A stretch of 55,571 nt of DNA from a virus (lineage: Duplodnaviria; Caudoviricetes). The notes under the pieces were generated by a model that was given only the letters and a program-made list of their open reading frames with translations, was not told the DNA's origin and searched no databases. Both the position numbers and the translations under genes were made by a program. Each line of letters begins with the position of its first letter. Positions within the stretch are counted from its first letter, which is position 1. Below are positions 1-55,571 of this stretch, one piece after another. The stretch is from IMG/VR virus record IMGVR_UViG_3300049924_000170, positions 1 through 55,571 of that record; one strand, written 5' to 3'.

Positions 1-529
1 TGCTTATGCTGCTGATGATGCTGCTGCTTATGCTGCTGCTGCTGCTGCTGCTGATGATGCTGCTGCTGCTGCTGCTTATGCTGCTGATGATGCTGCTGCT
101 GATGCTGCTGCTTATGCTGCTGATGATGCTGCTGCTGATGCTGCTGCTTATGCTGCTGCTGCTGCTGCTGCTTATGCTGCTGCTGATGATGCTGCTGCTT
201 ATGCTGCTGCTTATGCTGCTGATGATGCTGCTGCTGATGCTGCTGCTTATGCTGCTGCTGCTGCTGCTGCTTATGCTGCTGCTTATGCTGCTGATGATGC
301 TGCTGCTGATGCTGCTGCTTATGCTGCTGCTGCTGCTGCTGCTTATGCTGCTGCTTATGCTGCTGCTGCTGCTGCTTATGCTGCTGCTGCTGCTTATGCT
401 GCTGATGATGCTGCTGCTGCTGCTGCTTATGCTGCTGCTGCTGCTTATGCTGCTGATGATGCTGCTGCTGATGCTGCTGCTTATGCTGCTGCTGCTGCTG
501 CTGCTTATGCTGCTGCTTATGCTGCTGCT
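1..529. repeat. Degenerate (GCT)n trinucleotide repeat with TAT/GAT interruptions
   Basis: Directly visible; same repeat occupies 55324-55571. Confidence 0.95.
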
Positions 530-586
530 AAAACTGGACAACAAAATTTAAATTTAGAATATTTAAAACAGGCGATGAGTATTTAA
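2..586 (+). CDS. C-terminal part of Ala/Tyr/Asp low-complexity protein (continuation of ORF starting at 54986)
   Basis: Frame from nt 2 reads GCT/TAT/GAT codons (AYAADDAAAY...), then KTGQQNLNLEYLKQAMSI*, with TAA at 584-586 one nt before the primase ATG. Confidence 0.8.
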   Translation, partial: AYAADDAAAYAAAAAAADDAAAAAAYAADDAAADAAAYAADDAAADAAAYAAAAAAAYAAADDAAAYAAAYAADDAAADAAAYAAAAAAAYAAAYAADDAAADAAAYAAAAAAAYAAAYAAAAAAYAAAAAYAADDAAAAAAYAAAAAYAADDAAADAAAYAAAAAAAYAAAYAAAKTGQQNLNLEYLKQAMSI

Positions 587-587
587 T

Positions 588-1421
588 ATGACTTATAAAT
601 CACAATTAGACCATTTATTTACTCCCGACCAATTTGTCTTTACTGGCGACGAATACTACTTACAACCTGTAGACCGGTCAGCCTTTTTTTGTATAAATCC
701 GGTATCAAATTTAGATAACAGACAATTGGACAATTTGTCAAACTTACAAAACTTTCTAATTGAGTTTGATGAAGCGGAACTTACAGACCAAAAAGCTGCG
801 ATTCCCCTAATTGAACAGGCCGGTATAAACATTGCTACAGCAGTTTACAGCGGCTCTAAATCAGTTCATCTAATATTCAGTATGGCTGAAACTTTACAGA
901 CCGACTATCGCTCTGCTTGGATTGCTTTGTCATTAGAGATAAAACAGTTAACTGGACTTAAGGCAGACCCTCAATGTAAAAATGCCAACAGACTTAGCAG
1001 ACTTGCAGGCTATACCAGACCAGATACAGGTAAGGTGCAAGAATTATTACATGTAGGTGGTTACATAAAAAATGAACTATTGCACAACCTAATTTTAAAA
1101 CATGATATAAAAAGTACTGTTAAACAGAGCATGGCACCCCTTAATAATTCTTTAGACGTATCAGACTTTGAAACTTTATTACGCAGACAAGAGCATGGGC
1201 TGCTAAATAAATTTCTTACCGTTGACCGCTGGGCATCTTCAATCGGTATGTACGATAAACTGTTTAGACTTACCTGCTGGGCTATAGATGCTACAGGTGT
1301 CCCCGAAGGAGTATTTAAAGAATATGCGCGTAGAAAATTATACCCCAGTTTACTTGAGGCAGGATACCCGGCAAATAAGCTTGACAGACCTATTGAAAAT
1401 GCATACACTTATAAGTTCTAA
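588..1421 (+). CDS. AEP/RepB-like DNA primase
   Basis: FLIEFD, VYSGSKSVH and DPQCKNANRLSRLAG motifs; adjacent to helicase. Confidence 0.75.
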   Translation: MTYKSQLDHLFTPDQFVFTGDEYYLQPVDRSAFFCINPVSNLDNRQLDNLSNLQNFLIEFDEAELTDQKAAIPLIEQAGINIATAVYSGSKSVHLIFSMAETLQTDYRSAWIALSLEIKQLTGLKADPQCKNANRLSRLAGYTRPDTGKVQELLHVGGYIKNELLHNLILKHDIKSTVKQSMAPLNNSLDVSDFETLLRRQEHGLLNKFLTVDRWASSIGMYDKLFRLTCWAIDATGVPEGVFKEYARRKLYPSLLEAGYPANKLDRPIENAYTYKF

Positions 1422-1458
1422 AACCCTTTTGGACCGGCGATAATTTTTAGGAGCAAGT

Positions 1459-1632
1459 ATGAATATTTTAAAATTAGCAGCATCAATACTTATAACTTTA
1501 GTTACGTTTGCAGTTATAATTTCCGGAGGTTATTTCTTATATTACCTATTCGAGTCTAACAATTATCTTATATTTTTCTTACTTCTAATTTTTTCAGCGA
1601 CAGTAACTCTTGTTTATAGGACTTTGGAGTAG
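1459..1632 (+). CDS. Small two-TM membrane protein (57 aa, not in ORF track)
   Basis: AGGAG RBS, MNILKLAASILITLV...YRTLE*, stop abuts helicase start. Confidence 0.6.
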   Translation: MNILKLAASILITLVTFAVIISGGYFLYYLFESNNYLIFFLLLIFSATVTLVYRTLE

Positions 1633-1633
1633 T

Positions 1634-3037
1634 ATGTACGACTTAGAATATATTTTAGAACATTTAATAACACAGTGTAGAAATGGTAAAAAGTATGATA
1701 AAATTGTGTACAACTTTTTAAATAATGACAAGGCACCCGTAGCTGAAAAAGACAAGAAGCTGGTCCTATCACTGTTTGAAGAAGCAATTCAATCGTATCC
1801 AAACTTTCAAACAACTCAAGATGTATTAACGCTAGACTTCATCCAGGACATTACCACTGGAAACTGTCACTTAGTAGACAGCGTTACAAAAAAAATGATG
1901 CCAGTAAACATTACGGCAATCGAAAACGCCTTTAACAAAAAAGCATTTGATTACATTAAATCTAAAAAACTATATAGCGTATTTTTGGGCTGGAACCCTG
2001 ACTCTACAGCTTTCAAATACAAGGAGAATTTGGTGCAATCAATAAATCTATACAGACCTGCAGACTGGCAATTACCATATTTCTTCAAAGGACAGCCAGT
2101 CCCTGCTACTCCTATGCCTAAAGTATATGTAGACTTCTTTAAACATTTAACTGCAAACCAAATGTCTTACGATTACATGCTAGCCTTTACAGCTGCAACA
2201 GTTCAGCACGGTTTTAAGCCTCAAAATTACTGCGTGTTAACTGGAACTCAAGGAATTGGTAAAGGAGTTTACTTTCAAATTATGCAAAAACTATTAGGAT
2301 TTGACAACACTGGAGGCACAGACGCCAACAAACTAATAGACTCTAAGTTCAATGCGTTTGCCAGAAATAAAAAGTTAATCTTCATTGATGAATTAGAAAT
2401 TAAAAAATCAGGAGACGAGAACATACTAAAGCCATTTGTAAATGACACAATAGCTATTGAAGCTAAGGGAGTAGATTCAGTTTCAGTTAAAAACTACGCA
2501 TCCATTCTACTTGCGTCTAATAACATAGGAAACATGAAAATATCTAGAGAAGACAGACGGTTTTGCTTTGTAGATACAGGGCCTGTAAAGCTTCTTGACT
2601 ATGTTAAAAATTTAAAATGCGGACATACTTTAGACTCATATGTAAAAGAAATACTATTAGACGATACAAATATTGCAGAATTTGGAAGATATTTACTAAA
2701 TTTTAAATATGATAAAAATTTGTTAATAGACATGTTAGAGTCAGAAACGCGCAAAACACTCCAAGAAGAAACAGCTTCTGACTGGGTACACGTAGTTATG
2801 GCAAACTTATGTCCTAAGTACAAGGGTAAGAAAATGCTATTAACAGAAGCCCAGGAGCACTTGAAAGTACTGACTAATAGTACTAAAATACCGGGTCGAA
2901 GAGCCTGGATACAATTATCAAAAGATATACCTGGGTACTTTACAGTAAGGGTGCTGAAAGAGTCTAACGGAGAACAGAATTTCTACATAGAATTTGCAAG
3001 CGACAAAGAAATGCCTACATACCTAAAGGAGTCCTAG
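1634..3037 (+). CDS. SF3 / NrS-1-like (DUF5906-type) helicase
   Basis: Walker A GTQGIGKG, Walker B IFIDE, ASNN and DRRF motifs; ATG 1634 with GGAG RBS. Confidence 0.85.
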   Translation: MYDLEYILEHLITQCRNGKKYDKIVYNFLNNDKAPVAEKDKKLVLSLFEEAIQSYPNFQTTQDVLTLDFIQDITTGNCHLVDSVTKKMMPVNITAIENAFNKKAFDYIKSKKLYSVFLGWNPDSTAFKYKENLVQSINLYRPADWQLPYFFKGQPVPATPMPKVYVDFFKHLTANQMSYDYMLAFTAATVQHGFKPQNYCVLTGTQGIGKGVYFQIMQKLLGFDNTGGTDANKLIDSKFNAFARNKKLIFIDELEIKKSGDENILKPFVNDTIAIEAKGVDSVSVKNYASILLASNNIGNMKISREDRRFCFVDTGPVKLLDYVKNLKCGHTLDSYVKEILLDDTNIAEFGRYLLNFKYDKNLLIDMLESETRKTLQEETASDWVHVVMANLCPKYKGKKMLLTEAQEHLKVLTNSTKIPGRRAWIQLSKDIPGYFTVRVLKESNGEQNFYIEFASDKEMPTYLKES

Positions 3038-3039
3038 TC

Positions 3040-3225
3040 ATGAAATTACTGTTTAAAGTATTAGTAGCAACCATATTCATATTTTTTGTATTAGCCGTAC
3101 TGGACCCTTTAAAAGCCGCCTACTTATTTAACACAATTGCATCTATTATTTATATAGCTGTATCAACAACTTTAACACAGATGCTACTTTTAGCTCTAGA
3201 ATTGCGAGCCCTTGTATGGAACTAG
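3040..3225 (+). CDS. Small membrane protein
   Basis: RBS AAGGAG, hydrophobic 61 aa ORF in operon. Confidence 0.55.
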   Translation: MKLLFKVLVATIFIFFVLAVLDPLKAAYLFNTIASIIYIAVSTTLTQMLLLALELRALVWN

Positions 3226-4058
3226 TGCCAAAACCAGCCCCGAAAGTACTTGTAGACGGACTTAATGATTGCGATAACTCTGATTACCATGCAGACCGTA
3301 AGTACTTAAGCAGTTCTGTTTTGAAGTCAGTATATAAGTCATTGGATAATTATTACAACGAATATATATTAGGATTAAAGAAGGAAATTAGTACCAGCAC
3401 TCAATCTGCATTTGATTTAGGTAGTTTAGTACATAGTTACATATTGGAACCGGACAAAACCTTAAACGACTTTGCTTTCTTTTCAGGCTTTAGAAAAGCT
3501 GGTAAAGAGTATGAGGACTTTTTAGAAGCTACTGCAAAAGGCAAAACTGTTGTTAGTAGCAGCCAAAAGCAGCAAGCAGAAGCTATGATTGAATCTTTTA
3601 AAAAGAATGACGCGGCTAAAAATTTAATTAGTAACGGATTTGCAGAACAAACTATATGTGGTACTCTAAAAGGCGTGCCAATTAAAGTACGCTTTGACTG
3701 GATAAACGTTGAAGCAGGTTACATAGCAGATGTTAAAACTAGCGCATATCCAAGTGACAAAGAGTCCTTTAAGCTTACAGTTGACGGCCTTATGTATAAC
3801 TTGTCAGCAGCTCTATACTGTGCAATGGCCGAACAGTATTATGGCAAAAAGTTTGACTTCTACTTTATTGTTCTTAGTAAAAAAGACAGAACTTGTGATG
3901 TATTTAAAACGTCAGAAGAGACTATGCAGACCGGCATGGACGTTGTAAATAAGGCGTTAGTAAAATATAAAAAGGCTAAAGAAACAAATGTCTGGACAGA
4001 ACTGGTAGACCCTGCTAGAATCTTGGAAGACACAAAATACGTTATAGAGGAAATATGA
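3216..4058 (+). CDS. PD-(D/E)XK exonuclease, RecE/exonuclease VIII (DUF3799)-like
   Basis: YHAD..LSSS, GSLVHSYILEP, KVRFDW...IADVKT and Y..SAALY motifs. Confidence 0.85.
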   Translation: MELVPKPAPKVLVDGLNDCDNSDYHADRKYLSSSVLKSVYKSLDNYYNEYILGLKKEISTSTQSAFDLGSLVHSYILEPDKTLNDFAFFSGFRKAGKEYEDFLEATAKGKTVVSSSQKQQAEAMIESFKKNDAAKNLISNGFAEQTICGTLKGVPIKVRFDWINVEAGYIADVKTSAYPSDKESFKLTVDGLMYNLSAALYCAMAEQYYGKKFDFYFIVLSKKDRTCDVFKTSEETMQTGMDVVNKALVKYKKAKETNVWTELVDPARILEDTKYVIEEI

Positions 4059-4243
4059 CTACAGTTCAGAACCAAGTTATTTTATTAGAAAGATTAAAGT
4101 ATTATGAGGCTGCTTACGCTTCTGGCATACGACTAATAAAAGCAGCGCCCACAGGCTCAGAATGTCAAATACATCTTTTTAACGCGGCTAAATATTATCA
4201 AGAGAAGATAAACAGCTTAAGAACAGAATTGAGGAAAATATGA
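4055..4243 (+). CDS. Hypothetical protein
   Basis: ATGA-coupled ORF with RBS. Confidence 0.6.
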   Translation: MTTVQNQVILLERLKYYEAAYASGIRLIKAAPTGSECQIHLFNAAKYYQEKINSLRTELRKI

Positions 4244-4608
4244 GCAATATAGATGATTACTTAGGACTTTTAGATAATATGTCAAAAGAACAAGGACGTC
4301 GCGATAACAAAGAAAAAACTCGTTGGAGAAATGTTCCCTTATTTCTATTTGAAGATGTTATTAAAGTAGGACAGTTTGGCGAAAAGAAGTATGATACTTT
4401 TAATTATATGAAGGGCCTAAGCATTAACGACACTCTTGACGCCCTTAAGCGCCATTTAATGAAATTTGAATCTCCATATGAATCTGACAATGATAATGAA
4501 TCTTTTCAAAATCACTTGGCCCACGTAGCCTGGAATGCTATAGTAGCCTTACACATGTTAAAGACTCGTCCAGATTTAGATGACCGGTACAAGTTAGGTA
4601 ATAAGTAA
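4240..4608 (+). CDS. dATP/dGTP diphosphohydrolase domain protein (DUF5664-like)
   Basis: FGEKKYDTFNYMKG...ALKRHL...D.ES..NHLAHVAWN signature. Confidence 0.8.
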   Translation: MSNIDDYLGLLDNMSKEQGRRDNKEKTRWRNVPLFLFEDVIKVGQFGEKKYDTFNYMKGLSINDTLDALKRHLMKFESPYESDNDNESFQNHLAHVAWNAIVALHMLKTRPDLDDRYKLGNK

Positions 4609-4609
4609 C

Positions 4610-4804
4610 ATGAAACAGTTAAATGACGTAGAAGTTCAAGCTACAATACTATTAAAGGAATTAGAATATTCAATTGTAAATGGCTCACATATTCCTGCAA
4701 ACGTAATTAACCAAATGTCAATTTTAAAACAATCTATTCTGGATGCAAACGAACAGCTTGCAAAAGATTTAGAAATAATGTATTCTTTTATAGATAAAAA
4801 TTAA
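4610..4804 (+). CDS. Hypothetical protein
   Basis: ORF packed in operon. Confidence 0.55.
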   Translation: MKQLNDVEVQATILLKELEYSIVNGSHIPANVINQMSILKQSILDANEQLAKDLEIMYSFIDKN

Positions 4805-4864
4805 TAAGCAGTGCAATTATGCACACTTAAAACCGACGTTTTGAAACGTCAGAAAAGAGCCCAC

Positions 4865-5239
4865 ATGGCAACAATCAAGTACAAAGAGCAGGCAGCAAAG
4901 TCAACAGCAACATACATCAAAGCTAAGGAATTGGCTGAGGCTGGAAAGACCGGCGTAGTCGCTGAAGGCATTTTTGTAGGTACCACTCCGAATCAGTTTG
5001 ATGACACAGCTGATAAATCTCGCCCCAATATTAAAATTGAATTAGCTAAACCAGATGCAAATGGTAACAAGGAGGTAATCATCAATAGCGCTGGAAATTT
5101 AAACAGTCGCTTTAGAGATGTACCAGTCGGCACACCAGTCCAAGTCCAATACTTAGGTATGGAAAAGATTACCGGCTCTAAAAATCCAAAAGTGAACGGG
5201 AAGATGTCACACCAGTTTAAAGTGTTACTAGGAGAATAG
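4865..5239 (+). CDS. Putative ssDNA-binding (OB-fold-like) protein
   Basis: Beta-rich, ends ..VQYLGMEK...HQFKV; lies in replication cluster and is followed by a terminator; probable start MATIKY at 4865. Confidence 0.4.
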   Translation: MATIKYKEQAAKSTATYIKAKELAEAGKTGVVAEGIFVGTTPNQFDDTADKSRPNIKIELAKPDANGNKEVIINSAGNLNSRFRDVPVGTPVQVQYLGMEKITGSKNPKVNGKMSHQFKVLLGE

Positions 5240-5247
5240 ATTTTAAC

Positions 5248-5279
5248 AGCCCCAGACGGACTTGGGGCTTTTTTATTTT
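5248..5279 (+). terminator. Intrinsic terminator
   Basis: AGCCCCA-gacggact-TGGGGCT hairpin plus T-tract. Confidence 0.85.
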
Positions 5280-5288
5280 GGAGGACTA

Positions 5289-5744
5289 ATGAGTATAAGC
5301 ATGGAAGAGTTAACAATGGGTAGGGATAAATTATATCCCCAAGAATTTACTAAGGAAGTACAAGCTAACTTAAAAGTTTTACATGAGAAAATTAATATCA
5401 TTAGAAAAGCATATGGCAAACCAATGACAGTCACAAGTGGCTGGAGGCCTTCTGCAATTAATTCTGCTACTGCAGGAGCAGCAAAAGCTTCTAAGCACTT
5501 GTCAGGCTTAGCTGTTGACATAAAAGATACAACAAATGACCTATGGAACTGGTGTATGGAAAACTTACAGTTGCTACAAGACCAGGGACTATATTTAGAA
5601 GACAGACGCTTCACTCAAAGCTGGGTGCATTTTCAATGTGGGTCGCCTCGCTCCGGGCTGCGAATTTTTAAACCATCCACAGCTCCGATGCCTCACCCCA
5701 CCCTTTGGAGCGGTAAGTATGACAAAAAGTTTGACAAGGCATAA
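5289..5744 (+). CDS. Peptidase M15 family peptidoglycan hydrolase (endolysin candidate)
   Basis: SGWR, SKHLSGLAVD (SxHxxGxAxD) and WVHF zinc ligands; GGAGG RBS before ATG 5289. Confidence 0.85.
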   Translation: MSISMEELTMGRDKLYPQEFTKEVQANLKVLHEKINIIRKAYGKPMTVTSGWRPSAINSATAGAAKASKHLSGLAVDIKDTTNDLWNWCMENLQLLQDQGLYLEDRRFTQSWVHFQCGSPRSGLRIFKPSTAPMPHPTLWSGKYDKKFDKA

Positions 5745-5745
5745 C

Positions 5746-5976
5746 ATGAAATATATAAAAGAATATAAAGAAGTAGAATTTCGTATAAAAGATTTACAGT
5801 CTAAGATTAAACAGATTACAAGATATGAAGACAATCCTAGATTAAAACAAAAAGTAGTATCAAATGGAATTTTATTGCGTTTACAAGAAAGGTTAAGTAT
5901 ATTAGAGAAAAGAAGGTACGAATTAGAAACTATAAGTACAGTTGTTAGGGTCTTATCATTTTTACATATTATATAG
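5746..5976 (+). CDS. Hypothetical coiled-coil protein
   Basis: Probable start MKYIKE at 5746, right after the upstream stop. Confidence 0.5.
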   Translation: MKYIKEYKEVEFRIKDLQSKIKQITRYEDNPRLKQKVVSNGILLRLQERLSILEKRRYELETISTVVRVLSFLHII

Positions 5977-5983
5977 GAGCTAC

Positions 5984-6508
5984 ATGTCTATTTCGGACGA
6001 AAAATGGCAACAGATTAGAGCCAAGTGGGCCACTCAAACTGAAACCGCTAAGCCTGCAGACTTTAAAAAAGATTTAAAAAAAGGCCAAGATGCTGAGCAC
6101 AATTTCTTTATGAAGTTCCAGCAGCACATGACGAGAACAGATGGTCGTCGTGGAGACTTCCTTATAAACAAAACTGAGGAAATTTTAGAATTGAAAACAG
6201 ATTTTTACGACCCGGATAGTACTCCTAATATATTTATAGAAAAATACTCATATCAAGATAAACCAGGAGGGCCTTTTCAGTCGAAAGAGCATGGCGTATC
6301 TTACTATGCCTACTGGTTTCCTAAAACAGACCTTTTACTATTGTTCAATGTAGACCAACTTATAAAAAGAATAAAAAAATTAGAGGCTAATCTAAAAACT
6401 GTCTCAATAAAGAACAAGAATTATAGTACTTTAGGGTATTTAGTTGACAGAAACCTTCTACAAGATATATTATTAGACCCAGAAGAGGTTATACTCAATG
6501 GAAAATAA
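5984..6508 (+). CDS. PD-(D/E)XK nuclease-like protein
   Basis: G..AE...GDFL...ELKTD..TPNIFIE pattern; AGGAG RBS before ATG 5984. Confidence 0.6.
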   Translation: MSISDEKWQQIRAKWATQTETAKPADFKKDLKKGQDAEHNFFMKFQQHMTRTDGRRGDFLINKTEEILELKTDFYDPDSTPNIFIEKYSYQDKPGGPFQSKEHGVSYYAYWFPKTDLLLLFNVDQLIKRIKKLEANLKTVSIKNKNYSTLGYLVDRNLLQDILLDPEEVILNGK

Positions 6509-7121
6509 AAAATGCACAAAATGTCTAGAAACAAAACCCTTAGATATGTTTGCAAAAAAGAACACAAATCACTGGTGCAAAAACTGTCAGAATATATACA
6601 CTAGAGAGTATTATTCAAATAATAGGGATAAAATTTTAAAAAATAATAAAAAATACGCAATAGAAAATAAGCATAAGCAAAAAGAATATCACATAAAATA
6701 TCATCAAAAAAATAAAGACAGGAAAAGAGAATATAGCAAAGAGTACTATATAAAAAACAAAGAAAGTATAATTAAAAAAACTATGGCCTACACTAAAAGT
6801 AAGAGAAATGTGTGCCCAGTATTTTCTTTAAAAGAAAGAATAAGAAGGCGAATAAGCGAAGCTTTAAAAAGTAATAATCACAAAAAAGAAGGTATGTCTA
6901 TACAATACCTAGGATGTACCTGGTTAGAACTAAAAGAGCACTTAGAATGTCAGTTCAAACCTGGAATGTCTTGGGAAAATAGAAAAGAATGGCATGTGGA
7001 CCACATAATACCACTAGCTTTATTCGACTTAACTGATTTAGAACAACAAAAAACAGCTTTTCATGTAACTAATTTACAACCTTTATGGGCTAAAGATAAT
7101 TTAAAAAAGGGCGGAAAATGA
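6498..7121 (+). CDS. HNH homing endonuclease
   Basis: N-terminal CxxC/CxxC, YLGC...MSWEN...WHVDHIIP...NLQPLWAKDN; free-standing, directly before DNA polymerase. Confidence 0.85.
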   Translation: MENKKCTKCLETKPLDMFAKKNTNHWCKNCQNIYTREYYSNNRDKILKNNKKYAIENKHKQKEYHIKYHQKNKDRKREYSKEYYIKNKESIIKKTMAYTKSKRNVCPVFSLKERIRRRISEALKSNNHKKEGMSIQYLGCTWLELKEHLECQFKPGMSWENRKEWHVDHIIPLALFDLTDLEQQKTAFHVTNLQPLWAKDNLKKGGK

Positions 7122-9367
7122 TTATTACAGATAAAAAAGATTTACATCTAGCTAAAAAGATTATAGAATCTGACTACTACTTAAGTTTCGATACTGAAAC
7201 AAATTCTTTAAATGTAAGAAAAGCTGTAGTCATAGGTATGTCATGTGCCAACACTTCTGGACAATCTTTCTATATAGTCTTAAAAAAATGGAATGGTAAA
7301 GAATTAGAAACTCTTATAGACGATTCAGAAGTATTGCCTCTATTAAAACTGTTGCAAAAACGTAGACTAATAATGCACAATGCTGCATACGACATTCAAG
7401 TGGTTAATAATTACTTTAAGATTGATTTAACTGATGCCCTATACTCTGATACGATGATTTCTTGTCATACTACAGATGAAAATAGATTTACATACGGACT
7501 AAAGCCTATTGCAGCAGATTTATTTGGCGCAGAATCATTGGAAGAGCAGTCTGACATGAAGCAGTCCATTAAAGATAACGGAGGAGCTGACGGGGAATTG
7601 TACAGGGCAGACTATTTAAAAATAGCAAAGTATGGAGAAAAAGATGCCATATTAACTATGAAGCTTCACAAGCATTTTGACGCAGAATTACATAAACAAG
7701 GACTGTCTGAATTTTTCTATACCGATGAAGTCATGCCACTACTTAAATATGTATCCATTCCTATGGTAAGCAGAGGTATTCCACTAGACTTGTCTTTAAT
7801 GAAAAAATGTCTAGAAGAGATAAAAGTAGATTTAAATAGATTACAAGAAGACATTCAAGCTGCCATAGCTCCGCACTTAGATGATTTTAACCGCTGGTAC
7901 TTAAACAAAGAGTATCCTGGAACGCAATTATCTGGTCAATTTTTAGAAGCTTTATGCTCTATCATTGCCCCATCAGACTGGCCTAAAACCAAAGCTGGGA
8001 CGCACAGTTTTTCTAAAACAGCTTTTAAAAAGAAGCCACATCTATTTGAGACCGACCTATGGAAGTATTATGATGCCCAAATGCGTTTACCAGCTGAATT
8101 AACTGACCAAGTGAGATTAAAACTGTTTGAAGCAAGTGGCGAAAAGTATATGTTCAACATACTGAGTAAGGACCATTTAAAGCGTTTATTTTTTACTAAG
8201 CTAAAAGAAGAGCCTACATCTACTACAGAGAAAGGGTCAGCCCAGGTAGAGGATGATTTTTTAATAGCAATGTCTGAAAAATATGAATGGGTTAAGTGGC
8301 TACGTACCTTTAACAAATTAACAAAAATTAAATCTACCTACATTGAACGATTTTTAGATAAGCAAGAGGATGGTATTTTCTACCCTTCATATTTTCAACA
8401 TAGAACAGTATCGGGCAGATTTGGAAGTGATTTTCAGCAGCTTAGCAGGCCATTAGAAGAAGGCCAAGCTGAACCTATAGTAATAAAATACAACAATGAA
8501 ATTAGAAAATTTTTCATTTCTGGACCTGGAAAGCTTTTAGTAGATGACGATTTCGAAAGCTTAGAGCCTCATACGTTCGCTCACGTTTCAGGAGATGAAG
8601 GTCTTAAAAACATATTCAGAAATAATCATGACTTCTACTCGACCATTGCAATTGCTACCGAAGGTTTGACCGAATACAGTTCAGACAAAAAAGCAGAAAA
8701 CTATTTAGGTAAAAAGAATAAGTCCAAACGGCAAACTGCAAAAGCATATAGCCTGGGGGTACCATATGGCTTAAGCGCTTACGCTCTAGCTATGTCACTT
8801 AATGCACAAGGCATGGATATCAATGACAAAGAAGCTCAAAGACTAATTAATAACTACTTGAATGCCTATCCAGATTTAAAAAAATGGATGAAAGAGTCTG
8901 AAGAGTTTGCAATTAAGAATGGGTTCATGAGAATTGAAACGGGCCGCATAAGACACTTTCCAGAGTTACCGGCTCTTATAAAAAAGCATGAAGGTGTTGA
9001 CATGACCAATCATTTAGAAATATGGAAGGCATATCATGAGCGTCACAATGATTACAAACAAGCTAAAGAAGACGGTAAAAAGATTAGAAATTATTTAAAC
9101 AATGCAAAAAATATACAGATTCAAGGATTATCTGCTTCCATAGTTAACAGAGCCTCTATTGCCCTAGCCCATGATTTAAAACAGCTTTCTGGAGATAATT
9201 ACATCTGCGCCCAAATTCATGACCAAGTAGTAGTAAGATGTGAAGAAAATAATGTTGACATAGTAAAAGAAATGGTTCAAAATAGATTAGAAAATACTTA
9301 CAAGCTTAGTATTGCTCTTAAAGCTGTACCTAGCGTAGGCCTTAACTTAGCAGAATCGAAAGGATAA
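7118..9367 (+). CDS. polA: Family A DNA polymerase with 3'-5' exonuclease
   Basis: ExoI DTET, ExoII HNAAYD, ExoIII YGEKDA; TVSGRF; motif A DFESLEP, motif B RQTAKAYSLGVPYG, motif C IHDQ. Confidence 0.95.
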   Translation: MIITDKKDLHLAKKIIESDYYLSFDTETNSLNVRKAVVIGMSCANTSGQSFYIVLKKWNGKELETLIDDSEVLPLLKLLQKRRLIMHNAAYDIQVVNNYFKIDLTDALYSDTMISCHTTDENRFTYGLKPIAADLFGAESLEEQSDMKQSIKDNGGADGELYRADYLKIAKYGEKDAILTMKLHKHFDAELHKQGLSEFFYTDEVMPLLKYVSIPMVSRGIPLDLSLMKKCLEEIKVDLNRLQEDIQAAIAPHLDDFNRWYLNKEYPGTQLSGQFLEALCSIIAPSDWPKTKAGTHSFSKTAFKKKPHLFETDLWKYYDAQMRLPAELTDQVRLKLFEASGEKYMFNILSKDHLKRLFFTKLKEEPTSTTEKGSAQVEDDFLIAMSEKYEWVKWLRTFNKLTKIKSTYIERFLDKQEDGIFYPSYFQHRTVSGRFGSDFQQLSRPLEEGQAEPIVIKYNNEIRKFFISGPGKLLVDDDFESLEPHTFAHVSGDEGLKNIFRNNHDFYSTIAIATEGLTEYSSDKKAENYLGKKNKSKRQTAKAYSLGVPYGLSAYALAMSLNAQGMDINDKEAQRLINNYLNAYPDLKKWMKESEEFAIKNGFMRIETGRIRHFPELPALIKKHEGVDMTNHLEIWKAYHERHNDYKQAKEDGKKIRNYLNNAKNIQIQGLSASIVNRASIALAHDLKQLSGDNYICAQIHDQVVVRCEENNVDIVKEMVQNRLENTYKLSIALKAVPSVGLNLAESKG

Positions 9368-9368
9368 T

Positions 9369-9854
9369 ATGAAACTACTAGCTATTACACTTTATGTACT
9401 AAACTATATACGATGCGCTATTGGATGTATTTATAACTATATTAAATATTCTAGAAAATTCAGTGTTTGGGGTTTAAGCGATATCCCACTACTATTTATA
9501 CCAAGACATGATAGATATTTTTTGGACCAAGACTATCCTTATTACTCAATAAATCTAACTAATGCATATAGTACGGCCAGAAGGCTGTCTATGACAGACC
9601 CAACTGGATATTTCCTAAAGTGTATATTGTTAGATAATAAAAAGCACTTTTCCACGGTCGTATTAGAAGAACTACTAGAATTGGCTGTATATAATAACAA
9701 GATAAATAATATAAAAGAGATACTAGATATTAGAAATATTAAATTTAATTTAAAAATGGAACAGTCTATATATCCAGCAATGAAGTATGTAATTCAACAT
9801 AATATAAAAATGTTAGAAATTGATAATAAATTTAAAGAAGAGGAAATCATATGA
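9369..9854 (+). CDS. Hypothetical protein
   Basis: ORF with RBS in operon. Confidence 0.6.
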   Translation: MKLLAITLYVLNYIRCAIGCIYNYIKYSRKFSVWGLSDIPLLFIPRHDRYFLDQDYPYYSINLTNAYSTARRLSMTDPTGYFLKCILLDNKKHFSTVVLEELLELAVYNNKINNIKEILDIRNIKFNLKMEQSIYPAMKYVIQHNIKMLEIDNKFKEEEII

Positions 9855-10252
9855 AAAATACCATAATTGCACTAATAGTTGGACTACTCTTAGGAGGAGG
9901 TTTAGGTACCTTCTTATTTCCACAAACAAAAGAAAAGATTGTAGAAGTTGAAAAAGAAGTAGTAGTAAAGGATGTTGTGACGGTCACAAAAGTCATCACA
10001 CGCCCTGACGGTACCAAAGAAGAACTGGTAACAGTTACCGACAAGACTAAAGAGAATAAAACTGCTACAAGTACTAAAACTGTAGCTAAATCAACTTGGC
10101 ATGCTTCAGTAGGAGCCAAAACAAAGATTGACAAGTTACAAGTAGACCTATACACTATTCAGATTGAAAAGAGAATTATCGGTGATTTATTCTTAGGAGT
10201 AACTGGGTCAACTGACAAAACTGTTGGATTGACGGTAGGATTGGAGTTTTAA
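9851..10252 (+). CDS. Envelope protein with N-terminal TM and C-terminal beta-strands ending in Phe (spanin-like candidate)
   Basis: N-terminal hydrophobic helix, V/T/K/E-rich stalk, ends TVGLTVGLEF. Confidence 0.55.
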   Translation: MKNTIIALIVGLLLGGGLGTFLFPQTKEKIVEVEKEVVVKDVVTVTKVITRPDGTKEELVTVTDKTKENKTATSTKTVAKSTWHASVGAKTKIDKLQVDLYTIQIEKRIIGDLFLGVTGSTDKTVGLTVGLEF

Positions 10253-10416
10253 TGGAATATTTATATTTAATTAACGGACGCCTTTATACGTTTCGTCCTA
10301 TATATAATACAGATATTGTAAAAGTAAATGGTAGTAAAATAGTAAAGACAATGTCGATTTATAATTACGCGATATTGACAACTCATCCAGAATCTACCTT
10401 TATAGGAGTATTATAA
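10252..10416 (+). CDS. Small hypothetical protein (54 aa, not in ORF track)
   Basis: GGAG RBS, MEYLYLING...FIGVL*. Confidence 0.55.
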   Translation: MEYLYLINGRLYTFRPIYNTDIVKVNGSKIVKTMSIYNYAILTTHPESTFIGVL

Positions 10417-10417
10417 A

Positions 10418-10609
10418 ATGGAAATTCTACTTATAGAAAAATGCACAGGAGATTTAGTAACAGTTAGCGTATGTAAAATACATGATTGGGACGTTAGACA
10501 TTTTGCAATAAGAAGGCAAAGTGGAGTACTTTCTAGAACTCTACCAGAGCCGACAATGAACACACTAATGCTTGAAAACGACACATACGAATTTATAGGA
10601 GTATTATAA
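10418..10609 (+). CDS. Small hypothetical protein
   Basis: AGGAG RBS; ends FIGVL* like the preceding ORF. Confidence 0.6.
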   Translation: MEILLIEKCTGDLVTVSVCKIHDWDVRHFAIRRQSGVLSRTLPEPTMNTLMLENDTYEFIGVL

Positions 10610-10610
10610 C

Positions 10611-10952
10611 ATGCTAGACGTAATTGTATGCTCACCACAAATTGAACTGTTCCGTCAATCAAAGTCGCCTGTTAAGCTTGAAAATTACCAGTTATACCAA
10701 GAAGCTTGGGTTAAATTTTTCGACGCCGTTATGAGTAAGCATGGCCAAGACATGGAGAAGGTGCATAAACTGTTAGAAAAGGGAGAAGCTCGTTTAAACC
10801 GCAAGTACAACGGTAAAGTATTGGTAGATTACCCGTCCACTCCTGAACAGTTAAATGCCTTGTGTGATGAGTATAAAGTGCCCATAATGTTTGCACAACG
10901 TGTAGATGGGAAAGGTATTGTTGGCGTGCTTATGGACGATTACGGCTCTTAA
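10611..10952 (+). CDS. Hypothetical protein
   Basis: AGGAG RBS; last gene of + arm. Confidence 0.65.
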   Translation: MLDVIVCSPQIELFRQSKSPVKLENYQLYQEAWVKFFDAVMSKHGQDMEKVHKLLEKGEARLNRKYNGKVLVDYPSTPEQLNALCDEYKVPIMFAQRVDGKGIVGVLMDDYGS

Positions 10953-11401
10953 GCGCCGGGTAAATTTTTAATCTTTATGACCAGGCTTATTTCATACGAT
11001 TTGCCTGGTTTCTTTCTAGTTATTAACGTGCTAATATACTTGTCATCTATGTTTATGTTTAAACACTTTCGGTCACCAGCACCGTTAAAATCCGGCGTAA
11101 AAACCACATCCAGTAAGGTCTTTGTAATATTACCAACATCCATAGACCGCGCAGAAATCTCCTTCTGCTTATTAAAAAAATCCGGCGTTGTATAGTCTAC
11201 AAATACTGAAAAACAGTGTTTCTTAGGGTCAAAGTTATTTCTTAACATGGACATTGAGAACAGATTTAAGGGATGCTTTAACTGACTGCAAACTTCTGCA
11301 ATCCATTTTTTAGTTTCGGCATTATAGCCCAATCGTTTATCATTGTAGTGGGCTGAATTTATAGAGCTTGCTTTAATAGACAGTCGTATTGTTTGCTTCA
11401 T
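10949..11401 (-). CDS. RusA-like Holliday junction resolvase
   Basis: SIN..Y; DVGNITKTLLDVVF...IDDKYI (DxxNxxKxxxD...DD) pattern. Confidence 0.7.
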   Translation of the reverse strand: MKQTIRLSIKASSINSAHYNDKRLGYNAETKKWIAEVCSQLKHPLNLFSMSMLRNNFDPKKHCFSVFVDYTTPDFFNKQKEISARSMDVGNITKTLLDVVFTPDFNGAGDRKCLNINIDDKYISTLITRKKPGKSYEISLVIKIKNLPGA

Positions 11402-11419
11402 ACTAGAAGCCTACCGTTT

Positions 11420-11662
11420 TTATGTTTTTAAAAACTGAATAATACCGGCAACTGAGGCACAAAACAGTATAAAAGCAATAATTCCATAAGCAGAGTACAT
11501 GAACTTATTCAAAGGAGCTACTTGCTGCTCTAACAACTCTGTTCTAGCCATATGCTGCTTTAAATTCTGTTCCTGCAATATTAGAACTTTCTCCATGTCG
11601 TCTAGCCGCTCATCCAGTACATCTAATTTATCAGTTATGTATAAAAACTCATTTTTTTTCAA
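11420..11662 (-). CDS. Coiled-coil plus C-terminal TM protein (holin/antiholin-like)
   Basis: Heptad N-terminus with single C-terminal TM; next to holin. Confidence 0.5.
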   Translation of the reverse strand: MKKNEFLYITDKLDVLDERLDDMEKVLILQEQNLKQHMARTELLEQQVAPLNKFMYSAYGIIAFILFCASVAGIIQFLKT

Positions 11663-11891
11663 TGTCCGCCTCTAACTCAGTTTTACCCTCAAAGTTTTTC
11701 TGAACTACTTTAGCCCCTAGCCCAAATCCTAAGAAGGTACTGCACAAACCAATTAACTGATTCAAATCTAGTCCCTTGTACATACCGTACACGGCTATAG
11801 AACAGGCTGTAACCACGCATATAGCGCTTAAAAATCGAGTCATACTCACATTTGAATTTTCAGCTAATAAATTAAGAAAAAACTGCTTCAT
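11649..11891 (-). CDS. Putative holin
   Basis: 80 aa, two TM segments, charged C-terminus. Confidence 0.55.
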   Translation of the reverse strand: MKQFFLNLLAENSNVSMTRFLSAICVVTACSIAVYGMYKGLDLNQLIGLCSTFLGFGLGAKVVQKNFEGKTELEADIEKK

Positions 11892-12385
11892 AAAGGTTTC
11901 AATCCGTTGTTATGTAAAATGGTATCTAAATCTGACGGCGTCACATAGTCTAAATTATCAGGAACCTTAACTCCTAATATTCTACAAACTATAGCTGCAA
12001 ATTCACTACAAATAAAGTATTTATCTGCATTATACTGTTTAATTTCAAATTTAATAAGCTTCTTTATAGCTATTAAGAATATTTGCATTTTAGAATACAG
12101 GCTACCCATTTTAGAACCAATAAACGCCAAAGCCTGCTTAAACTGAGCGTCTGTAATAGCTAGTTCATACTGTTTAATTACTATGTTTGACTTTTCAAAT
12201 TCTTGTAAGCTAATTTCATTTACATATCCATGTGAAGCTTGAGCAACCATGTGGCATTGCTTCTCTTCTGAAAAGTAAACAATGTAGGCATGACTGTAGT
12301 CACGCTTTTCCGCCAATTGTATAGCGGCGCTTCCTATTTTAAATATGCTTTTTGATTTTGAAAACCCAACTGTAATCTTTTTCAC
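11888..12385 (-). CDS. Permuted papain-like amidase (YiiX/YebB-like NlpC/P60)
   Basis: YSHAYI (His) precedes FICSEF (Cys); ..VTPSDL. Confidence 0.7.
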   Translation of the reverse strand: MKKITVGFSKSKSIFKIGSAAIQLAEKRDYSHAYIVYFSEEKQCHMVAQASHGYVNEISLQEFEKSNIVIKQYELAITDAQFKQALAFIGSKMGSLYSKMQIFLIAIKKLIKFEIKQYNADKYFICSEFAAIVCRILGVKVPDNLDYVTPSDLDTILHNNGLKPL

Positions 12386-12786
12386 TACACAACCTCATTT
12401 AATATGAAGTTTATACCAACTGTTTTAGAAGATAGAGAAGTATACGTTATTTTTATTTGCATGCCCATGTACAAGTCAGCATCATACTCTGACTTATGCT
12501 CGTAATAGTCTTTAGAAATATTCATAGAAAATGCAAACTGATTTAGATACATATTAGGAACAGTAGTATAAGTACCGGAAACAGAGTCTAATACTTGAAC
12601 ATTGATAGTATCTAAATTCTCTCCAGACACTATTTCTAAACCGGTTATTTTTACCCAACTATAAGGTATGGTATAAACAATAGTATTGGAGCCAGTAGTA
12701 ACGGCACTTTGTATGCCTGATACTCTCTTAAATAGCTTTTTTTGTATTTCTGGCAATTCTTTAGACGCAAAGGCTTGTATTTTCAT
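12385..12786 (-). CDS. Hypothetical virion-region protein
   Basis: Probable start MKIQAF overlapping the upstream stop (TAATG). Confidence 0.6.
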   Translation of the reverse strand: MKIQAFASKELPEIQKKLFKRVSGIQSAVTTGSNTIVYTIPYSWVKITGLEIVSGENLDTINVQVLDSVSGTYTTVPNMYLNQFAFSMNISKDYYEHKSEYDADLYMGMQIKITYTSLSSKTVGINFILNEVV

Positions 12787-13589
12787 TATGGAATCTCCTG
12801 AGTAAAGCACAGCTCGAAATCAAAATTACCCTGTGTTGAATTTGTCAGGCACTTAATAGTTATCCCTTGTCCTGGTCGTAGCGTAATTGTTTTTGCCTCA
12901 ATTTGGTTTTGGAATATGTAGCCCATTTGCTGCTGAGCATGGTCTCCGGCTTCAACGTCTGCAGCACCAGGGCCCCATTCATCAGACGACCACACATATC
13001 TCAACAAATCTGTTGTAGATTCGCCAGACACAGTTCCCGTATACGAGCACAAAATACCAGGACCTAAAGTATCAATAGTATCAAAAGATTGGGGAACTAC
13101 AGCTGTACCCCCTACCAATCCTGTAATTCTTCTCATCCTAAAATCAACAGCAACTCCCGTTACAGCAGCAGTTTGATTATTAATTATTTTTAAATACTGA
13201 ATTTTTAAAACAACTGCTGAAGCTCCCGGATTAAACAAAGCTATCATAGATTTATTTAACGCAGGAGGTACAGTAATTGCCGAAATATTAAAAGCAGGAG
13301 CCCTATATGGTATAGTTCTAACTAGTAAACCTAAATCATTTAAAGAAGGAACATCTGCACGAGCTTGCAATCTTTGTAAATTAGTGCCGTCTCCAGCACC
13401 TATCTGTAAAACGGAAGTAGGGACAGCAGAGCCATTGACCCCCGCTACCTCATTGCCGGCACCATCTCTTATATTAGTATGCAAACCACCGCTAGAAGTA
13501 GTTTGCACAGGAGTCTGTTCGACCCCCGTATTGTCACTACCTACTATTTTTATAGTTCCAGCTGCTTGTATGTCGCTTATGTCCGCCAC
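12786..13589 (-). CDS. Putative tail fibre/spike component
   Basis: GTG start with GGAGG RBS; beta-rich, in tail cluster. Confidence 0.5.
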   Translation of the reverse strand: MADISDIQAAGTIKIVGSDNTGVEQTPVQTTSSGGLHTNIRDGAGNEVAGVNGSAVPTSVLQIGAGDGTNLQRLQARADVPSLNDLGLLVRTIPYRAPAFNISAITVPPALNKSMIALFNPGASAVVLKIQYLKIINNQTAAVTGVAVDFRMRRITGLVGGTAVVPQSFDTIDTLGPGILCSYTGTVSGESTTDLLRYVWSSDEWGPGAADVEAGDHAQQQMGYIFQNQIEAKTITLRPGQGITIKCLTNSTQGNFDFELCFTQEIP

Positions 13590-13620
13590 AGACCCTCCAG
13601 CGGTTAATTAACGGTTAGTA

Positions 13621-14499
13621 TTATACGTATCCGCAAATAGTTGAATAAACGTCTTGAGCCTGGTTATCTCTGTTTGTTCTAACAATTGTTATTGTTTGAC
13701 CAGAAGTAATTGGCAAAGGATTTTGCAATTCAATGCTCATGTTAGTTTCGGCAGTAGAACTAAACTGTGTAAATTTAGGAGAACCATTTACAGAAACAAC
13801 GATTTTCATTTTACCTGAACCAGCAGCTTCAATTTGTGTTAAAAAGAAGTTACCAGTAGCAGTGTAAGTATGAGTAGAACTCGCACCAGCAGCTACAGAA
13901 GCAGCAGTATTGTAATCAGCAACTGAAGTACCGGGAGCAACTATAGATACTAGAGAACCAGATGCGTCAACTTTATCAGTTGCAAATGCTAAATTTCTAA
14001 TGTCTAAGTCAGTAGCCGAAACTGTAATATTCTCAAGAGCAGCTAAAGTAGTAGAACTTAAAGAAACTTCTGAACCTGTAACGTCCACCTTGTCAGTAGC
14101 AAATACTAGATTTCTAATATCCAAATCTGTAGCAGATACAGTTATATTTTCTAAAGCGGCTAATGTAGCAGAGTCTAAAGATACTTCTGAACCCGACACG
14201 TCAACTTTATCTGTAGCAAATACCAAGTTTCTGATATCTAAATCGGTGGCTGAAACCGTAATATTCTCAAGAGCGGCTAGAGTAGTTGCATCTAGGGACA
14301 CCTCTGAACCCGATACGTCTACTTTATCTGTAGCAAATACTAAATCTCTAATATCGAGATTTGTCCCAGTAATATTAGTATTAACACTACCGTCGGCCTC
14401 TATTTTTAATTGGTTTACGCCTAATGAATCAACAACCTTGACGGCTACGTCCCCGGCTGTTTCTGTTCTTATTGGCAAGCTTGAATTGTAATCTGACAT
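13621..14499 (-). CDS. Putative fibre protein with 39-aa tandem repeats
   Basis: ~3.5 copies of LDIRNLVFATDKVDVSGSEVSLDxxTLAALENITVSATD. Confidence 0.6.
   Translation of the reverse strand: MSDYNSSLPIRTETAGDVAVKVVDSLGVNQLKIEADGSVNTNITGTNLDIRDLVFATDKVDVSGSEVSLDATTLAALENITVSATDLDIRNLVFATDKVDVSGSEVSLDSATLAALENITVSATDLDIRNLVFATDKVDVTGSEVSLSSTTLAALENITVSATDLDIRNLAFATDKVDASGSLVSIVAPGTSVADYNTAASVAAGASSTHTYTATGNFFLTQIEAAGSGKMKIVVSVNGSPKFTQFSSTAETNMSIELQNPLPITSGQTITIVRTNRDNQAQDVYSTICGYV
13965..14360. repeat. 117-bp coding tandem repeat (~3.5 copies)
   Basis: actttatctgtagcaaatac at 14204 and 14321 (117 bp apart); peptide repeat visible. Confidence 0.85.
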
Positions 14500-14682
14500 C
14501 TAATTCTCCTTCATTTCTGAAATTTCTTTTTCTAATTTAATTTCTGTATTTTCTTGTGTTTTTATAGCATCTTTTAGTCTGCTAATTTCTACTAATTTTT
14601 CTTCTATTTTCAACTCTAACTCTTCTTTAGCGAGAGTTACTCTCTTTAATTCCATTTGCTTTTTTTTCAGCTCTAAACTCAT
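14500..14682 (-). CDS. Small coiled-coil protein (possible fibre chaperone)
   Basis: K/E/L-rich 60 aa with RBS. Confidence 0.55.
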   Translation of the reverse strand: MSLELKKKQMELKRVTLAKEELELKIEEKLVEISRLKDAIKTQENTEIKLEKEISEMKEN

Positions 14683-14685
14683 ATT

Positions 14686-15318
14686 TTACTCCTCTATAAT
14701 GAATTTTGCGTTAAAGTTTCCTGTACTTGGCCTATCGTGTCTAACTCTAACTAACAAAACGTCAGCAGGCACTAGAGTTATGCCGTTTTCAAAGGTGAAC
14801 GAACAGTTTAAAGAGGTGCCAAAATTACTTCTCTGTTTATCAATAACTGAGCCGTTTAAAAGCACCTCATACTCCGCTATATTGGTTCCCGATACTTGAA
14901 CTGTTTTTAATCTACTACCTAAAGAGACTGTTTTAGACAATATGGTGTTTACAGACCCACTAGATATAGACAATATTTCATTATAATAATTTTTTATAGG
15001 CTTTATAGTAAGTTTTGAGTCTATACTAACAAGAGAAGCTTCTAACCCATCTACATGCGAGTCTATACTAACTAAAGAAACGTTTGCAGCCTGTAATTCT
15101 GTCTCTATGTCCGTAAGTATGCTATTTCCAGCTGTTTGTAAAGCAGCTGTAGAAGCTCCTGCAGGTAACGGTAAAGAAGCAGCGCTAATCGGTATAGGGT
15201 TACCTACATCATTTTTTACTTCTACTTCATTAGTAACAGTCACGGGACCGTTAATAGTCAAAGTAGAGTTTGTAATCTCCGTTAAATTTTTAGGTAATTT
15301 CTTGTAAAAATTAGCCAT
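14686..15318 (-). CDS. Putative fibre/appendage protein
   Basis: NEVEVKNDVGNPIPIS..LPLPAGAST stalk, coiled coil, C-terminal beta-sandwich. Confidence 0.55.
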   Translation of the reverse strand: MANFYKKLPKNLTEITNSTLTINGPVTVTNEVEVKNDVGNPIPISAASLPLPAGASTAALQTAGNSILTDIETELQAANVSLVSIDSHVDGLEASLVSIDSKLTIKPIKNYYNEILSISSGSVNTILSKTVSLGSRLKTVQVSGTNIAEYEVLLNGSVIDKQRSNFGTSLNCSFTFENGITLVPADVLLVRVRHDRPSTGNFNAKFIIEE

Positions 15319-15321
15319 TTA

Positions 15322-15672
15322 TCAACCTTTAGCGTTAAATCGTAAAGTATCTAAGTTAGCGTCTCCAGTAATGACAACTCTAACCCAGTTATAGCCTACG
15401 TCAGATACATCAAAAACCCCTAATCCAGAAGCATTCATAGCAGTTTCAGACTGGTCAATATCAGTCCAATTAACTACTCTATAATCTTCAGGCCTAGTAG
15501 CTTCAGGATATCCTTTATCCATAGAACATTGTAATTTCACAACAGCAGTAGCACTACTAAATCCAATTTGAACGCTGTAGGTACTAGTACGCCCAACATA
15601 CAAAGCTTCAGACTGCCATGTGCCAGAAATAACTGAAGGTGCATTTATAAGTGTGTCATTTGCTGTTCGCAT
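15322..15672 (-). CDS. Small beta-sandwich virion protein (paralogue of 17726-18091)
   Basis: SVQI...KLQCS.D...W.D...YNWVRV pattern. Confidence 0.55.
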   Translation of the reverse strand: MRTANDTLINAPSVISGTWQSEALYVGRTSTYSVQIGFSSATAVVKLQCSMDKGYPEATRPEDYRVVNWTDIDQSETAMNASGLGVFDVSDVGYNWVRVVITGDANLDTLRFNAKG

Positions 15673-15692
15673 ATAGTCCTTTAAAGTTTAAA

Positions 15693-17186
15693 TTAAGAAA
15701 TCTTGCTTATATTTAGAGTACTTCCACCGAAAACAGCTCCGTCGCTAAACAATGTAGCTGAAGTACTGTTCGACGCAAACACTTCAAAATAATCTGTAGC
15801 TACTGCATCACATTGAAAAGAATAACATATTCCAAACTGAGCGCCATTAGGTGCCGCATCATGGGCTTGTCTAATAGGATTTCCATTTTTATATAAAAAT
15901 ACCACAGTCGTTAATAAAGCGCCTGCAGCACTATATAATAAGCAGCCATCAAATTTATAAACTCCTGCAAAACCAGCAGGTACAGTAAATCTAAAATTAG
16001 TAACTTCATCAAAAGCTGTAGAAGACCCTGCAGACTTTGCGTTAAACTGTATTTTAGTTGCGGATGTCCCAATAGTTTGATTTGTAGTAGCTCTACGCGC
16101 CTCCACATTTATAGAATCATTTTTCCAACTTAATACACCAGCAGTGGTGGCAGTTAGATAGGCCCCATTTGCAGTAGGAATTGCAGAAGGTACTGTGTAG
16201 TCTAAAGAAGCCCCAGAAGCAGGTGGCTTTACCCCAATAGTAGAAAGCCCATCGTCCGTTGTCAATCTTAACAGTTTAGAAGTTGCAAATTGCAGGCCAT
16301 TATTAAACCAAGAGACGACGTTAGAACCGTTAAACTGTAAGGCTCTATTAGACACGTCAATTTGAGCCCCATTTGCCGAACTAATTTTATCCGCAAATAA
16401 GTTTGACCATAATAAGGAAACACTACCTAATACTCTAGTTAATGTAGAACTAGGAAGTAAATCTTGATTTATAGAAGTAGTTACTAAGTTGTTTAAATTT
16501 GTATCGGCCTTATTAGCTACAGCAGAAGCATCGGCTTTTAAAGCCAGTGCGTCAAAAACTGCATTTTGGGAAGGGGCAACATCAGTTACCCCATCAACAA
16601 TTGCATCTGAAACAGTTGCTGTCTTTGCACGTGCATTTGTAAAATATAAATTAGTAATACCTTCTGTTAAATCATCACTAGTCTTTGTATTAAACTGAGT
16701 TGTAAATCGACCATTTGTAAAGTAAAGATTTGTGCCTTCAGGAATGTTGGTAGTAGTTAAACTAACAGCTCCAGTAAGACCATTTACGCTCACAACCTCA
16801 TTACTGTTTGTACTTTTATCCCAAACAGAGCCATCATATACAACCCAGTCTCCGACATTAAAAGTTTGATTTCCAGACCCCAGATTTTGAGTACCGGCTA
16901 CATTTACTTCGTAAAACCAACCGGCTGTACCAGTTCCGTCAGCTAAGGTAGGACTATTTGTAGATGCGTTCCACATTCCTTTGTAAGTAAGGTAGCCTCC
17001 AGGAATATAGGCAGAAGGAATCTTGTTTCCGTTGTCTAAAGGCGCATACCCATTTGCTACACCTTTTTCCGATAATAATTGATATGCAGCTAATGCAGCT
17101 GTTTCAACTAATCCTGACACGTCTTGCAAAGTGTCAAAATTACCAGTAAATGGGTTAAATGTAATTTTTGGTTTATCAGCAGCCAT
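15693..17186 (-). CDS. Tail fibre / receptor-binding protein with C1q-like C-terminal head
   Basis: KGVANGYAPLD, YKGMWNASTNSP, VVSVNGLTGAV and EGTNLYFT repeats; F...FRFTVP..GVYKF head. Confidence 0.75.
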   Translation of the reverse strand: MAADKPKITFNPFTGNFDTLQDVSGLVETAALAAYQLLSEKGVANGYAPLDNGNKIPSAYIPGGYLTYKGMWNASTNSPTLADGTGTAGWFYEVNVAGTQNLGSGNQTFNVGDWVVYDGSVWDKSTNSNEVVSVNGLTGAVSLTTTNIPEGTNLYFTNGRFTTQFNTKTSDDLTEGITNLYFTNARAKTATVSDAIVDGVTDVAPSQNAVFDALALKADASAVANKADTNLNNLVTTSINQDLLPSSTLTRVLGSVSLLWSNLFADKISSANGAQIDVSNRALQFNGSNVVSWFNNGLQFATSKLLRLTTDDGLSTIGVKPPASGASLDYTVPSAIPTANGAYLTATTAGVLSWKNDSINVEARRATTNQTIGTSATKIQFNAKSAGSSTAFDEVTNFRFTVPAGFAGVYKFDGCLLYSAAGALLTTVVFLYKNGNPIRQAHDAAPNGAQFGICYSFQCDAVATDYFEVFASNSTSATLFSDGAVFGGSTLNISKIS

Positions 17187-17187
17187 A

Positions 17188-17724
17188 TTAAGACCTCGTT
17201 ACAGAAGTTAATCTGTCAGAACCGTCGTATCCAAGAGTTAAAGTAGCAACAACAGTACCTGCAGCGCCGCCAATTTTATAAACAACTGTCAATATTTTAG
17301 TAGTTGCTCCTACATACGACAATGAAATGTAGTCAAAAGGCTCAGTAACAAGCGCAGAAGCCGATTTCAGCTTTTGAGCTAAAGTATCTGCCTCAATATT
17401 ATTAAGACTTGTGTCCATACTGTCTAAAGTACTCTGGGCCTGGCCCTGATAGCCTTCAATTTGGTCTACATATCCAGCAATAGCAGTTAAAGTACTTTCA
17501 ATGTTATCAGTGTTATTGTTTATAGCAGTTAGCTGTGTATTTGATGCAGCTACCAGTGTCTCTAAGCCATCAACATTAATGTTTATGCTTTCGACGTCTA
17601 TTTCTAGGTTATTAATTTCAGTAACAATGTTTTGGAGTTCTGTCAACTGAGCTGTTTGTAAAGCAGATGTAGCTAAACCGGTTTTATCAAGAGTTACAGG
17701 AGGAAATATAAATAAAGCAGCCAT
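17188..17724 (-). CDS. Coiled-coil fibre/adaptor protein
   Basis: Heptad region, then DYISLSY...VVATLTLGYDG..LTSVTRS. Confidence 0.55.
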   Translation of the reverse strand: MAALFIFPPVTLDKTGLATSALQTAQLTELQNIVTEINNLEIDVESININVDGLETLVAASNTQLTAINNNTDNIESTLTAIAGYVDQIEGYQGQAQSTLDSMDTSLNNIEADTLAQKLKSASALVTEPFDYISLSYVGATTKILTVVYKIGGAAGTVVATLTLGYDGSDRLTSVTRS

Positions 17725-17725
17725 A

Positions 17726-18091
17726 TTATGCTCCCTTAGCTTTCATAAGTAAATAGGCAGAAACAGTACCTGAACCGGCGCTAGGCTCCCAAATAAGACG
17801 TATTTCTTTAAATGGCAATTCGTTAAAAACGATTTGAACATCTGTTTCAGCTGTAATAGTTAATGGAGAACCAAAATTAACATCATACCAAGTGTTTAAT
17901 ATGTCCTCTGCAGGCAATAAGTCTCTATTTCTAGCTTGTACTCTGAAAGTACCAGAATTAGCAGCGCTAAACTTTACATGATACGAAGCTGTGTCGGTAT
18001 TTTCAACATTTGTTGGCTGTGATTGTGTTTGAGTAGCAGCGGCACTTAGTGCATTAAAAGCTGTATATTTGACTACCGGTCGTCTAGACAT
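17726..18091 (-). CDS. Small beta-sandwich virion protein
   Basis: SYHV..SGTFRVQ...WYD...FKEIRL; GGGG RBS. Confidence 0.55.
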   Translation of the reverse strand: MSRRPVVKYTAFNALSAAATQTQSQPTNVENTDTASYHVKFSAANSGTFRVQARNRDLLPAEDILNTWYDVNFGSPLTITAETDVQIVFNELPFKEIRLIWEPSAGSGTVSAYLLMKAKGA

Positions 18092-18153
18092 TAAAACCCC
18101 CTTATGAGCATGGCACTTTTGGTACCAGGTCTATACAGAGGTTTTATCGTTTT

Positions 18154-20889
18154 TTATTCTCCAATATCAGTTTTACCCAATCCAGACTCCAAAGAGCTAG
18201 ATTTACTCATATCGCCAACAGCACTTTGGTTATAAGAAGTGTCAGAACCCTGCTCAGCTTCTGGAGCAAAAGTAGATTGTAAGGCTTGTATGTTTTGAGG
18301 CTGCATACTTTCATGAGCCTGCATGTCTAATAATAGGCCTAATTGCAGCTTTTGACTATATCCTAGTTTATTCTCATTTTTAGATATAAAGTTCAACGTC
18401 TCAGTCTTCATCATTTTATGCATTTCTGGGTAAATATTTTTCATGACCTCAACATGTTCTCTGCTAAGCTTTCCTTTAGCTACTTTGTCTAACATGCCTT
18501 GAGGATTAGAAATTGCATCTAAATATCTAGCCATTTTAGCAGTTTCAAAACCAGAAACTTTCACCTGTTTATTCATATCAAATATGCCAGTATTTTTGTT
18601 ATTTTTCTTACCTTTATTAGCTATAAACTGCATGATTGCCAAGTACTTTGCATCTAAAGCTGCTGCTGTATTAGGAGCATGTTCAAACATGGCAGCAGTT
18701 TGTCTGTTTGACTGTTGAAGTACCCTCTCTGGGTCCGTAATAGCTACATTTGCATTTTCAACTATATTATTGTATGCTTCTTGTTCATTTTTTGGCTTAA
18801 TTTTCTTACCGTCAGAATTTTTTACAGCCAATTGAGAGCTGGTCAAACTACGAACGATAGAAGGCTCTACAGCTTTTACCGTTTCTTTTATACCTGTACC
18901 CAATGCTTTAAGAGCTTTTACAGTTGCATTTTGCATAGTTTTAATTGAGCTATCCAAAGAACCCATAATAAGTCTTTTTTGCATAGCCTCACTTTTAAAC
19001 GCCTTCTTAGCTACTTTCATACCGATTGCAACAAAAGGGTCAACAGCGATACCAACTGCTAAGTCTGCAGTATCTACACCTATTCCAGAGCCCTTGGCAG
19101 CCTTGGCAGCCGACTTGTTTATATTAGGCTCAACTCCTTTTAAGAAACTGTAAGATTGATTCAAAGACTCTAATTCTCTAGTAGCCCCAATATCAGCCAA
19201 TCCAGCTTGCCTAACCCTTTCGTCTCTAACAACAGCTCTTGCTCTTTTTAACAGTTCATTTCTACTAAGCTCATCCTGAGTAAGAGTAGTGCCTTTTGAA
19301 ATATCTGCATATTTTATTTCAGCAGCTAATTTTTGCTCCAATTTATGAAGCTCTACCATGTTCATGGCTTTATCTGCATTCTTTTCTATGTTGGTGCCCA
19401 ATAATTCAGAAACGGCCTTTACAGCATTTCTATTTTCTTGAGAAATAAATTCTTTTTCAAGTAAAGAGTTTTCTACCGCTGTACGCATTTTCTCAACAAC
19501 AGTTATTCTACGTGGAATAGATAAATCAGTCATAGAACCAGACTCCTGTTGAGCTAATTTTTCAGATATGGCGTCATCTACTCTAGAATTAAGATTTTCA
19601 ATGGAAGCCCCAATATTTTCTTTTCTAGCCTTAAATGCAGAATTAAAATCTTCGCCGGGCTTAGCAATTCTAATAATATTTTGGGCCTCTTCCTTAGCTA
19701 ATTCAGCAGTTTTACCTGAAAATCTAGATTCAAAACCAACCATTTGCTTATCAGTTAATCCAAACATTTTAATTGCAGCTTTTTCTGGAGAAATAAAATC
19801 TTCTGAAATTTCAGAAGCTAAATTACCAGCAGAAGTCATAACAGATTTAACACTCGGAACCAAGGCTTTTCCTAGTCCAATTGCAGAGCCAAAAGTTCCT
19901 CCAATTAAAGAACCAACTCCCGCATAAGCTAACAAGTTTTCAGCATTAAAGTCGGCAGTACCAAAGGCATCTTCAGTAACAAGACGTCCAGCACCTTGCA
20001 TAGCACCTTGAACTGCAAAATTAGCAGCACTCGGAGCCATATGCTCAAGGCCACCATATAACATTTTATCCGCAATACTTTTTGCAGTTTTAGAAGCGTA
20101 TCCAGCTTTTTCTAAAGATTTAGCCATTAGGCCTACAGATTTTTCAGCCGCAACATCCGAAATAACAGTAGCTCCAGAGTTAATAGCTACAGTGGCTTCA
20201 TCAGCTAAAGAGGCAACAGTTTTAGCTTCAGCCATACTTAATTTCTCAGCAGAGCGAGCAAGTATATTTTTTGCAATGTTCTTTTCAACAGCTCTACCAG
20301 CAGCAGCGCCCACAGCTTCTGAAGCAATGATGCCTGCTCCAACTTTAGTAGCCCCTTTAGCTAGTAAAGAAGTACCTCCAGAAAATAACGCAGGAACAAC
20401 ATTTCCTACAACCTCTCCAGTTATAGACATGCCTGTATTTGCATTCTCTATACCACGAAGCTCATCTCCAGTATATTTACCAGAAGACACTAATAAAGGG
20501 TCTGTAAAACCAAAACTCAAAGCCCGAGCAGCACCTAAAGCACCCGCCTCTAAGTTCCTGCTTCCATAAGCTTTTTCGTCGTTACGTAATTGAGTCTCTT
20601 CTTTAGTTTCTAAAACGTAGTCGCCAGAGCTTAAAACGGCCTTAATGTCCTTGCCAGAAACTTGTCCGGTGGAACCATCATATTTTTTAACACTAAAAAC
20701 CTCATCAGGATTAACAGAGTATGAATCTGACAATATAGCAGTAGATAAATCAGACTCATTTTCTACAGGAATTGGAGTAGAGTCTGGAGCTTTAACTGTA
20801 TATTTGGGAGCAGCAGCTATAGCCGTTTCGTACGCAGCATTTGGCTGCAAAGCTATAGGTATTTCATTTCCATTAACATCTTTTGCCAT
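18154..20889 (-). CDS. Internal virion (ejection) protein
   Basis: 911 aa, Ala/Gly-rich amphipathic segments (GAARALSFG); downstream of nozzle as in podoviruses. Confidence 0.6.
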   Translation of the reverse strand: MAKDVNGNEIPIALQPNAAYETAIAAAPKYTVKAPDSTPIPVENESDLSTAILSDSYSVNPDEVFSVKKYDGSTGQVSGKDIKAVLSSGDYVLETKEETQLRNDEKAYGSRNLEAGALGAARALSFGFTDPLLVSSGKYTGDELRGIENANTGMSITGEVVGNVVPALFSGGTSLLAKGATKVGAGIIASEAVGAAAGRAVEKNIAKNILARSAEKLSMAEAKTVASLADEATVAINSGATVISDVAAEKSVGLMAKSLEKAGYASKTAKSIADKMLYGGLEHMAPSAANFAVQGAMQGAGRLVTEDAFGTADFNAENLLAYAGVGSLIGGTFGSAIGLGKALVPSVKSVMTSAGNLASEISEDFISPEKAAIKMFGLTDKQMVGFESRFSGKTAELAKEEAQNIIRIAKPGEDFNSAFKARKENIGASIENLNSRVDDAISEKLAQQESGSMTDLSIPRRITVVEKMRTAVENSLLEKEFISQENRNAVKAVSELLGTNIEKNADKAMNMVELHKLEQKLAAEIKYADISKGTTLTQDELSRNELLKRARAVVRDERVRQAGLADIGATRELESLNQSYSFLKGVEPNINKSAAKAAKGSGIGVDTADLAVGIAVDPFVAIGMKVAKKAFKSEAMQKRLIMGSLDSSIKTMQNATVKALKALGTGIKETVKAVEPSIVRSLTSSQLAVKNSDGKKIKPKNEQEAYNNIVENANVAITDPERVLQQSNRQTAAMFEHAPNTAAALDAKYLAIMQFIANKGKKNNKNTGIFDMNKQVKVSGFETAKMARYLDAISNPQGMLDKVAKGKLSREHVEVMKNIYPEMHKMMKTETLNFISKNENKLGYSQKLQLGLLLDMQAHESMQPQNIQALQSTFAPEAEQGSDTSYNQSAVGDMSKSSSLESGLGKTDIGE

Positions 20890-20910
20890 TTTAAATCCTT
20901 TTATTACAGT

Positions 20911-22563
20911 TTAATCTTTTTTTACTAGAGAGTCAACGTTACCTTTTCTTTTCTTAGGGTCAAATCCGTAATTTTCAATCTTATTGTTCATTTTTTCTTC
21001 AACATTCTTTAGAGTTTCTTTTAGTTTAGCTTTTGTTGAAAAATTTACAAAAGGGTTTAGAGAAGTAGGGTCTCCGGTAACTTCTTTTAAGATATTTAAG
21101 TCTAACCCTGCAAGAACTCCAAGCTTATAGTTTTCTTCATCTTTTAATGTTAATTGCAAATCAGCCATTATGGCCTTTAAGGCAGCATGGTCTTTTGGGA
21201 AAAGAGGGTTTAGATTATCAATATTAGCCATACTAGACTTTAACTTCCTAATAGTGTCGCCCATTGGCTTAACTTTTTGTATAAAGTCTTTAGCAAGCTG
21301 TGGGTCTGTAGCTAGTCCATACCCTCTTACGTACTTATCAGCATCCTTTTGGTATATAGCGAGAGCTTGTTCATTTGTTAGATTGTCTAAATCTAGACCC
21401 TTAAGCATCTGCTGCTTTTCAAACTGTTGAGCCATAGACGCCTTTAATTGAGCCTCATACTGTTCCCTACGTTGTTGAAGAGCAGCCAAAGCAGTTGTGG
21501 CCTGAGCTTTGTTAGCCAAACTAAGAGAACCTCCGTCAGAAGTAAGCTTAGCATTCATTTTATCATGAACCATGGTTATCATGGCATTTTTAGTAGCAAT
21601 AATAGCAGCCTTATCATCTCCAAATTTTTCACGCATTTTATTTAATAAGCTGGACTGGTCATCTACATTAGCTTTTCCAATTTTATATTTGTAATCTAAG
21701 TTGTACTGTTGAGCGGCTACATCTTTATCAATAGCTTTTTCAATCATTTCTAAACCAATGTTTTTATTAGTACCTTGTAAAGCACCGCCTATGCCACCTA
21801 AAGCAACAGCTAACCCAGTCATCAATGAACCTTGAGTATCTTGACGAGCTAAGAAAGCGCCGGGAACTATTTTCTCTCCAGCCAAAGCTCTAAAGTCTTT
21901 GATAGATTGATTGTAGTCATCCATTTTATTTTGGTAGTTAAAATCAAAAGTTTCTTGTAATTTTTGCTGCTCGTCTGCCTTTTCCTGCTCATACTTTGCT
22001 TTTTGCTCAAAATACGCAGATTCAGCGGCCAACTTAGCAACTCCAGCAGCCTCTGCTTGTTGAATACCTATTCTAAAAGTAGCATCGGACCCAGCATATG
22101 GATTTACAATACCACTAACAGCTGCTTGAGTTATTGGAGGCTGTTCTACAGGTTGAACGGGCTGTTGCATGGTGGCAGGAACTTGTTGTCCCATAGCCAC
22201 ATGCTCTTCTGCAGGAGTTAAAGGAGCCTTTTTTTCAATAGTAGCAGCGTCTAATACTGGCTGCATAACATTTCCAACCGGGTTATTTACAGTAGAAATA
22301 AATGACGCCAAAGGAGATTCGCTAATAGGAGTAGTACCGTCAACAGCTGAATATAACAACGGAGAAGGATTGTTAATATCATTTGCTGCATTTTTCAACA
22401 ATTCTGAACTTTGAAAATTATCAGACAATCTTTGTTGCTCAGTTATTTGCGGAGCATAAATGCCTGTAGGAATAGTTTCAGGTAAGTTTTTAGAGCTGTA
22501 TACGCCCATAGCTTTGTCTTCTGGACTTACATACGCATTACCAGTTTTAAAATCTTCAGCCAT
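20911..22563 (-). CDS. Internal virion (ejection) protein
   Basis: Coiled coil with GLAVALGGIGGAL segment; synteny. Confidence 0.55.
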   Translation of the reverse strand: MAEDFKTGNAYVSPEDKAMGVYSSKNLPETIPTGIYAPQITEQQRLSDNFQSSELLKNAANDINNPSPLLYSAVDGTTPISESPLASFISTVNNPVGNVMQPVLDAATIEKKAPLTPAEEHVAMGQQVPATMQQPVQPVEQPPITQAAVSGIVNPYAGSDATFRIGIQQAEAAGVAKLAAESAYFEQKAKYEQEKADEQQKLQETFDFNYQNKMDDYNQSIKDFRALAGEKIVPGAFLARQDTQGSLMTGLAVALGGIGGALQGTNKNIGLEMIEKAIDKDVAAQQYNLDYKYKIGKANVDDQSSLLNKMREKFGDDKAAIIATKNAMITMVHDKMNAKLTSDGGSLSLANKAQATTALAALQQRREQYEAQLKASMAQQFEKQQMLKGLDLDNLTNEQALAIYQKDADKYVRGYGLATDPQLAKDFIQKVKPMGDTIRKLKSSMANIDNLNPLFPKDHAALKAIMADLQLTLKDEENYKLGVLAGLDLNILKEVTGDPTSLNPFVNFSTKAKLKETLKNVEEKMNNKIENYGFDPKKRKGNVDSLVKKD

Positions 22564-24357
22564 TTACGACTCCTTTTTTTTCTTAGAGTACATTTTTTCA
22601 ATACTAGATAACCGTTCATTTAACTGAGCTTGAGATGCCAATATGGCGCCAAATCCTTTTGCATAGTCAACAACTTTATTACCCTGTTGGTCTTGTTCCA
22701 CCATAGACTTTCCTACTGGTCCAGCTTTTTCCAAATCTTGAGCCATGACGCTTAAATGTCTACCTTCTCCAGCTTTTGGATTAGATTTAGCACCTTCTTT
22801 ATATTCATAACTATAGGCTTGCAACTTATCTAAAAATGATTTCGGATTAAAATCTTTGCTGTCAGCTTTTACATCAGTTTTTTTATTTTCATCTGACATA
22901 CGGTACATAGAAGACTGTCCAGTAGCTAACATAACAGGAGCCGAATTTTGCTTAACAGTATCTTTAACAAAATCCATTGTGCCACGCGATTGGTCCCCAA
23001 TACCTAGCGACCGTTGATAAGCTTGAGCAGCGCCCCAACCACTATCAGCCAACTGTTGTTTAGGAACAAATTGACTCGCCACCGCATTAGTAGCACCAGT
23101 ATCAATTCCTGTATAAAATCTGTTTAACCTAGCAGTACGTTGCGCATCTTTTGCCAGATTCTCTTCGTTAACAGTTCCTTGCTGCTTATCATATGCGGCG
23201 TTTAAAGCATCTTGCTGAGCTTGCCATTCTCCCATATATTGAGCATAATTTTCTCTATCAGACCGAACCACATTTCCAAAAATATCTCGGGTTTGACCAC
23301 GCTGAGCTTGCATACTCATGTCTAAAATTTCTTCTTGAGAAGGACCTGTCCGACCTCTTTGTAAAGTGTTTACGGAATTTTGTATGTTAGATACATTACC
23401 ACCGCCTTTAGAAGACTTTTGGGCTTTTTGTAACATATCAGCAGTTATGCCAGGAGCAGGTTGCTGCTGTGGCACTGGAGTAGCCGCTTGTGGAGCAGAA
23501 GCTTGAGGAGTAGCTTGTGCTGGCTGAGCCACTTGAGGGCCGCCTTCAACGGCTTGAGGCTGAATTGCATTTTGATTTTGCATCTGCATGTTATTATTAG
23601 GAGGTAAGTTTTCATTTTTAACTAAATCTTTTTGTCTTTCATCAGACATCATTTTCATGCCTGACAAATCAGTATTAGCGCCTAACGAGTATGCGTTATT
23701 TAGCTGTTGAGCATTTTCAACTGAACCTAGCTTTAACGGCTCTTGAACGGTATTTGAATCCGTTGCAATTTTTTGCTGTTGAGCGTCCATCTGTTTTTGA
23801 GCGTCTTGCTTCTGCGCTTGTAAAGCAAAACTAGAACCTAAACTGTTTAATCCTGCTCCTAACATGTTGTTAGCCTGTTGGTCAGCAGCTCTTTCAAATC
23901 CCATGTTTTGAGCAGTAATATTAGCGTTCATTTGCTGAGCTTGTAAATACTTAGCCATAGCCTGATTACGCTCTTCCGCCGCTAATATAGCAGCATTTTG
24001 AGCATTAGCTTGAGATTGTTCAGCAGCAATACGATTAACATTTCTACTGAGCAGACCAGGATTAACTCCTCTTTGAGCTTTAGCAGCAGCTATTTGAGCA
24101 GCTAAATTCTTATCATACATTTGTGCGCCTTTTAGTTCGCCAATTGTAGGTTGATTTCCTATAGATTGTTGGTACAGTTTATTAACAACATCTTGTGGAA
24201 CTGCTGGAGGTAATTGAGAAACTGAATCGTCGCCCATAGAACCTAACAAACCGCCGGCAGCAGCTCCAATAGCTGTTCCCCACCCTGGCATGACTGAGGT
24301 CCCAGCTGCAGCACCAGAAGCCGCCCCACCTAAAACATTTTTATTTTTACGACCCAT
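22564..24357 (-). CDS. Pilot/ejection protein with C-terminal peptidase S74 (intramolecular chaperone) domain
   Basis: N-terminal GAASGAAAG..PGWGTAIGAAAGGLLG glycine zipper; SDENKK...YSYEYK...MAQDLE...VDY. Confidence 0.7.
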   Translation of the reverse strand: MGRKNKNVLGGAASGAAAGTSVMPGWGTAIGAAAGGLLGSMGDDSVSQLPPAVPQDVVNKLYQQSIGNQPTIGELKGAQMYDKNLAAQIAAAKAQRGVNPGLLSRNVNRIAAEQSQANAQNAAILAAEERNQAMAKYLQAQQMNANITAQNMGFERAADQQANNMLGAGLNSLGSSFALQAQKQDAQKQMDAQQQKIATDSNTVQEPLKLGSVENAQQLNNAYSLGANTDLSGMKMMSDERQKDLVKNENLPPNNNMQMQNQNAIQPQAVEGGPQVAQPAQATPQASAPQAATPVPQQQPAPGITADMLQKAQKSSKGGGNVSNIQNSVNTLQRGRTGPSQEEILDMSMQAQRGQTRDIFGNVVRSDRENYAQYMGEWQAQQDALNAAYDKQQGTVNEENLAKDAQRTARLNRFYTGIDTGATNAVASQFVPKQQLADSGWGAAQAYQRSLGIGDQSRGTMDFVKDTVKQNSAPVMLATGQSSMYRMSDENKKTDVKADSKDFNPKSFLDKLQAYSYEYKEGAKSNPKAGEGRHLSVMAQDLEKAGPVGKSMVEQDQQGNKVVDYAKGFGAILASQAQLNERLSSIEKMYSKKKKES

Positions 24358-24387
24358 GCAAACACCTCATTTATGTGTATATGTTTT

Positions 24388-24720
24388 TTAAATTTGTCCA
24401 ATATAATAAGTAAGATGGCCCACTTGTTTATAAAACTGCCAACCTAATTTTTTCATCATTTTTTCGCTATATTCATGTCCAACAGTTGTACTGTCTACTG
24501 AACCAATCATTTTTTGGTATCCTTCAGCTTTAGCTACGTTACACAACCGTTTATATAAGTTAAATGCAGCCGTAGTTCCTCTATATTCAGGCATTATGTA
24601 TATTTCAGCTAAGTAACACGCCTGTAATTCTGGATAGAAACAGTAAGTTACAAAGCCTTTTTCATTTTCATACATTTCCATGTCTTCTCGTTCCTTTAAG
24701 TAAGCAGCGTATTTATTCAT
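24388..24720 (-). CDS. GNAT-family acetyltransferase
   Basis: YLAEIYIMPEYRG...KKLGW; likely leaderless start MNKYAAY. Confidence 0.7.
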   Translation of the reverse strand: MNKYAAYLKEREDMEMYENEKGFVTYCFYPELQACYLAEIYIMPEYRGTTAAFNLYKRLCNVAKAEGYQKMIGSVDSTTVGHEYSEKMMKKLGWQFYKQVGHLTYYIGQI

Positions 24721-24726
24721 ACCTAC

Positions 24727-24755
24727 AGTGTATAACAAGTAGGCAACTTTGTAAA
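24727..24755 (-). promoter_or_regulatory. Sigma70-type promoter, leaderless GNAT transcript
   Basis: TTTACA-N17-TACACT, 6 nt before ATG 24720. Confidence 0.55.
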
Positions 24756-24756
24756 C

Positions 24757-27700
24757 TTATTTAGTACCATAAGTTTTACCGGCTCCAAATTTATTAGGTC
24801 CACGTTTTAAACCAACTTCTGCCATAATATGAGAAAGGCTAAAAGATTCTCCATCTGTAACAGTTTTAAAGTCTTGTAGTTCAAATTGAAAACTTTCACA
24901 CTTTTGTAACTTAGGATAAATCTGCCATTGATATAACGGGAACTCTCCGCCGTAAACGTCAGTACCATATACATCAGTTCCATAAGTTGTTGGTACTAAC
25001 ACATTGTCCACATCTATAATAGTTTCTTGCTGATAATAAGGGTTGAAGTCGTAAGCCATTTTTACAACTAACTTATGAGCTGACTTGTAATTTCCCAATA
25101 ATAACAGTTGATATAACCGTTGAAAGCCTTGAACACCGGCAATTTGTATCCATGCAGATTTTATACGCATTTTGATAAATTGACCATTGTCTTGATACTT
25201 ACCTTTAGTTTCCTTGTATACAAGGCCGTCAGCTCTAACATAGTAGTAATTACCTTTAAATTCTATAGAATCTAAACCTCTAATATTTGAAAATGTAGAC
25301 CATCGGTTTGAATAGTAGTCATATACTAAAGCTCTACCAGCATCGGTAATCATGCGTATTTGGTTAGCAGTTGATAATAAAGTAGCACTGGTAATTTTTT
25401 CACCATTATACTTTTCAACGCTATCTCCAATATATTGAAGTCCAAAATTACGTTTCAACATGTATATACCTTTAGCAGATTTAAACATGATACCTTCTGG
25501 ATTTTCAACTAAACTGTTTGCATCAATGCAGCCTGCATCAGAAGTTACACTGTAGGGAGTACGGTAATCATCTTGCTGACCAAGTTCATTTGGACCTTCT
25601 CCAGTTAAGGCAAAGATGGCGCGCTCTTTAAATATAATTAAATGGTCATCTATAACCGCTAATGCAACAGCTTTTCCACCTTTATCATCTAAAGGGATTT
25701 TAAACGCCGCATTAAATCTAACAGGTTCTCCAATACCAGTTACTTTACTATATTGTAGCGTATAGCCATCAGATAATAGTAGAAATACTCTAGCTTTATA
25801 AGAAGCAATATAAGAACTAGATAAGGCAGAGTCATTTTCTAACACGCCACCAGTTGTATATAGCGGCTCAGCGTATGCTAATTCCTGGTCTGTAACATAA
25901 TCAGTAATGCTTATAAATTTTCTATCCTTTACATTCTGATATGAACCAGTAATAAAATCATCAGTTCCAGGGGTATTAACAGTATCTACAACTCTACTTA
26001 TTTTGTAAAAAATTGTACCATTTCCTTGAGTACGATAAACTTCTATTTCAACATCATTTTTACTAGTTAAATAACAAGGAATAAAGGTAAGATTAACGTC
26101 AAATTTAGTACCTGCAGGCGTTGTTAAGCTGACGGGTAAAGCCGGTGCCGACCTATGTATTTTACCAGTTCTATCTGTCCATTTATAAACAATTGTATAT
26201 AGGTAACGTTTAGCCGCATCTACTCCAGTACTAGTACTAGCAATTAAATCTGTAACAGGGTCTATATCTTTTATAGCTTCTGGCACATCTAAAAATCCAT
26301 GCTCGACCACTTTATAACCATCGTACATTTTAAGTAGACCGCCACTTATATGTAGGGCTTCTCCTTGAGAAACGTCAAAATAGTTTGATGATTGACTGAA
26401 GTCTGCAATTTGCTTTTTAATAACGGTTGCTGCCAACACTTTTGAAGCGCCTGCAGGCTGCAGAGAAGTTATAACGGCACTAGGCTTTGTCACAACTGTT
26501 CCATCAATTGAAACGTTTGTTAAGCCGTTAACGTATGAACTGTCAATAAAACAATTTTCGTCAATATCATATTGGCCAACTAATTCAGTTTTAAACTGCA
26601 AATCAGTTTCTAATAAATTTTTAACTAGGTATAAAGTACGAACTGGCTTATTAACTTCATAAGCAGGGTCAATATCTCCCCCAGACAGTATTCCTGAAGC
26701 AGTGTAGCGTGGGTCAATATTCTTAGAAGCAAAAAAGTATACATAATCATCTAAAACAACAGGCTTTGACTGTAGTTCTAAACCTACATGAGCTACAGTA
26801 GGACTAAATGCCGTTTGCACTCCTGAAGATGTGATTAACACTGTACTAATTGCCCCTAATCGCGTCTTCCACGCTTTAACTTGTATAAAAATTATAGAAG
26901 AGTTTGAGTCAGCTGGATTTTGAACAGCGGCAATACTGTAATGTCCGTCGTTAGGGTCATCAAAAGTTCCAGAAACTGGTAAAGGTGTAACAGTTAAAGT
27001 TACAGGCGCGTGTACAGGGGCAGTTAAGGCGTAATTAACTAAATAGGCTCGGCCAGTGCCGCCAGATTGAGAAGAAAGAACTATACGAATATTAGCTGCT
27101 TCTGCTGACACCGACACATTATTTAATGGAAAGTTTGTACCTAAACTGAAAGCAGGGCTAACAGTTTGATTTTCATCAATAGACTTTAAAACTGTATCTA
27201 GAACAGTAGTTGTGTATGCAATGAAAACTCTATTTGAGATAGTTTGTAGGTCATATTTAAAGTTCGAAGGGCTTCCGTCAGGATAAATTTCTATACCTGG
27301 AGAGGCAGCTAGTTTTATAGCACTATGAGTTATTACTTTAGGATTTAAGTAGTCTATAGAAGAAAATCTAAAGCCTCCGTTAGCAGTTAAATCATTAGCC
27401 AAGTAAGCAACTATAAATTTTGAGCCAGCAAAGCCTACTTTTGGGGCTAATATAGAACCATTATCTAAATTAAAATCTATAATATGTTTAGCTAATATAG
27501 TGTTTGTAAGATTATCAACTACAACTATTTGAATTTTTTTATACTCAGAATACAAAGTAGGAGAAGTAAATATTCCTGGTTGAATATCTAAATATTTTTT
27601 CTCATAAGCATAGCAGGTAACATTTTCATATGTATATGAGTTAGGATTCTCTAATATACTATTGTCAGCAGAAACTTGCAAAGAAGATGAAGAGCAAAAT

Positions 27701-28002
27701 TTAATTTCCCCTTTTCCTTCCCATTTTTGTTCGGCGTCTGAAAAGCTGTACAAGTTAGAATTTGAATATAATAACAGTTCATCTCTAAATCCAGAAATTG
27801 CAGACCCCGTTTCGATTTTATTTAGGTCTAAATCTTCATTATTTAAAGCTTCGTATCCATATCGTTTACGTAAGGAGCCGGGAGTAGTAAAAACCACATT
27901 TTCTAACTCTAAAAATCGAGTTGGCAATACTGTTTTTTCATCGCCCTTAGTATCTATACCGTCTGTAATTGGCATAGCTATTTTTTGTTTATCTAAAGCC
28001 AT
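24757..28002 (-). CDS. Tail nozzle (tubular protein B / P22 gp10-like)
   Basis: 1081 aa beta-rich; ENVVF..GSLRKRYG N-terminus, IIFKE and GCI motifs; follows adaptor. Confidence 0.75.
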   Translation of the reverse strand: MALDKQKIAMPITDGIDTKGDEKTVLPTRFLELENVVFTTPGSLRKRYGYEALNNEDLDLNKIETGSAISGFRDELLLYSNSNLYSFSDAEQKWEGKGEIKFCSSSSLQVSADNSILENPNSYTYENVTCYAYEKKYLDIQPGIFTSPTLYSEYKKIQIVVVDNLTNTILAKHIIDFNLDNGSILAPKVGFAGSKFIVAYLANDLTANGGFRFSSIDYLNPKVITHSAIKLAASPGIEIYPDGSPSNFKYDLQTISNRVFIAYTTTVLDTVLKSIDENQTVSPAFSLGTNFPLNNVSVSAEAANIRIVLSSQSGGTGRAYLVNYALTAPVHAPVTLTVTPLPVSGTFDDPNDGHYSIAAVQNPADSNSSIIFIQVKAWKTRLGAISTVLITSSGVQTAFSPTVAHVGLELQSKPVVLDDYVYFFASKNIDPRYTASGILSGGDIDPAYEVNKPVRTLYLVKNLLETDLQFKTELVGQYDIDENCFIDSSYVNGLTNVSIDGTVVTKPSAVITSLQPAGASKVLAATVIKKQIADFSQSSNYFDVSQGEALHISGGLLKMYDGYKVVEHGFLDVPEAIKDIDPVTDLIASTSTGVDAAKRYLYTIVYKWTDRTGKIHRSAPALPVSLTTPAGTKFDVNLTFIPCYLTSKNDVEIEVYRTQGNGTIFYKISRVVDTVNTPGTDDFITGSYQNVKDRKFISITDYVTDQELAYAEPLYTTGGVLENDSALSSSYIASYKARVFLLLSDGYTLQYSKVTGIGEPVRFNAAFKIPLDDKGGKAVALAVIDDHLIIFKERAIFALTGEGPNELGQQDDYRTPYSVTSDAGCIDANSLVENPEGIMFKSAKGIYMLKRNFGLQYIGDSVEKYNGEKITSATLLSTANQIRMITDAGRALVYDYYSNRWSTFSNIRGLDSIEFKGNYYYVRADGLVYKETKGKYQDNGQFIKMRIKSAWIQIAGVQGFQRLYQLLLLGNYKSAHKLVVKMAYDFNPYYQQETIIDVDNVLVPTTYGTDVYGTDVYGGEFPLYQWQIYPKLQKCESFQFELQDFKTVTDGESFSLSHIMAEVGLKRGPNKFGAGKTYGTK

Positions 28003-28014
28003 GTAGACTCCTAA

Positions 28015-28887
28015 TTAAGTTTTAATCATTTTAAGAACGACAGCTGAAGGTTGCATATTGTTATGAGACAATCCGCCACCTTCGGTATTTATAATAGTAC
28101 CAGAAGCCTCTGTATTTCGTAAAAAAGTATTGCCTTGTTGTAAATCGTCCGCATTTCCAGGATTAATACCCTGGTCAGGTAGTCCATTAATAGCATGAGT
28201 ATGATTACCGCCACCATGATTATGACTAGGAATTTGAGGTAAGGTTAACACATGAGAAGCTGTACCAACAGTTTGAGCAATTGAGCGAGTGACCGAACCG
28301 TCTACAGCGTCTGTATAAGTTCCAGAACCAATAGTCGTACGACCATTAAAATTTGGTAAGTTAAAAGTAGTAGAGCCATCTCCAACTCCCCATATGGTGC
28401 CAACAGCAGAAAATAAATCAGAGTAAGTACTTCTAGAGACTGCTGAACCATCACATAATAAAAAGCCTACTGGAGCTACAGAACCTGCAAAGTCTAAAAC
28501 TGTTCCTGAAGGCATAAGAGGAGAAGAGGGTACAACTATGTTAGAAACTATAGAATTGCCAGAAGTAATTTGAACTGGAACGCCTCCAGCATTAGTAAAC
28601 CAAATGTCACCATTAATTACTTGTATTTTGTTAGCATTTAAAGCGCCAGATAAAGCAGCTGATAAATTTTGAAATTTTGTAGCTTTTGCATTTAATACTG
28701 TTTGATTTCCCATGTCTAAGTCTTGATTAATATCAACAGCACTAATAGGCACATTCTTACCTTTGTCAGCTGTATGGTCATGGTCGTCAATAGTCTGTAA
28801 TACTAAATTAATTAAGTAAGCCCATTCTGGACCTGGCGTCACAGTAGGGTCTGGTAGATTGAGTAACATGTTCGGGGTAACTGCCAT
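28015..28887 (-). CDS. Tail collar domain protein
   Basis: PSGTVLDFAG...GFLLCDGSAVSRSTYSDLF..G..WG.GDGSTTFNLP; HNNMQP. Confidence 0.85.
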   Translation of the reverse strand: MAVTPNMLLNLPDPTVTPGPEWAYLINLVLQTIDDHDHTADKGKNVPISAVDINQDLDMGNQTVLNAKATKFQNLSAALSGALNANKIQVINGDIWFTNAGGVPVQITSGNSIVSNIVVPSSPLMPSGTVLDFAGSVAPVGFLLCDGSAVSRSTYSDLFSAVGTIWGVGDGSTTFNLPNFNGRTTIGSGTYTDAVDGSVTRSIAQTVGTASHVLTLPQIPSHNHGGGNHTHAINGLPDQGINPGNADDLQQGNTFLRNTEASGTIINTEGGGLSHNNMQPSAVVLKMIKT

Positions 28888-28896
28888 AAAAACTCC

Positions 28897-29211
28897 TTAA
28901 AATATCCAAAGTGAGACTGTACAAGAAGCTACAGCCTGTAATGTTAAAAATAATGTGACGTCATTTCCAGATACAAATTTCACATCAGTAAAAGTATCTT
29001 GCTTACAAATAATATAGCCTCTGAAAGCTCTGTTTAACTTATGTTGTACTAAAGTAGGAGTAGTTCCAACAGTTATATTTTCTATATACACGCCGTCAAG
29101 TATTATGGACCGGCCTAAGTTTCCAAATGCTGCCTCTACATTAGACTGAGCAGTAAAACTTTCTTGAGTACCACCAGCTTGTTTACGAAAAGGCTGAGCA
29201 CGTCCTGCCAT
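28897..29211 (-). CDS. Hypothetical virion protein
   Basis: VQHKLNR motif; probable start MAGRAQ at 29211. Confidence 0.55.
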   Translation of the reverse strand: MAGRAQPFRKQAGGTQESFTAQSNVEAAFGNLGRSIILDGVYIENITVGTTPTLVQHKLNRAFRGYIICKQDTFTDVKFVSGNDVTLFLTLQAVASCTVSLWIF

Positions 29212-29213
29212 GG

Positions 29214-29891
29214 TTAAGACCTTGTAAACCAAAAATCAGAATTTTCAGCATAAATATCTGAAACTGATTCAGGTTGACCTTCGTCTCGATTGTTAGCCAT
29301 AATTTCAATACGTCGTTTTAATTCAGCTTTTTGCTGTTGCAACACGGTAACATCAGACTCTTCTTTTTGTAAGTATTTAATAGCAGCATCTACTATTACA
29401 TACTCTGCAAAGAAGTTTAAGTCTTTTAAAGTGTCAGTGTCAGCTACCAAAAGAGGAGCTGTTGGTACATACCATAGGCGAATCTGATAATTAGCTTCTG
29501 GAGCTGGACTAAACTTAATATTATTACCGACCATGCGGTAACGTATGTTAGGACCATTAATTAATCCCCAGGTGACGTCATTATTTCTGTTTCTCTCATT
29601 AAAGTTAAACGGCCTCATAGAGTACCATTTGTCGCTAGTAATTTGGGCATCAACGCCCTTCATTTTATAAAAATCAGCAGGTAAAGCATAGCTGTCTACA
29701 TTTGCAGTTGTGCTAAAAGTATAGTCATCTACACTGTAATCTGCAGAACCTGCACTGATTAACAGGTCGTGCAATTCAGCAGCTGACCCATTTATAAGGA
29801 AGTCTAGCTCTGGATTTTCAATAAAATTTGAATTCTCGCGGTCAGCCCTTTGTCTGGTACGTAGCCGCAAGTCTGCTAATGTGTGGACCAT
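29214..29891 (-). CDS. Head-tail adaptor (tubular protein A-like)
   Basis: TLADLR..TRQRAD, YALPADF, IKFSPAP...LWY; synteny. Confidence 0.75.
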   Translation of the reverse strand: MVHTLADLRLRTRQRADRENSNFIENPELDFLINGSAAELHDLLISAGSADYSVDDYTFSTTANVDSYALPADFYKMKGVDAQITSDKWYSMRPFNFNERNRNNDVTWGLINGPNIRYRMVGNNIKFSPAPEANYQIRLWYVPTAPLLVADTDTLKDLNFFAEYVIVDAAIKYLQKEESDVTVLQQQKAELKRRIEIMANNRDEGQPESVSDIYAENSDFWFTRS

Positions 29892-30193
29892 TAGTCTTCT
29901 CCAAGCTCATGTAGCTGACTTTCGTCTAAATTGGTAAGCTTGATAAGGTCTATAATGGCTGAAGCTATGGCCTTAGTGTTCTTTGACTCTAAGGCGTTCA
30001 TAAGGCTGGTAGCAGCAGCTTCTTGAGCAGTATCAGTTGTGATAGGGTCTTCTTGTCCAGAAAGCTTTTCCATACTTTCTTCATTAGCTTCTTTTAAAGC
30101 TTCTGAAGTGTTTTCAGAAGTAGATGAGTCTTTTAGTTTACCCAAAATCATTGTTACGTCTTGACGTTTATTAGGTTGCATTAGGCCGCCCAT
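29891..30193 (-). CDS. Hypothetical protein
   Basis: AAGGAG RBS before ATG 30193. Confidence 0.6.
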   Translation of the reverse strand: MGGLMQPNKRQDVTMILGKLKDSSTSENTSEALKEANEESMEKLSGQEDPITTDTAQEAAATSLMNALESKNTKAIASAIIDLIKLTNLDESQLHELGED

Positions 30194-30234
30194 GGTAATC
30201 TCCTTGTTATATAGAGGTTTATTGTTTTTAAACG

Positions 30235-30265
30235 AAAAAAGGCCCTGTATTTCTACAGAGCCTTT
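30235..30265 (-). terminator. Intrinsic terminator after major capsid gene
   Basis: AAAGGCTCTGTA-gaaa-TACAGGGCCTTTTTT. Confidence 0.85.
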
Positions 30266-30287
30266 CAAGCTATAATTTACTTAAAAA

Positions 30288-31496
30288 TTAGAACTGAATA
30301 CGAGCGTTAAAGCCCGGACCTCTCGTGGCCAATTGGGCATAGTAGCCCACGCGGATTTCAACTGAATCGGCGCTAGAGTCACGTAACATTTTAAGACCGT
30401 CAGTATCTAAAATCTTAGGAGCTTTTCCTAAAGAGTATAGTTTCCAAGTGTCTAATTGCAACATGTAAGCAACGTCAGCAGGACAGTTTTGGTCAGCATA
30501 AACTTTAATGATACCACGAGGACCATTAACTTCAATACCACGGAAACCTACGAAATTAGTAACTTTAAGGTCCATATATCGAACTTTAGTTCCTAATTCT
30601 TTTTCCAATTGAGCGTACTTGCTGTAAGACATTACACAGTGAGTCGGCTTTCCGCCTTCACGAGCAACTCTAGAAGCCGCATTGATTAAAGCCTCTTCGA
30701 TTGGTAAAGCTGTTCCGTTATATCGGATACCTGCTAAACGTGTAGCATCAGAAGAACGGTTTACTCCGAAGAAATTGTCAGAAGGAGCTGGAGAAGTTGC
30801 AGGCAACCAAGCAGCAAAACCTTTAATTTTCTGGTCATAATCTCCATCAATAAAGATGAAATCTAAGTCAGCAACAGCAGGAATAGCTGTATTTAAAGGA
30901 GCATTAACAGTTACTTGACCTAAATCACGGTCAACACCAGTTACTACTGCAGTTCCAGCGCGAACAGTACCGCCACCGTTAGTAGCAGAAACAGCTAAAG
31001 TTTGACCAACTTCAAAATTAGTTACAGATTCAATAGATTGTAACTGGATTAAGTTAGTTGTAATATCAGTTGCTACCGCGATTTGACCGATAACTCCAGA
31101 ACCTGTACCGAACATAGCGATTGCTAATGAACGAGCAGCAGAGTGGATAGCTCCGTCAATTTCAGTTGTTGCAGCTTCCATGAAAGCGTTTGCATTACCT
31201 TTAGAAGCTTCTATAGTCTCATTATCGATAGATGCTAAAGAGTAATCTTTTGCTCTAGTTAAAACGAAATCTTTCAACTGAGAGTTTGTTTTATTAGCTT
31301 GAGCTTTGATAAAGCTAGCTGAACGACCTTGTGGATTTCCGTAAATGATAGGAATCGGTAAATTTTTTCCACCGAAATCTTCCATTTTTGAAATCATAGC
31401 CAAAGTTGGGTTATCTTGATACACCATGTTCTCAACAGTGTCATTTGTGTAGTGCGATTTTAACGCACTTGCGAAAGTTACTAAATCTAAAGACAT
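30288..31496 (-). CDS. Major capsid protein
   Basis: 402 aa after scaffold, followed by terminator; optimised codon use. Confidence 0.85.
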   Translation of the reverse strand: MSLDLVTFASALKSHYTNDTVENMVYQDNPTLAMISKMEDFGGKNLPIPIIYGNPQGRSASFIKAQANKTNSQLKDFVLTRAKDYSLASIDNETIEASKGNANAFMEAATTEIDGAIHSAARSLAIAMFGTGSGVIGQIAVATDITTNLIQLQSIESVTNFEVGQTLAVSATNGGGTVRAGTAVVTGVDRDLGQVTVNAPLNTAIPAVADLDFIFIDGDYDQKIKGFAAWLPATSPAPSDNFFGVNRSSDATRLAGIRYNGTALPIEEALINAASRVAREGGKPTHCVMSYSKYAQLEKELGTKVRYMDLKVTNFVGFRGIEVNGPRGIIKVYADQNCPADVAYMLQLDTWKLYSLGKAPKILDTDGLKMLRDSSADSVEIRVGYYAQLATRGPGFNARIQF

Positions 31497-31594
31497 TTTA
31501 TTTTCCTTTGTTCTTTTTCAGAACAGTTTTATTTTTATTTTTTAGCCGGCGTTTAAAGGTACGTCAACTGTTAAAACCTAAGTGTTTGTATGGC

Positions 31595-32491
31595 TTACTC
31601 AACCCATCGGAGCATTTTTGCAGCTTCCCTCATTTTTTCTTCTTTACTCAACTGTCTTTCTCCTGATACTGGCACTTCAGCAGATAAAGTGTTCGACAAT
31701 GTTTGCGTTGTCTTTGGTTCTTTCACGTCTTCTTTTTTTGGACTTTGTTTAGCCCGTTTTGCTTCATATGTCTTGCTTACTTGTTCATCTAAGTGAGACT
31801 CGACAGCGTCGCATGCCTCTTTATATGATAAAATTTTAATAAGCTGGTCAGGTATACCCTTTTCAACTTGTTCCATGTAATGTTGGTTCATAACTTCATA
31901 AACCATACTTACATTGTCATAGGCACGAATAAGCTCATATTCATCAGACTTGTTTACGAAATCTGTCAAATCGGATATAACGCCCTGTACAACCTTCTCG
32001 TGTTGTTTTTTTGCTTCCTCTTCTTCAGACTGTTTTTTCTTAACTTCTTTATTATCAAACTCTTCTCTAAGGGCCTTAATTTCAGCTCTCAAAGCAGCTT
32101 CGGTTTCTGAAACTGTTCGTTTAAGCTTAGTTTCTGGGTCTGGATTAGCATGGTCCATTAACATTTGACCAATTTCATCTACAGTTAGGCCTTTTGATAG
32201 TAAAAAGTCTATAGCTTTAGATTTATTAGTGCTAATTTCTTTATCCAACTGCTCATATGGAGCGTATTTTTTACGATTTTCTTCGATTTCAGACAGCTTT
32301 AAATTATACTCTGTCTCTTTTGACTTAAACTTTTCGTTAAATTCCTTCTCTTTACGAGTTAAAGCTGCAAACTTAGATGCAAATTTATCTATATGTTCTG
32401 TGCTTTTAATTTCTGGTTTAACGGCTGTTTCTGCGTTGACGACTGGTGCGTCTGTTACTGCTGTTATAGCAGTGGCTACTGAATCTGACAT
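31595..32491 (-). CDS. Scaffolding protein
   Basis: Charged helical protein between portal and capsid. Confidence 0.7.
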   Translation of the reverse strand: MSDSVATAITAVTDAPVVNAETAVKPEIKSTEHIDKFASKFAALTRKEKEFNEKFKSKETEYNLKLSEIEENRKKYAPYEQLDKEISTNKSKAIDFLLSKGLTVDEIGQMLMDHANPDPETKLKRTVSETEAALRAEIKALREEFDNKEVKKKQSEEEEAKKQHEKVVQGVISDLTDFVNKSDEYELIRAYDNVSMVYEVMNQHYMEQVEKGIPDQLIKILSYKEACDAVESHLDEQVSKTYEAKRAKQSPKKEDVKEPKTTQTLSNTLSAEVPVSGERQLSKEEKMREAAKMLRWVE

Positions 32492-32546
32492 AAGGACCCC
32501 TTTTGGCTTAATAAGAGCTTAATGCTCAATAGAGGTCCCTTGTTTT

Positions 32547-34397
32547 TTACATCGTAGGTAATAATTCTGATACTGGAGGAGCTGCAGGAGCACCTGTAGG
32601 GTCCATAAGGTCAGGACCAACAGCACCTTCAACCTGTTGAGTTGCTGGAGTTACCGGCGCTACAGATTGCGGAGGCTGACTTGCTATGACCAGTAATTCG
32701 TTGGCATCTGACATCCATTGTCTAAACAGTTCTAGCAACTCTTCTGGAGCTGCCTGAGACTTGTACATAAGATATGCTTGCTGCATCTTTTTAATACCAT
32801 ATGATAAGTTCTGGAAAGGCTCTGGAGATTGATATTCCATTTTATCAACCATAAGTTCAATTTGTCTTTCAATGTCTTCAACGCCGCTATTAGTCATGTT
32901 ATAATATGCCTTTAAGTCTGGAAAATCTAACAGTTTCATACCGTCTTCTTTACCTACAAGCCCTGCCTGCATAAGTTCTTGAACCTCTGCTAATCTAGCT
33001 GATGGGGTTTGAGATAAAGCAGAAGTTGGGAAAATTTGCATCATGTACTGGTCTTGTTCCATGGAAACGTCAGACCATTTAATGGTTTTAAGGAAGTCAG
33101 ACCCTGGCACTTTTACTTCATAATTATCTGTTTCTTCGGCAATGTCTTTTGCGTAGTCAATCATTATTTCACAAGCATCTAAGAAAGTTTGCTCGTAACG
33201 CTTAGCACAAGCCATGAAACGCTCAGTTTCGATTTCGTTATAAGTTCTCATAGCTTTACCGCTGTTTAAACCACTCGGCTTTTGAGATTGAGCCGATAGC
33301 TGTGATAATCCAATAATCTCGTATGAACGGCTATAAAGTCGGTCTAATTGTGAAAATAATTCTCCAGGAATGCTTCCTAAAGTACCCCATTCAGGTTTAG
33401 TTCCTGCATACTTAATAATTCCACCTATTTTATTATTTAAATGCGTAGACATAATTTTAGAACTGGCTTCTACCATAAGTTTTGGAACTGAAACTAAATG
33501 CATACTTATTTGAATGGTTCTTAATAGTTTGTTAATTTCTAATTGTAGCCCAGTCAACTGTTCAGCTATTCCTTGACCCCAAAATCCTAATGGACGCTCA
33601 TTCCAACGGCTAAATACGAACGGAAAGTAATCCTTATCCCACTCTTCATTATATAAATCTTGATTACTAATACATATAGTATGACGACCATCTTTTGAAT
33701 CTTCAGAGCTACGAAGTCTCCAAGATTCTATGACTAATAGCATGTCACCATTTCTAGAACTGTTGTCAACATTTTGATTGTCCATATCAACAGCAGAGTC
33801 TATAGCGCCTTTATATTTAGGATAACAAGCCTTTAAAACGTCTTTATTAATCCACTTCTTTTGATGAATTTGACGTGGAGTGCCATATATGGCCTCATTA
33901 TTATCAATGATTAACTCATCAATAAACACTCTTTCTACCTCTATTTTAGTACCTTTTCTGAAGATTTTTAAAGCTCCAGTACCAAATATGCAACCGTCTG
34001 AGAATATGCGCGGCATGATATTGTACAGCTTTGTACTGTAGAACTGACCTTCAGCAAATTTAGTAAGCTTTTCAGCCTTTCTTTTTAAGCTGAAATCACC
34101 GTCGTCCGTTAAAAAGTATGGGCGAGGCTTATTTTTAGTTATCTTAGAAACAGCTGTATCAATCATACTTTGTACGACGTTTAAAGTTACCCGATTTTGT
34201 ACTGAGTAGCTATTCTCAGACTGAGCATAGTTAAACTGTGCTAGCCCATTGTACTCATGATTTCCATAAAGTCGCATGTGCTTTATGTTATCAGCTTGTA
34301 CGTTAGCCTGTCTATTATCTAACATTTTTATATAGGGAAATACAGATTTGTAAGCTTCCGATTTATCTTTAAACCAGTAATAATGTGCTGTGTTCAT
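32547..34397 (-). CDS. Portal protein
   Basis: 616 aa after terminase; LNVVQS.ID, FPFV..RW..RP.GFWGQG...Q.EIN. Confidence 0.85.
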   Translation of the reverse strand: MNTAHYYWFKDKSEAYKSVFPYIKMLDNRQANVQADNIKHMRLYGNHEYNGLAQFNYAQSENSYSVQNRVTLNVVQSMIDTAVSKITKNKPRPYFLTDDGDFSLKRKAEKLTKFAEGQFYSTKLYNIMPRIFSDGCIFGTGALKIFRKGTKIEVERVFIDELIIDNNEAIYGTPRQIHQKKWINKDVLKACYPKYKGAIDSAVDMDNQNVDNSSRNGDMLLVIESWRLRSSEDSKDGRHTICISNQDLYNEEWDKDYFPFVFSRWNERPLGFWGQGIAEQLTGLQLEINKLLRTIQISMHLVSVPKLMVEASSKIMSTHLNNKIGGIIKYAGTKPEWGTLGSIPGELFSQLDRLYSRSYEIIGLSQLSAQSQKPSGLNSGKAMRTYNEIETERFMACAKRYEQTFLDACEIMIDYAKDIAEETDNYEVKVPGSDFLKTIKWSDVSMEQDQYMMQIFPTSALSQTPSARLAEVQELMQAGLVGKEDGMKLLDFPDLKAYYNMTNSGVEDIERQIELMVDKMEYQSPEPFQNLSYGIKKMQQAYLMYKSQAAPEELLELFRQWMSDANELLVIASQPPQSVAPVTPATQQVEGAVGPDLMDPTGAPAAPPVSELLPTM

Positions 34398-34409
34398 TTT
34401 TTATCCTTG

Positions 34410-34652
34410 TTATCTAGTTGACCAGTATAAATCCTCTTCGTCCTCTTGCTTAGAGTCTTGAGAGTCTACTAGGTCTTTTTGTACTACAGTTTTTTTGTCT
34501 TCATTTAAAATAGCATCCTCGATAGAAGCGAGGTTCTCAACTAGTGCAAGGTCGCTCAACTCAAAAGATATGTCTGCCAATTTTACGGCTTTTACTTTTT
34601 GCTCTTTACACCAAATAATCAGTTTTTTCAGCTCTTCTATGTTATTAACCAT
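34410..34652 (-). CDS. Hypothetical protein
   Basis: GGAGG RBS before MVNNIEE. Confidence 0.6.
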   Translation of the reverse strand: MVNNIEELKKLIIWCKEQKVKAVKLADISFELSDLALVENLASIEDAILNEDKKTVVQKDLVDSQDSKQEDEEDLYWSTR

Positions 34653-34671
34653 GCTAAGACCCTCCTTGTTT

Positions 34672-36165
34672 TTAGTCCCAATCTGTATGACCAGAATCAA
34701 ATATATACTCTAAATCGTCGTCAGAGACCACATCGTCATGGTCAGCATACTTTTTAGCCTCCATAGCATCAGCCTCTTGCTGTTCTAAAAGGTCCATATA
34801 GGCCTGGCTATGCTTATTTGGAACCTTAGCAACCCCTTCAGCCTCAATATAATGCTTACAGTGCCTCCATGCATACAGCACCGCATCTCCAATATCTGTA
34901 TGATAAATGTCTGAGACCTTCAGCTTTGTAGGGTCTGACCGGTCCCAAACCACTAAACTAGTATCTTGTTCAAACCTAGAACCTCTATAAACCTTCATTC
35001 TAGCAGTTCTTAAGTCGTCATTCATAAGCTCAATAAACTCAAATTTACGGTGCTTCTCAGCTACTTCCATGTTTATACCATGTCGCTGTCTAATCTCTTC
35101 TTGTATCTTTTTACCTAGTCCGCCACCATCCATAACCATTTTTACAGGCATGTATTTGTCATATAATACTTTAATTTTAGATATTAGGTCAGTAAGAGTT
35201 TGTTTGTCTTGTATGTCCTCTTCAACCAAATATACATTTCCATCTTGATAATTATATCCTAGGACAGCTATAGCATCTGAATCATTCCAACCTATATCTA
35301 TACCAAATATGTAAATCATACGACCAACAGGAGGACTTCCAAACAGGTTTAAGGCAGGATTAAACTTAAATACTAAACTGTTCTTATCTTCAATCCAGTC
35401 TCCATAAGTTTCACGTCTATAGGCTGCGTCACTTTCGGTTATTCCCTTTAATTCTCTTTCTTCTTTAAGCCGGTCATGTAAATTCTTTACAGGTAAACTG
35501 TATTTACCATCTGGATTATGCATATGAGGATTATTAAACGCATTCCATTTAAAGCTAGGTATCATAGGAGAGTTGCAGTATTCATAAAAGGGTCCTGCAG
35601 GAACTGGTCCTGGAGTACCTGTTAATCCCAACTCTCCGTTTAAATCTCGTAGTCCTGGTAACAAGATGTCATTTATAAGAGTACGTAAATATGGTCTGAA
35701 GGATTGAGCCTCATCTACATATGCTTTTCTTAATTTTAATCCTCGATATTTTTCAATTTCAGCTTCATCTTTTGCTCCACCACAACGTATGGTAGATTTA
35801 GTATCAATAAAATACATTTCGAGTCGTGTCTCGTCTGTTTTAACATTTAGTTTATACCTTTCTGCTACTTTTTTTAACTCATCCCAAATAATTGCACGGG
35901 CTGAACGAGACGTAAGAGTTAAGTATAGGCACAGTACACCATACTCGGTTATACAAACATCTAGAAATTCTCCAATAATAGTATTAGTCTTACCAGCTCT
36001 ACGAGATGTGCAGGCTGATTTTATAATCTTTTTTTCTAATGCAAATTGTAACTGTTCAGAAAAGCAAAACTCTTCTATTTTAAACGCAGGAACTGCAGAC
36101 GCCTTTTCAGACTCTGCAGCTCTTTTTTTCAACTCTTTTATAATTTTAGCTTTTGATATAGCCAT
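34672..36165 (-). CDS. terL: Terminase large subunit
   Basis: SRRAGKT Walker A, YVDEAQ Walker B, TGTP, nuclease GIDIGWND...DAVLYA. Confidence 0.92.
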   Translation of the reverse strand: MAISKAKIIKELKKRAAESEKASAVPAFKIEEFCFSEQLQFALEKKIIKSACTSRRAGKTNTIIGEFLDVCITEYGVLCLYLTLTSRSARAIIWDELKKVAERYKLNVKTDETRLEMYFIDTKSTIRCGGAKDEAEIEKYRGLKLRKAYVDEAQSFRPYLRTLINDILLPGLRDLNGELGLTGTPGPVPAGPFYEYCNSPMIPSFKWNAFNNPHMHNPDGKYSLPVKNLHDRLKEERELKGITESDAAYRRETYGDWIEDKNSLVFKFNPALNLFGSPPVGRMIYIFGIDIGWNDSDAIAVLGYNYQDGNVYLVEEDIQDKQTLTDLISKIKVLYDKYMPVKMVMDGGGLGKKIQEEIRQRHGINMEVAEKHRKFEFIELMNDDLRTARMKVYRGSRFEQDTSLVVWDRSDPTKLKVSDIYHTDIGDAVLYAWRHCKHYIEAEGVAKVPNKHSQAYMDLLEQQEADAMEAKKYADHDDVVSDDDLEYIFDSGHTDWD

Positions 36166-36386
36166 TATTTATTCTTAATTGGCTTTTGTAATGAAGCTGT
36201 TTCTGGAGCATTTTCATACTCAATATAGCTTACATTATTCCAAGAAACTAAGGTAGTCCTATCTCCTTTAGAAATAGTAACCCCCTTGTCCTGAATGTCT
36301 ATTTTATAAGTAGACGGAGACGCTGAAGTCTCCACAATCCCACCTATACGTGCTCCTTGATAAAATTTAACTAATAAAATCTTCAT
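36165..36386 (-). CDS. Hypothetical protein
   Basis: Coupled ORF upstream of terL. Confidence 0.6.
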   Translation of the reverse strand: MKILLVKFYQGARIGGIVETSASPSTYKIDIQDKGVTISKGDRTTLVSWNNVSYIEYENAPETASLQKPIKNK

Positions 36387-37132
36387 TTTGAAATTCCCCA
36401 GTTAAGTGACTTTTTATAAGCAAGATAATTGGCTTTATTACTTGGTTCGATAACCTGGCCTAATTTAACCAATGGACAGCCGTTAAACTTTACTTCGATA
36501 GCCATTCCAAAAAAAGAAAATGTTTCTATGGTGGTAGAGTCTAATAAAGATTGTGTACAAATAATACTTACAACTTCATCAGCAGCTTTATCAGTTACTG
36601 CATCTTTACCGCTAACCCAGTATTCATCTTTTACCTTAGCTTTATACGTTTCTAAAGTAATGTTTAAACGATTTGCATTAACTGTTTCCATGTTGCGTAC
36701 CCATTTTTTATAAAATGCTAATCTGCTTTCTAATTCTCCATCTTCAAACTGTCCTTCAACTCCACCTGCAGCTCTGTGGAACATGAGGATACCAGAATCA
36801 ATGATGTTGCGTTTACCAGGCAAAGCTTCTACAATTGCAGAACCCATACTGGCAGCGAACAAAGTAATTGTTTCTAAATTTGGAACTGTTTTAGCAAATT
36901 CAATAAAATTGAGGCCAGAGCTGATAGAGCCTCCTGGAGTATCTAGTACTAAGTAAATAGTATAAGTCTTGGTTCCTCGTTTAGCTACTTTTTTAGCCAA
37001 GTCCAGCTGCGCTTTAGATACAGAGTCGTCTGAAACTTCGTTTCTAAAGACAACCATGTTATCTGGTGTAAGTTCAATGTTCTTTGCAAATGATACTCCA
37101 CAAAATAACATTATTGCTAAAAATACCTTCAT
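36383..37132 (-). CDS. ClpP-like serine protease with signal peptide
   Basis: MKVFLAIMLFCGVSFA signal; LDTPGGS, AASMG, LMFH motifs. Confidence 0.75.
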   Translation of the reverse strand: MKVFLAIMLFCGVSFAKNIELTPDNMVVFRNEVSDDSVSKAQLDLAKKVAKRGTKTYTIYLVLDTPGGSISSGLNFIEFAKTVPNLETITLFAASMGSAIVEALPGKRNIIDSGILMFHRAAGGVEGQFEDGELESRLAFYKKWVRNMETVNANRLNITLETYKAKVKDEYWVSGKDAVTDKAADEVVSIICTQSLLDSTTIETFSFFGMAIEVKFNGCPLVKLGQVIEPSNKANYLAYKKSLNWGISK

Positions 37133-37311
37133 ACTTGCTCACTTTTCTGTTCTGTTTCAGAACTGTTTTGATTTTTCTTCTCTTCTAAAAGAGCTTGAAC
37201 TTGAAATTGAGAGAGTGTTAGTCTCATGTAGAAATCGGCAGCTTGTCTTACCAATTCATTTTTACTTAAGGTTCTTAATTGCTTCTTGAACTCTGCTAAT
37301 TCTTTTTCCAT
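37129..37311 (-). CDS. Hypothetical protein
   Basis: Coupled ORF between the two ClpP-like genes. Confidence 0.6.
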   Translation of the reverse strand: MEKELAEFKKQLRTLSKNELVRQAADFYMRLTLSQFQVQALLEEKKNQNSSETEQKSEQV

Positions 37312-37898
37312 TAAAATATTTCCTTTGCTATACCAAGCTTAACAACTTGCTCGGCTGTTAAAAAGACATCCTTCTTTGAGTGTAGCAGCTTTTTCCAGAA
37401 CAGTCCACTCTTTTTACTATTTTCTGCTAAAAATTTACAATACATGTCCTCTTCTTTAGCTAAGCTACGTAATATATTTTGAAGCGCTGATAAAGTACCT
37501 TCGGTTCCTAATGAGGCTTGATGGAACATAAATTCGCAGTATTTTGAAACTGACCTTTCAGCTCCTGCACAAAAAATCATAGTAGCAGCACTCATAATAG
37601 CTCCGTAAGCCTCTGTCTTTATAACGCAAGGACTCTTTTTTATACGAGAAACGACAGCCCAGGCATCATAAATAGAGCCTCCACAACTGTTTATTTTTAT
37701 AGTAATTGGCGCGTTATCAGGTCCGCCATCTCTTTCTAGTATGTTGAGTTTAGCATCAATTTCAGCAAAAGAATTATGGTCTATATCTCTATTAATACAA
37801 AACGACCGACCTACAGGGTCTACCCCATAGTCTAATATAAGTTCATTTTGCATATTCCAAATATGAAGAGCAAGCTCCTGAACATTTTTTTCAGCCAT
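37311..37898 (-). CDS. ClpP protease subunit-like
   Basis: INSCGGS, MSAAT (catalytic Ser), FMFHQ (His), DVFLTAEQ..LG. Confidence 0.85.
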   Translation of the reverse strand: MAEKNVQELALHIWNMQNELILDYGVDPVGRSFCINRDIDHNSFAEIDAKLNILERDGGPDNAPITIKINSCGGSIYDAWAVVSRIKKSPCVIKTEAYGAIMSAATMIFCAGAERSVSKYCEFMFHQASLGTEGTLSALQNILRSLAKEEDMYCKFLAENSKKSGLFWKKLLHSKKDVFLTAEQVVKLGIAKEIF

Positions 37899-37909
37899 AA
37901 AGCCTCCTG

Positions 37910-38347
37910 TTATTTTACAGTATTCATTAATATATAGGGATGATAGATTAAATTAAACTTTTCGTCGTTTCTATCTCCTATAACTGTTTGATGAGTGTAG
38001 CATCCTAATACTGAAAAGTCATGCTTTGTTTCTTCCAACAGCTTTCTAGCCAATCCTAATTTACGGTATATATTTTTTACGTATATATAATGTAGTACGA
38101 ACTGTCCTTGAATGTGTTCGTATACGCAATAGCCATAAATTATACGCGGGTCTTCAGAATTACAACAAACAATTACCTTGCTAGTTTGTAGTAAACGCTC
38201 TATAACAATATGCTGGTTCGTATAGTATACGCTGTTGTCTACGTTATTGCAAACAGTTCCGTTGCGAAATGATTTAAGCCAGCTGTTAAACAAGAATGCT
38301 TGGTCTTCAGGCATATAGGGACGCATCATGATAGGTACATTATTCAT
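37910..38347 (-). CDS. GNAT-family acetyltransferase-like
   Basis: LHYIYVK..YRKLGLARKLL acetyl-CoA motif. Confidence 0.75.
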   Translation of the reverse strand: MNNVPIMMRPYMPEDQAFLFNSWLKSFRNGTVCNNVDNSVYYTNQHIVIERLLQTSKVIVCCNSEDPRIIYGYCVYEHIQGQFVLHYIYVKNIYRKLGLARKLLEETKHDFSVLGCYTHQTVIGDRNDEKFNLIYHPYILMNTVK

Positions 38348-38594
38348 AAGAGTATTCCATTTCTTGAGAGTCTTCGACCCATTTTAAGGACACACTTACA
38401 CGTAAAGCGCTGCCTAAATACTGTAGGGCATCTTGTTCAGATATGCCGCAAGACTTAGCCAATTGCTCATATGGTATGTCTAGTTTAAATTTAAAGTTGG
38501 TTTTTTTCATTGTAGCCATGGTCAGACCGTAATGTAACATGGTTACTGCAGAATATTCAGATACTTGAGAGATTTCTGGCGGTTGTTCACTCAT
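38340..38594 (-). CDS. Hypothetical protein
   Basis: ORF in operon. Confidence 0.55.
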   Translation of the reverse strand: MSEQPPEISQVSEYSAVTMLHYGLTMATMKKTNFKFKLDIPYEQLAKSCGISEQDALQYLGSALRVSVSLKWVEDSQEMEYSYE

Positions 38595-38620
38595 AATTCC
38601 ATTGCTCCTATATAGGAGAC

Positions 38621-38959
38621 TTATGGTTTTTTTTCTAAATCAGCTTCTTTTCCGTAATATTCAAGTAGTTCGTCGGTACTCATGTGCTTTAACTGCTCAT
38701 TTAAGCCATCATGCTTGTCCTGCTCGCGTTCTTCTCTTTGTATGTCACATGCTGATTGAATAATAAGACGTAATTTCTTTACATCTTCATTATCTAGGGT
38801 TCCATTTATGGCTTCGATACGTATTTTTTGAATTTGGTCAGCTAATATAGCTGAAGCGTCTGCTAAAACGCTAGCAATACTCTTTTCTCTTACAACTATA
38901 GCAGATTCTCCAGCTCTACGACGGATAGTAGATGGTATTAATGTCTTTTTTTCACTCAT
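38621..38959 (-). CDS. Hypothetical helical protein (possible terminase small subunit)
   Basis: Helical, ends LKHMSTDELLE, upstream of terL; function is a guess. Confidence 0.35.
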   Translation of the reverse strand: MSEKKTLIPSTIRRRAGESAIVVREKSIASVLADASAILADQIQKIRIEAINGTLDNEDVKKLRLIIQSACDIQREEREQDKHDGLNEQLKHMSTDELLEYYGKEADLEKKP

Positions 38960-39186
38960 TTTACTATATTATAAACAGTTACATAGCCTTCATTGTCTGC
39001 CAAGTAAATTTTATCACTTGGACAGCTAATGTCACATACAATTTTATAATGGATAGTGCCTTGTAACTCATTACACACTCTAACTATCTCGTCAAAGCTG
39101 TCAAATGAGCATAAAATGGAGTTACGAACAGCGTCTAGACTATATACCTGTACATTTTCGCTAATTTGTTCTACATTCCAGTTCAT
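38956..39186 (-). CDS. Hypothetical protein
   Basis: Coupled ORF. Confidence 0.5.
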   Translation of the reverse strand: MNWNVEQISENVQVYSLDAVRNSILCSFDSFDEIVRVCNELQGTIHYKIVCDISCPSDKIYLADNEGYVTVYNIVK

Positions 39187-39318
39187 TATGGCATTCTCAA
39201 TTCTATTTTTAGTTGTTCTTTGGCTTTTTCAATCTGTTTATTGAACTCCTTACCTAAGTCAGTAAGTTTTTTTAGTTCATTTGGTCTTTGATTACAGTTT
39301 TGCTGCTTACTTTGCACA

Positions 39319-39594
39319 TTAGTACTCAATAACATAGCTAATAGAAATACTTTCACTGCTAACCTCCGTTATAAGTTGATTACTTAATTTTAATGTCGCT
39401 TTTTTCTGATTTATGACCGATATAGTTGGTAATATGTACTGTACGACAACATTAGGTACTGTTTTGTACACTTTAGCGTACAATTCGTCATAATTTTTAA
39501 CTATTTCAGGATTGTGATAGGAATAAGCTGATATAGAGGCTGAACAGCCTGTATTGTTGGTACAAGCATACAATAATAGTAATTCTTGCATCAT
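39319..39594 (-). CDS. Hypothetical protein
   Basis: ATGA-coupled start MMQELL. Confidence 0.5.
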   Translation of the reverse strand: MMQELLLLYACTNNTGCSASISAYSYHNPEIVKNYDELYAKVYKTVPNVVVQYILPTISVINQKKATLKLSNQLITEVSSESISISYVIEY

Positions 39595-39803
39595 AAGACC
39601 TCTATTAAGCCGCATTTAAGGCATTTTCGGTCTTTAAACCATAGTCCTTCATACTCTTCCCAGTCATGGTAGCACTTAGGAGGAGGTTCATCAGGAGCTT
39701 TGGGCTCTGGAACTTGAACTAAAGACTGATATTTGATAGGAAGTCCCTTGGAGTCAGTCCCGTCGACCCATTTAATTGCAAAAGTACCTGGTATTTTCTT
39801 CAT
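39591..39803 (-). CDS. Small Cys/His (Zn-finger-like) protein
   Basis: CYHDW...CLKCG. Confidence 0.6.
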   Translation of the reverse strand: MKKIPGTFAIKWVDGTDSKGLPIKYQSLVQVPEPKAPDEPPPKCYHDWEEYEGLWFKDRKCLKCGLIEVL

Positions 39804-39815
39804 GTTACTTATAGT

Positions 39816-39831
39816 AGCAGTTTTTATGCCG
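39816..39831 (-). promoter_or_regulatory. Sigma54-type promoter (probably leaderless)
   Basis: CGGCATAAAAACTGCT, canonical GG-N10-GC spacing, ~12 nt before ATG 39803. Confidence 0.55.
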
Positions 39832-39871
39832 GTTTAAAAGCGATATTACGTATTAGAATATGGAATATTGT

Positions 39872-40288
39872 CTAAGCTTTAAGCAGATGCCAAGCATTTT
39901 TGTACAAAAGATGTTTACTGTCTCTTATAGATATAGTTCCTTTTTCTTTTACTTTAGAAAGAGGTATAATATATACATTTAAAGTAGTAAGACATACAAA
40001 TGCAAAAAAATCTATGTGTTTATATCTACTTCTATTGCTTTTTGTATAATGAGAGCCATGGGAGACTGAATATACTGATGTAGATGAGCTTTTAACTTGT
40101 ATTCTAGACAATTTTCCTTTTATATCTACTACAAAATCATATAAAGCGTTGTCTCCATTAGGAAATAGAACTGTAAATCCTTGTTTACAGGCTTCCGATG
40201 CAAATACTAGTTCTGCATACTCTCCTTTTGTTTTACTACTAAGTTTTAACACACCACACCTCGTATGCTTTACGTAATAATATGCCAA
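39872..40288 (-). CDS. PD-(D/E)XK homing-endonuclease-like protein (PDDEXK_5 type)
   Basis: KGEYAEL..GF.V..P.GDNA.YDFVVD...RIQVKS...IDFF; true start uncertain. Confidence 0.75.
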   Translation of the reverse strand: MAYYYVKHTRCGVLKLSSKTKGEYAELVFASEACKQGFTVLFPNGDNALYDFVVDIKGKLSRIQVKSSSTSVYSVSHGSHYTKSNRSRYKHIDFFAFVCLTTLNVYIIPLSKVKEKGTISIRDSKHLLYKNAWHLLKA

Positions 40289-40979
40289 TTGGCGGTACTT
40301 GTAAAGCGTGAACAGTAAAGGCAGCTTCTAAAGCTGGTCCATCTGCTTTTTTCTTATAAATATAAGAGGCCAACTTGGAAATGAACGTAGGTTGACTTTT
40401 TTCTATCGCAAGTAACTCTGTAAACAGTTTAATGCCGCCATCCCAGCGTTTATATCCGTATAAAGCACCATATAACAAGTCTAGGTCAAGAATGGGTAGT
40501 AGAAACTTGAGGTACCTTAATTGGGGAAGCTCAGAAATGAAGTAACGAAGCTGTACTGGGGAGATTAGGTCAGGAAATTTTTTTGAATATGGAGGGTCAG
40601 ACTCTTCAGTGTTCCAGTGTAGGAAGTTTCTTCTCTTTAATTCTTCATATATGTCGCCTAGTTGTGGTGTGTAACCAAAATAGACCATGCCGGTCATTAG
40701 TGACTTCAATTGGTCACGGCTCATGTACTTTAGTTTAGAGTACCAGAGAGTAGTATCGGCATGTCGAACATATTGTCCAGGCTGTAATCCTAAGTCTTTA
40801 TTTTTATGCCCAACTTTATTAAAGTCTCTAAAAAAATGAAAAGATGGAGTTTTTAAAGCATCCGTATCTAATCCTAATTCTTGTAATGCCATGTAGTACA
40901 TTGGAAAATTATGAATACAATCACCGCCGTCAGCAGTTGTATTTACTATTAGTCCGAACTTGTCTCTATATTCTAGCAT
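40239..40979 (-). CDS. Hypothetical alpha-helical protein
   Basis: 246 aa, GGAG RBS; DGGD and SRDQ motifs, function unknown. Confidence 0.65.
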   Translation of the reverse strand: MLEYRDKFGLIVNTTADGGDCIHNFPMYYMALQELGLDTDALKTPSFHFFRDFNKVGHKNKDLGLQPGQYVRHADTTLWYSKLKYMSRDQLKSLMTGMVYFGYTPQLGDIYEELKRRNFLHWNTEESDPPYSKKFPDLISPVQLRYFISELPQLRYLKFLLPILDLDLLYGALYGYKRWDGGIKLFTELLAIEKSQPTFISKLASYIYKKKADGPALEAAFTVHALQVPPIGILLRKAYEVWCVKT

Positions 40980-41264
40980 TTAAAATTTCTCCACTCTAAC
41001 CGTCACTTTTTTCTGTCCCCGGCGCACTTTTAAGTAAGCAGTTTCTCCCAGGTCAACAGTTATATCCCTAATATATGTCAATCCATCGACAATTACAAGA
41101 CGTTTGTGAGTATAGTCGTAGCACCATAGAACTTCGTTCTTGACAATCATTTTTAGGCCGGTCCAATACGTTTTACATATATCCTTGATAACTAAATATC
41201 TAAATAATATGGCAATTTTTACCCTAATCCAAAGACTTGTTTTTGATACGTAATAAATTTCCAT
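40980..41264 (-). CDS. Hypothetical protein
   Basis: AAGGA RBS. Confidence 0.55.
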   Translation of the reverse strand: MEIYYVSKTSLWIRVKIAILFRYLVIKDICKTYWTGLKMIVKNEVLWCYDYTHKRLVIVDGLTYIRDITVDLGETAYLKVRRGQKKVTVRVEKF

Positions 41265-41289
41265 GTAGGTCCTTTGTAAAAGAAAAAAA

Positions 41290-41427
41290 GAGAGTGCCCT
41301 GCGCGACTAGGGCTTTTAAGTGGCGTAGGATTTTAACCCACTCGCTCATTCCTTAACGGTTTACCTGCGTGTCTCCAGTGGTTTCGTAGCCTGTTAGGCA
41401 ACTCCACAGCTTTCCACGCCGACTCTC
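41290..41427 (-). ncRNA. Structured ~138 nt ncRNA with tRNA T-arm-like hairpin
   Basis: GC-rich intergenic island; GAGAGU/ACUCUC closing stem, GCGUG/CACGC, GUGG/CCAC, GCCU/AGGC, GUGGG-UUAAAAU-CCUAC, GCCCU/AGGGC; own promoter and 3' U-tract. Confidence 0.7.
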
Positions 41428-41434
41428 AAATAAA

Positions 41435-41463
41435 AATATACTATATAAATTGCTTACTGTCTA
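41435..41463 (-). promoter_or_regulatory. Sigma70-type promoter for the ncRNA
   Basis: TAGACA-N17-TATATT, 7 nt before the first G of the RNA stem. Confidence 0.55.
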
Positions 41464-42183
41464 CATATTGAAAAGTAGATTGGCAGGCACATCTGTGTAA
41501 GCAGGAATACCTGAAGATGTAGGGCCAGAAATTTGTAGCTTCAAGGCAATTTGCGTCAAAGGACCTTGAAAGTACAGCACGTTTATTTTATTTAATCCCT
41601 TGTACAATAAAGTTGGAGAACTTGAATCCCAGGTTGGGGCATGTAATGTGTCACTGTTAATTAAAGCCACACTATTAATTGCAAGTCTAACGTTGTCATC
41701 AGAGAGTACTCTGAAATTATACATATTTGACACGGGAATGTTGATGTAGCCTGCACAATCTAGCGCGTAGTCCTCTGTACCTATAAGTAACTGTTCTGCA
41801 GCTGTAAATTTTGGAAAGCCGAGGGCAGCTTGTGAGTCTCCAACATCAAACAGGTTAATTACTTTCGTGAATTTTGGAACTGCGTTTGCCAGGATAGAAA
41901 TTAATCCATTATTGCGATTTACAGACGCTACATCATATACTGAACAGACTAAGCCAGACTTTAAAGTCAAGTCGCGACCGTCAAGTCCGTTGGCACCATT
42001 AAATACGTCTGATGACGTTCCATCTGTACAGTTTATACGCGCTCCATAATTAGTAGTAACTGTTGTGCAGCTAGTACCAGGAGTACCAGCAGGTCCTTGG
42101 GGCCCGGATTTCTGAGTGGTAAAAGTGGTGCGAGCGCAGCCAGTAGCTATTAGTAGTGCTAAAACTGTTAATTGAACTTTCAT
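41461..42183 (-). CDS. Lipoprotein with collagen-like linker and PA14 domain
   Basis: Lipobox IATGC, GPQGPAGTPG, GYINIP...YNFRVLSDDNVRLAIN...H...L.KG.N.I...YFQG. Confidence 0.8.
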   Translation of the reverse strand: MKVQLTVLALLIATGCARTTFTTQKSGPQGPAGTPGTSCTTVTTNYGARINCTDGTSSDVFNGANGLDGRDLTLKSGLVCSVYDVASVNRNNGLISILANAVPKFTKVINLFDVGDSQAALGFPKFTAAEQLLIGTEDYALDCAGYINIPVSNMYNFRVLSDDNVRLAINSVALINSDTLHAPTWDSSSPTLLYKGLNKINVLYFQGPLTQIALKLQISGPTSSGIPAYTDVPANLLFNM

Positions 42184-42221
42184 GAAAACTCCTTTGTTAA
42201 TTTAGTTTATATGTAGGTTAT

Positions 42222-42237
42222 AGCATATTGAGTGCCA
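42222..42237 (-). promoter_or_regulatory. Sigma54-type promoter of PA14 lipoprotein
   Basis: TGGCACTCAATATGCT, 38 nt before ATG with AAGGAG RBS. Confidence 0.7.
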
Positions 42238-42337
42238 AGTCTAAGTTAACTACATGGCTTATGTACACTTTTATATGTATATAAAGCTTACACATGTACA
42301 TGTTTATGTGTACGGTGTGACTTTTAAGCAACACTGG

Positions 42338-42490
42338 TTATACGAATGATAGAACTTGCCAGTCAGCTGTGTATACATAATGATATGCTTCTCCAACGTC
42401 TATTAAGAACATGCCATTTACTATGCAGGGTTGTCCGACTAAATCCTTACGGGCATTGTATACGCTGTAACAAAATGTAACTTTTTCCAT
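42338..42490 (-). CDS. Small hypothetical protein (50 aa, not in ORF track)
   Basis: GGGGGA RBS, MEKVTFCYSV...LSFV*. Confidence 0.45.
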   Translation of the reverse strand: MEKVTFCYSVYNARKDLVGQPCIVNGMFLIDVGEAYHYVYTADWQVLSFV

Positions 42491-42666
42491 GTTTCCCCCA
42501 ATATGTAAATTATGTGTAAGTTGGTTAAAAAAGGCAGCCTAAAATGTATGCAGGATGATAATAAAACAGGTCTATGTTTGGGTCTAACAGTCCTGCTACA
42601 AAAAATATAGGCAGGGTAAAAATGAAGGTGATGACAAGTGCTATAAGTACGTCTGTAATAATATAT

Positions 42667-42939
42667 TTATTCATATGACATTACTTCCGTTCTAAGTTCA
42701 TGAAGTAAAGAGCTGGCTTGTCTATGATACTCCATAAAGCTGTATAGGGCAGATAGTTCTGCAACTATGTAAGAACGTCCTGTATGCCCCTCCTCTAACT
42801 TCTGCTCCAAATATTTCATTCTATATTCTAAGGTTTTGTAAGAGCTTGAGGTGGGTGTTCTCAGCTTTACAGATTGTTTAAGTATTTGGTTTACTTTAAG
42901 TTTTACAGAAAGTTTAAGCATTTCTGGTATTTTGTTCAT
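42667..42939 (-). CDS. Hypothetical protein
   Basis: AAGGAG RBS. Confidence 0.65.
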   Translation of the reverse strand: MNKIPEMLKLSVKLKVNQILKQSVKLRTPTSSSYKTLEYRMKYLEQKLEEGHTGRSYIVAELSALYSFMEYHRQASSLLHELRTEVMSYE

Positions 42940-43080
42940 GTTTACTCCTTATTCTGAAACGTAATGTGAACTGCTAGTACAACCGCGCACGCCAGGTTTA
43001 CAAGTGCTAGACCTGGTGATACTTTTACAAATAGTAGGGCAAAGACTAGATTTACTGCCAATAATATATAGTTAAGCACG

Positions 43081-43497
43081 TTAATCCTCCATTGGAATGC
43101 TAATTGTCACAGTGTTTGCTTGCTCATAATACTCTACAGTATATCCTAGTTCACGTAACTTTTTTATAATTAATTTGTGAGGAACTGGGTATTCAATGGC
43201 TCCTCCGTCCTGAATAACATGCTTAATAATTTCTTGCACTTCTACAGCTTGTAGAGCTTCAATTTCTTTTATGGCTTGGGCCGCTGTTAACAGTTTACTG
43301 ACTGGCTTAGTTGTCTGAACTGTTGCTGGAGTAGCTTGCCAAGACTGTTCAATGGCCTGTATTTTTTCAGGAGTTACCCTTTCGTCATTTATAAACGCCG
43401 CTATGTCATCATTGTTGTATACGTACTGAGCAGCTTTTGCATAGTCGTCAAAGCTTGCTAAGGTGGTTCCGTTGTCATCATAAACTGTAAAGGACAT
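43081..43497 (-). CDS. Hypothetical protein
   Basis: GGAG RBS. Confidence 0.65.
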   Translation of the reverse strand: MSFTVYDDNGTTLASFDDYAKAAQYVYNNDDIAAFINDERVTPEKIQAIEQSWQATPATVQTTKPVSKLLTAAQAIKEIEALQAVEVQEIIKHVIQDGGAIEYPVPHKLIIKKLRELGYTVEYYEQANTVTISIPMED

Positions 43498-43537
43498 GTG
43501 ATACTCCGTTAATAAGTAGAGCTTTTACTCTAGTTGG

Positions 43538-43831
43538 TTAATCTAATACGTCTAACACATCTTCATTTTGTAAACAGTCGTAAAACAGTTTACTATAGTA
43601 ATGCTCTGCATCTAAAATAATAGAGCTAGAGTCTGCGTCTAAATTTATTTCTGGCAACTCTTTTATGCTATCGTACTTTCTAATGTTACGCAAACTGTTT
43701 GTAAATTCTTGTAAGGCAGCTTGAATGTTTGTCAGTTTTAAAGTTAACATGTAGTTTTGCTTTTCATATGGGTCTTGCAAGTCGTATGCTAATATGCCTA
43801 CTTTACTGGTGCCTTTTACTTTAATGTCCAT
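43538..43831 (-). CDS. Hypothetical protein
   Basis: AAGGAG RBS. Confidence 0.65.
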   Translation of the reverse strand: MDIKVKGTSKVGILAYDLQDPYEKQNYMLTLKLTNIQAALQEFTNSLRNIRKYDSIKELPEINLDADSSSIILDAEHYYSKLFYDCLQNEDVLDVLD

Positions 43832-44075
43832 TTGGGCTCCTTAATTGTGCAATCTGCGCATTCTTCTCAGCAATAACTGTAGCTAGTAGTGCAGGTATTC
43901 CTTTTACTTTACGCTTTTTGAATATAGAAGTTAAATGAAACTTTATAGTTCTATAAGAAACATTTAGCTCTTTAGCTATGTCTTTACTAGTAAGTCCTGA
44001 ACAGATGTGGTTATATACCTGAGCTTCTTTTTCAGTAAAGTCTATAAACTGAATCTGCTTACCAATGGGTAACAT
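43821..44075 (-). CDS. Stand-alone LuxR/GerE-type HTH regulator
   Basis: FTEKEAQV...GLTSKDIAKELNVSYRTIKFHLTSIFKK. Confidence 0.9.
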   Translation of the reverse strand: MLPIGKQIQFIDFTEKEAQVYNHICSGLTSKDIAKELNVSYRTIKFHLTSIFKKRKVKGIPALLATVIAEKNAQIAQLRSPNGH

Positions 44076-44076
44076 G

Positions 44077-44307
44077 TTACTGCCCAGCCTTTTCAGCGGC
44101 TTCGCAAGACTTCATAAGCTGTTGCGCATCATATATAGCTTGTTCTGCAAGTCGTGGGACTGGTGGGCCCTCTTTATTTTCATCTCTAACTTTTAAGTAG
44201 TGTAAAAATATCTGAGTAGACATGTACTCTAACTTTGATAATCCATTTTCGTAACCCATGCCTGTTCGTCCTGGAAAAGCTGGTTTAGTTTTACTGTTAC
44301 TGCTCAT
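44077..44307 (-). CDS. Hypothetical protein (PAFP...GLSKLEY type phage protein)
   Basis: AAGGAG RBS before MSSNSK. Confidence 0.6.
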   Translation of the reverse strand: MSSNSKTKPAFPGRTGMGYENGLSKLEYMSTQIFLHYLKVRDENKEGPPVPRLAEQAIYDAQQLMKSCEAAEKAGQ

Positions 44308-44506
44308 ATCTATACTCCTTTTTTTCAATTAATTTATAGTAGCTTAATGCTTCGTCTCCTGCTAGGAGCCTAGCCTCTCTAGCGTTGTTTGGGGCAGCTA
44401 TTACTATGTATAATTCTCCTGTGGGAGTTCTAAATGCGTGTATACTGGAGTAGTTCTTTAGATTTCCTAGATATGTATCTACTTCAAAGCATTTTAAATT
44501 ATTCAT
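44297..44506 (-). CDS. Hypothetical protein
   Basis: Coupled ORF with RBS. Confidence 0.55.
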   Translation of the reverse strand: MNNLKCFEVDTYLGNLKNYSSIHAFRTPTGELYIVIAAPNNAREARLLAGDEALSYYKLIEKKEYRYEQ

Positions 44507-44690
44507 TGTCCTTCTCCTGTATTAATATTAATTGTCTTTTCCATTTTGTAAAGCTTTTCTTATCTTTAAATAGAGCGGTTTCTTCTATTTTTGTAGTAGA
44601 CCCTCGGCCTTTGTAAGACAGTTTAGTCTTTTTGTATATCAGGTCTATTTGGGCACGGCATACTAACATTGCATCATTTATACTTCTCAT
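44499..44690 (-). CDS. Hypothetical protein
   Basis: AGGAG RBS. Confidence 0.55.
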   Translation of the reverse strand: MRSINDAMLVCRAQIDLIYKKTKLSYKGRGSTTKIEETALFKDKKSFTKWKRQLILIQEKDNE

Positions 44691-45180
44691 TTAAACTCCT
44701 AACTTTCATACATTGTATAGCGTTTCTATAATGAGTTTTTGTAGACTCGTAGCTTCTATTGCGTAGTTTGGCTATTTCAGGAACTGTTAGTCCTGACAAT
44801 ACTAAGCTGATTACTTCGTACTGCATAGGCTTACGTAATTTTATATCTTCTAACCAGTCTTGTAAGAATTTAGTCTTATCTTTACTGGCATCAGTTTCGT
44901 TTATATGTGCTAGATAATCTTGATAATTTGTATCGTCTTCAAATTCATCTACAAGTACTTCTCTTTTTTGTTTATTGAACTGTCTTTTATAAAAATTGTG
45001 CATACTAGTATTGAAGTAGCTGTTAGGATTTTCAGTAAGTACTCCGCTTTCAAGACTGAGTAGTAGTAAGTGCTGTAAGGAGTCTTCTCCGCGTGCAGTA
45101 TCTCTCATAATACCTTTGGCAGCTTTGCTATACTTTGCGTAGTTGTCAACTATATGTTGAGATAAATTTATAGTACGCAT
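44674..45180 (-). CDS. ECF-type sigma70 factor
   Basis: Region-2-like GEDSLQHLLL...SYF..SMHN; region-4 HTH GLTVPEIAKLRNRSYESTKTHYRNA. Confidence 0.75.
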   Translation of the reverse strand: MRTINLSQHIVDNYAKYSKAAKGIMRDTARGEDSLQHLLLLSLESGVLTENPNSYFNTSMHNFYKRQFNKQKREVLVDEFEDDTNYQDYLAHINETDASKDKTKFLQDWLEDIKLRKPMQYEVISLVLSGLTVPEIAKLRNRSYESTKTHYRNAIQCMKVRSLNEKYK

Positions 45181-45497
45181 TAGTGTAAGTATCCTGGTTG
45201 TGCACCGTCTAGCAAAGCTAAAAAGTTTGGGTCTGCATGTTTAGCAAGTAATTTGTCAGCGTTGTCAGCTAAAAATCCATCAATAGCTTCATCAACATCA
45301 CGCATGATAGTTTCTTGTTCATCATGACTTAATGTAGATATGTCTAAGTTAGTGTCTGTTCCTGTATCATCGATATAAAACAGTTGTATGTCACTAACGT
45401 CGAAGTCATAGTCAGGTCCAGCAAGCTCCACCACTTCTACTGTAAAGTCTGCAAATACGTTGTCAGTAACTTGGACTGAATAACTAATTGTTCTCAT
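45180..45497 (-). CDS. Acidic hypothetical protein
   Basis: AAGGAG RBS; very Asp/Glu rich. Confidence 0.65.
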   Translation of the reverse strand: MRTISYSVQVTDNVFADFTVEVVELAGPDYDFDVSDIQLFYIDDTGTDTNLDISTLSHDEQETIMRDVDEAIDGFLADNADKLLAKHADPNFLALLDGAQPGYLH

Positions 45498-45524
45498 GTA
45501 AGTCTCCTTGTTAATAATGTTAAT

Positions 45525-45540
45525 TGCAAGTACGCTGCCA
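45525..45540 (-). promoter_or_regulatory. Sigma54-type promoter of the ECF-sigma/LuxR operon
   Basis: TGGCAGCGTACTTGCA, 27 nt before ATG 45497. Confidence 0.75.
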
Positions 45541-45870
45541 GTCTTATAAGCTGTATAGTACTTTTAAGCTTTATAAACTGTACAGACTATTGACAAATGT
45601 AAGCGCTAAATGTCACTGTCGGTCTAATCTGATAAATCCTTGTATATGTCACGGTACCATTCTTCTCCGTATTGGTCGGACCAGACGGTATACTGGACGC
45701 CCCTGTCATCTTTATAGACAGTTTCAGTAACCCACTTGCCTTGGTCGGTAAGCTCTTTTACACTTACTACTTCATCTCGCATTTATCGGCCCCCCCTTTC
45801 AGGGAAAAAATAGTTTACCAGAATCATTGCTACTATGAAAGTTATTACTATAAGCATATAAAATATATAT

Positions 45871-45886
45871 TGCAAGTGACGGGCCA
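45871..45886 (-). promoter_or_regulatory. Sigma54-type site
   Basis: TGGCCCGTCACTTGCA. Confidence 0.65.
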
Positions 45887-45977
45887 GCGTTATAAGTAAC
45901 CTGCAGCGACTGGCAGTGTGCTACCTGTCTACCTACTTTACACTGTATGCCGTAAATTGTCACTGCGCAGTTTCCCC

Positions 45978-46015
45978 GTCTCTAAATGAGACTGTTAAGC
46001 GTCTCAGTCTAATAC
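45978..46015. promoter_or_regulatory. Two enhancer(UAS)-like 15-bp imperfect palindromes
   Basis: GTCTCTAAATGAGAC (45978) and GTCTCAGTCTAATAC (46001). Confidence 0.5.
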
Positions 46016-46029
46016 AGCTCCAGGTTACT

Positions 46030-46276
46030 TGGCACGCTTTGTGCATGTAATAAGTAGTGGCACGTAGTTTGATTAGTAATAGCGGCGTCGCGCCAGCGTG
46101 CAAGAAATGTGCCAGACAAAGTAGCGCTGCGTCCACGCTGCAAGAATTGTACCAAGTGACTTGCCGGTCTTGACAGTCTGCAAGTTACCTGCCAGTCCAA
46201 GCGGTCCCTGCAAGTTTAATGCCAAGGACAAGGCGGACTGCAAGTCTTATGCCGCTTATTGGGCATGAATATTGCA
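46030..46276. repeat. Array of eight sigma54 -24/-12 boxes
   Basis: +46030 TGGCACGCTTTGTGCA, +46058 TGGCACGTAGTTTGAT, -46099 TGGCACATTTCTTGCA, -46139 TGGTACAATTCTTGCA, -46179 TGGCAGGTAACTTGCA, -46209 TGGCATTAAACTTGCA, -46239 CGGCATAAGACTTGCA, +46261 GGGCATGAATATTGCA. Confidence 0.8.
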
Positions 46277-46295
46277 GCGCTGCGCGCAAGCGTGT

Positions 46296-46997
46296 CTAGT
46301 ATTTAGCTTCCTTGTGCTTTAGATTGACAGACAGTCCCAGCGGCCCTAACACGCTGTTATAATACTCATGGGTACCCTTTACGTCAAGGCCCATGAACTC
46401 GAAGACTTGCAAGTCCTGCGGCGTTAGTTCTCCATTTTGGTCAGTTATGTGCCACAGCCAGCAGTGGTTTAGCACCTTGCGTAGCTTATTGTAGGCCCAG
46501 TAGTGGCTTTTTGGCATGGATAAAGGATTGAAGTATGTGGGAAATGAGACGTTGGGATATGAGGACTGGAAAGACTGTTTGTCTCCTGAGACTGCCAGGG
46601 CTGCTATTGCTCTGTAATCTACTTGTTCCACATAACAGTGTAGTAGAAACAGTACAGATGCGTGATACGCACCATAACGAGACCTGCTGTTCCGTGTGTA
46701 CATGTAGTAATTTATATAGGTTTGTACGTACGACAGGGCCTGCGAGGGGTCGTGGAAGGACTCGAAGGACTTTTGAGGCTTGGAACCACGTAAAAACGGC
46801 GAGGACAGGCCGGCTAGACAGTCTGAAAAGGCTTCTATGTCTATGTGGCCCGAATTTTGCAGTTTTAAGTTCCATTCACTGAATAGTTGATTGACTTGTT
46901 CCAAGGTGTAGCCAGCTGGTACATGATAGCCTAAGCCTTCATAATGAGTTCTTGCCCCTGAAACGGTCGATGTAGGTTGTTTTCGCCGTCTTGTCAT
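46296..46997 (-). CDS. Hypothetical protein (relatively GC-rich)
   Basis: 233 aa ORF co-oriented with neighbours; no clear RBS. Confidence 0.6.
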   Translation of the reverse strand: MTRRRKQPTSTVSGARTHYEGLGYHVPAGYTLEQVNQLFSEWNLKLQNSGHIDIEAFSDCLAGLSSPFLRGSKPQKSFESFHDPSQALSYVQTYINYYMYTRNSRSRYGAYHASVLFLLHCYVEQVDYRAIAALAVSGDKQSFQSSYPNVSFPTYFNPLSMPKSHYWAYNKLRKVLNHCWLWHITDQNGELTPQDLQVFEFMGLDVKGTHEYYNSVLGPLGLSVNLKHKEAKY

Positions 46998-47091
46998 ATA
47001 AGTATACTGGCAGACAATAAGTCAACTGTCAAGCTTAGTTGCTTAAAATTATGCAATTTAATAAGTTTAGAACTGTAAGTATGTGAATAGA

Positions 47092-47277
47092 CTAAGACGC
47101 TACTTGGAAAAGCTCTGCTCTGTCTATCAATAGTCTAGCTAAATCTTGGTTGATTTCGACTACTTTCTGGTCTATTCGTGTATACAGTTTATTGTGAATC
47201 ATGATTATCCTGCAATTATATCGATTATATATATATCCTTGACCTATTGGTTTGAATTTGTGTCTGTAATTGAACAT
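47092..47277 (-). CDS. Hypothetical protein
   Basis: AAGGAG RBS. Confidence 0.6.
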   Translation of the reverse strand: MFNYRHKFKPIGQGYIYNRYNCRIIMIHNKLYTRIDQKVVEINQDLARLLIDRAELFQVAS

Positions 47278-47286
47278 GTAGACTCC

Positions 47287-47481
47287 TTAATATAAGAAAT
47301 TTTGTAAAGCTTGATGTACGAAAGTTGAATTTCTATTTAATTCTTCCAGCTCTGAGTCTGTTAGTTCCGTACCATCAATATAAGCGGCGGAACTTATGAA
47401 TGCATCAACATAATCGGGCGCATCCCAACTGAATATATTTTCAAACTGAATGGAGGACTGGTCTATTACTTTTTTAATCAT
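47287..47481 (-). CDS. Hypothetical protein (D.PDY.DAFISSA type phage protein)
   Basis: Motif recurrent among phage early proteins; RBS GAG. Confidence 0.6.
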   Translation of the reverse strand: MIKKVIDQSSIQFENIFSWDAPDYVDAFISSAAYIDGTELTDSELEELNRNSTFVHQALQNFLY

Positions 47482-47649
47482 GTTATGATGCTCTCTTTAT
47501 TTCTGTATATAACAGCTCAATCAACATGTCTTTAAGATATGAGCGTTGGATGATTAACTGTAATCGTTCCTTGTCGTCTAAACAGTATGTTAATAATTGC
47601 TCATTTAATTTTAATTCTTTATTTATTGTTTGAATGTTCATTTTAAGTC

Positions 47650-48003
47650 CTATTCTACTATATAGTATTGACCGTTTATTAAGCTGTAAGCTTCTGAATT
47701 AATTGCTACATCTTTAGATACTTTTACAAGCTGTGTACCTATCTTGAGGTCAGGTCTTCTGTCTGAGAAGACTAAAGATGCTGAGTTGTCTGTTAACACT
47801 AATATACTATCTTGATTGAACTTATATGCGATATCTAAAACTAAACTGTAATTTGAAATGTCTGTCATGATTGAAGTCTCTTCAACTCCTTTGTATGCAC
47901 CTTGTATTATTTGTCCGTTAACTAATTTGTTTATAAGTCTGTACATGTTCATTGAAACTTTGTTATTATCAGTGTCCAAGCTAAACATTATTTTGTTTTT
48001 CAT
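47650..48003 (-). CDS. Possible SAM lyase/hydrolase-like early protein
   Basis: QGAYKGVEETS...IAYKFNQDSILV resembles the G.Y.G..E.S / F.Q.SIL motifs of phage SAMases. Confidence 0.45.
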   Translation of the reverse strand: MKNKIMFSLDTDNNKVSMNMYRLINKLVNGQIIQGAYKGVEETSIMTDISNYSLVLDIAYKFNQDSILVLTDNSASLVFSDRRPDLKIGTQLVKVSKDVAINSEAYSLINGQYYIVE

Positions 48004-48070
48004 CTTAACTCCTTGTTATATGCAATTACTTACTTCAACGGTCATACTCACCTATTAAAATTGGTTATTT

Positions 48071-48277
48071 TTAAACTAAATTTATAAATATTGAGTTGGG
48101 TTTGAATCCGTGTTCAGAGCAAAAATCCTTGTCACCTTCCAGGTCAATCGCTTGACTAGAAGTAATAGCAGTTGCTAGCATTACTTCATAAATCAATTCG
48201 CCCTTTACTTGTTCTTCATTTTGAGTTCCAGCATTAATTATTTTTGAACCGTATATTTTAATTTTGTTTGACTTCAT
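48071..48277 (-). CDS. Hypothetical protein
   Basis: AAGGAG RBS, own sigma54-type site. Confidence 0.6.
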   Translation of the reverse strand: MKSNKIKIYGSKIINAGTQNEEQVKGELIYEVMLATAITSSQAIDLEGDKDFCSEHGFKPNSIFINLV

Positions 48278-48311
48278 ATTATCTCCTTAGTTAGTTTGTA
48301 CTTTAATATAC

Positions 48312-48327
48312 TTCAAGTCTTGTGCCG
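48312..48327 (-). promoter_or_regulatory. Sigma54-type promoter (TTGA variant)
   Basis: CGGCACAAGACTTGAA, with conserved upstream element 43 bp away. Confidence 0.6.
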
Positions 48328-48403
48328 ACTCGTAAACAATACATAGTATTTGAAACTGTATTAAGAATGAAAGTGACATTTTTTGTTATACAGTGTAAAA
48401 AGC

Positions 48404-48850
48404 TTAACCAATATTAGATACAAACGGCTTAAAGCTAGCTACATATTCAAACCAGTTTCCTTGCTTATCATAACATTTGTACATGGGATAGTAAGCCGGA
48501 AAGTTATTATTGCCAGCATCATATAATCCTGATAGTGTAAAGTGACTAAAGTCTTTTAATATTTTCAGCTCATTCAATCCTAAAAACACTTCCTGATTGG
48601 AACGCAGCTCACCTTTTTTATTCACTTGAGTCTTAAGTAACCAATCAAGTCCTTTTTTAGAGTGAGACTCTTCTAACTTGCGTTCAAAGCTTGACGCTTT
48701 TTCATCGAACTGATATAAAGTTTCGCGGTCGTGTCTTGACTTATTATTCATAAAAGAACGTAAAGCTATGATATTCTTTTCAGATATATAGTCGTTGCTT
48801 AACATAGTTGAGTATTTTAAAACTAACTTTGGGTTTACTTGTGTGTTCAT
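48404..48850 (-). CDS. Hypothetical protein
   Basis: GAGGGGG RBS. Confidence 0.65.
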   Translation of the reverse strand: MNTQVNPKLVLKYSTMLSNDYISEKNIIALRSFMNNKSRHDRETLYQFDEKASSFERKLEESHSKKGLDWLLKTQVNKKGELRSNQEVFLGLNELKILKDFSHFTLSGLYDAGNNNFPAYYPMYKCYDKQGNWFEYVASFKPFVSNIG

Positions 48851-48851
48851 A

Positions 48852-49445
48852 TTAATATCCCCCTCTTACGTTAGCTTTTAAATTGCGAACAAAATCATTT
48901 TTTAATAGTTTAATAAGTTGACGTTTCATCCCAGCTGGAGTTTTGAACTTTATTTCAAGTTCTAGATTGTCATCACTTGACCGATGATATGGAGTGTTAA
49001 TAACCGATACGTAAAAATCAACGCTAGCAGTTGTGTCACTAGTCATCATGACGCGGGCTTGAAATTGCACAGTTGCGTCATCGCTTTGTCTGTATTCATC
49101 TAAAGATTCATAATCAGATTGAGTCATTTTATAATCAGCGGGTTTATTATTTTCTTCTAACCAAGATTTTAAATCATAATCATAATACTTATTTAAAACC
49201 TTATCTGTATTTTCAAAACCCGTACTTTCAAATTGTGCATGAAATTGACTATCATATGCAATAGCTTCAAATCCCCCACAATTATAAGAATGAGGTATAA
49301 AACTATCACGACGTCTAGACTCAAGTGACTCAATACGGTCGTCACTGAACTCAAGTGATGATAAAAAGTCTTTAATTACTTCAGCATACTGGTCTGCTAA
49401 TTGTTCATTCATTTCTAAGTTTTCTATTTTAATTGCATGGTTCAT
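48852..49445 (-). CDS. Hypothetical protein
   Basis: AGGGGG RBS; first gene of leftward arm. Confidence 0.65.
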   Translation of the reverse strand: MNHAIKIENLEMNEQLADQYAEVIKDFLSSLEFSDDRIESLESRRRDSFIPHSYNCGGFEAIAYDSQFHAQFESTGFENTDKVLNKYYDYDLKSWLEENNKPADYKMTQSDYESLDEYRQSDDATVQFQARVMMTSDTTASVDFYVSVINTPYHRSSDDNLELEIKFKTPAGMKRQLIKLLKNDFVRNLKANVRGGY

Positions 49446-49538
49446 ATGTACCCCCTATGTTAAGTGCAACTCCTCAATGGGTATCTAGTCAAGAAAGAAA
49501 AGTATCGACTGAGTGTGTTGCTGTATACATATCAGTAC

Positions 49539-49554
49539 TTCAACAGTTGTGCCA
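49539..49554 (-). promoter_or_regulatory. Sigma54-type promoter (TTGA variant)
   Basis: TGGCACAACTGTTGAA; same upstream element at the same 43 bp distance as the 48312 site. Confidence 0.65.
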
Positions 49555-49749
49555 CTTTATAAGCTTTATAACCTACTTGAAAGCTTAAAAAGATTAAAAG
49601 TGACATTTTACGCTTTACAGTGACCAAGTCCTAAACAGTATTATCTGCCAAACCTCTTATAACGTCCTAAATTTGGCACGGTTTACCTAATAGGAAGGTG
49701 TATGAGCCTTAAAACTCAAAGCTCCTTATATATAGGAGCAATTTTCTGG

Positions 49750-49872
49750 CGTCTCATTTTGATACGTATTAAACTGATTATCTCAGAGTGGTACGTCTCG
49801 TTCTAAGTCGTCTCATTTTGATACAGTCTACCACGTTCGACTTAAAAACTAACATATATTCGACTTAAAAAC
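49750..49872. repeat. Direct repeats in divergent control region
   Basis: CGTCTCATTTTGATAC at 49750 and 49809; TTCGACTTAAAAAC at 49836 and 49859. Confidence 0.8.
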
Positions 49873-50046
49873 GAAATGCGGTCGCCTAATTTTTTTCCGG
49901 ATTTGGAACTCAAATTTTAGGAAAAGACAATTGACCTGGCAAAATCTAAAAACTGTCTAAAAATATGATTTCTCCCCAGACTTTACAGCAGCTGGTCAAT
50001 TTCTATACAATAACCTGAATTAAAAGGCCTTGTGGTAGAAATGGTC

Positions 50047-50062
50047 TGGCACGCTATCTGCT
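50047..50062 (+). promoter_or_regulatory. Sigma54-type promoter of transglycosylase gene
   Basis: TGGCACGCTATCTGCT, 26 nt before ATG with AAGGAG RBS. Confidence 0.75.
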
Positions 50063-50088
50063 AGACAAAGGTCTAACAAGGAGACCTT

Positions 50089-50592
50089 ATGAATAAACTG
50101 TTATTAATCGCTTTCTTTATCTGGATAGCTTTTACTGCTTACTTTGTAGACCAGTTGAATCGCATACCCTTACAAGTACCTACAGTGCTTCCAGAGCTAG
50201 AGGAACAGGTTGAATCTAGGTCAGACCAGGATAAACTAATAGACAACGTAGCGGCCCAATACGGCTTAGATAAACAGTTATTCCACTGTGTGTTACAGGT
50301 CGAGTCTAATAAACGCCTAGGGGCTGTTAACGAGCTTACTGGCGACTATGGCATTGGGCAGATAAACAGTAAGTCCTGGAAGAAATTTGACACTAACCGC
50401 CTTACAACGGACTTACAGTACTCCTTAAACGCTTCAGCTGAAGTGTTATCATTTTATAAACAGTTAAAGCAGCAGGACGAACCTCGCCAATGGGCCTGCC
50501 GATACAACGTAGGACCTGGACCTTTAACTCAACGTAACCGGGCTTACAACTGCGAGATTTACCTGGAAAAGCTGTCGAGCTGCCTAAAATAG
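50089..50592 (+). CDS. Membrane-anchored lytic transglycosylase (SLT family)
   Basis: N-terminal TM; VES (catalytic Glu), DYGIGQIN and RYN motifs. Confidence 0.85.
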   Translation: MNKLLLIAFFIWIAFTAYFVDQLNRIPLQVPTVLPELEEQVESRSDQDKLIDNVAAQYGLDKQLFHCVLQVESNKRLGAVNELTGDYGIGQINSKSWKKFDTNRLTTDLQYSLNASAEVLSFYKQLKQQDEPRQWACRYNVGPGPLTQRNRAYNCEIYLEKLSSCLK

Positions 50593-50947
50593 TATACCAG
50601 CGTGTACCAGTAGGTGGTATAGTGCTTTCTTTAGTAATTACAATAGCTTGCGCAACTTTATACCACTATACCACCAAAATCAACATTACACGCTATATTT
50701 TGCATACAATATGCGCCATATGCACCACAATGCTTATAAGCACCAAACACGAATTCTGGCTGGGAATATGAAAAACAGTGGTATAGTGGTATAATCTATT
50801 AAATAGTCTATATAGTACTTAAAAGTACTTATAAAGCATCTGGTTACCAAGTCTCCTATAATGCTCATTAATTGTACCACCTCTACTGGTATACTGGTGG
50901 TATACGCGGTACAAAGTTGTACCAGTTGTACCAGTCATTGTACCAGT
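50593..50947. repeat. Iteron cluster, putative replication origin
   Basis: About 13 T(A/G)TACCA heptamers in both orientations; perfect 17-bp inverted repeat 50658-50674 / 50778-50794. Confidence 0.7.
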
Positions 50948-51021
50948 GACTTTTTAGGCTAACAGTTGACTAAACAGTAAGCAATTTAAGTAGTCTAACT
51001 GGTCTTAAAAGCGTTATAAAC

Positions 51022-51037
51022 TGGCCCTCTACTTGCT
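51022..51037 (+). promoter_or_regulatory. Sigma54-type promoter
   Basis: TGGCCCTCTACTTGCT upstream of rightward small-gene cluster. Confidence 0.65.
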
Positions 51038-51076
51038 GTATACAGTTTGTCCCTCATGGCAGCATAAACTTTACTT

Positions 51077-51307
51077 ATGACCACCATAACAAACACTAAC
51101 ACAGGAGCCTACATGTACAGATACATAATTGGAGTTAAGAACGGACCTAAAGATACTCATATAGACATTTCAGCTCATCTAGTAAAAGACGGGACTATCA
51201 CTCTTTTCAATACTAACCGAGACGCCGTAGCCATATACTCTTTAACCACTCTTTTATACATATACATTTCTGAAGCAAGTCATTATCATCAACAGGATGA
51301 AGAATAG
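51077..51307 (+). CDS. Hypothetical protein (start may be 51113)
   Basis: AGGAG RBS precedes internal MYRYII. Confidence 0.55.
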   Translation: MTTITNTNTGAYMYRYIIGVKNGPKDTHIDISAHLVKDGTITLFNTNRDAVAIYSLTTLLYIYISEASHYHQQDEE

Positions 51308-51380
51308 ACTGTTTGGGCCGCGTTAACATTTTTAAACCGACAATAACTTTTTAAACCGGCGTAAATTTTTGGAGGACTTC

Positions 51381-51548
51381 ATGGAAAAAGCATTGGCCTA
51401 CATTATAGCATTAGGCCCTATTATATTTTTGACCGTACTGATTGCAGCAGAATTCCCGACAGAGTTTTTATTCCTTATAGGTATGATTATTGTAGCACCT
51501 TTTTTAATATGGGGATATCATTGGGCGCTTGTCCAAATTGGATGGTAG
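51381..51548 (+). CDS. Small two-TM membrane protein (not in ORF track)
   Basis: GGAGG RBS, MEKALAYIIALG...QIGW*. Confidence 0.6.
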   Translation: MEKALAYIIALGPIIFLTVLIAAEFPTEFLFLIGMIIVAPFLIWGYHWALVQIGW

Positions 51549-51549
51549 T

Positions 51550-51771
51550 ATGATTTTAAAACAGCTCTATATAAACGAACAGCAGGACTACGTACAATCA
51601 GTTACTGGCCTGTCTTTAGATGAACTGGAGAGTATTGTTGGCCGTTACCGTCCATACAGCATCAGAGCCTCCCAATTACGAGGCGAGCTAGTTATATGTC
51701 TTGACAATACTGTTCGCATACGTCATGCTTTTACTAAGAAAGTCCTTTGGACAGGAGAGTTATATGAGTAA
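51550..51771 (+). CDS. Hypothetical protein
   Basis: Probable start MILKQLY. Confidence 0.55.
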   Translation: MILKQLYINEQQDYVQSVTGLSLDELESIVGRYRPYSIRASQLRGELVICLDNTVRIRHAFTKKVLWTGELYE

Positions 51772-52144
51772 TACGAAAAAAGGTTTTTTTAAACCAGAGG
51801 ATTTTTTTTCTAGAACTTTAATACAAGAATACATTGGAAGTCATGTCACTGGTAAATTAGTGAACTGCGAGGATGCCGCTATATTTGCAAACGAAAAGTT
51901 AAACGCCCTTATAGAATCTTGGCCTGTGGTTTATGCCTACATGGGTCCAGCAAGACGCCCCGGTGGAATGTGGATTATTGATGGACAACAAGATGCAGAT
52001 TCTACACACAAAGCCAGACTAGCGTTCATCGAACCCATAGTTAAAGAGCCTTGTAAACATGAGCCAATCGAAAGCGTAATGATAGGACACATTTGCATGC
52101 ACTGCGGAGTTAAATTGCAAGCCACATGGACGGAGAAAAAATGA
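51764..52144 (+). CDS. Hypothetical protein with C-terminal CxH..CxxC Zn ribbon
   Basis: AGGAG RBS before MSNTKK; CKHEP...CMHCG. Confidence 0.6.
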   Translation: MSNTKKGFFKPEDFFSRTLIQEYIGSHVTGKLVNCEDAAIFANEKLNALIESWPVVYAYMGPARRPGGMWIIDGQQDADSTHKARLAFIEPIVKEPCKHEPIESVMIGHICMHCGVKLQATWTEKK

Positions 52145-52467
52145 GCAAGACTAAATTCGAGCAGTTTTGGATAAGACAAAAAGAAACGGATTATGATGGA
52201 TTTTCAGATTGGCGAGTTTTTAAAGAGGGTGTTTGGCTTGAAAATGTCGAAGCTGTTTCTAAATTTATTCATGTCATTGAATACTCGGCCTTTGAAAAGC
52301 TCAAACAGGATAACGCCATACTTATCGAGGCTTTGAAGTTTTATGCAAGTAAGAAGGATTTGTGGATAAGCAATGCTGACAATTGGTCTGATGACATAGA
52401 GGGCCTTTATTATGACGAGGGAAATACAGCCAGAGAAGCGTTAAAGAAAATAGGAGTGAATGAATGA
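52141..52467 (+). CDS. Hypothetical protein
   Basis: ATGA-coupled; ALKFYA...GNTAREAL module. Confidence 0.6.
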   Translation: MSKTKFEQFWIRQKETDYDGFSDWRVFKEGVWLENVEAVSKFIHVIEYSAFEKLKQDNAILIEALKFYASKKDLWISNADNWSDDIEGLYYDEGNTAREALKKIGVNE

Positions 52468-52748
52468 AAACAATTTATATAATTTATAAAAACAAAGAGA
52501 CAAAAAGACTAGAAAAATACAGTACATTTAAATCTGATATAGAGGATTTTTCAGATAAAATATATGAGTTTAACAAAACAAATAAGTGTATGCAAAATGC
52601 TGAGGTTACAGAAAACCCAGACTTGATAGATTTAATTAACATTGCTGAATCAAATAAAAAAATGAAGTTAAGTGATTTAAGAGATATTGAAAATTCCATT
52701 GATAACCTAAGAAATGATTTTTACGCAATTACGGAATATTTAAAATGA
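52464..52748 (+). CDS. Hypothetical protein
   Basis: Coupled ORF, AGGAG RBS. Confidence 0.55.
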   Translation: MKTIYIIYKNKETKRLEKYSTFKSDIEDFSDKIYEFNKTNKCMQNAEVTENPDLIDLINIAESNKKMKLSDLRDIENSIDNLRNDFYAITEYLK

Positions 52749-53089
52749 ACCAAATAAAAGAAAAACTTTTGAAGTTTGATGAGAGTGAATTTACCTTTGA
52801 ATTTTGCGGAAAGAATTTCGGTCTTGGCGTAATTGAAATGTCCTGTCGCAAAGCTGCTAAGTACCAATTCAACAAAGACGCAAAAATTATATCAGCACTT
52901 TTAGAAATTATAGAAATGCAGGATAAGGCTTTAGAGTTTTATGGAGACGAAGCCAGTCTTAATTGGCACTGGAGTAATAAAGCAAGGACGACGACTTCTA
53001 CTACCTATGAAAGTGATAGCGGAGACACGGCCCGTAAAACCCTATCCGAAACAAAACAGAAATTAGAACAGTTAATTAAAGGAGAGTAA
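52745..53089 (+). CDS. Hypothetical protein
   Basis: Coupled; ALEFYG...GDTARKTL module. Confidence 0.6.
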   Translation: MNQIKEKLLKFDESEFTFEFCGKNFGLGVIEMSCRKAAKYQFNKDAKIISALLEIIEMQDKALEFYGDEASLNWHWSNKARTTTSTTYESDSGDTARKTLSETKQKLEQLIKGE

Positions 53090-53090
53090 C

Positions 53091-53303
53091 ATGAAATACA
53101 CATTAATACTAACACTTCTATTATCAGCTTGCTCTAATAATGTAAAAATGATAAAGTATAAAACCGGCAATAACGTTTGCTACGAATATATAGAAACTAC
53201 TGCCTGCGGTGTTCACTTAAGAAAATGTCAATCGCTGTCAATGTCAGGACATATAATTGAAGAAATATTATGCGCTTCAGATGTAAGAAAGGTATTCGAC
53301 TAA
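53091..53303 (+). CDS. Small Cys-rich lipoprotein
   Basis: Lipobox LLSAC, four further Cys. Confidence 0.65.
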   Translation: MKYTLILTLLLSACSNNVKMIKYKTGNNVCYEYIETTACGVHLRKCQSLSMSGHIIEEILCASDVRKVFD

Positions 53304-53304
53304 C

Positions 53305-53529
53305 ATGCAAACAATAGACTATAAATACTTAGCTAAAGTTATAAGAAGTTGTACTACAGAGGCTCATCTAGAAACCGTAGTAGATTGGTATTGCAATTTA
53401 ATGAAAATAACTCCTCCAGCATGTAAATTAAAAAAACTAAAAATACTCCGCGCAGACATAGTGAGGCAAAGAGAATATATAGAAAGATTAAAAAGCATAG
53501 AACACAAGGCAAACACATGCAAACAATAA
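53305..53529 (+). CDS. Hypothetical protein
   Basis: ORF in operon. Confidence 0.55.
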   Translation: MQTIDYKYLAKVIRSCTTEAHLETVVDWYCNLMKITPPACKLKKLKILRADIVRQREYIERLKSIEHKANTCKQ

Positions 53530-53720
53530 TACTCCTCCTAGCACTAAAAGGCACTACTGACTTTCACAAGACCGACATGCCTTGCAAAGACATAACGGCT
53601 ACTTGGTCTAAAGAGACTGAACACGGCATACGTACTGGCAATACGGAATATGTCAGCATCTTTGATACGTATGAAAAACTAGAGGCAGAGCTACACAAAC
53701 ATTGCCCGAAGTACTTTTAA
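53517..53720 (+). CDS. Hypothetical protein
   Basis: Overlapping ORF in operon. Confidence 0.5.
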   Translation: MQTIILLLALKGTTDFHKTDMPCKDITATWSKETEHGIRTGNTEYVSIFDTYEKLEAELHKHCPKYF

Positions 53721-53722
53721 GC

Positions 53723-53751
53723 TTGACAATTCTTACAAACTATGATATAGT
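53723..53751 (+). promoter_or_regulatory. Strong sigma70 promoter
   Basis: TTGACA-N17-TATAGT with extended -10 TG. Confidence 0.75.
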
Positions 53752-53845
53752 TGAGGTAACATGAATACAAATGAATTAATAGCATTTATTACAACAGCAG
53801 TATGTTTAACTATAACTATTTCAATATATAATGTTTGGGGAAGTA

Positions 53846-54082
53846 ATGATTAAACTAACAATGGCTATATTATTATCCCTATTTACTGGTTATCATTTAA
53901 GAGATGCCAGTACATTTTATATAACCACTTGCAATTACGACAAATCAAGCCCCGTATGGTATGATTATAAACTAATGGCCGAAGGTTTTACTTGTCTAGA
54001 TACCAAAGTGTTCGTAGGTGAAGAGTTTAGATGGGATGTAAAATATAAACTAATCAAAATGCAGTTAGGAATTTATGATTAA
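53846..54082 (+). CDS. Hypothetical exported/membrane protein
   Basis: Probable start MIKLTM; hydrophobic N-terminus. Confidence 0.5.
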   Translation: MIKLTMAILLSLFTGYHLRDASTFYITTCNYDKSSPVWYDYKLMAEGFTCLDTKVFVGEEFRWDVKYKLIKMQLGIYD

Positions 54083-54377
54083 TTTTTTCAAATGCTTGTT
54101 TGGCAAACATCCTTACGTTAAATACTACACACCTCGTTTATATAAATCAGATATTGAATATAAATTCTGCACAAGTTGCAAAATATCATATGACTTTAAA
54201 GAGGTAAAACATGATTAATAAAATAGGCCGCAGCATGATAGTCTTCGCATTTGGAGGTTTTACAGGACTACTTTTACATACAGTTTACAGGTACTGCCTA
54301 ATCGAATTGTTTATAGGAACAGTACTGTGTATAATGCTAATATGTGGACATGTGCTATCAAAACCAGAGGAGCCTAA

Positions 54378-54596
54378 ATGATTAAATTTATACTACTAAC
54401 CGCACTAACAGCTTTACTACTACTATCAGGTAACTTACGCGCTTCAAACCTTGGTTGTGTAATTGAAGACCGCATATTATATACGGTAACTGAAAATGAT
54501 GGCTCCATAGTTGTTGCTCGTAATAAAGACAGCAAGAACATTGAACTGGTAGTTATTAGACAGTTAAAAGACGTGACAATACAGGAGTGTAAATGA
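54378..54596 (+). CDS. Small secreted protein
   Basis: GAGGAG RBS; signal-peptide-like N-terminus. Confidence 0.6.
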   Translation: MIKFILLTALTALLLLSGNLRASNLGCVIEDRILYTVTENDGSIVVARNKDSKNIELVVIRQLKDVTIQECK

Positions 54597-54874
54597 ACTT
54601 CGTAGATGCAGCTTCGCACTATATCAACAAAGCACTTAAGCGTATCCAAATAAACTTACGATTATCTATACTAGGACTACCTCCTCAATCTGGTTACGAA
54701 TCTAAACAAGAAGAGCCAAAAATAATGCTTATGTGCATAAAGCCTTATCATTACTCCAATGGAAATACTTGCAGAACTTTTAAATTTGGAGATAAAATAA
54801 TTGTAAAACGCTGGGAACGTACAGACGAATACAGTTTAGATAGAACGTATTTCAAGATAATAAGGAAACAGTAA
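54593..54874 (+). CDS. Hypothetical protein
   Basis: Coupled ORF, AGGAG RBS. Confidence 0.55.
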   Translation: MNFVDAASHYINKALKRIQINLRLSILGLPPQSGYESKQEEPKIMLMCIKPYHYSNGNTCRTFKFGDKIIVKRWERTDEYSLDRTYFKIIRKQ

Positions 54875-54946
54875 CAATTTACGCTAACACTTGACTAACA
54901 GTTAATCACTAACGGACCTTCCAGTCCGTTTTTAGCGTTTTAAGAC

Positions 54947-54962
54947 CGGCATATAGTATGCA
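54947..54962 (+). promoter_or_regulatory. Sigma54-type promoter of the Ala-rich gene/primase operon
   Basis: CGGCATATAGTATGCA, 23 nt before ATG 54986 (GGAGG RBS). Confidence 0.6.
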
Positions 54963-54985
54963 ACAGTTTTAAATATGGAGGCCAT

Positions 54986-55571
54986 ATGATTATAAATGCA
55001 AAGTTAATAAGTTCTCTAAACGCTTGTAAAGACAGATATGACAATTACCTATCACATTATGGCTCTACAGACTTTAGCGTTGACGCTTTTTTGGATTTAG
55101 ATAAAATTACTTACTCTGATAAACTTTGGGTATTAAAACGTGTTATGAATGCTGTACAAGCTAGAACTTTTGCACTTTTATGTGCTGACAGCGTTTTGCC
55201 TATTTACGAGGCTCAGCGCCCAAAGGACAGCAGAGTCCGAAACTGTCTCAACTTCTTAAAGTCTATTAAAGATTTAGGAAATTTAACAGAAGCAGAAAAA
55301 ATTGAACTAAAGGTTCAAAGAAATGCTGCTGCTGCTGCTGCTTATGCTGCTGATGATGCTGCTGCTTATGCTGCTGCTGATGATGCTGCTGCTTATGCTG
55401 CTGCTGCTGCTGCTGCTGATGATGCTGCTGCTGCTGCTGCTTATGCTGCTGATGATGCTGCTGCTTATGCTGCTGCTTATGCTGCTGATGATGCTGCTGC
55501 TGATGCTGCTGCTTATGCTGCTGCTGCTGCTGCTGCTTATGCTGCTGCTTATGCTGCTGATGCTGCTGCTG
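54986..55571 (+). CDS. Imm5-like domain protein with long Ala/Tyr/Asp tail (N-terminal part; wraps to 2-586)
   Basis: MIINAKLISSLNACKDRY...FALLCADSVLPIYEAQRPKDSRVR...QRNAAAAAAYAADD; open to window end. Confidence 0.75.
   Translation, partial: MIINAKLISSLNACKDRYDNYLSHYGSTDFSVDAFLDLDKITYSDKLWVLKRVMNAVQARTFALLCADSVLPIYEAQRPKDSRVRNCLNFLKSIKDLGNLTEAEKIELKVQRNAAAAAAYAADDAAAYAAADDAAAYAAAAAAADDAAAAAAYAADDAAAYAAAYAADDAAADAAAYAAAAAAAYAAAYAADAAA

What the first reader, a model, noticed from the sequence alone, without database searches (positions are those of the whole stretch)
46030..46276. Helically phased array of sigma54 (RpoN) binding boxes: candidate RNA-polymerase sponge or promoter battery
Seen: eight sites matching NGGYA-N7-TGCA (one TGAT variant) lie in 250 bp of gene-free DNA. 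The conserved positions are exactly the -24 GG and -12 TG(C) contacts, while the spacers differ, so this is not a simple tandem duplication. Five are co-oriented (-) and start at 46099, 46139, 46179, 46209 and 46239, i.e. 40/40/30/30 bp apart (roughly whole helical turns). Three opposite-strand sites flank them. No convincing ORF lies downstream of the + sites, and the nearest - gene is ~600 bp away with its own site. Known: sigma54 holoenzyme binds -24/-12 sites as a stable closed complex without activator and covers roughly 30-40 bp. Inference: the array could load several holoenzymes side by side, acting as a DNA decoy that drains host sigma54-RNAP, a local reservoir for the phage's own sigma54 promoters, or an entry/termini-associated promoter battery. 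I know of no described phage element like this.
Basis: partly seen in the sequence, partly recalled or inferred. Interest (0 to 1): 0.88.

Follow-up and report, generated by a model that had tools for sequence, protein, structure and literature searches.

The report
Clustered sigma-54-type promoter boxes in phage
A 250-base gene-free stretch of an uncultured freshwater phage carries eight copies of the DNA signal read by the bacterial sigma-54 RNA polymerase, the same signal sits in front of many of the phage's genes, and related phages have similar clusters, so it is most likely a multi-copy polymerase loading and promoter zone rather than a proven sponge.

Summary
Eight 16-mers matching TGGCAC-N5-TTGCA lie at 46030-46276: five on the minus strand, 40/40/30/30 bp apart, and three on the plus strand. 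Six of the genome's 14 near-perfect matches (at least 10 of 11 consensus positions; 0.98 expected) are in this array.

The motif is this phage's general promoter-like signal. Nine further copies sit 12-93 nt upstream of start codons, all co-oriented with the gene. Six of them carry a conserved 28-nt element at a fixed distance, a candidate enhancer.

Clusters of 2 to at least 12 copies occur in or near the control region between the two gene arms in 5 of 8 complete related genomes and in 3 fragments. Spacing (25-54 bp), copy number and orientation vary, so helical phasing is not conserved.

No phage gene for sigma-54 or an enhancer-binding ATPase was found, and no early protein tracks the motif. 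A host reader is therefore likely.

Best reading: a duplicated cluster of sigma-54-type core promoters acting as a polymerase loading zone. The sponge idea is untested. In this phage only, the five tandem cores are followed by GC-rich DNA, which keeps a poised, poorly firing reading alive. No RNA data exist and the host is unknown.

The parts
46239..46254 (-). tandem core 1, CGGCATAAGACTTGCA (9/11 of consensus)
46209..46224 (-). tandem core 2, TGGCATTAAACTTGCA (10/11)
46179..46194 (-). tandem core 3, TGGCAGGTAACTTGCA (10/11); aligns with a core of relative L001/G001
46139..46154 (-). tandem core 4, TGGTACAATTCTTGCA (10/11); aligns with the second core of L001/G001
46099..46114 (-). tandem core 5, TGGCACATTTCTTGCA, the only 11/11 match in the genome
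46030..46045 (+). opposite-strand core, TGGCACGCTTTGTGCA (10/11), facing the tandem cores
46058..46073 (+). opposite-strand core, TGGCACGTAGTTTGAT (TTGAT variant)
46261..46276 (+). opposite-strand core, GGGCATGAATATTGCA, back to back with core 1 and pointing antisense into the 233-aa gene
46296..46997 (-). 233-aa ORF (g233) of unknown family directly upstream of the array; syntenic with arrays in relatives
45938..45965 (-). 28-nt upstream element (candidate enhancer), 79 nt upstream (start to start) of core 45871 and 134-301 bp downstream of the tandem cores
45871..45886 (-). gene-proximal core, TGGCCCGTCACTTGCA, 13 nt before a 24-codon ORF
45783..45857 (-). 24-codon hydrophobic ORF; counterparts of 15 and 26 codons sit behind the equivalent core in L001 and L010
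45591..45618 (-). 28-nt upstream element, 78 nt upstream of core 45525
45525..45540 (-). gene-proximal core 27 nt before the 105-aa ORF (45180-45497)
39816..39831 (-). gene-proximal core 12 nt before an ORF start
42222..42237 (-). gene-proximal core 38 nt before the PA14-domain ORF
48312..48327 (-). gene-proximal core (TTGAA variant) 34 nt before an ORF; inverted 28-nt element at 48371-48398
49539..49554 (-). first core of the minus arm (TTGAA variant), 93 nt before the ORF; inverted 28-nt element at 49598-49625
50047..50062 (+). first core of the plus arm, 26 nt before the SLT-domain ORF
51022..51037 (+). gene-proximal core found by the PWM and not used as a seed; 28-nt element at 50944-50971
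54947..54962 (+). gene-proximal core 23 nt before an ORF; 28-nt element at 54869-54896; conserved in G001

Best explanation
The segment is a cluster of eight sigma-54 (-24/-12) type core promoter boxes. It was built by local duplication and sits at the head of the phage's long minus-strand (middle/late, structural) transcription unit.

Shown by the sequence:
- The boxes match the sigma-54 consensus.
- The same box, extended by an AT-rich flank, stands 12-93 nt before nine genes and is co-oriented with each.
- Six of those nine carry a conserved 28-nt element at fixed distance.
- Related phages carry clusters of the box in or near the control region between their two gene arms.

Inferred:
- The cluster works as a multi-copy loading zone that raises the chance of capturing this scarce holoenzyme on phage DNA. 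Neighbouring copies act as alternatives rather than being occupied together.
- Firing needs an enhancer-binding activator that the phage does not visibly encode. That activator probably binds the 28-nt element 134-301 bp downstream of the tandem cores.
- The three opposite-strand boxes would give antisense or other-arm transcripts.
For: - Motif anatomy and enrichment: 14 sites at 10/11 or better against 0.98 expected. Information peaks at GG and TGC, with a variable spacer. This matches the E. coli ChIP-seq motif, whose important positions are GG and TGC (PMC4591121 passages), and the E. coli pspA promoter TTGGCACGCAAATTGTAT.
- Promoter geometry: 9 of 9 gene-proximal sites are intergenic and co-oriented, 12-93 nt before starts. 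One of them (51022) was found by a PWM built without it.
- Upstream element: 6 hits in the window against 0.65 in shuffles. It lies 78/79/78/78 nt upstream (start to start) when co-oriented and at a 44/44-nt gap when inverted. Four orthologous copies occur in G001.
- Enrichment across the lineage, observed against shuffle mean: G000 17 against 2.3, G001 12 against 1.7, G002 19 against 4.5, G005 35 against 2.5, G006 24 against 2.8.
- Clusters in relatives: 5 of 8 complete genomes (G000, G001, G002, G005, G006) plus fragments L010, G010 and G012. They lie at the divergent point (G005, G006), directly before the portal/capsid arm (G002), or 1.2-3.3 kb inside the structural arm after g233 (G001, window).
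- Host reader: no PF00158 and no PF04552 match in the window, and no PF00158 match over cut-off in 5 relatives. None of the 97 window ORFs is shared only by the array-bearing genomes, and the sigma-like 168-aa ORF has no match in the seven genomes compared.
- Duplication dynamics: perfect 26-bp and 25-bp tandem copies occur in G006 and G012.
- Precedent: phage YuA uses a sigma-54-like promoter (PMC10914365 passage).
Against: - No RNA evidence exists. No transcription start is mapped and no RNA run holds the phage.
- The host is unknown, so the presence of rpoN and of a matching activator is unverified.
- No activator gene was found in the phage.
- Three of the eight boxes point the other way.
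- G006, G010 and G005 have face-to-face pairs only 2-6 nt apart, and G006 and G012 have 25-26-bp periods. These arrangements are awkward for productive promoters and would suit a smaller or symmetric binder.
- In G012 the three copies face away from the capsid arm.
- The array cores lack the AT-rich upstream flank (PWM scores 11-12 for the three that pass the threshold of 10, against 22-27 for gene-proximal sites).
- In this phage the 13 nt after the five tandem cores are 54-85% GC (mean 0.71), against 0-38% (mean 0.21) at the nine gene-proximal cores and 37% for the genome. That is a poor place to melt DNA.
- G003 and G004 show no enrichment.
Confidence: 0.5

Rival explanations
1. Non-productive holding array (sponge or reservoir). 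The tandem cores bind sigma-54 holoenzyme as closed complexes that rarely open. This drains the host pool or keeps polymerase near the phage's real promoters.
For: - The array cores are the best consensus matches in the genome.
- They lack both the upstream flank and the 28-nt element of the gene-proximal promoters.
- In this phage they are followed by GC-rich DNA (mean 0.71 against 0.21).
- Orientation is mixed in all larger arrays.
- Decoy repeats that titrate factors are an established concept (PMC3322331 and PMC8599769, listing and abstract only). Decoy roles are discussed for non-canonical binding sites in PMC4591121 (passage).
Against: - The GC-rich trait is not conserved. Array sites of relatives average 0.32-0.51, close to the G+C of their source sequences.
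- Spacings of 25-30 bp and face-to-face pairs make simultaneous holoenzyme occupancy unlikely (inference), so capacity per array would be small.
- The phage's own promoters would compete for the same pool.
- No binding or titration data exist.
Confidence: 0.12
2. The boxes are not read by sigma-54. The 16-mer is the site of another sequence-specific protein (phage or host), and the array is an iteron-type nucleoprotein site: regulator bank, partition site, packaging site or injection-stop site. The adjacent g233 protein would be an obvious candidate binder.
For: - Face-to-face pairs form roughly 38-bp palindromes in G006, G010 and G005.
- Periods of 25-26 bp suit a small protein.
- g233 homologues lie next to arrays in the window, G001 and L010, and weakly in G002 and G005.
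- G033 has a different repeat, GTTGCR-N5-GTTGCA, in its control region.
Against: - The two halves are never interchangeable. GG is present in 17 of 17 window sites and the second half is never GG. This is the sigma-54 asymmetry, not that of a direct-repeat reader.
- The motif stays at the universal sigma-54 consensus across relatives with 59-89% capsid identity, while early genes turn over completely.
- The gene-proximal copies keep promoter geometry.
- g233 has no detectable DNA-binding fold or family.
- By BLAST, g233 is absent from G006, which has the largest array.
Confidence: 0.15
3. Transcription-primed replication origin. Promoters in both orientations in a long non-coding stretch provide RNA primers or R-loops for a T7-like replisome. 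This is analogous to T7's primary origin with its tandem promoters (recalled, not checked in a paper).
For: - The phage has a primase-helicase-like ORF, a family A DNA polymerase and a PD-(D/E)XK nuclease, but no recognisable initiator.
- The arrays lie at the inter-arm switch in G005 and G006.
- Both orientations are present.
Against: - In the window the cumulative GC-skew minimum is at about 50-52 kb, not 46 kb.
- A separate repeat cluster (TGGTATA/TGTACCAG) at 50585-50947 on the replication arm is a better iteron candidate.
- Nothing here tests replication.
Confidence: 0.08
4. Mostly redundant by-product. One or two cores are the working promoter, and the rest are slippage copies kept by drift, with no array-level function.
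For: - Copy number ranges from 2 to at least 12 among relatives.
- Perfect recent tandem copies occur in G006 and G012.
- G001 manages with two canonical copies where the window has five.
Against: - In the window the copies are old enough for linkers and spacers to have diverged, with no TRF signal. Yet all five keep at least 9 of 11 consensus positions, which points to selection on each core.
- Multi-copy clusters recur in eight examined relatives or fragments.
Confidence: 0.12

Closest known systems
Bacterial sigma-54 (RpoN) -24/-12 enhancer-dependent promoters
   Same: - The consensus TGGCAC-N5-TTGCW, with GG and GC exactly 10 bp apart.
- A variable spacer.
- Placement that leaves short leaders before start codons.
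- A conserved element whose centre lies roughly 60-65 nt upstream of the core, i.e. about -85 to -90 from the predicted start. For comparison, the E. coli pspA upstream sites lie about 60-100 nt before its core.
   Different: - The boxes are in a virulent-looking phage genome.
- No enhancer-binding ATPase and no sigma-54 gene were found in the phage.
- The boxes occur as dense clusters of 2 to at least 12 copies in both orientations.
Sigma-54-like promoter of Pseudomonas phage YuA
   Same: A phage reported to depend on host sigma-70 and sigma-54, with one sigma-54-like promoter supported by a promoter trap and by start-site mapping (PMC10914365, one passage read).
   Different: YuA has a single promoter. 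No arrays are described in the passage read, and YuA is not related to this phage by any search done here.
Tandem early host-polymerase promoters of T7-like phages (A1, A2, A3) (recalled, no paper read)
   Same: Several strong host-polymerase promoters in a row at the head of a long transcription unit near the leading part of the genome.
   Different: Those promoters are sigma-70 type, activator-independent, all co-oriented and roughly 100 bp apart. Here the boxes are -24/-12 type, 25-54 bp apart and of mixed orientation.
Decoy or titrating repeat arrays for transcription factors
   Same: Repeated high-affinity sites in non-coding DNA that could sequester a limiting factor (PMC3322331 and PMC8599769, listing and abstract).
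   Different: The described cases are synthetic or cellular and concern transcription factors. No case with a sigma factor or a phage was found in the searches.
Widespread non-promoter sigma-54 binding sites in E. coli
   Same: Sigma-54 holoenzyme occupies many sites that are transcriptionally silent under the tested conditions, mostly sense-oriented inside genes (PMC4591121 abstract and passages). G005 shows 21 motif hits inside ORFs of at least 100 aa, 15 of them in the sense orientation.
   Different: The E. coli sites are single and dispersed, not arrays. That study found no roadblock effect.

Membership tests
sigma-54-dependent promoter | GG and GC doublets separated by exactly 10 bp, within TGGCAC-N5-TTGCW | tested here: met
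   All 8 array sites match at least 9/11 consensus positions. 14 genome sites reach at least 10/11, against 0.98 in shuffles. Information peaks at GG and TGC. The consensus is recalled and is corroborated by the PMC4591121 passages and the pspA promoter.
sigma-54-dependent promoter | Transcription starts about 11-13 nt downstream of the GC | not testable with these tools
   No RNA run holds the phage. The only indirect support is that the gene-proximal cores end 12-93 nt before start codons.
sigma-54-dependent promoter | Dependence on an enhancer-binding AAA+ activator with an upstream binding site | tested here: inconclusive
   A conserved 28-nt element lies at fixed distance from 6 of the 9 gene-proximal cores. 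No PF00158 match was found in the window or over cut-off in 5 relatives. None of the array cores has its own element.
sigma-54-dependent promoter | Bound by sigma-54 holoenzyme; the host has rpoN | not testable with these tools
   The host is unknown. The only genome hits of the capsid protein are two MAG contigs, labelled Elusimicrobiota and Bdellovibrionota.
tandem promoter battery | Copies co-oriented with, and upstream of, the transcription unit they drive | tested here: inconclusive
   Met for 5 of 8 sites in the window and for G001, G002 and L010. Orientation is mixed or face-to-face in G005, G006 and G010, and the copies point away from the capsid arm in G012.
helically phased binding array | Spacing in whole helical turns, conserved among relatives | tested here: not met
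   The window has 40/40/30/30. Relatives have 40 (G001, G002), 37 and 26 (L010), 26, 39 and 44 (G006), 25 (G012) and 43, 44, 54 and 72 (G005).
DNA decoy or sponge | Sites bind the factor without productive output and measurably titrate it | not testable with these tools
   Only indirect evidence exists: GC-rich DNA after the five tandem cores in this phage, a trait not conserved in relatives.
simple tandem repeat | Head-to-tail units alike over their whole length | tested here: not met
   TRF finds nothing at a minimum score of 30; only the cores and parts of the linkers are alike. The feature is met in relatives G006 (26-bp unit) and G012 (25-bp unit).

The most novel reading that the evidence does not exclude
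The tandem cores are deliberately poor-melting parking sites that hold the host's scarce sigma-54 holoenzyme on phage DNA. They would act as both sink and reservoir. Host sigma-54 regulons (envelope-stress, motility and similar responses) would be starved, while the phage's enhancer-equipped promoters would be fed. The whole lineage would then run its programme on sigma-54 without encoding an activator of its own.
Probability: 0.12. Interest if true: 0.85.

Novelty: new variant of a known kind. Interest (0 to 1): 0.64.

Why it matters
Sigma-54 transcription is regarded as a tightly gated cellular system, and it has hardly been linked to lytic phage programmes. Here a whole uncultured phage lineage appears to place the sigma-54 box before its genes and to amplify it into clusters at its control region, yet it carries no recognisable activator.

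If this is confirmed, several questions become testable:
- How a phage opens enhancer-dependent promoters: through a hijacked host activator, possibly one switched on by infection stress, or through a new phage factor.
- Whether clustered closed-complex sites serve polymerase capture, timing or titration.

The result would also supply natural multi-copy sigma-54 sites for synthetic biology.

Tried and rejected
- RNA evidence: no RNA holder is listed for the region. I laid 4 of the 15 listed runs, all of them contigs. They were identical to the window, so they gave no variation, no ends and no strand information.
- TRF on 45800-46400 returned 0 rows.
- tRNA and Rfam scans of the whole window returned 0 hits.
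- RNA folds of the array are not more stable than shuffles (z -0.39 for the minus strand, -1.86 for the plus strand). A structured RNA is rejected.
- DNA and protein searches of the cultured-phage collection gave no match for the region, g233 or the capsid protein. The portal gave one weak hit, and the DNA polymerase is 37% identical to that of a Flavobacterium phage.
- The sigma-like 168-aa ORF found no relative in IMG/VR.
- A strict two-site pattern across IMG/VR gave 10 hits. All are coding repeats and irrelevant.
- The same kind of pattern was run over 50 of the 80 capsid-related loci. 46 records were searched (4 are not held) and 2 matched. Most of these records are fragments covering 12-81% of a genome.
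- g233 function remains unknown. The AlphaFold model has mean pLDDT 71.7. There is no PDB fold match (best E 0.9), no PDB sequence match, no Atlas hit, and no Pfam or PHROG family in any of 32 family members.
- PspF idea: the E. coli pspA upstream region shares only CGCTAAC and AATT with the 28-nt element. I estimate this is compatible with chance, so it is kept only as a lead.
- Host inference from the two MAG contigs is rejected as unreliable. SD-like motifs precede 61 of 96 crude ORFs, against 10% of random 15-mers. That only hints at a host that uses Shine-Dalgarno sites.
- Window ends: the two terminal ORFs are unrelated to each other, so there is no terminal redundancy.
- Sigma-70-like sites in 43.5-51 kb number 30, against 24.2 expected, which is not informative.
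- Literature: searches found no description of sigma-54 box arrays in phages. Supplementary files were not opened (closed) and could hold promoter lists that bear on this.
Full report
**What the window is.** The 55,571-bp window is one complete IMG/VR virus record. It encodes a portal, a large terminase, a major head protein, an internal virion protein, a family A DNA polymerase, a primase-like protein and a PD-(D/E)XK nuclease. Genes form two arms. The plus-strand arm runs from 50089 across the contig end to 10952 and holds the replication genes. The minus-strand arm runs from 49445 down to 10949, with small early genes including a SAM lyase, then structural genes. Near-identical DNA occurs in freshwater and sediment metagenomes. 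No cultured phage is close, and the host is unknown.

**The observation.** On the minus strand the five tandem cores read CGGCATAAGACTTGCA, TGGCATTAAACTTGCA, TGGCAGGTAACTTGCA, TGGTACAATTCTTGCA and TGGCACATTTCTTGCA. They start 30, 30, 40 and 40 bp apart. Three cores lie on the plus strand, at 46030, 46058 and 46261. Seven of the genome's ten GGYA-N7-TGCA matches fall in this 250 bp (3.38 expected genome-wide). Against the 11 specified positions of TGGCAC-N5-TTGCW, 14 sites reach 10/11 or better, where shuffles give 0.98. Six of the 14 are in the array. Contigs from three other runs reproduce the stretch without a difference. TRF sees no repeat. The linkers of units 1/2 and 4/5 are still recognisably alike, so the array is an old, diverged duplication in which the cores have been kept.

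**The same box is a gene-proximal signal.**
- A relaxed pattern and a PWM built from gene-proximal copies find nine further sites: 39816, 42222, 45525, 45871, 48312 and 49539 on the minus strand, and 50047, 51022 and 54947 on the plus strand.
- All nine are intergenic and co-oriented with the next gene, and they end 12-93 nt before its start codon. Site 51022 was not among the PWM seeds.
- If transcription starts about 11 nt after the box, as the E. coli sigma-54 study assumes (19 bp from the motif centre; PMC4591121 passage), these sites would give leaders of roughly 1 to 80 nt that contain the Shine-Dalgarno sequences. This geometry fits a -24/-12 promoter. It does not fit an activator site at -35.
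- Information content peaks at GG and TGC and the spacer is free. These are the positions that paper calls important.
- The two halves are never interchangeable: GG is present in 17 of 17 window sites. That argues against a reader of simple direct repeats.

**A composite promoter module.** Six of the nine gene-proximal cores carry a 28-nt element with consensus cAGTGACAwTTTACGCtaACAgtTGAC. The window has 6 hits, against 0.65 in shuffles. When co-oriented, the element starts 78, 79, 78 and 78 nt upstream of the core. When inverted, it leaves a gap of 44 and 44 nt. Four orthologous copies exist in relative G001. Position and fixed geometry are what an enhancer site for a sigma-54 activator would show, but that is inference. 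The array cores have neither this element nor the AT-rich flank (TTATAAGAC-like) of the gene-proximal cores. The three array cores that pass the PWM threshold of 10 score 11-12, against 22-27 for gene-proximal cores. The nearest element (45938-45965) lies 134-301 bp downstream of the tandem cores.

**Relatives.**
- The adjacent 233-aa ORF (g233) has homologues at 38-85% identity.
- G001 (69% identity) has two canonical cores 40 bp apart plus degenerate ones at the same place.
- A metagenome contig whose g233 homologue is 34% identical (L010) has three co-oriented cores, spaced 37 and 26 bp, and one inverted core directly after that homologue. About 400 bp further on it has a core followed by a tiny hydrophobic ORF, as in the window.
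- The capsid protein finds 177 IMG/VR relatives.
- In eight complete genomes the motif [TC]GGC-N8-TGC[AT] is enriched in five: G000 17 against 2.3, G001 12 against 1.7, G002 19 against 4.5, G005 35 against 2.5, G006 24 against 2.8. It is not enriched in G003 (2 against 2.6) or G004 (6 against 4.4), and only weakly in G033 (6 against 2.0).
- G005 has nine cores in both orientations in its 600-bp divergent region.
- G006 has four forward cores and eight or more reverse cores, including at least five identical copies with a 26-bp period. That tandem run also produces the record's apparent terminal repeat.
- G002 has two cores 40 bp apart just before its portal/capsid arm.
- Fragment G010 has about 13 cores, including three face-to-face pairs 5-6 nt apart.
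- Fragment G012 has three identical copies with a 25-bp period.
- The cluster is therefore a lineage trait located in or near the inter-arm control region. Copy number, spacing and orientation are fluid, and helical phasing is not conserved.

**Who reads the box.** The window has no match to the sigma-54 DNA-binding domain or to the sigma-54 activator ATPase domain. Five relatives have no activator match over the cut-off. tblastn of 97 window ORFs against seven relatives shows complete turnover of early genes. None of the 97 ORFs is shared only by array-bearing genomes, and the sigma-like 168-aa ORF has no match in any of the seven. The box nevertheless stays at the universal sigma-54 consensus across capsid identities of 59-89%. 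A host factor, meaning sigma-54 holoenzyme, is the economical reader. A precedent exists for single sigma-54-like promoters in phage YuA (PMC10914365 passage). My searches found no description of arrays.

**What the array does.** The best-supported reading is a duplicated cluster of core promoters, a polymerase loading zone at the head of the long structural arm. The majority of cores point into that arm in the window, G001, G002, L010 and G006. I infer that neighbours 25-40 bp apart, and face-to-face pairs, cannot all be occupied by holoenzyme at once. On that view the copies act as alternatives that raise capture probability rather than as a row of bound enzymes.

Several facts weigh against a plain battery:
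- Orientation is mixed.
- Face-to-face pairs occur in G006, G010 and G005.
- In G012 the copies face away from the capsid arm.
- The array cores have no enhancer element of their own.
- In this phage the 13 nt after the five tandem cores are 54-85% GC, against 0-38% at the nine gene-proximal cores. The separation is complete, in a 37% GC genome.

It is not conserved, however: array sites of relatives average 0.32-0.51.

E. coli data show that sigma-54 holoenzyme sits silently at many sites without acting as a roadblock (PMC4591121 passage). Other rivals cannot be excluded without experiments: a different protein ligand with g233 as candidate, a transcription-primed origin, and drift copies. 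They are scored in the rival explanations.

**Verdict.** Identifying the sites as sigma-54-type boxes is well supported by sequence, genomic placement and comparative data. Helical phasing and association with genome termini are not supported. The sponge is possible but unsupported. The finding is a new variant of known kinds (sigma-54 promoters, tandem promoter clusters). Its unresolved and interesting core is how a phage without an activator uses enhancer-dependent promoters, and why it multiplies them.

Noticed in passing
window 45591-45618(-), 45938-45965(-), 48371-48398(+), 49598-49625(+), 50944-50971(+), 54869-54896(+): A conserved 28-nt element (cAGTGACAwTTTACGCtaACAgtTGAC) lies at fixed distance from six sigma-54-type cores and has four orthologous copies in G001. 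It is a candidate enhancer or activator site. It shares only CGCTAAC and AATT with the E. coli pspA upstream region.
   Followed up: partly
window 50585-50947: A second dense repeat cluster: at least 12 copies of TGGTATA(G/C) or TGTACCAG in both orientations, including a 17-nt perfect inverted repeat. It sits on the replication arm just upstream of a promoter module and is a possible origin or operator bank.
   Followed up: partly
window 45783-45857(-); L001 5024-5071; L010 3779-3859: Tiny hydrophobic ORFs of 24, 15 and 26 codons start 13-16 nt after the equivalent sigma-54-type core in three relatives. This suggests a leaderless or near-leaderless membrane peptide.
   Followed up: partly
window 44674-45180(-): A 168-aa ORF resembling a sigma factor (phrog_1740, E 3.5e-9; weak LuxR/GerE-type helix-turn-helix at the C-terminus). 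It has no counterpart in any of the seven related genomes compared, so it is an accessory gene of this phage.
   Followed up: partly
window 49700-49900: The region between the two arms holds a perfect hairpin (49721-49739) flagged as terminator-like on both strands. It also holds two pairs of direct repeats, GTCTCATTTTGATAC (near 49750 and 49810) and TTCGACTTAAAAAC (near 49836 and 49860).
   Followed up: no
G006 1-127 and 57145-57271; G002 1-61 and 57155-57215: The 'direct terminal repeat' of G006 is the 26-bp tandem array itself, and G002's contig ends also fall in its array. These ends are probably assembly breaks in repeats, and the array copy numbers there are uncertain.
   Followed up: partly
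G005, whole record: The motif has 35 hits against 2.5 expected. 21 of them lie inside ORFs of at least 100 aa, and 15 of those 21 are in the sense orientation. This recalls the sense-biased intragenic sigma-54 sites of E. coli.
   Followed up: no
G033 50580-50860: A 123-bp repeat unit with three copies of GTTGCR-N5-GTTGCA lies in this relative's 1.5-kb non-coding control region, beside two isolated canonical sigma-54-type boxes (50206+, 51044-).
   Followed up: no
window 47650-48003(-) and 41461-42183(-): An early SAM lyase family ORF (PF23780, E 7e-12), likely anti-restriction, and a PA14-domain ORF (E 2.1e-10) that stands behind its own sigma-54-type core.
   Followed up: no
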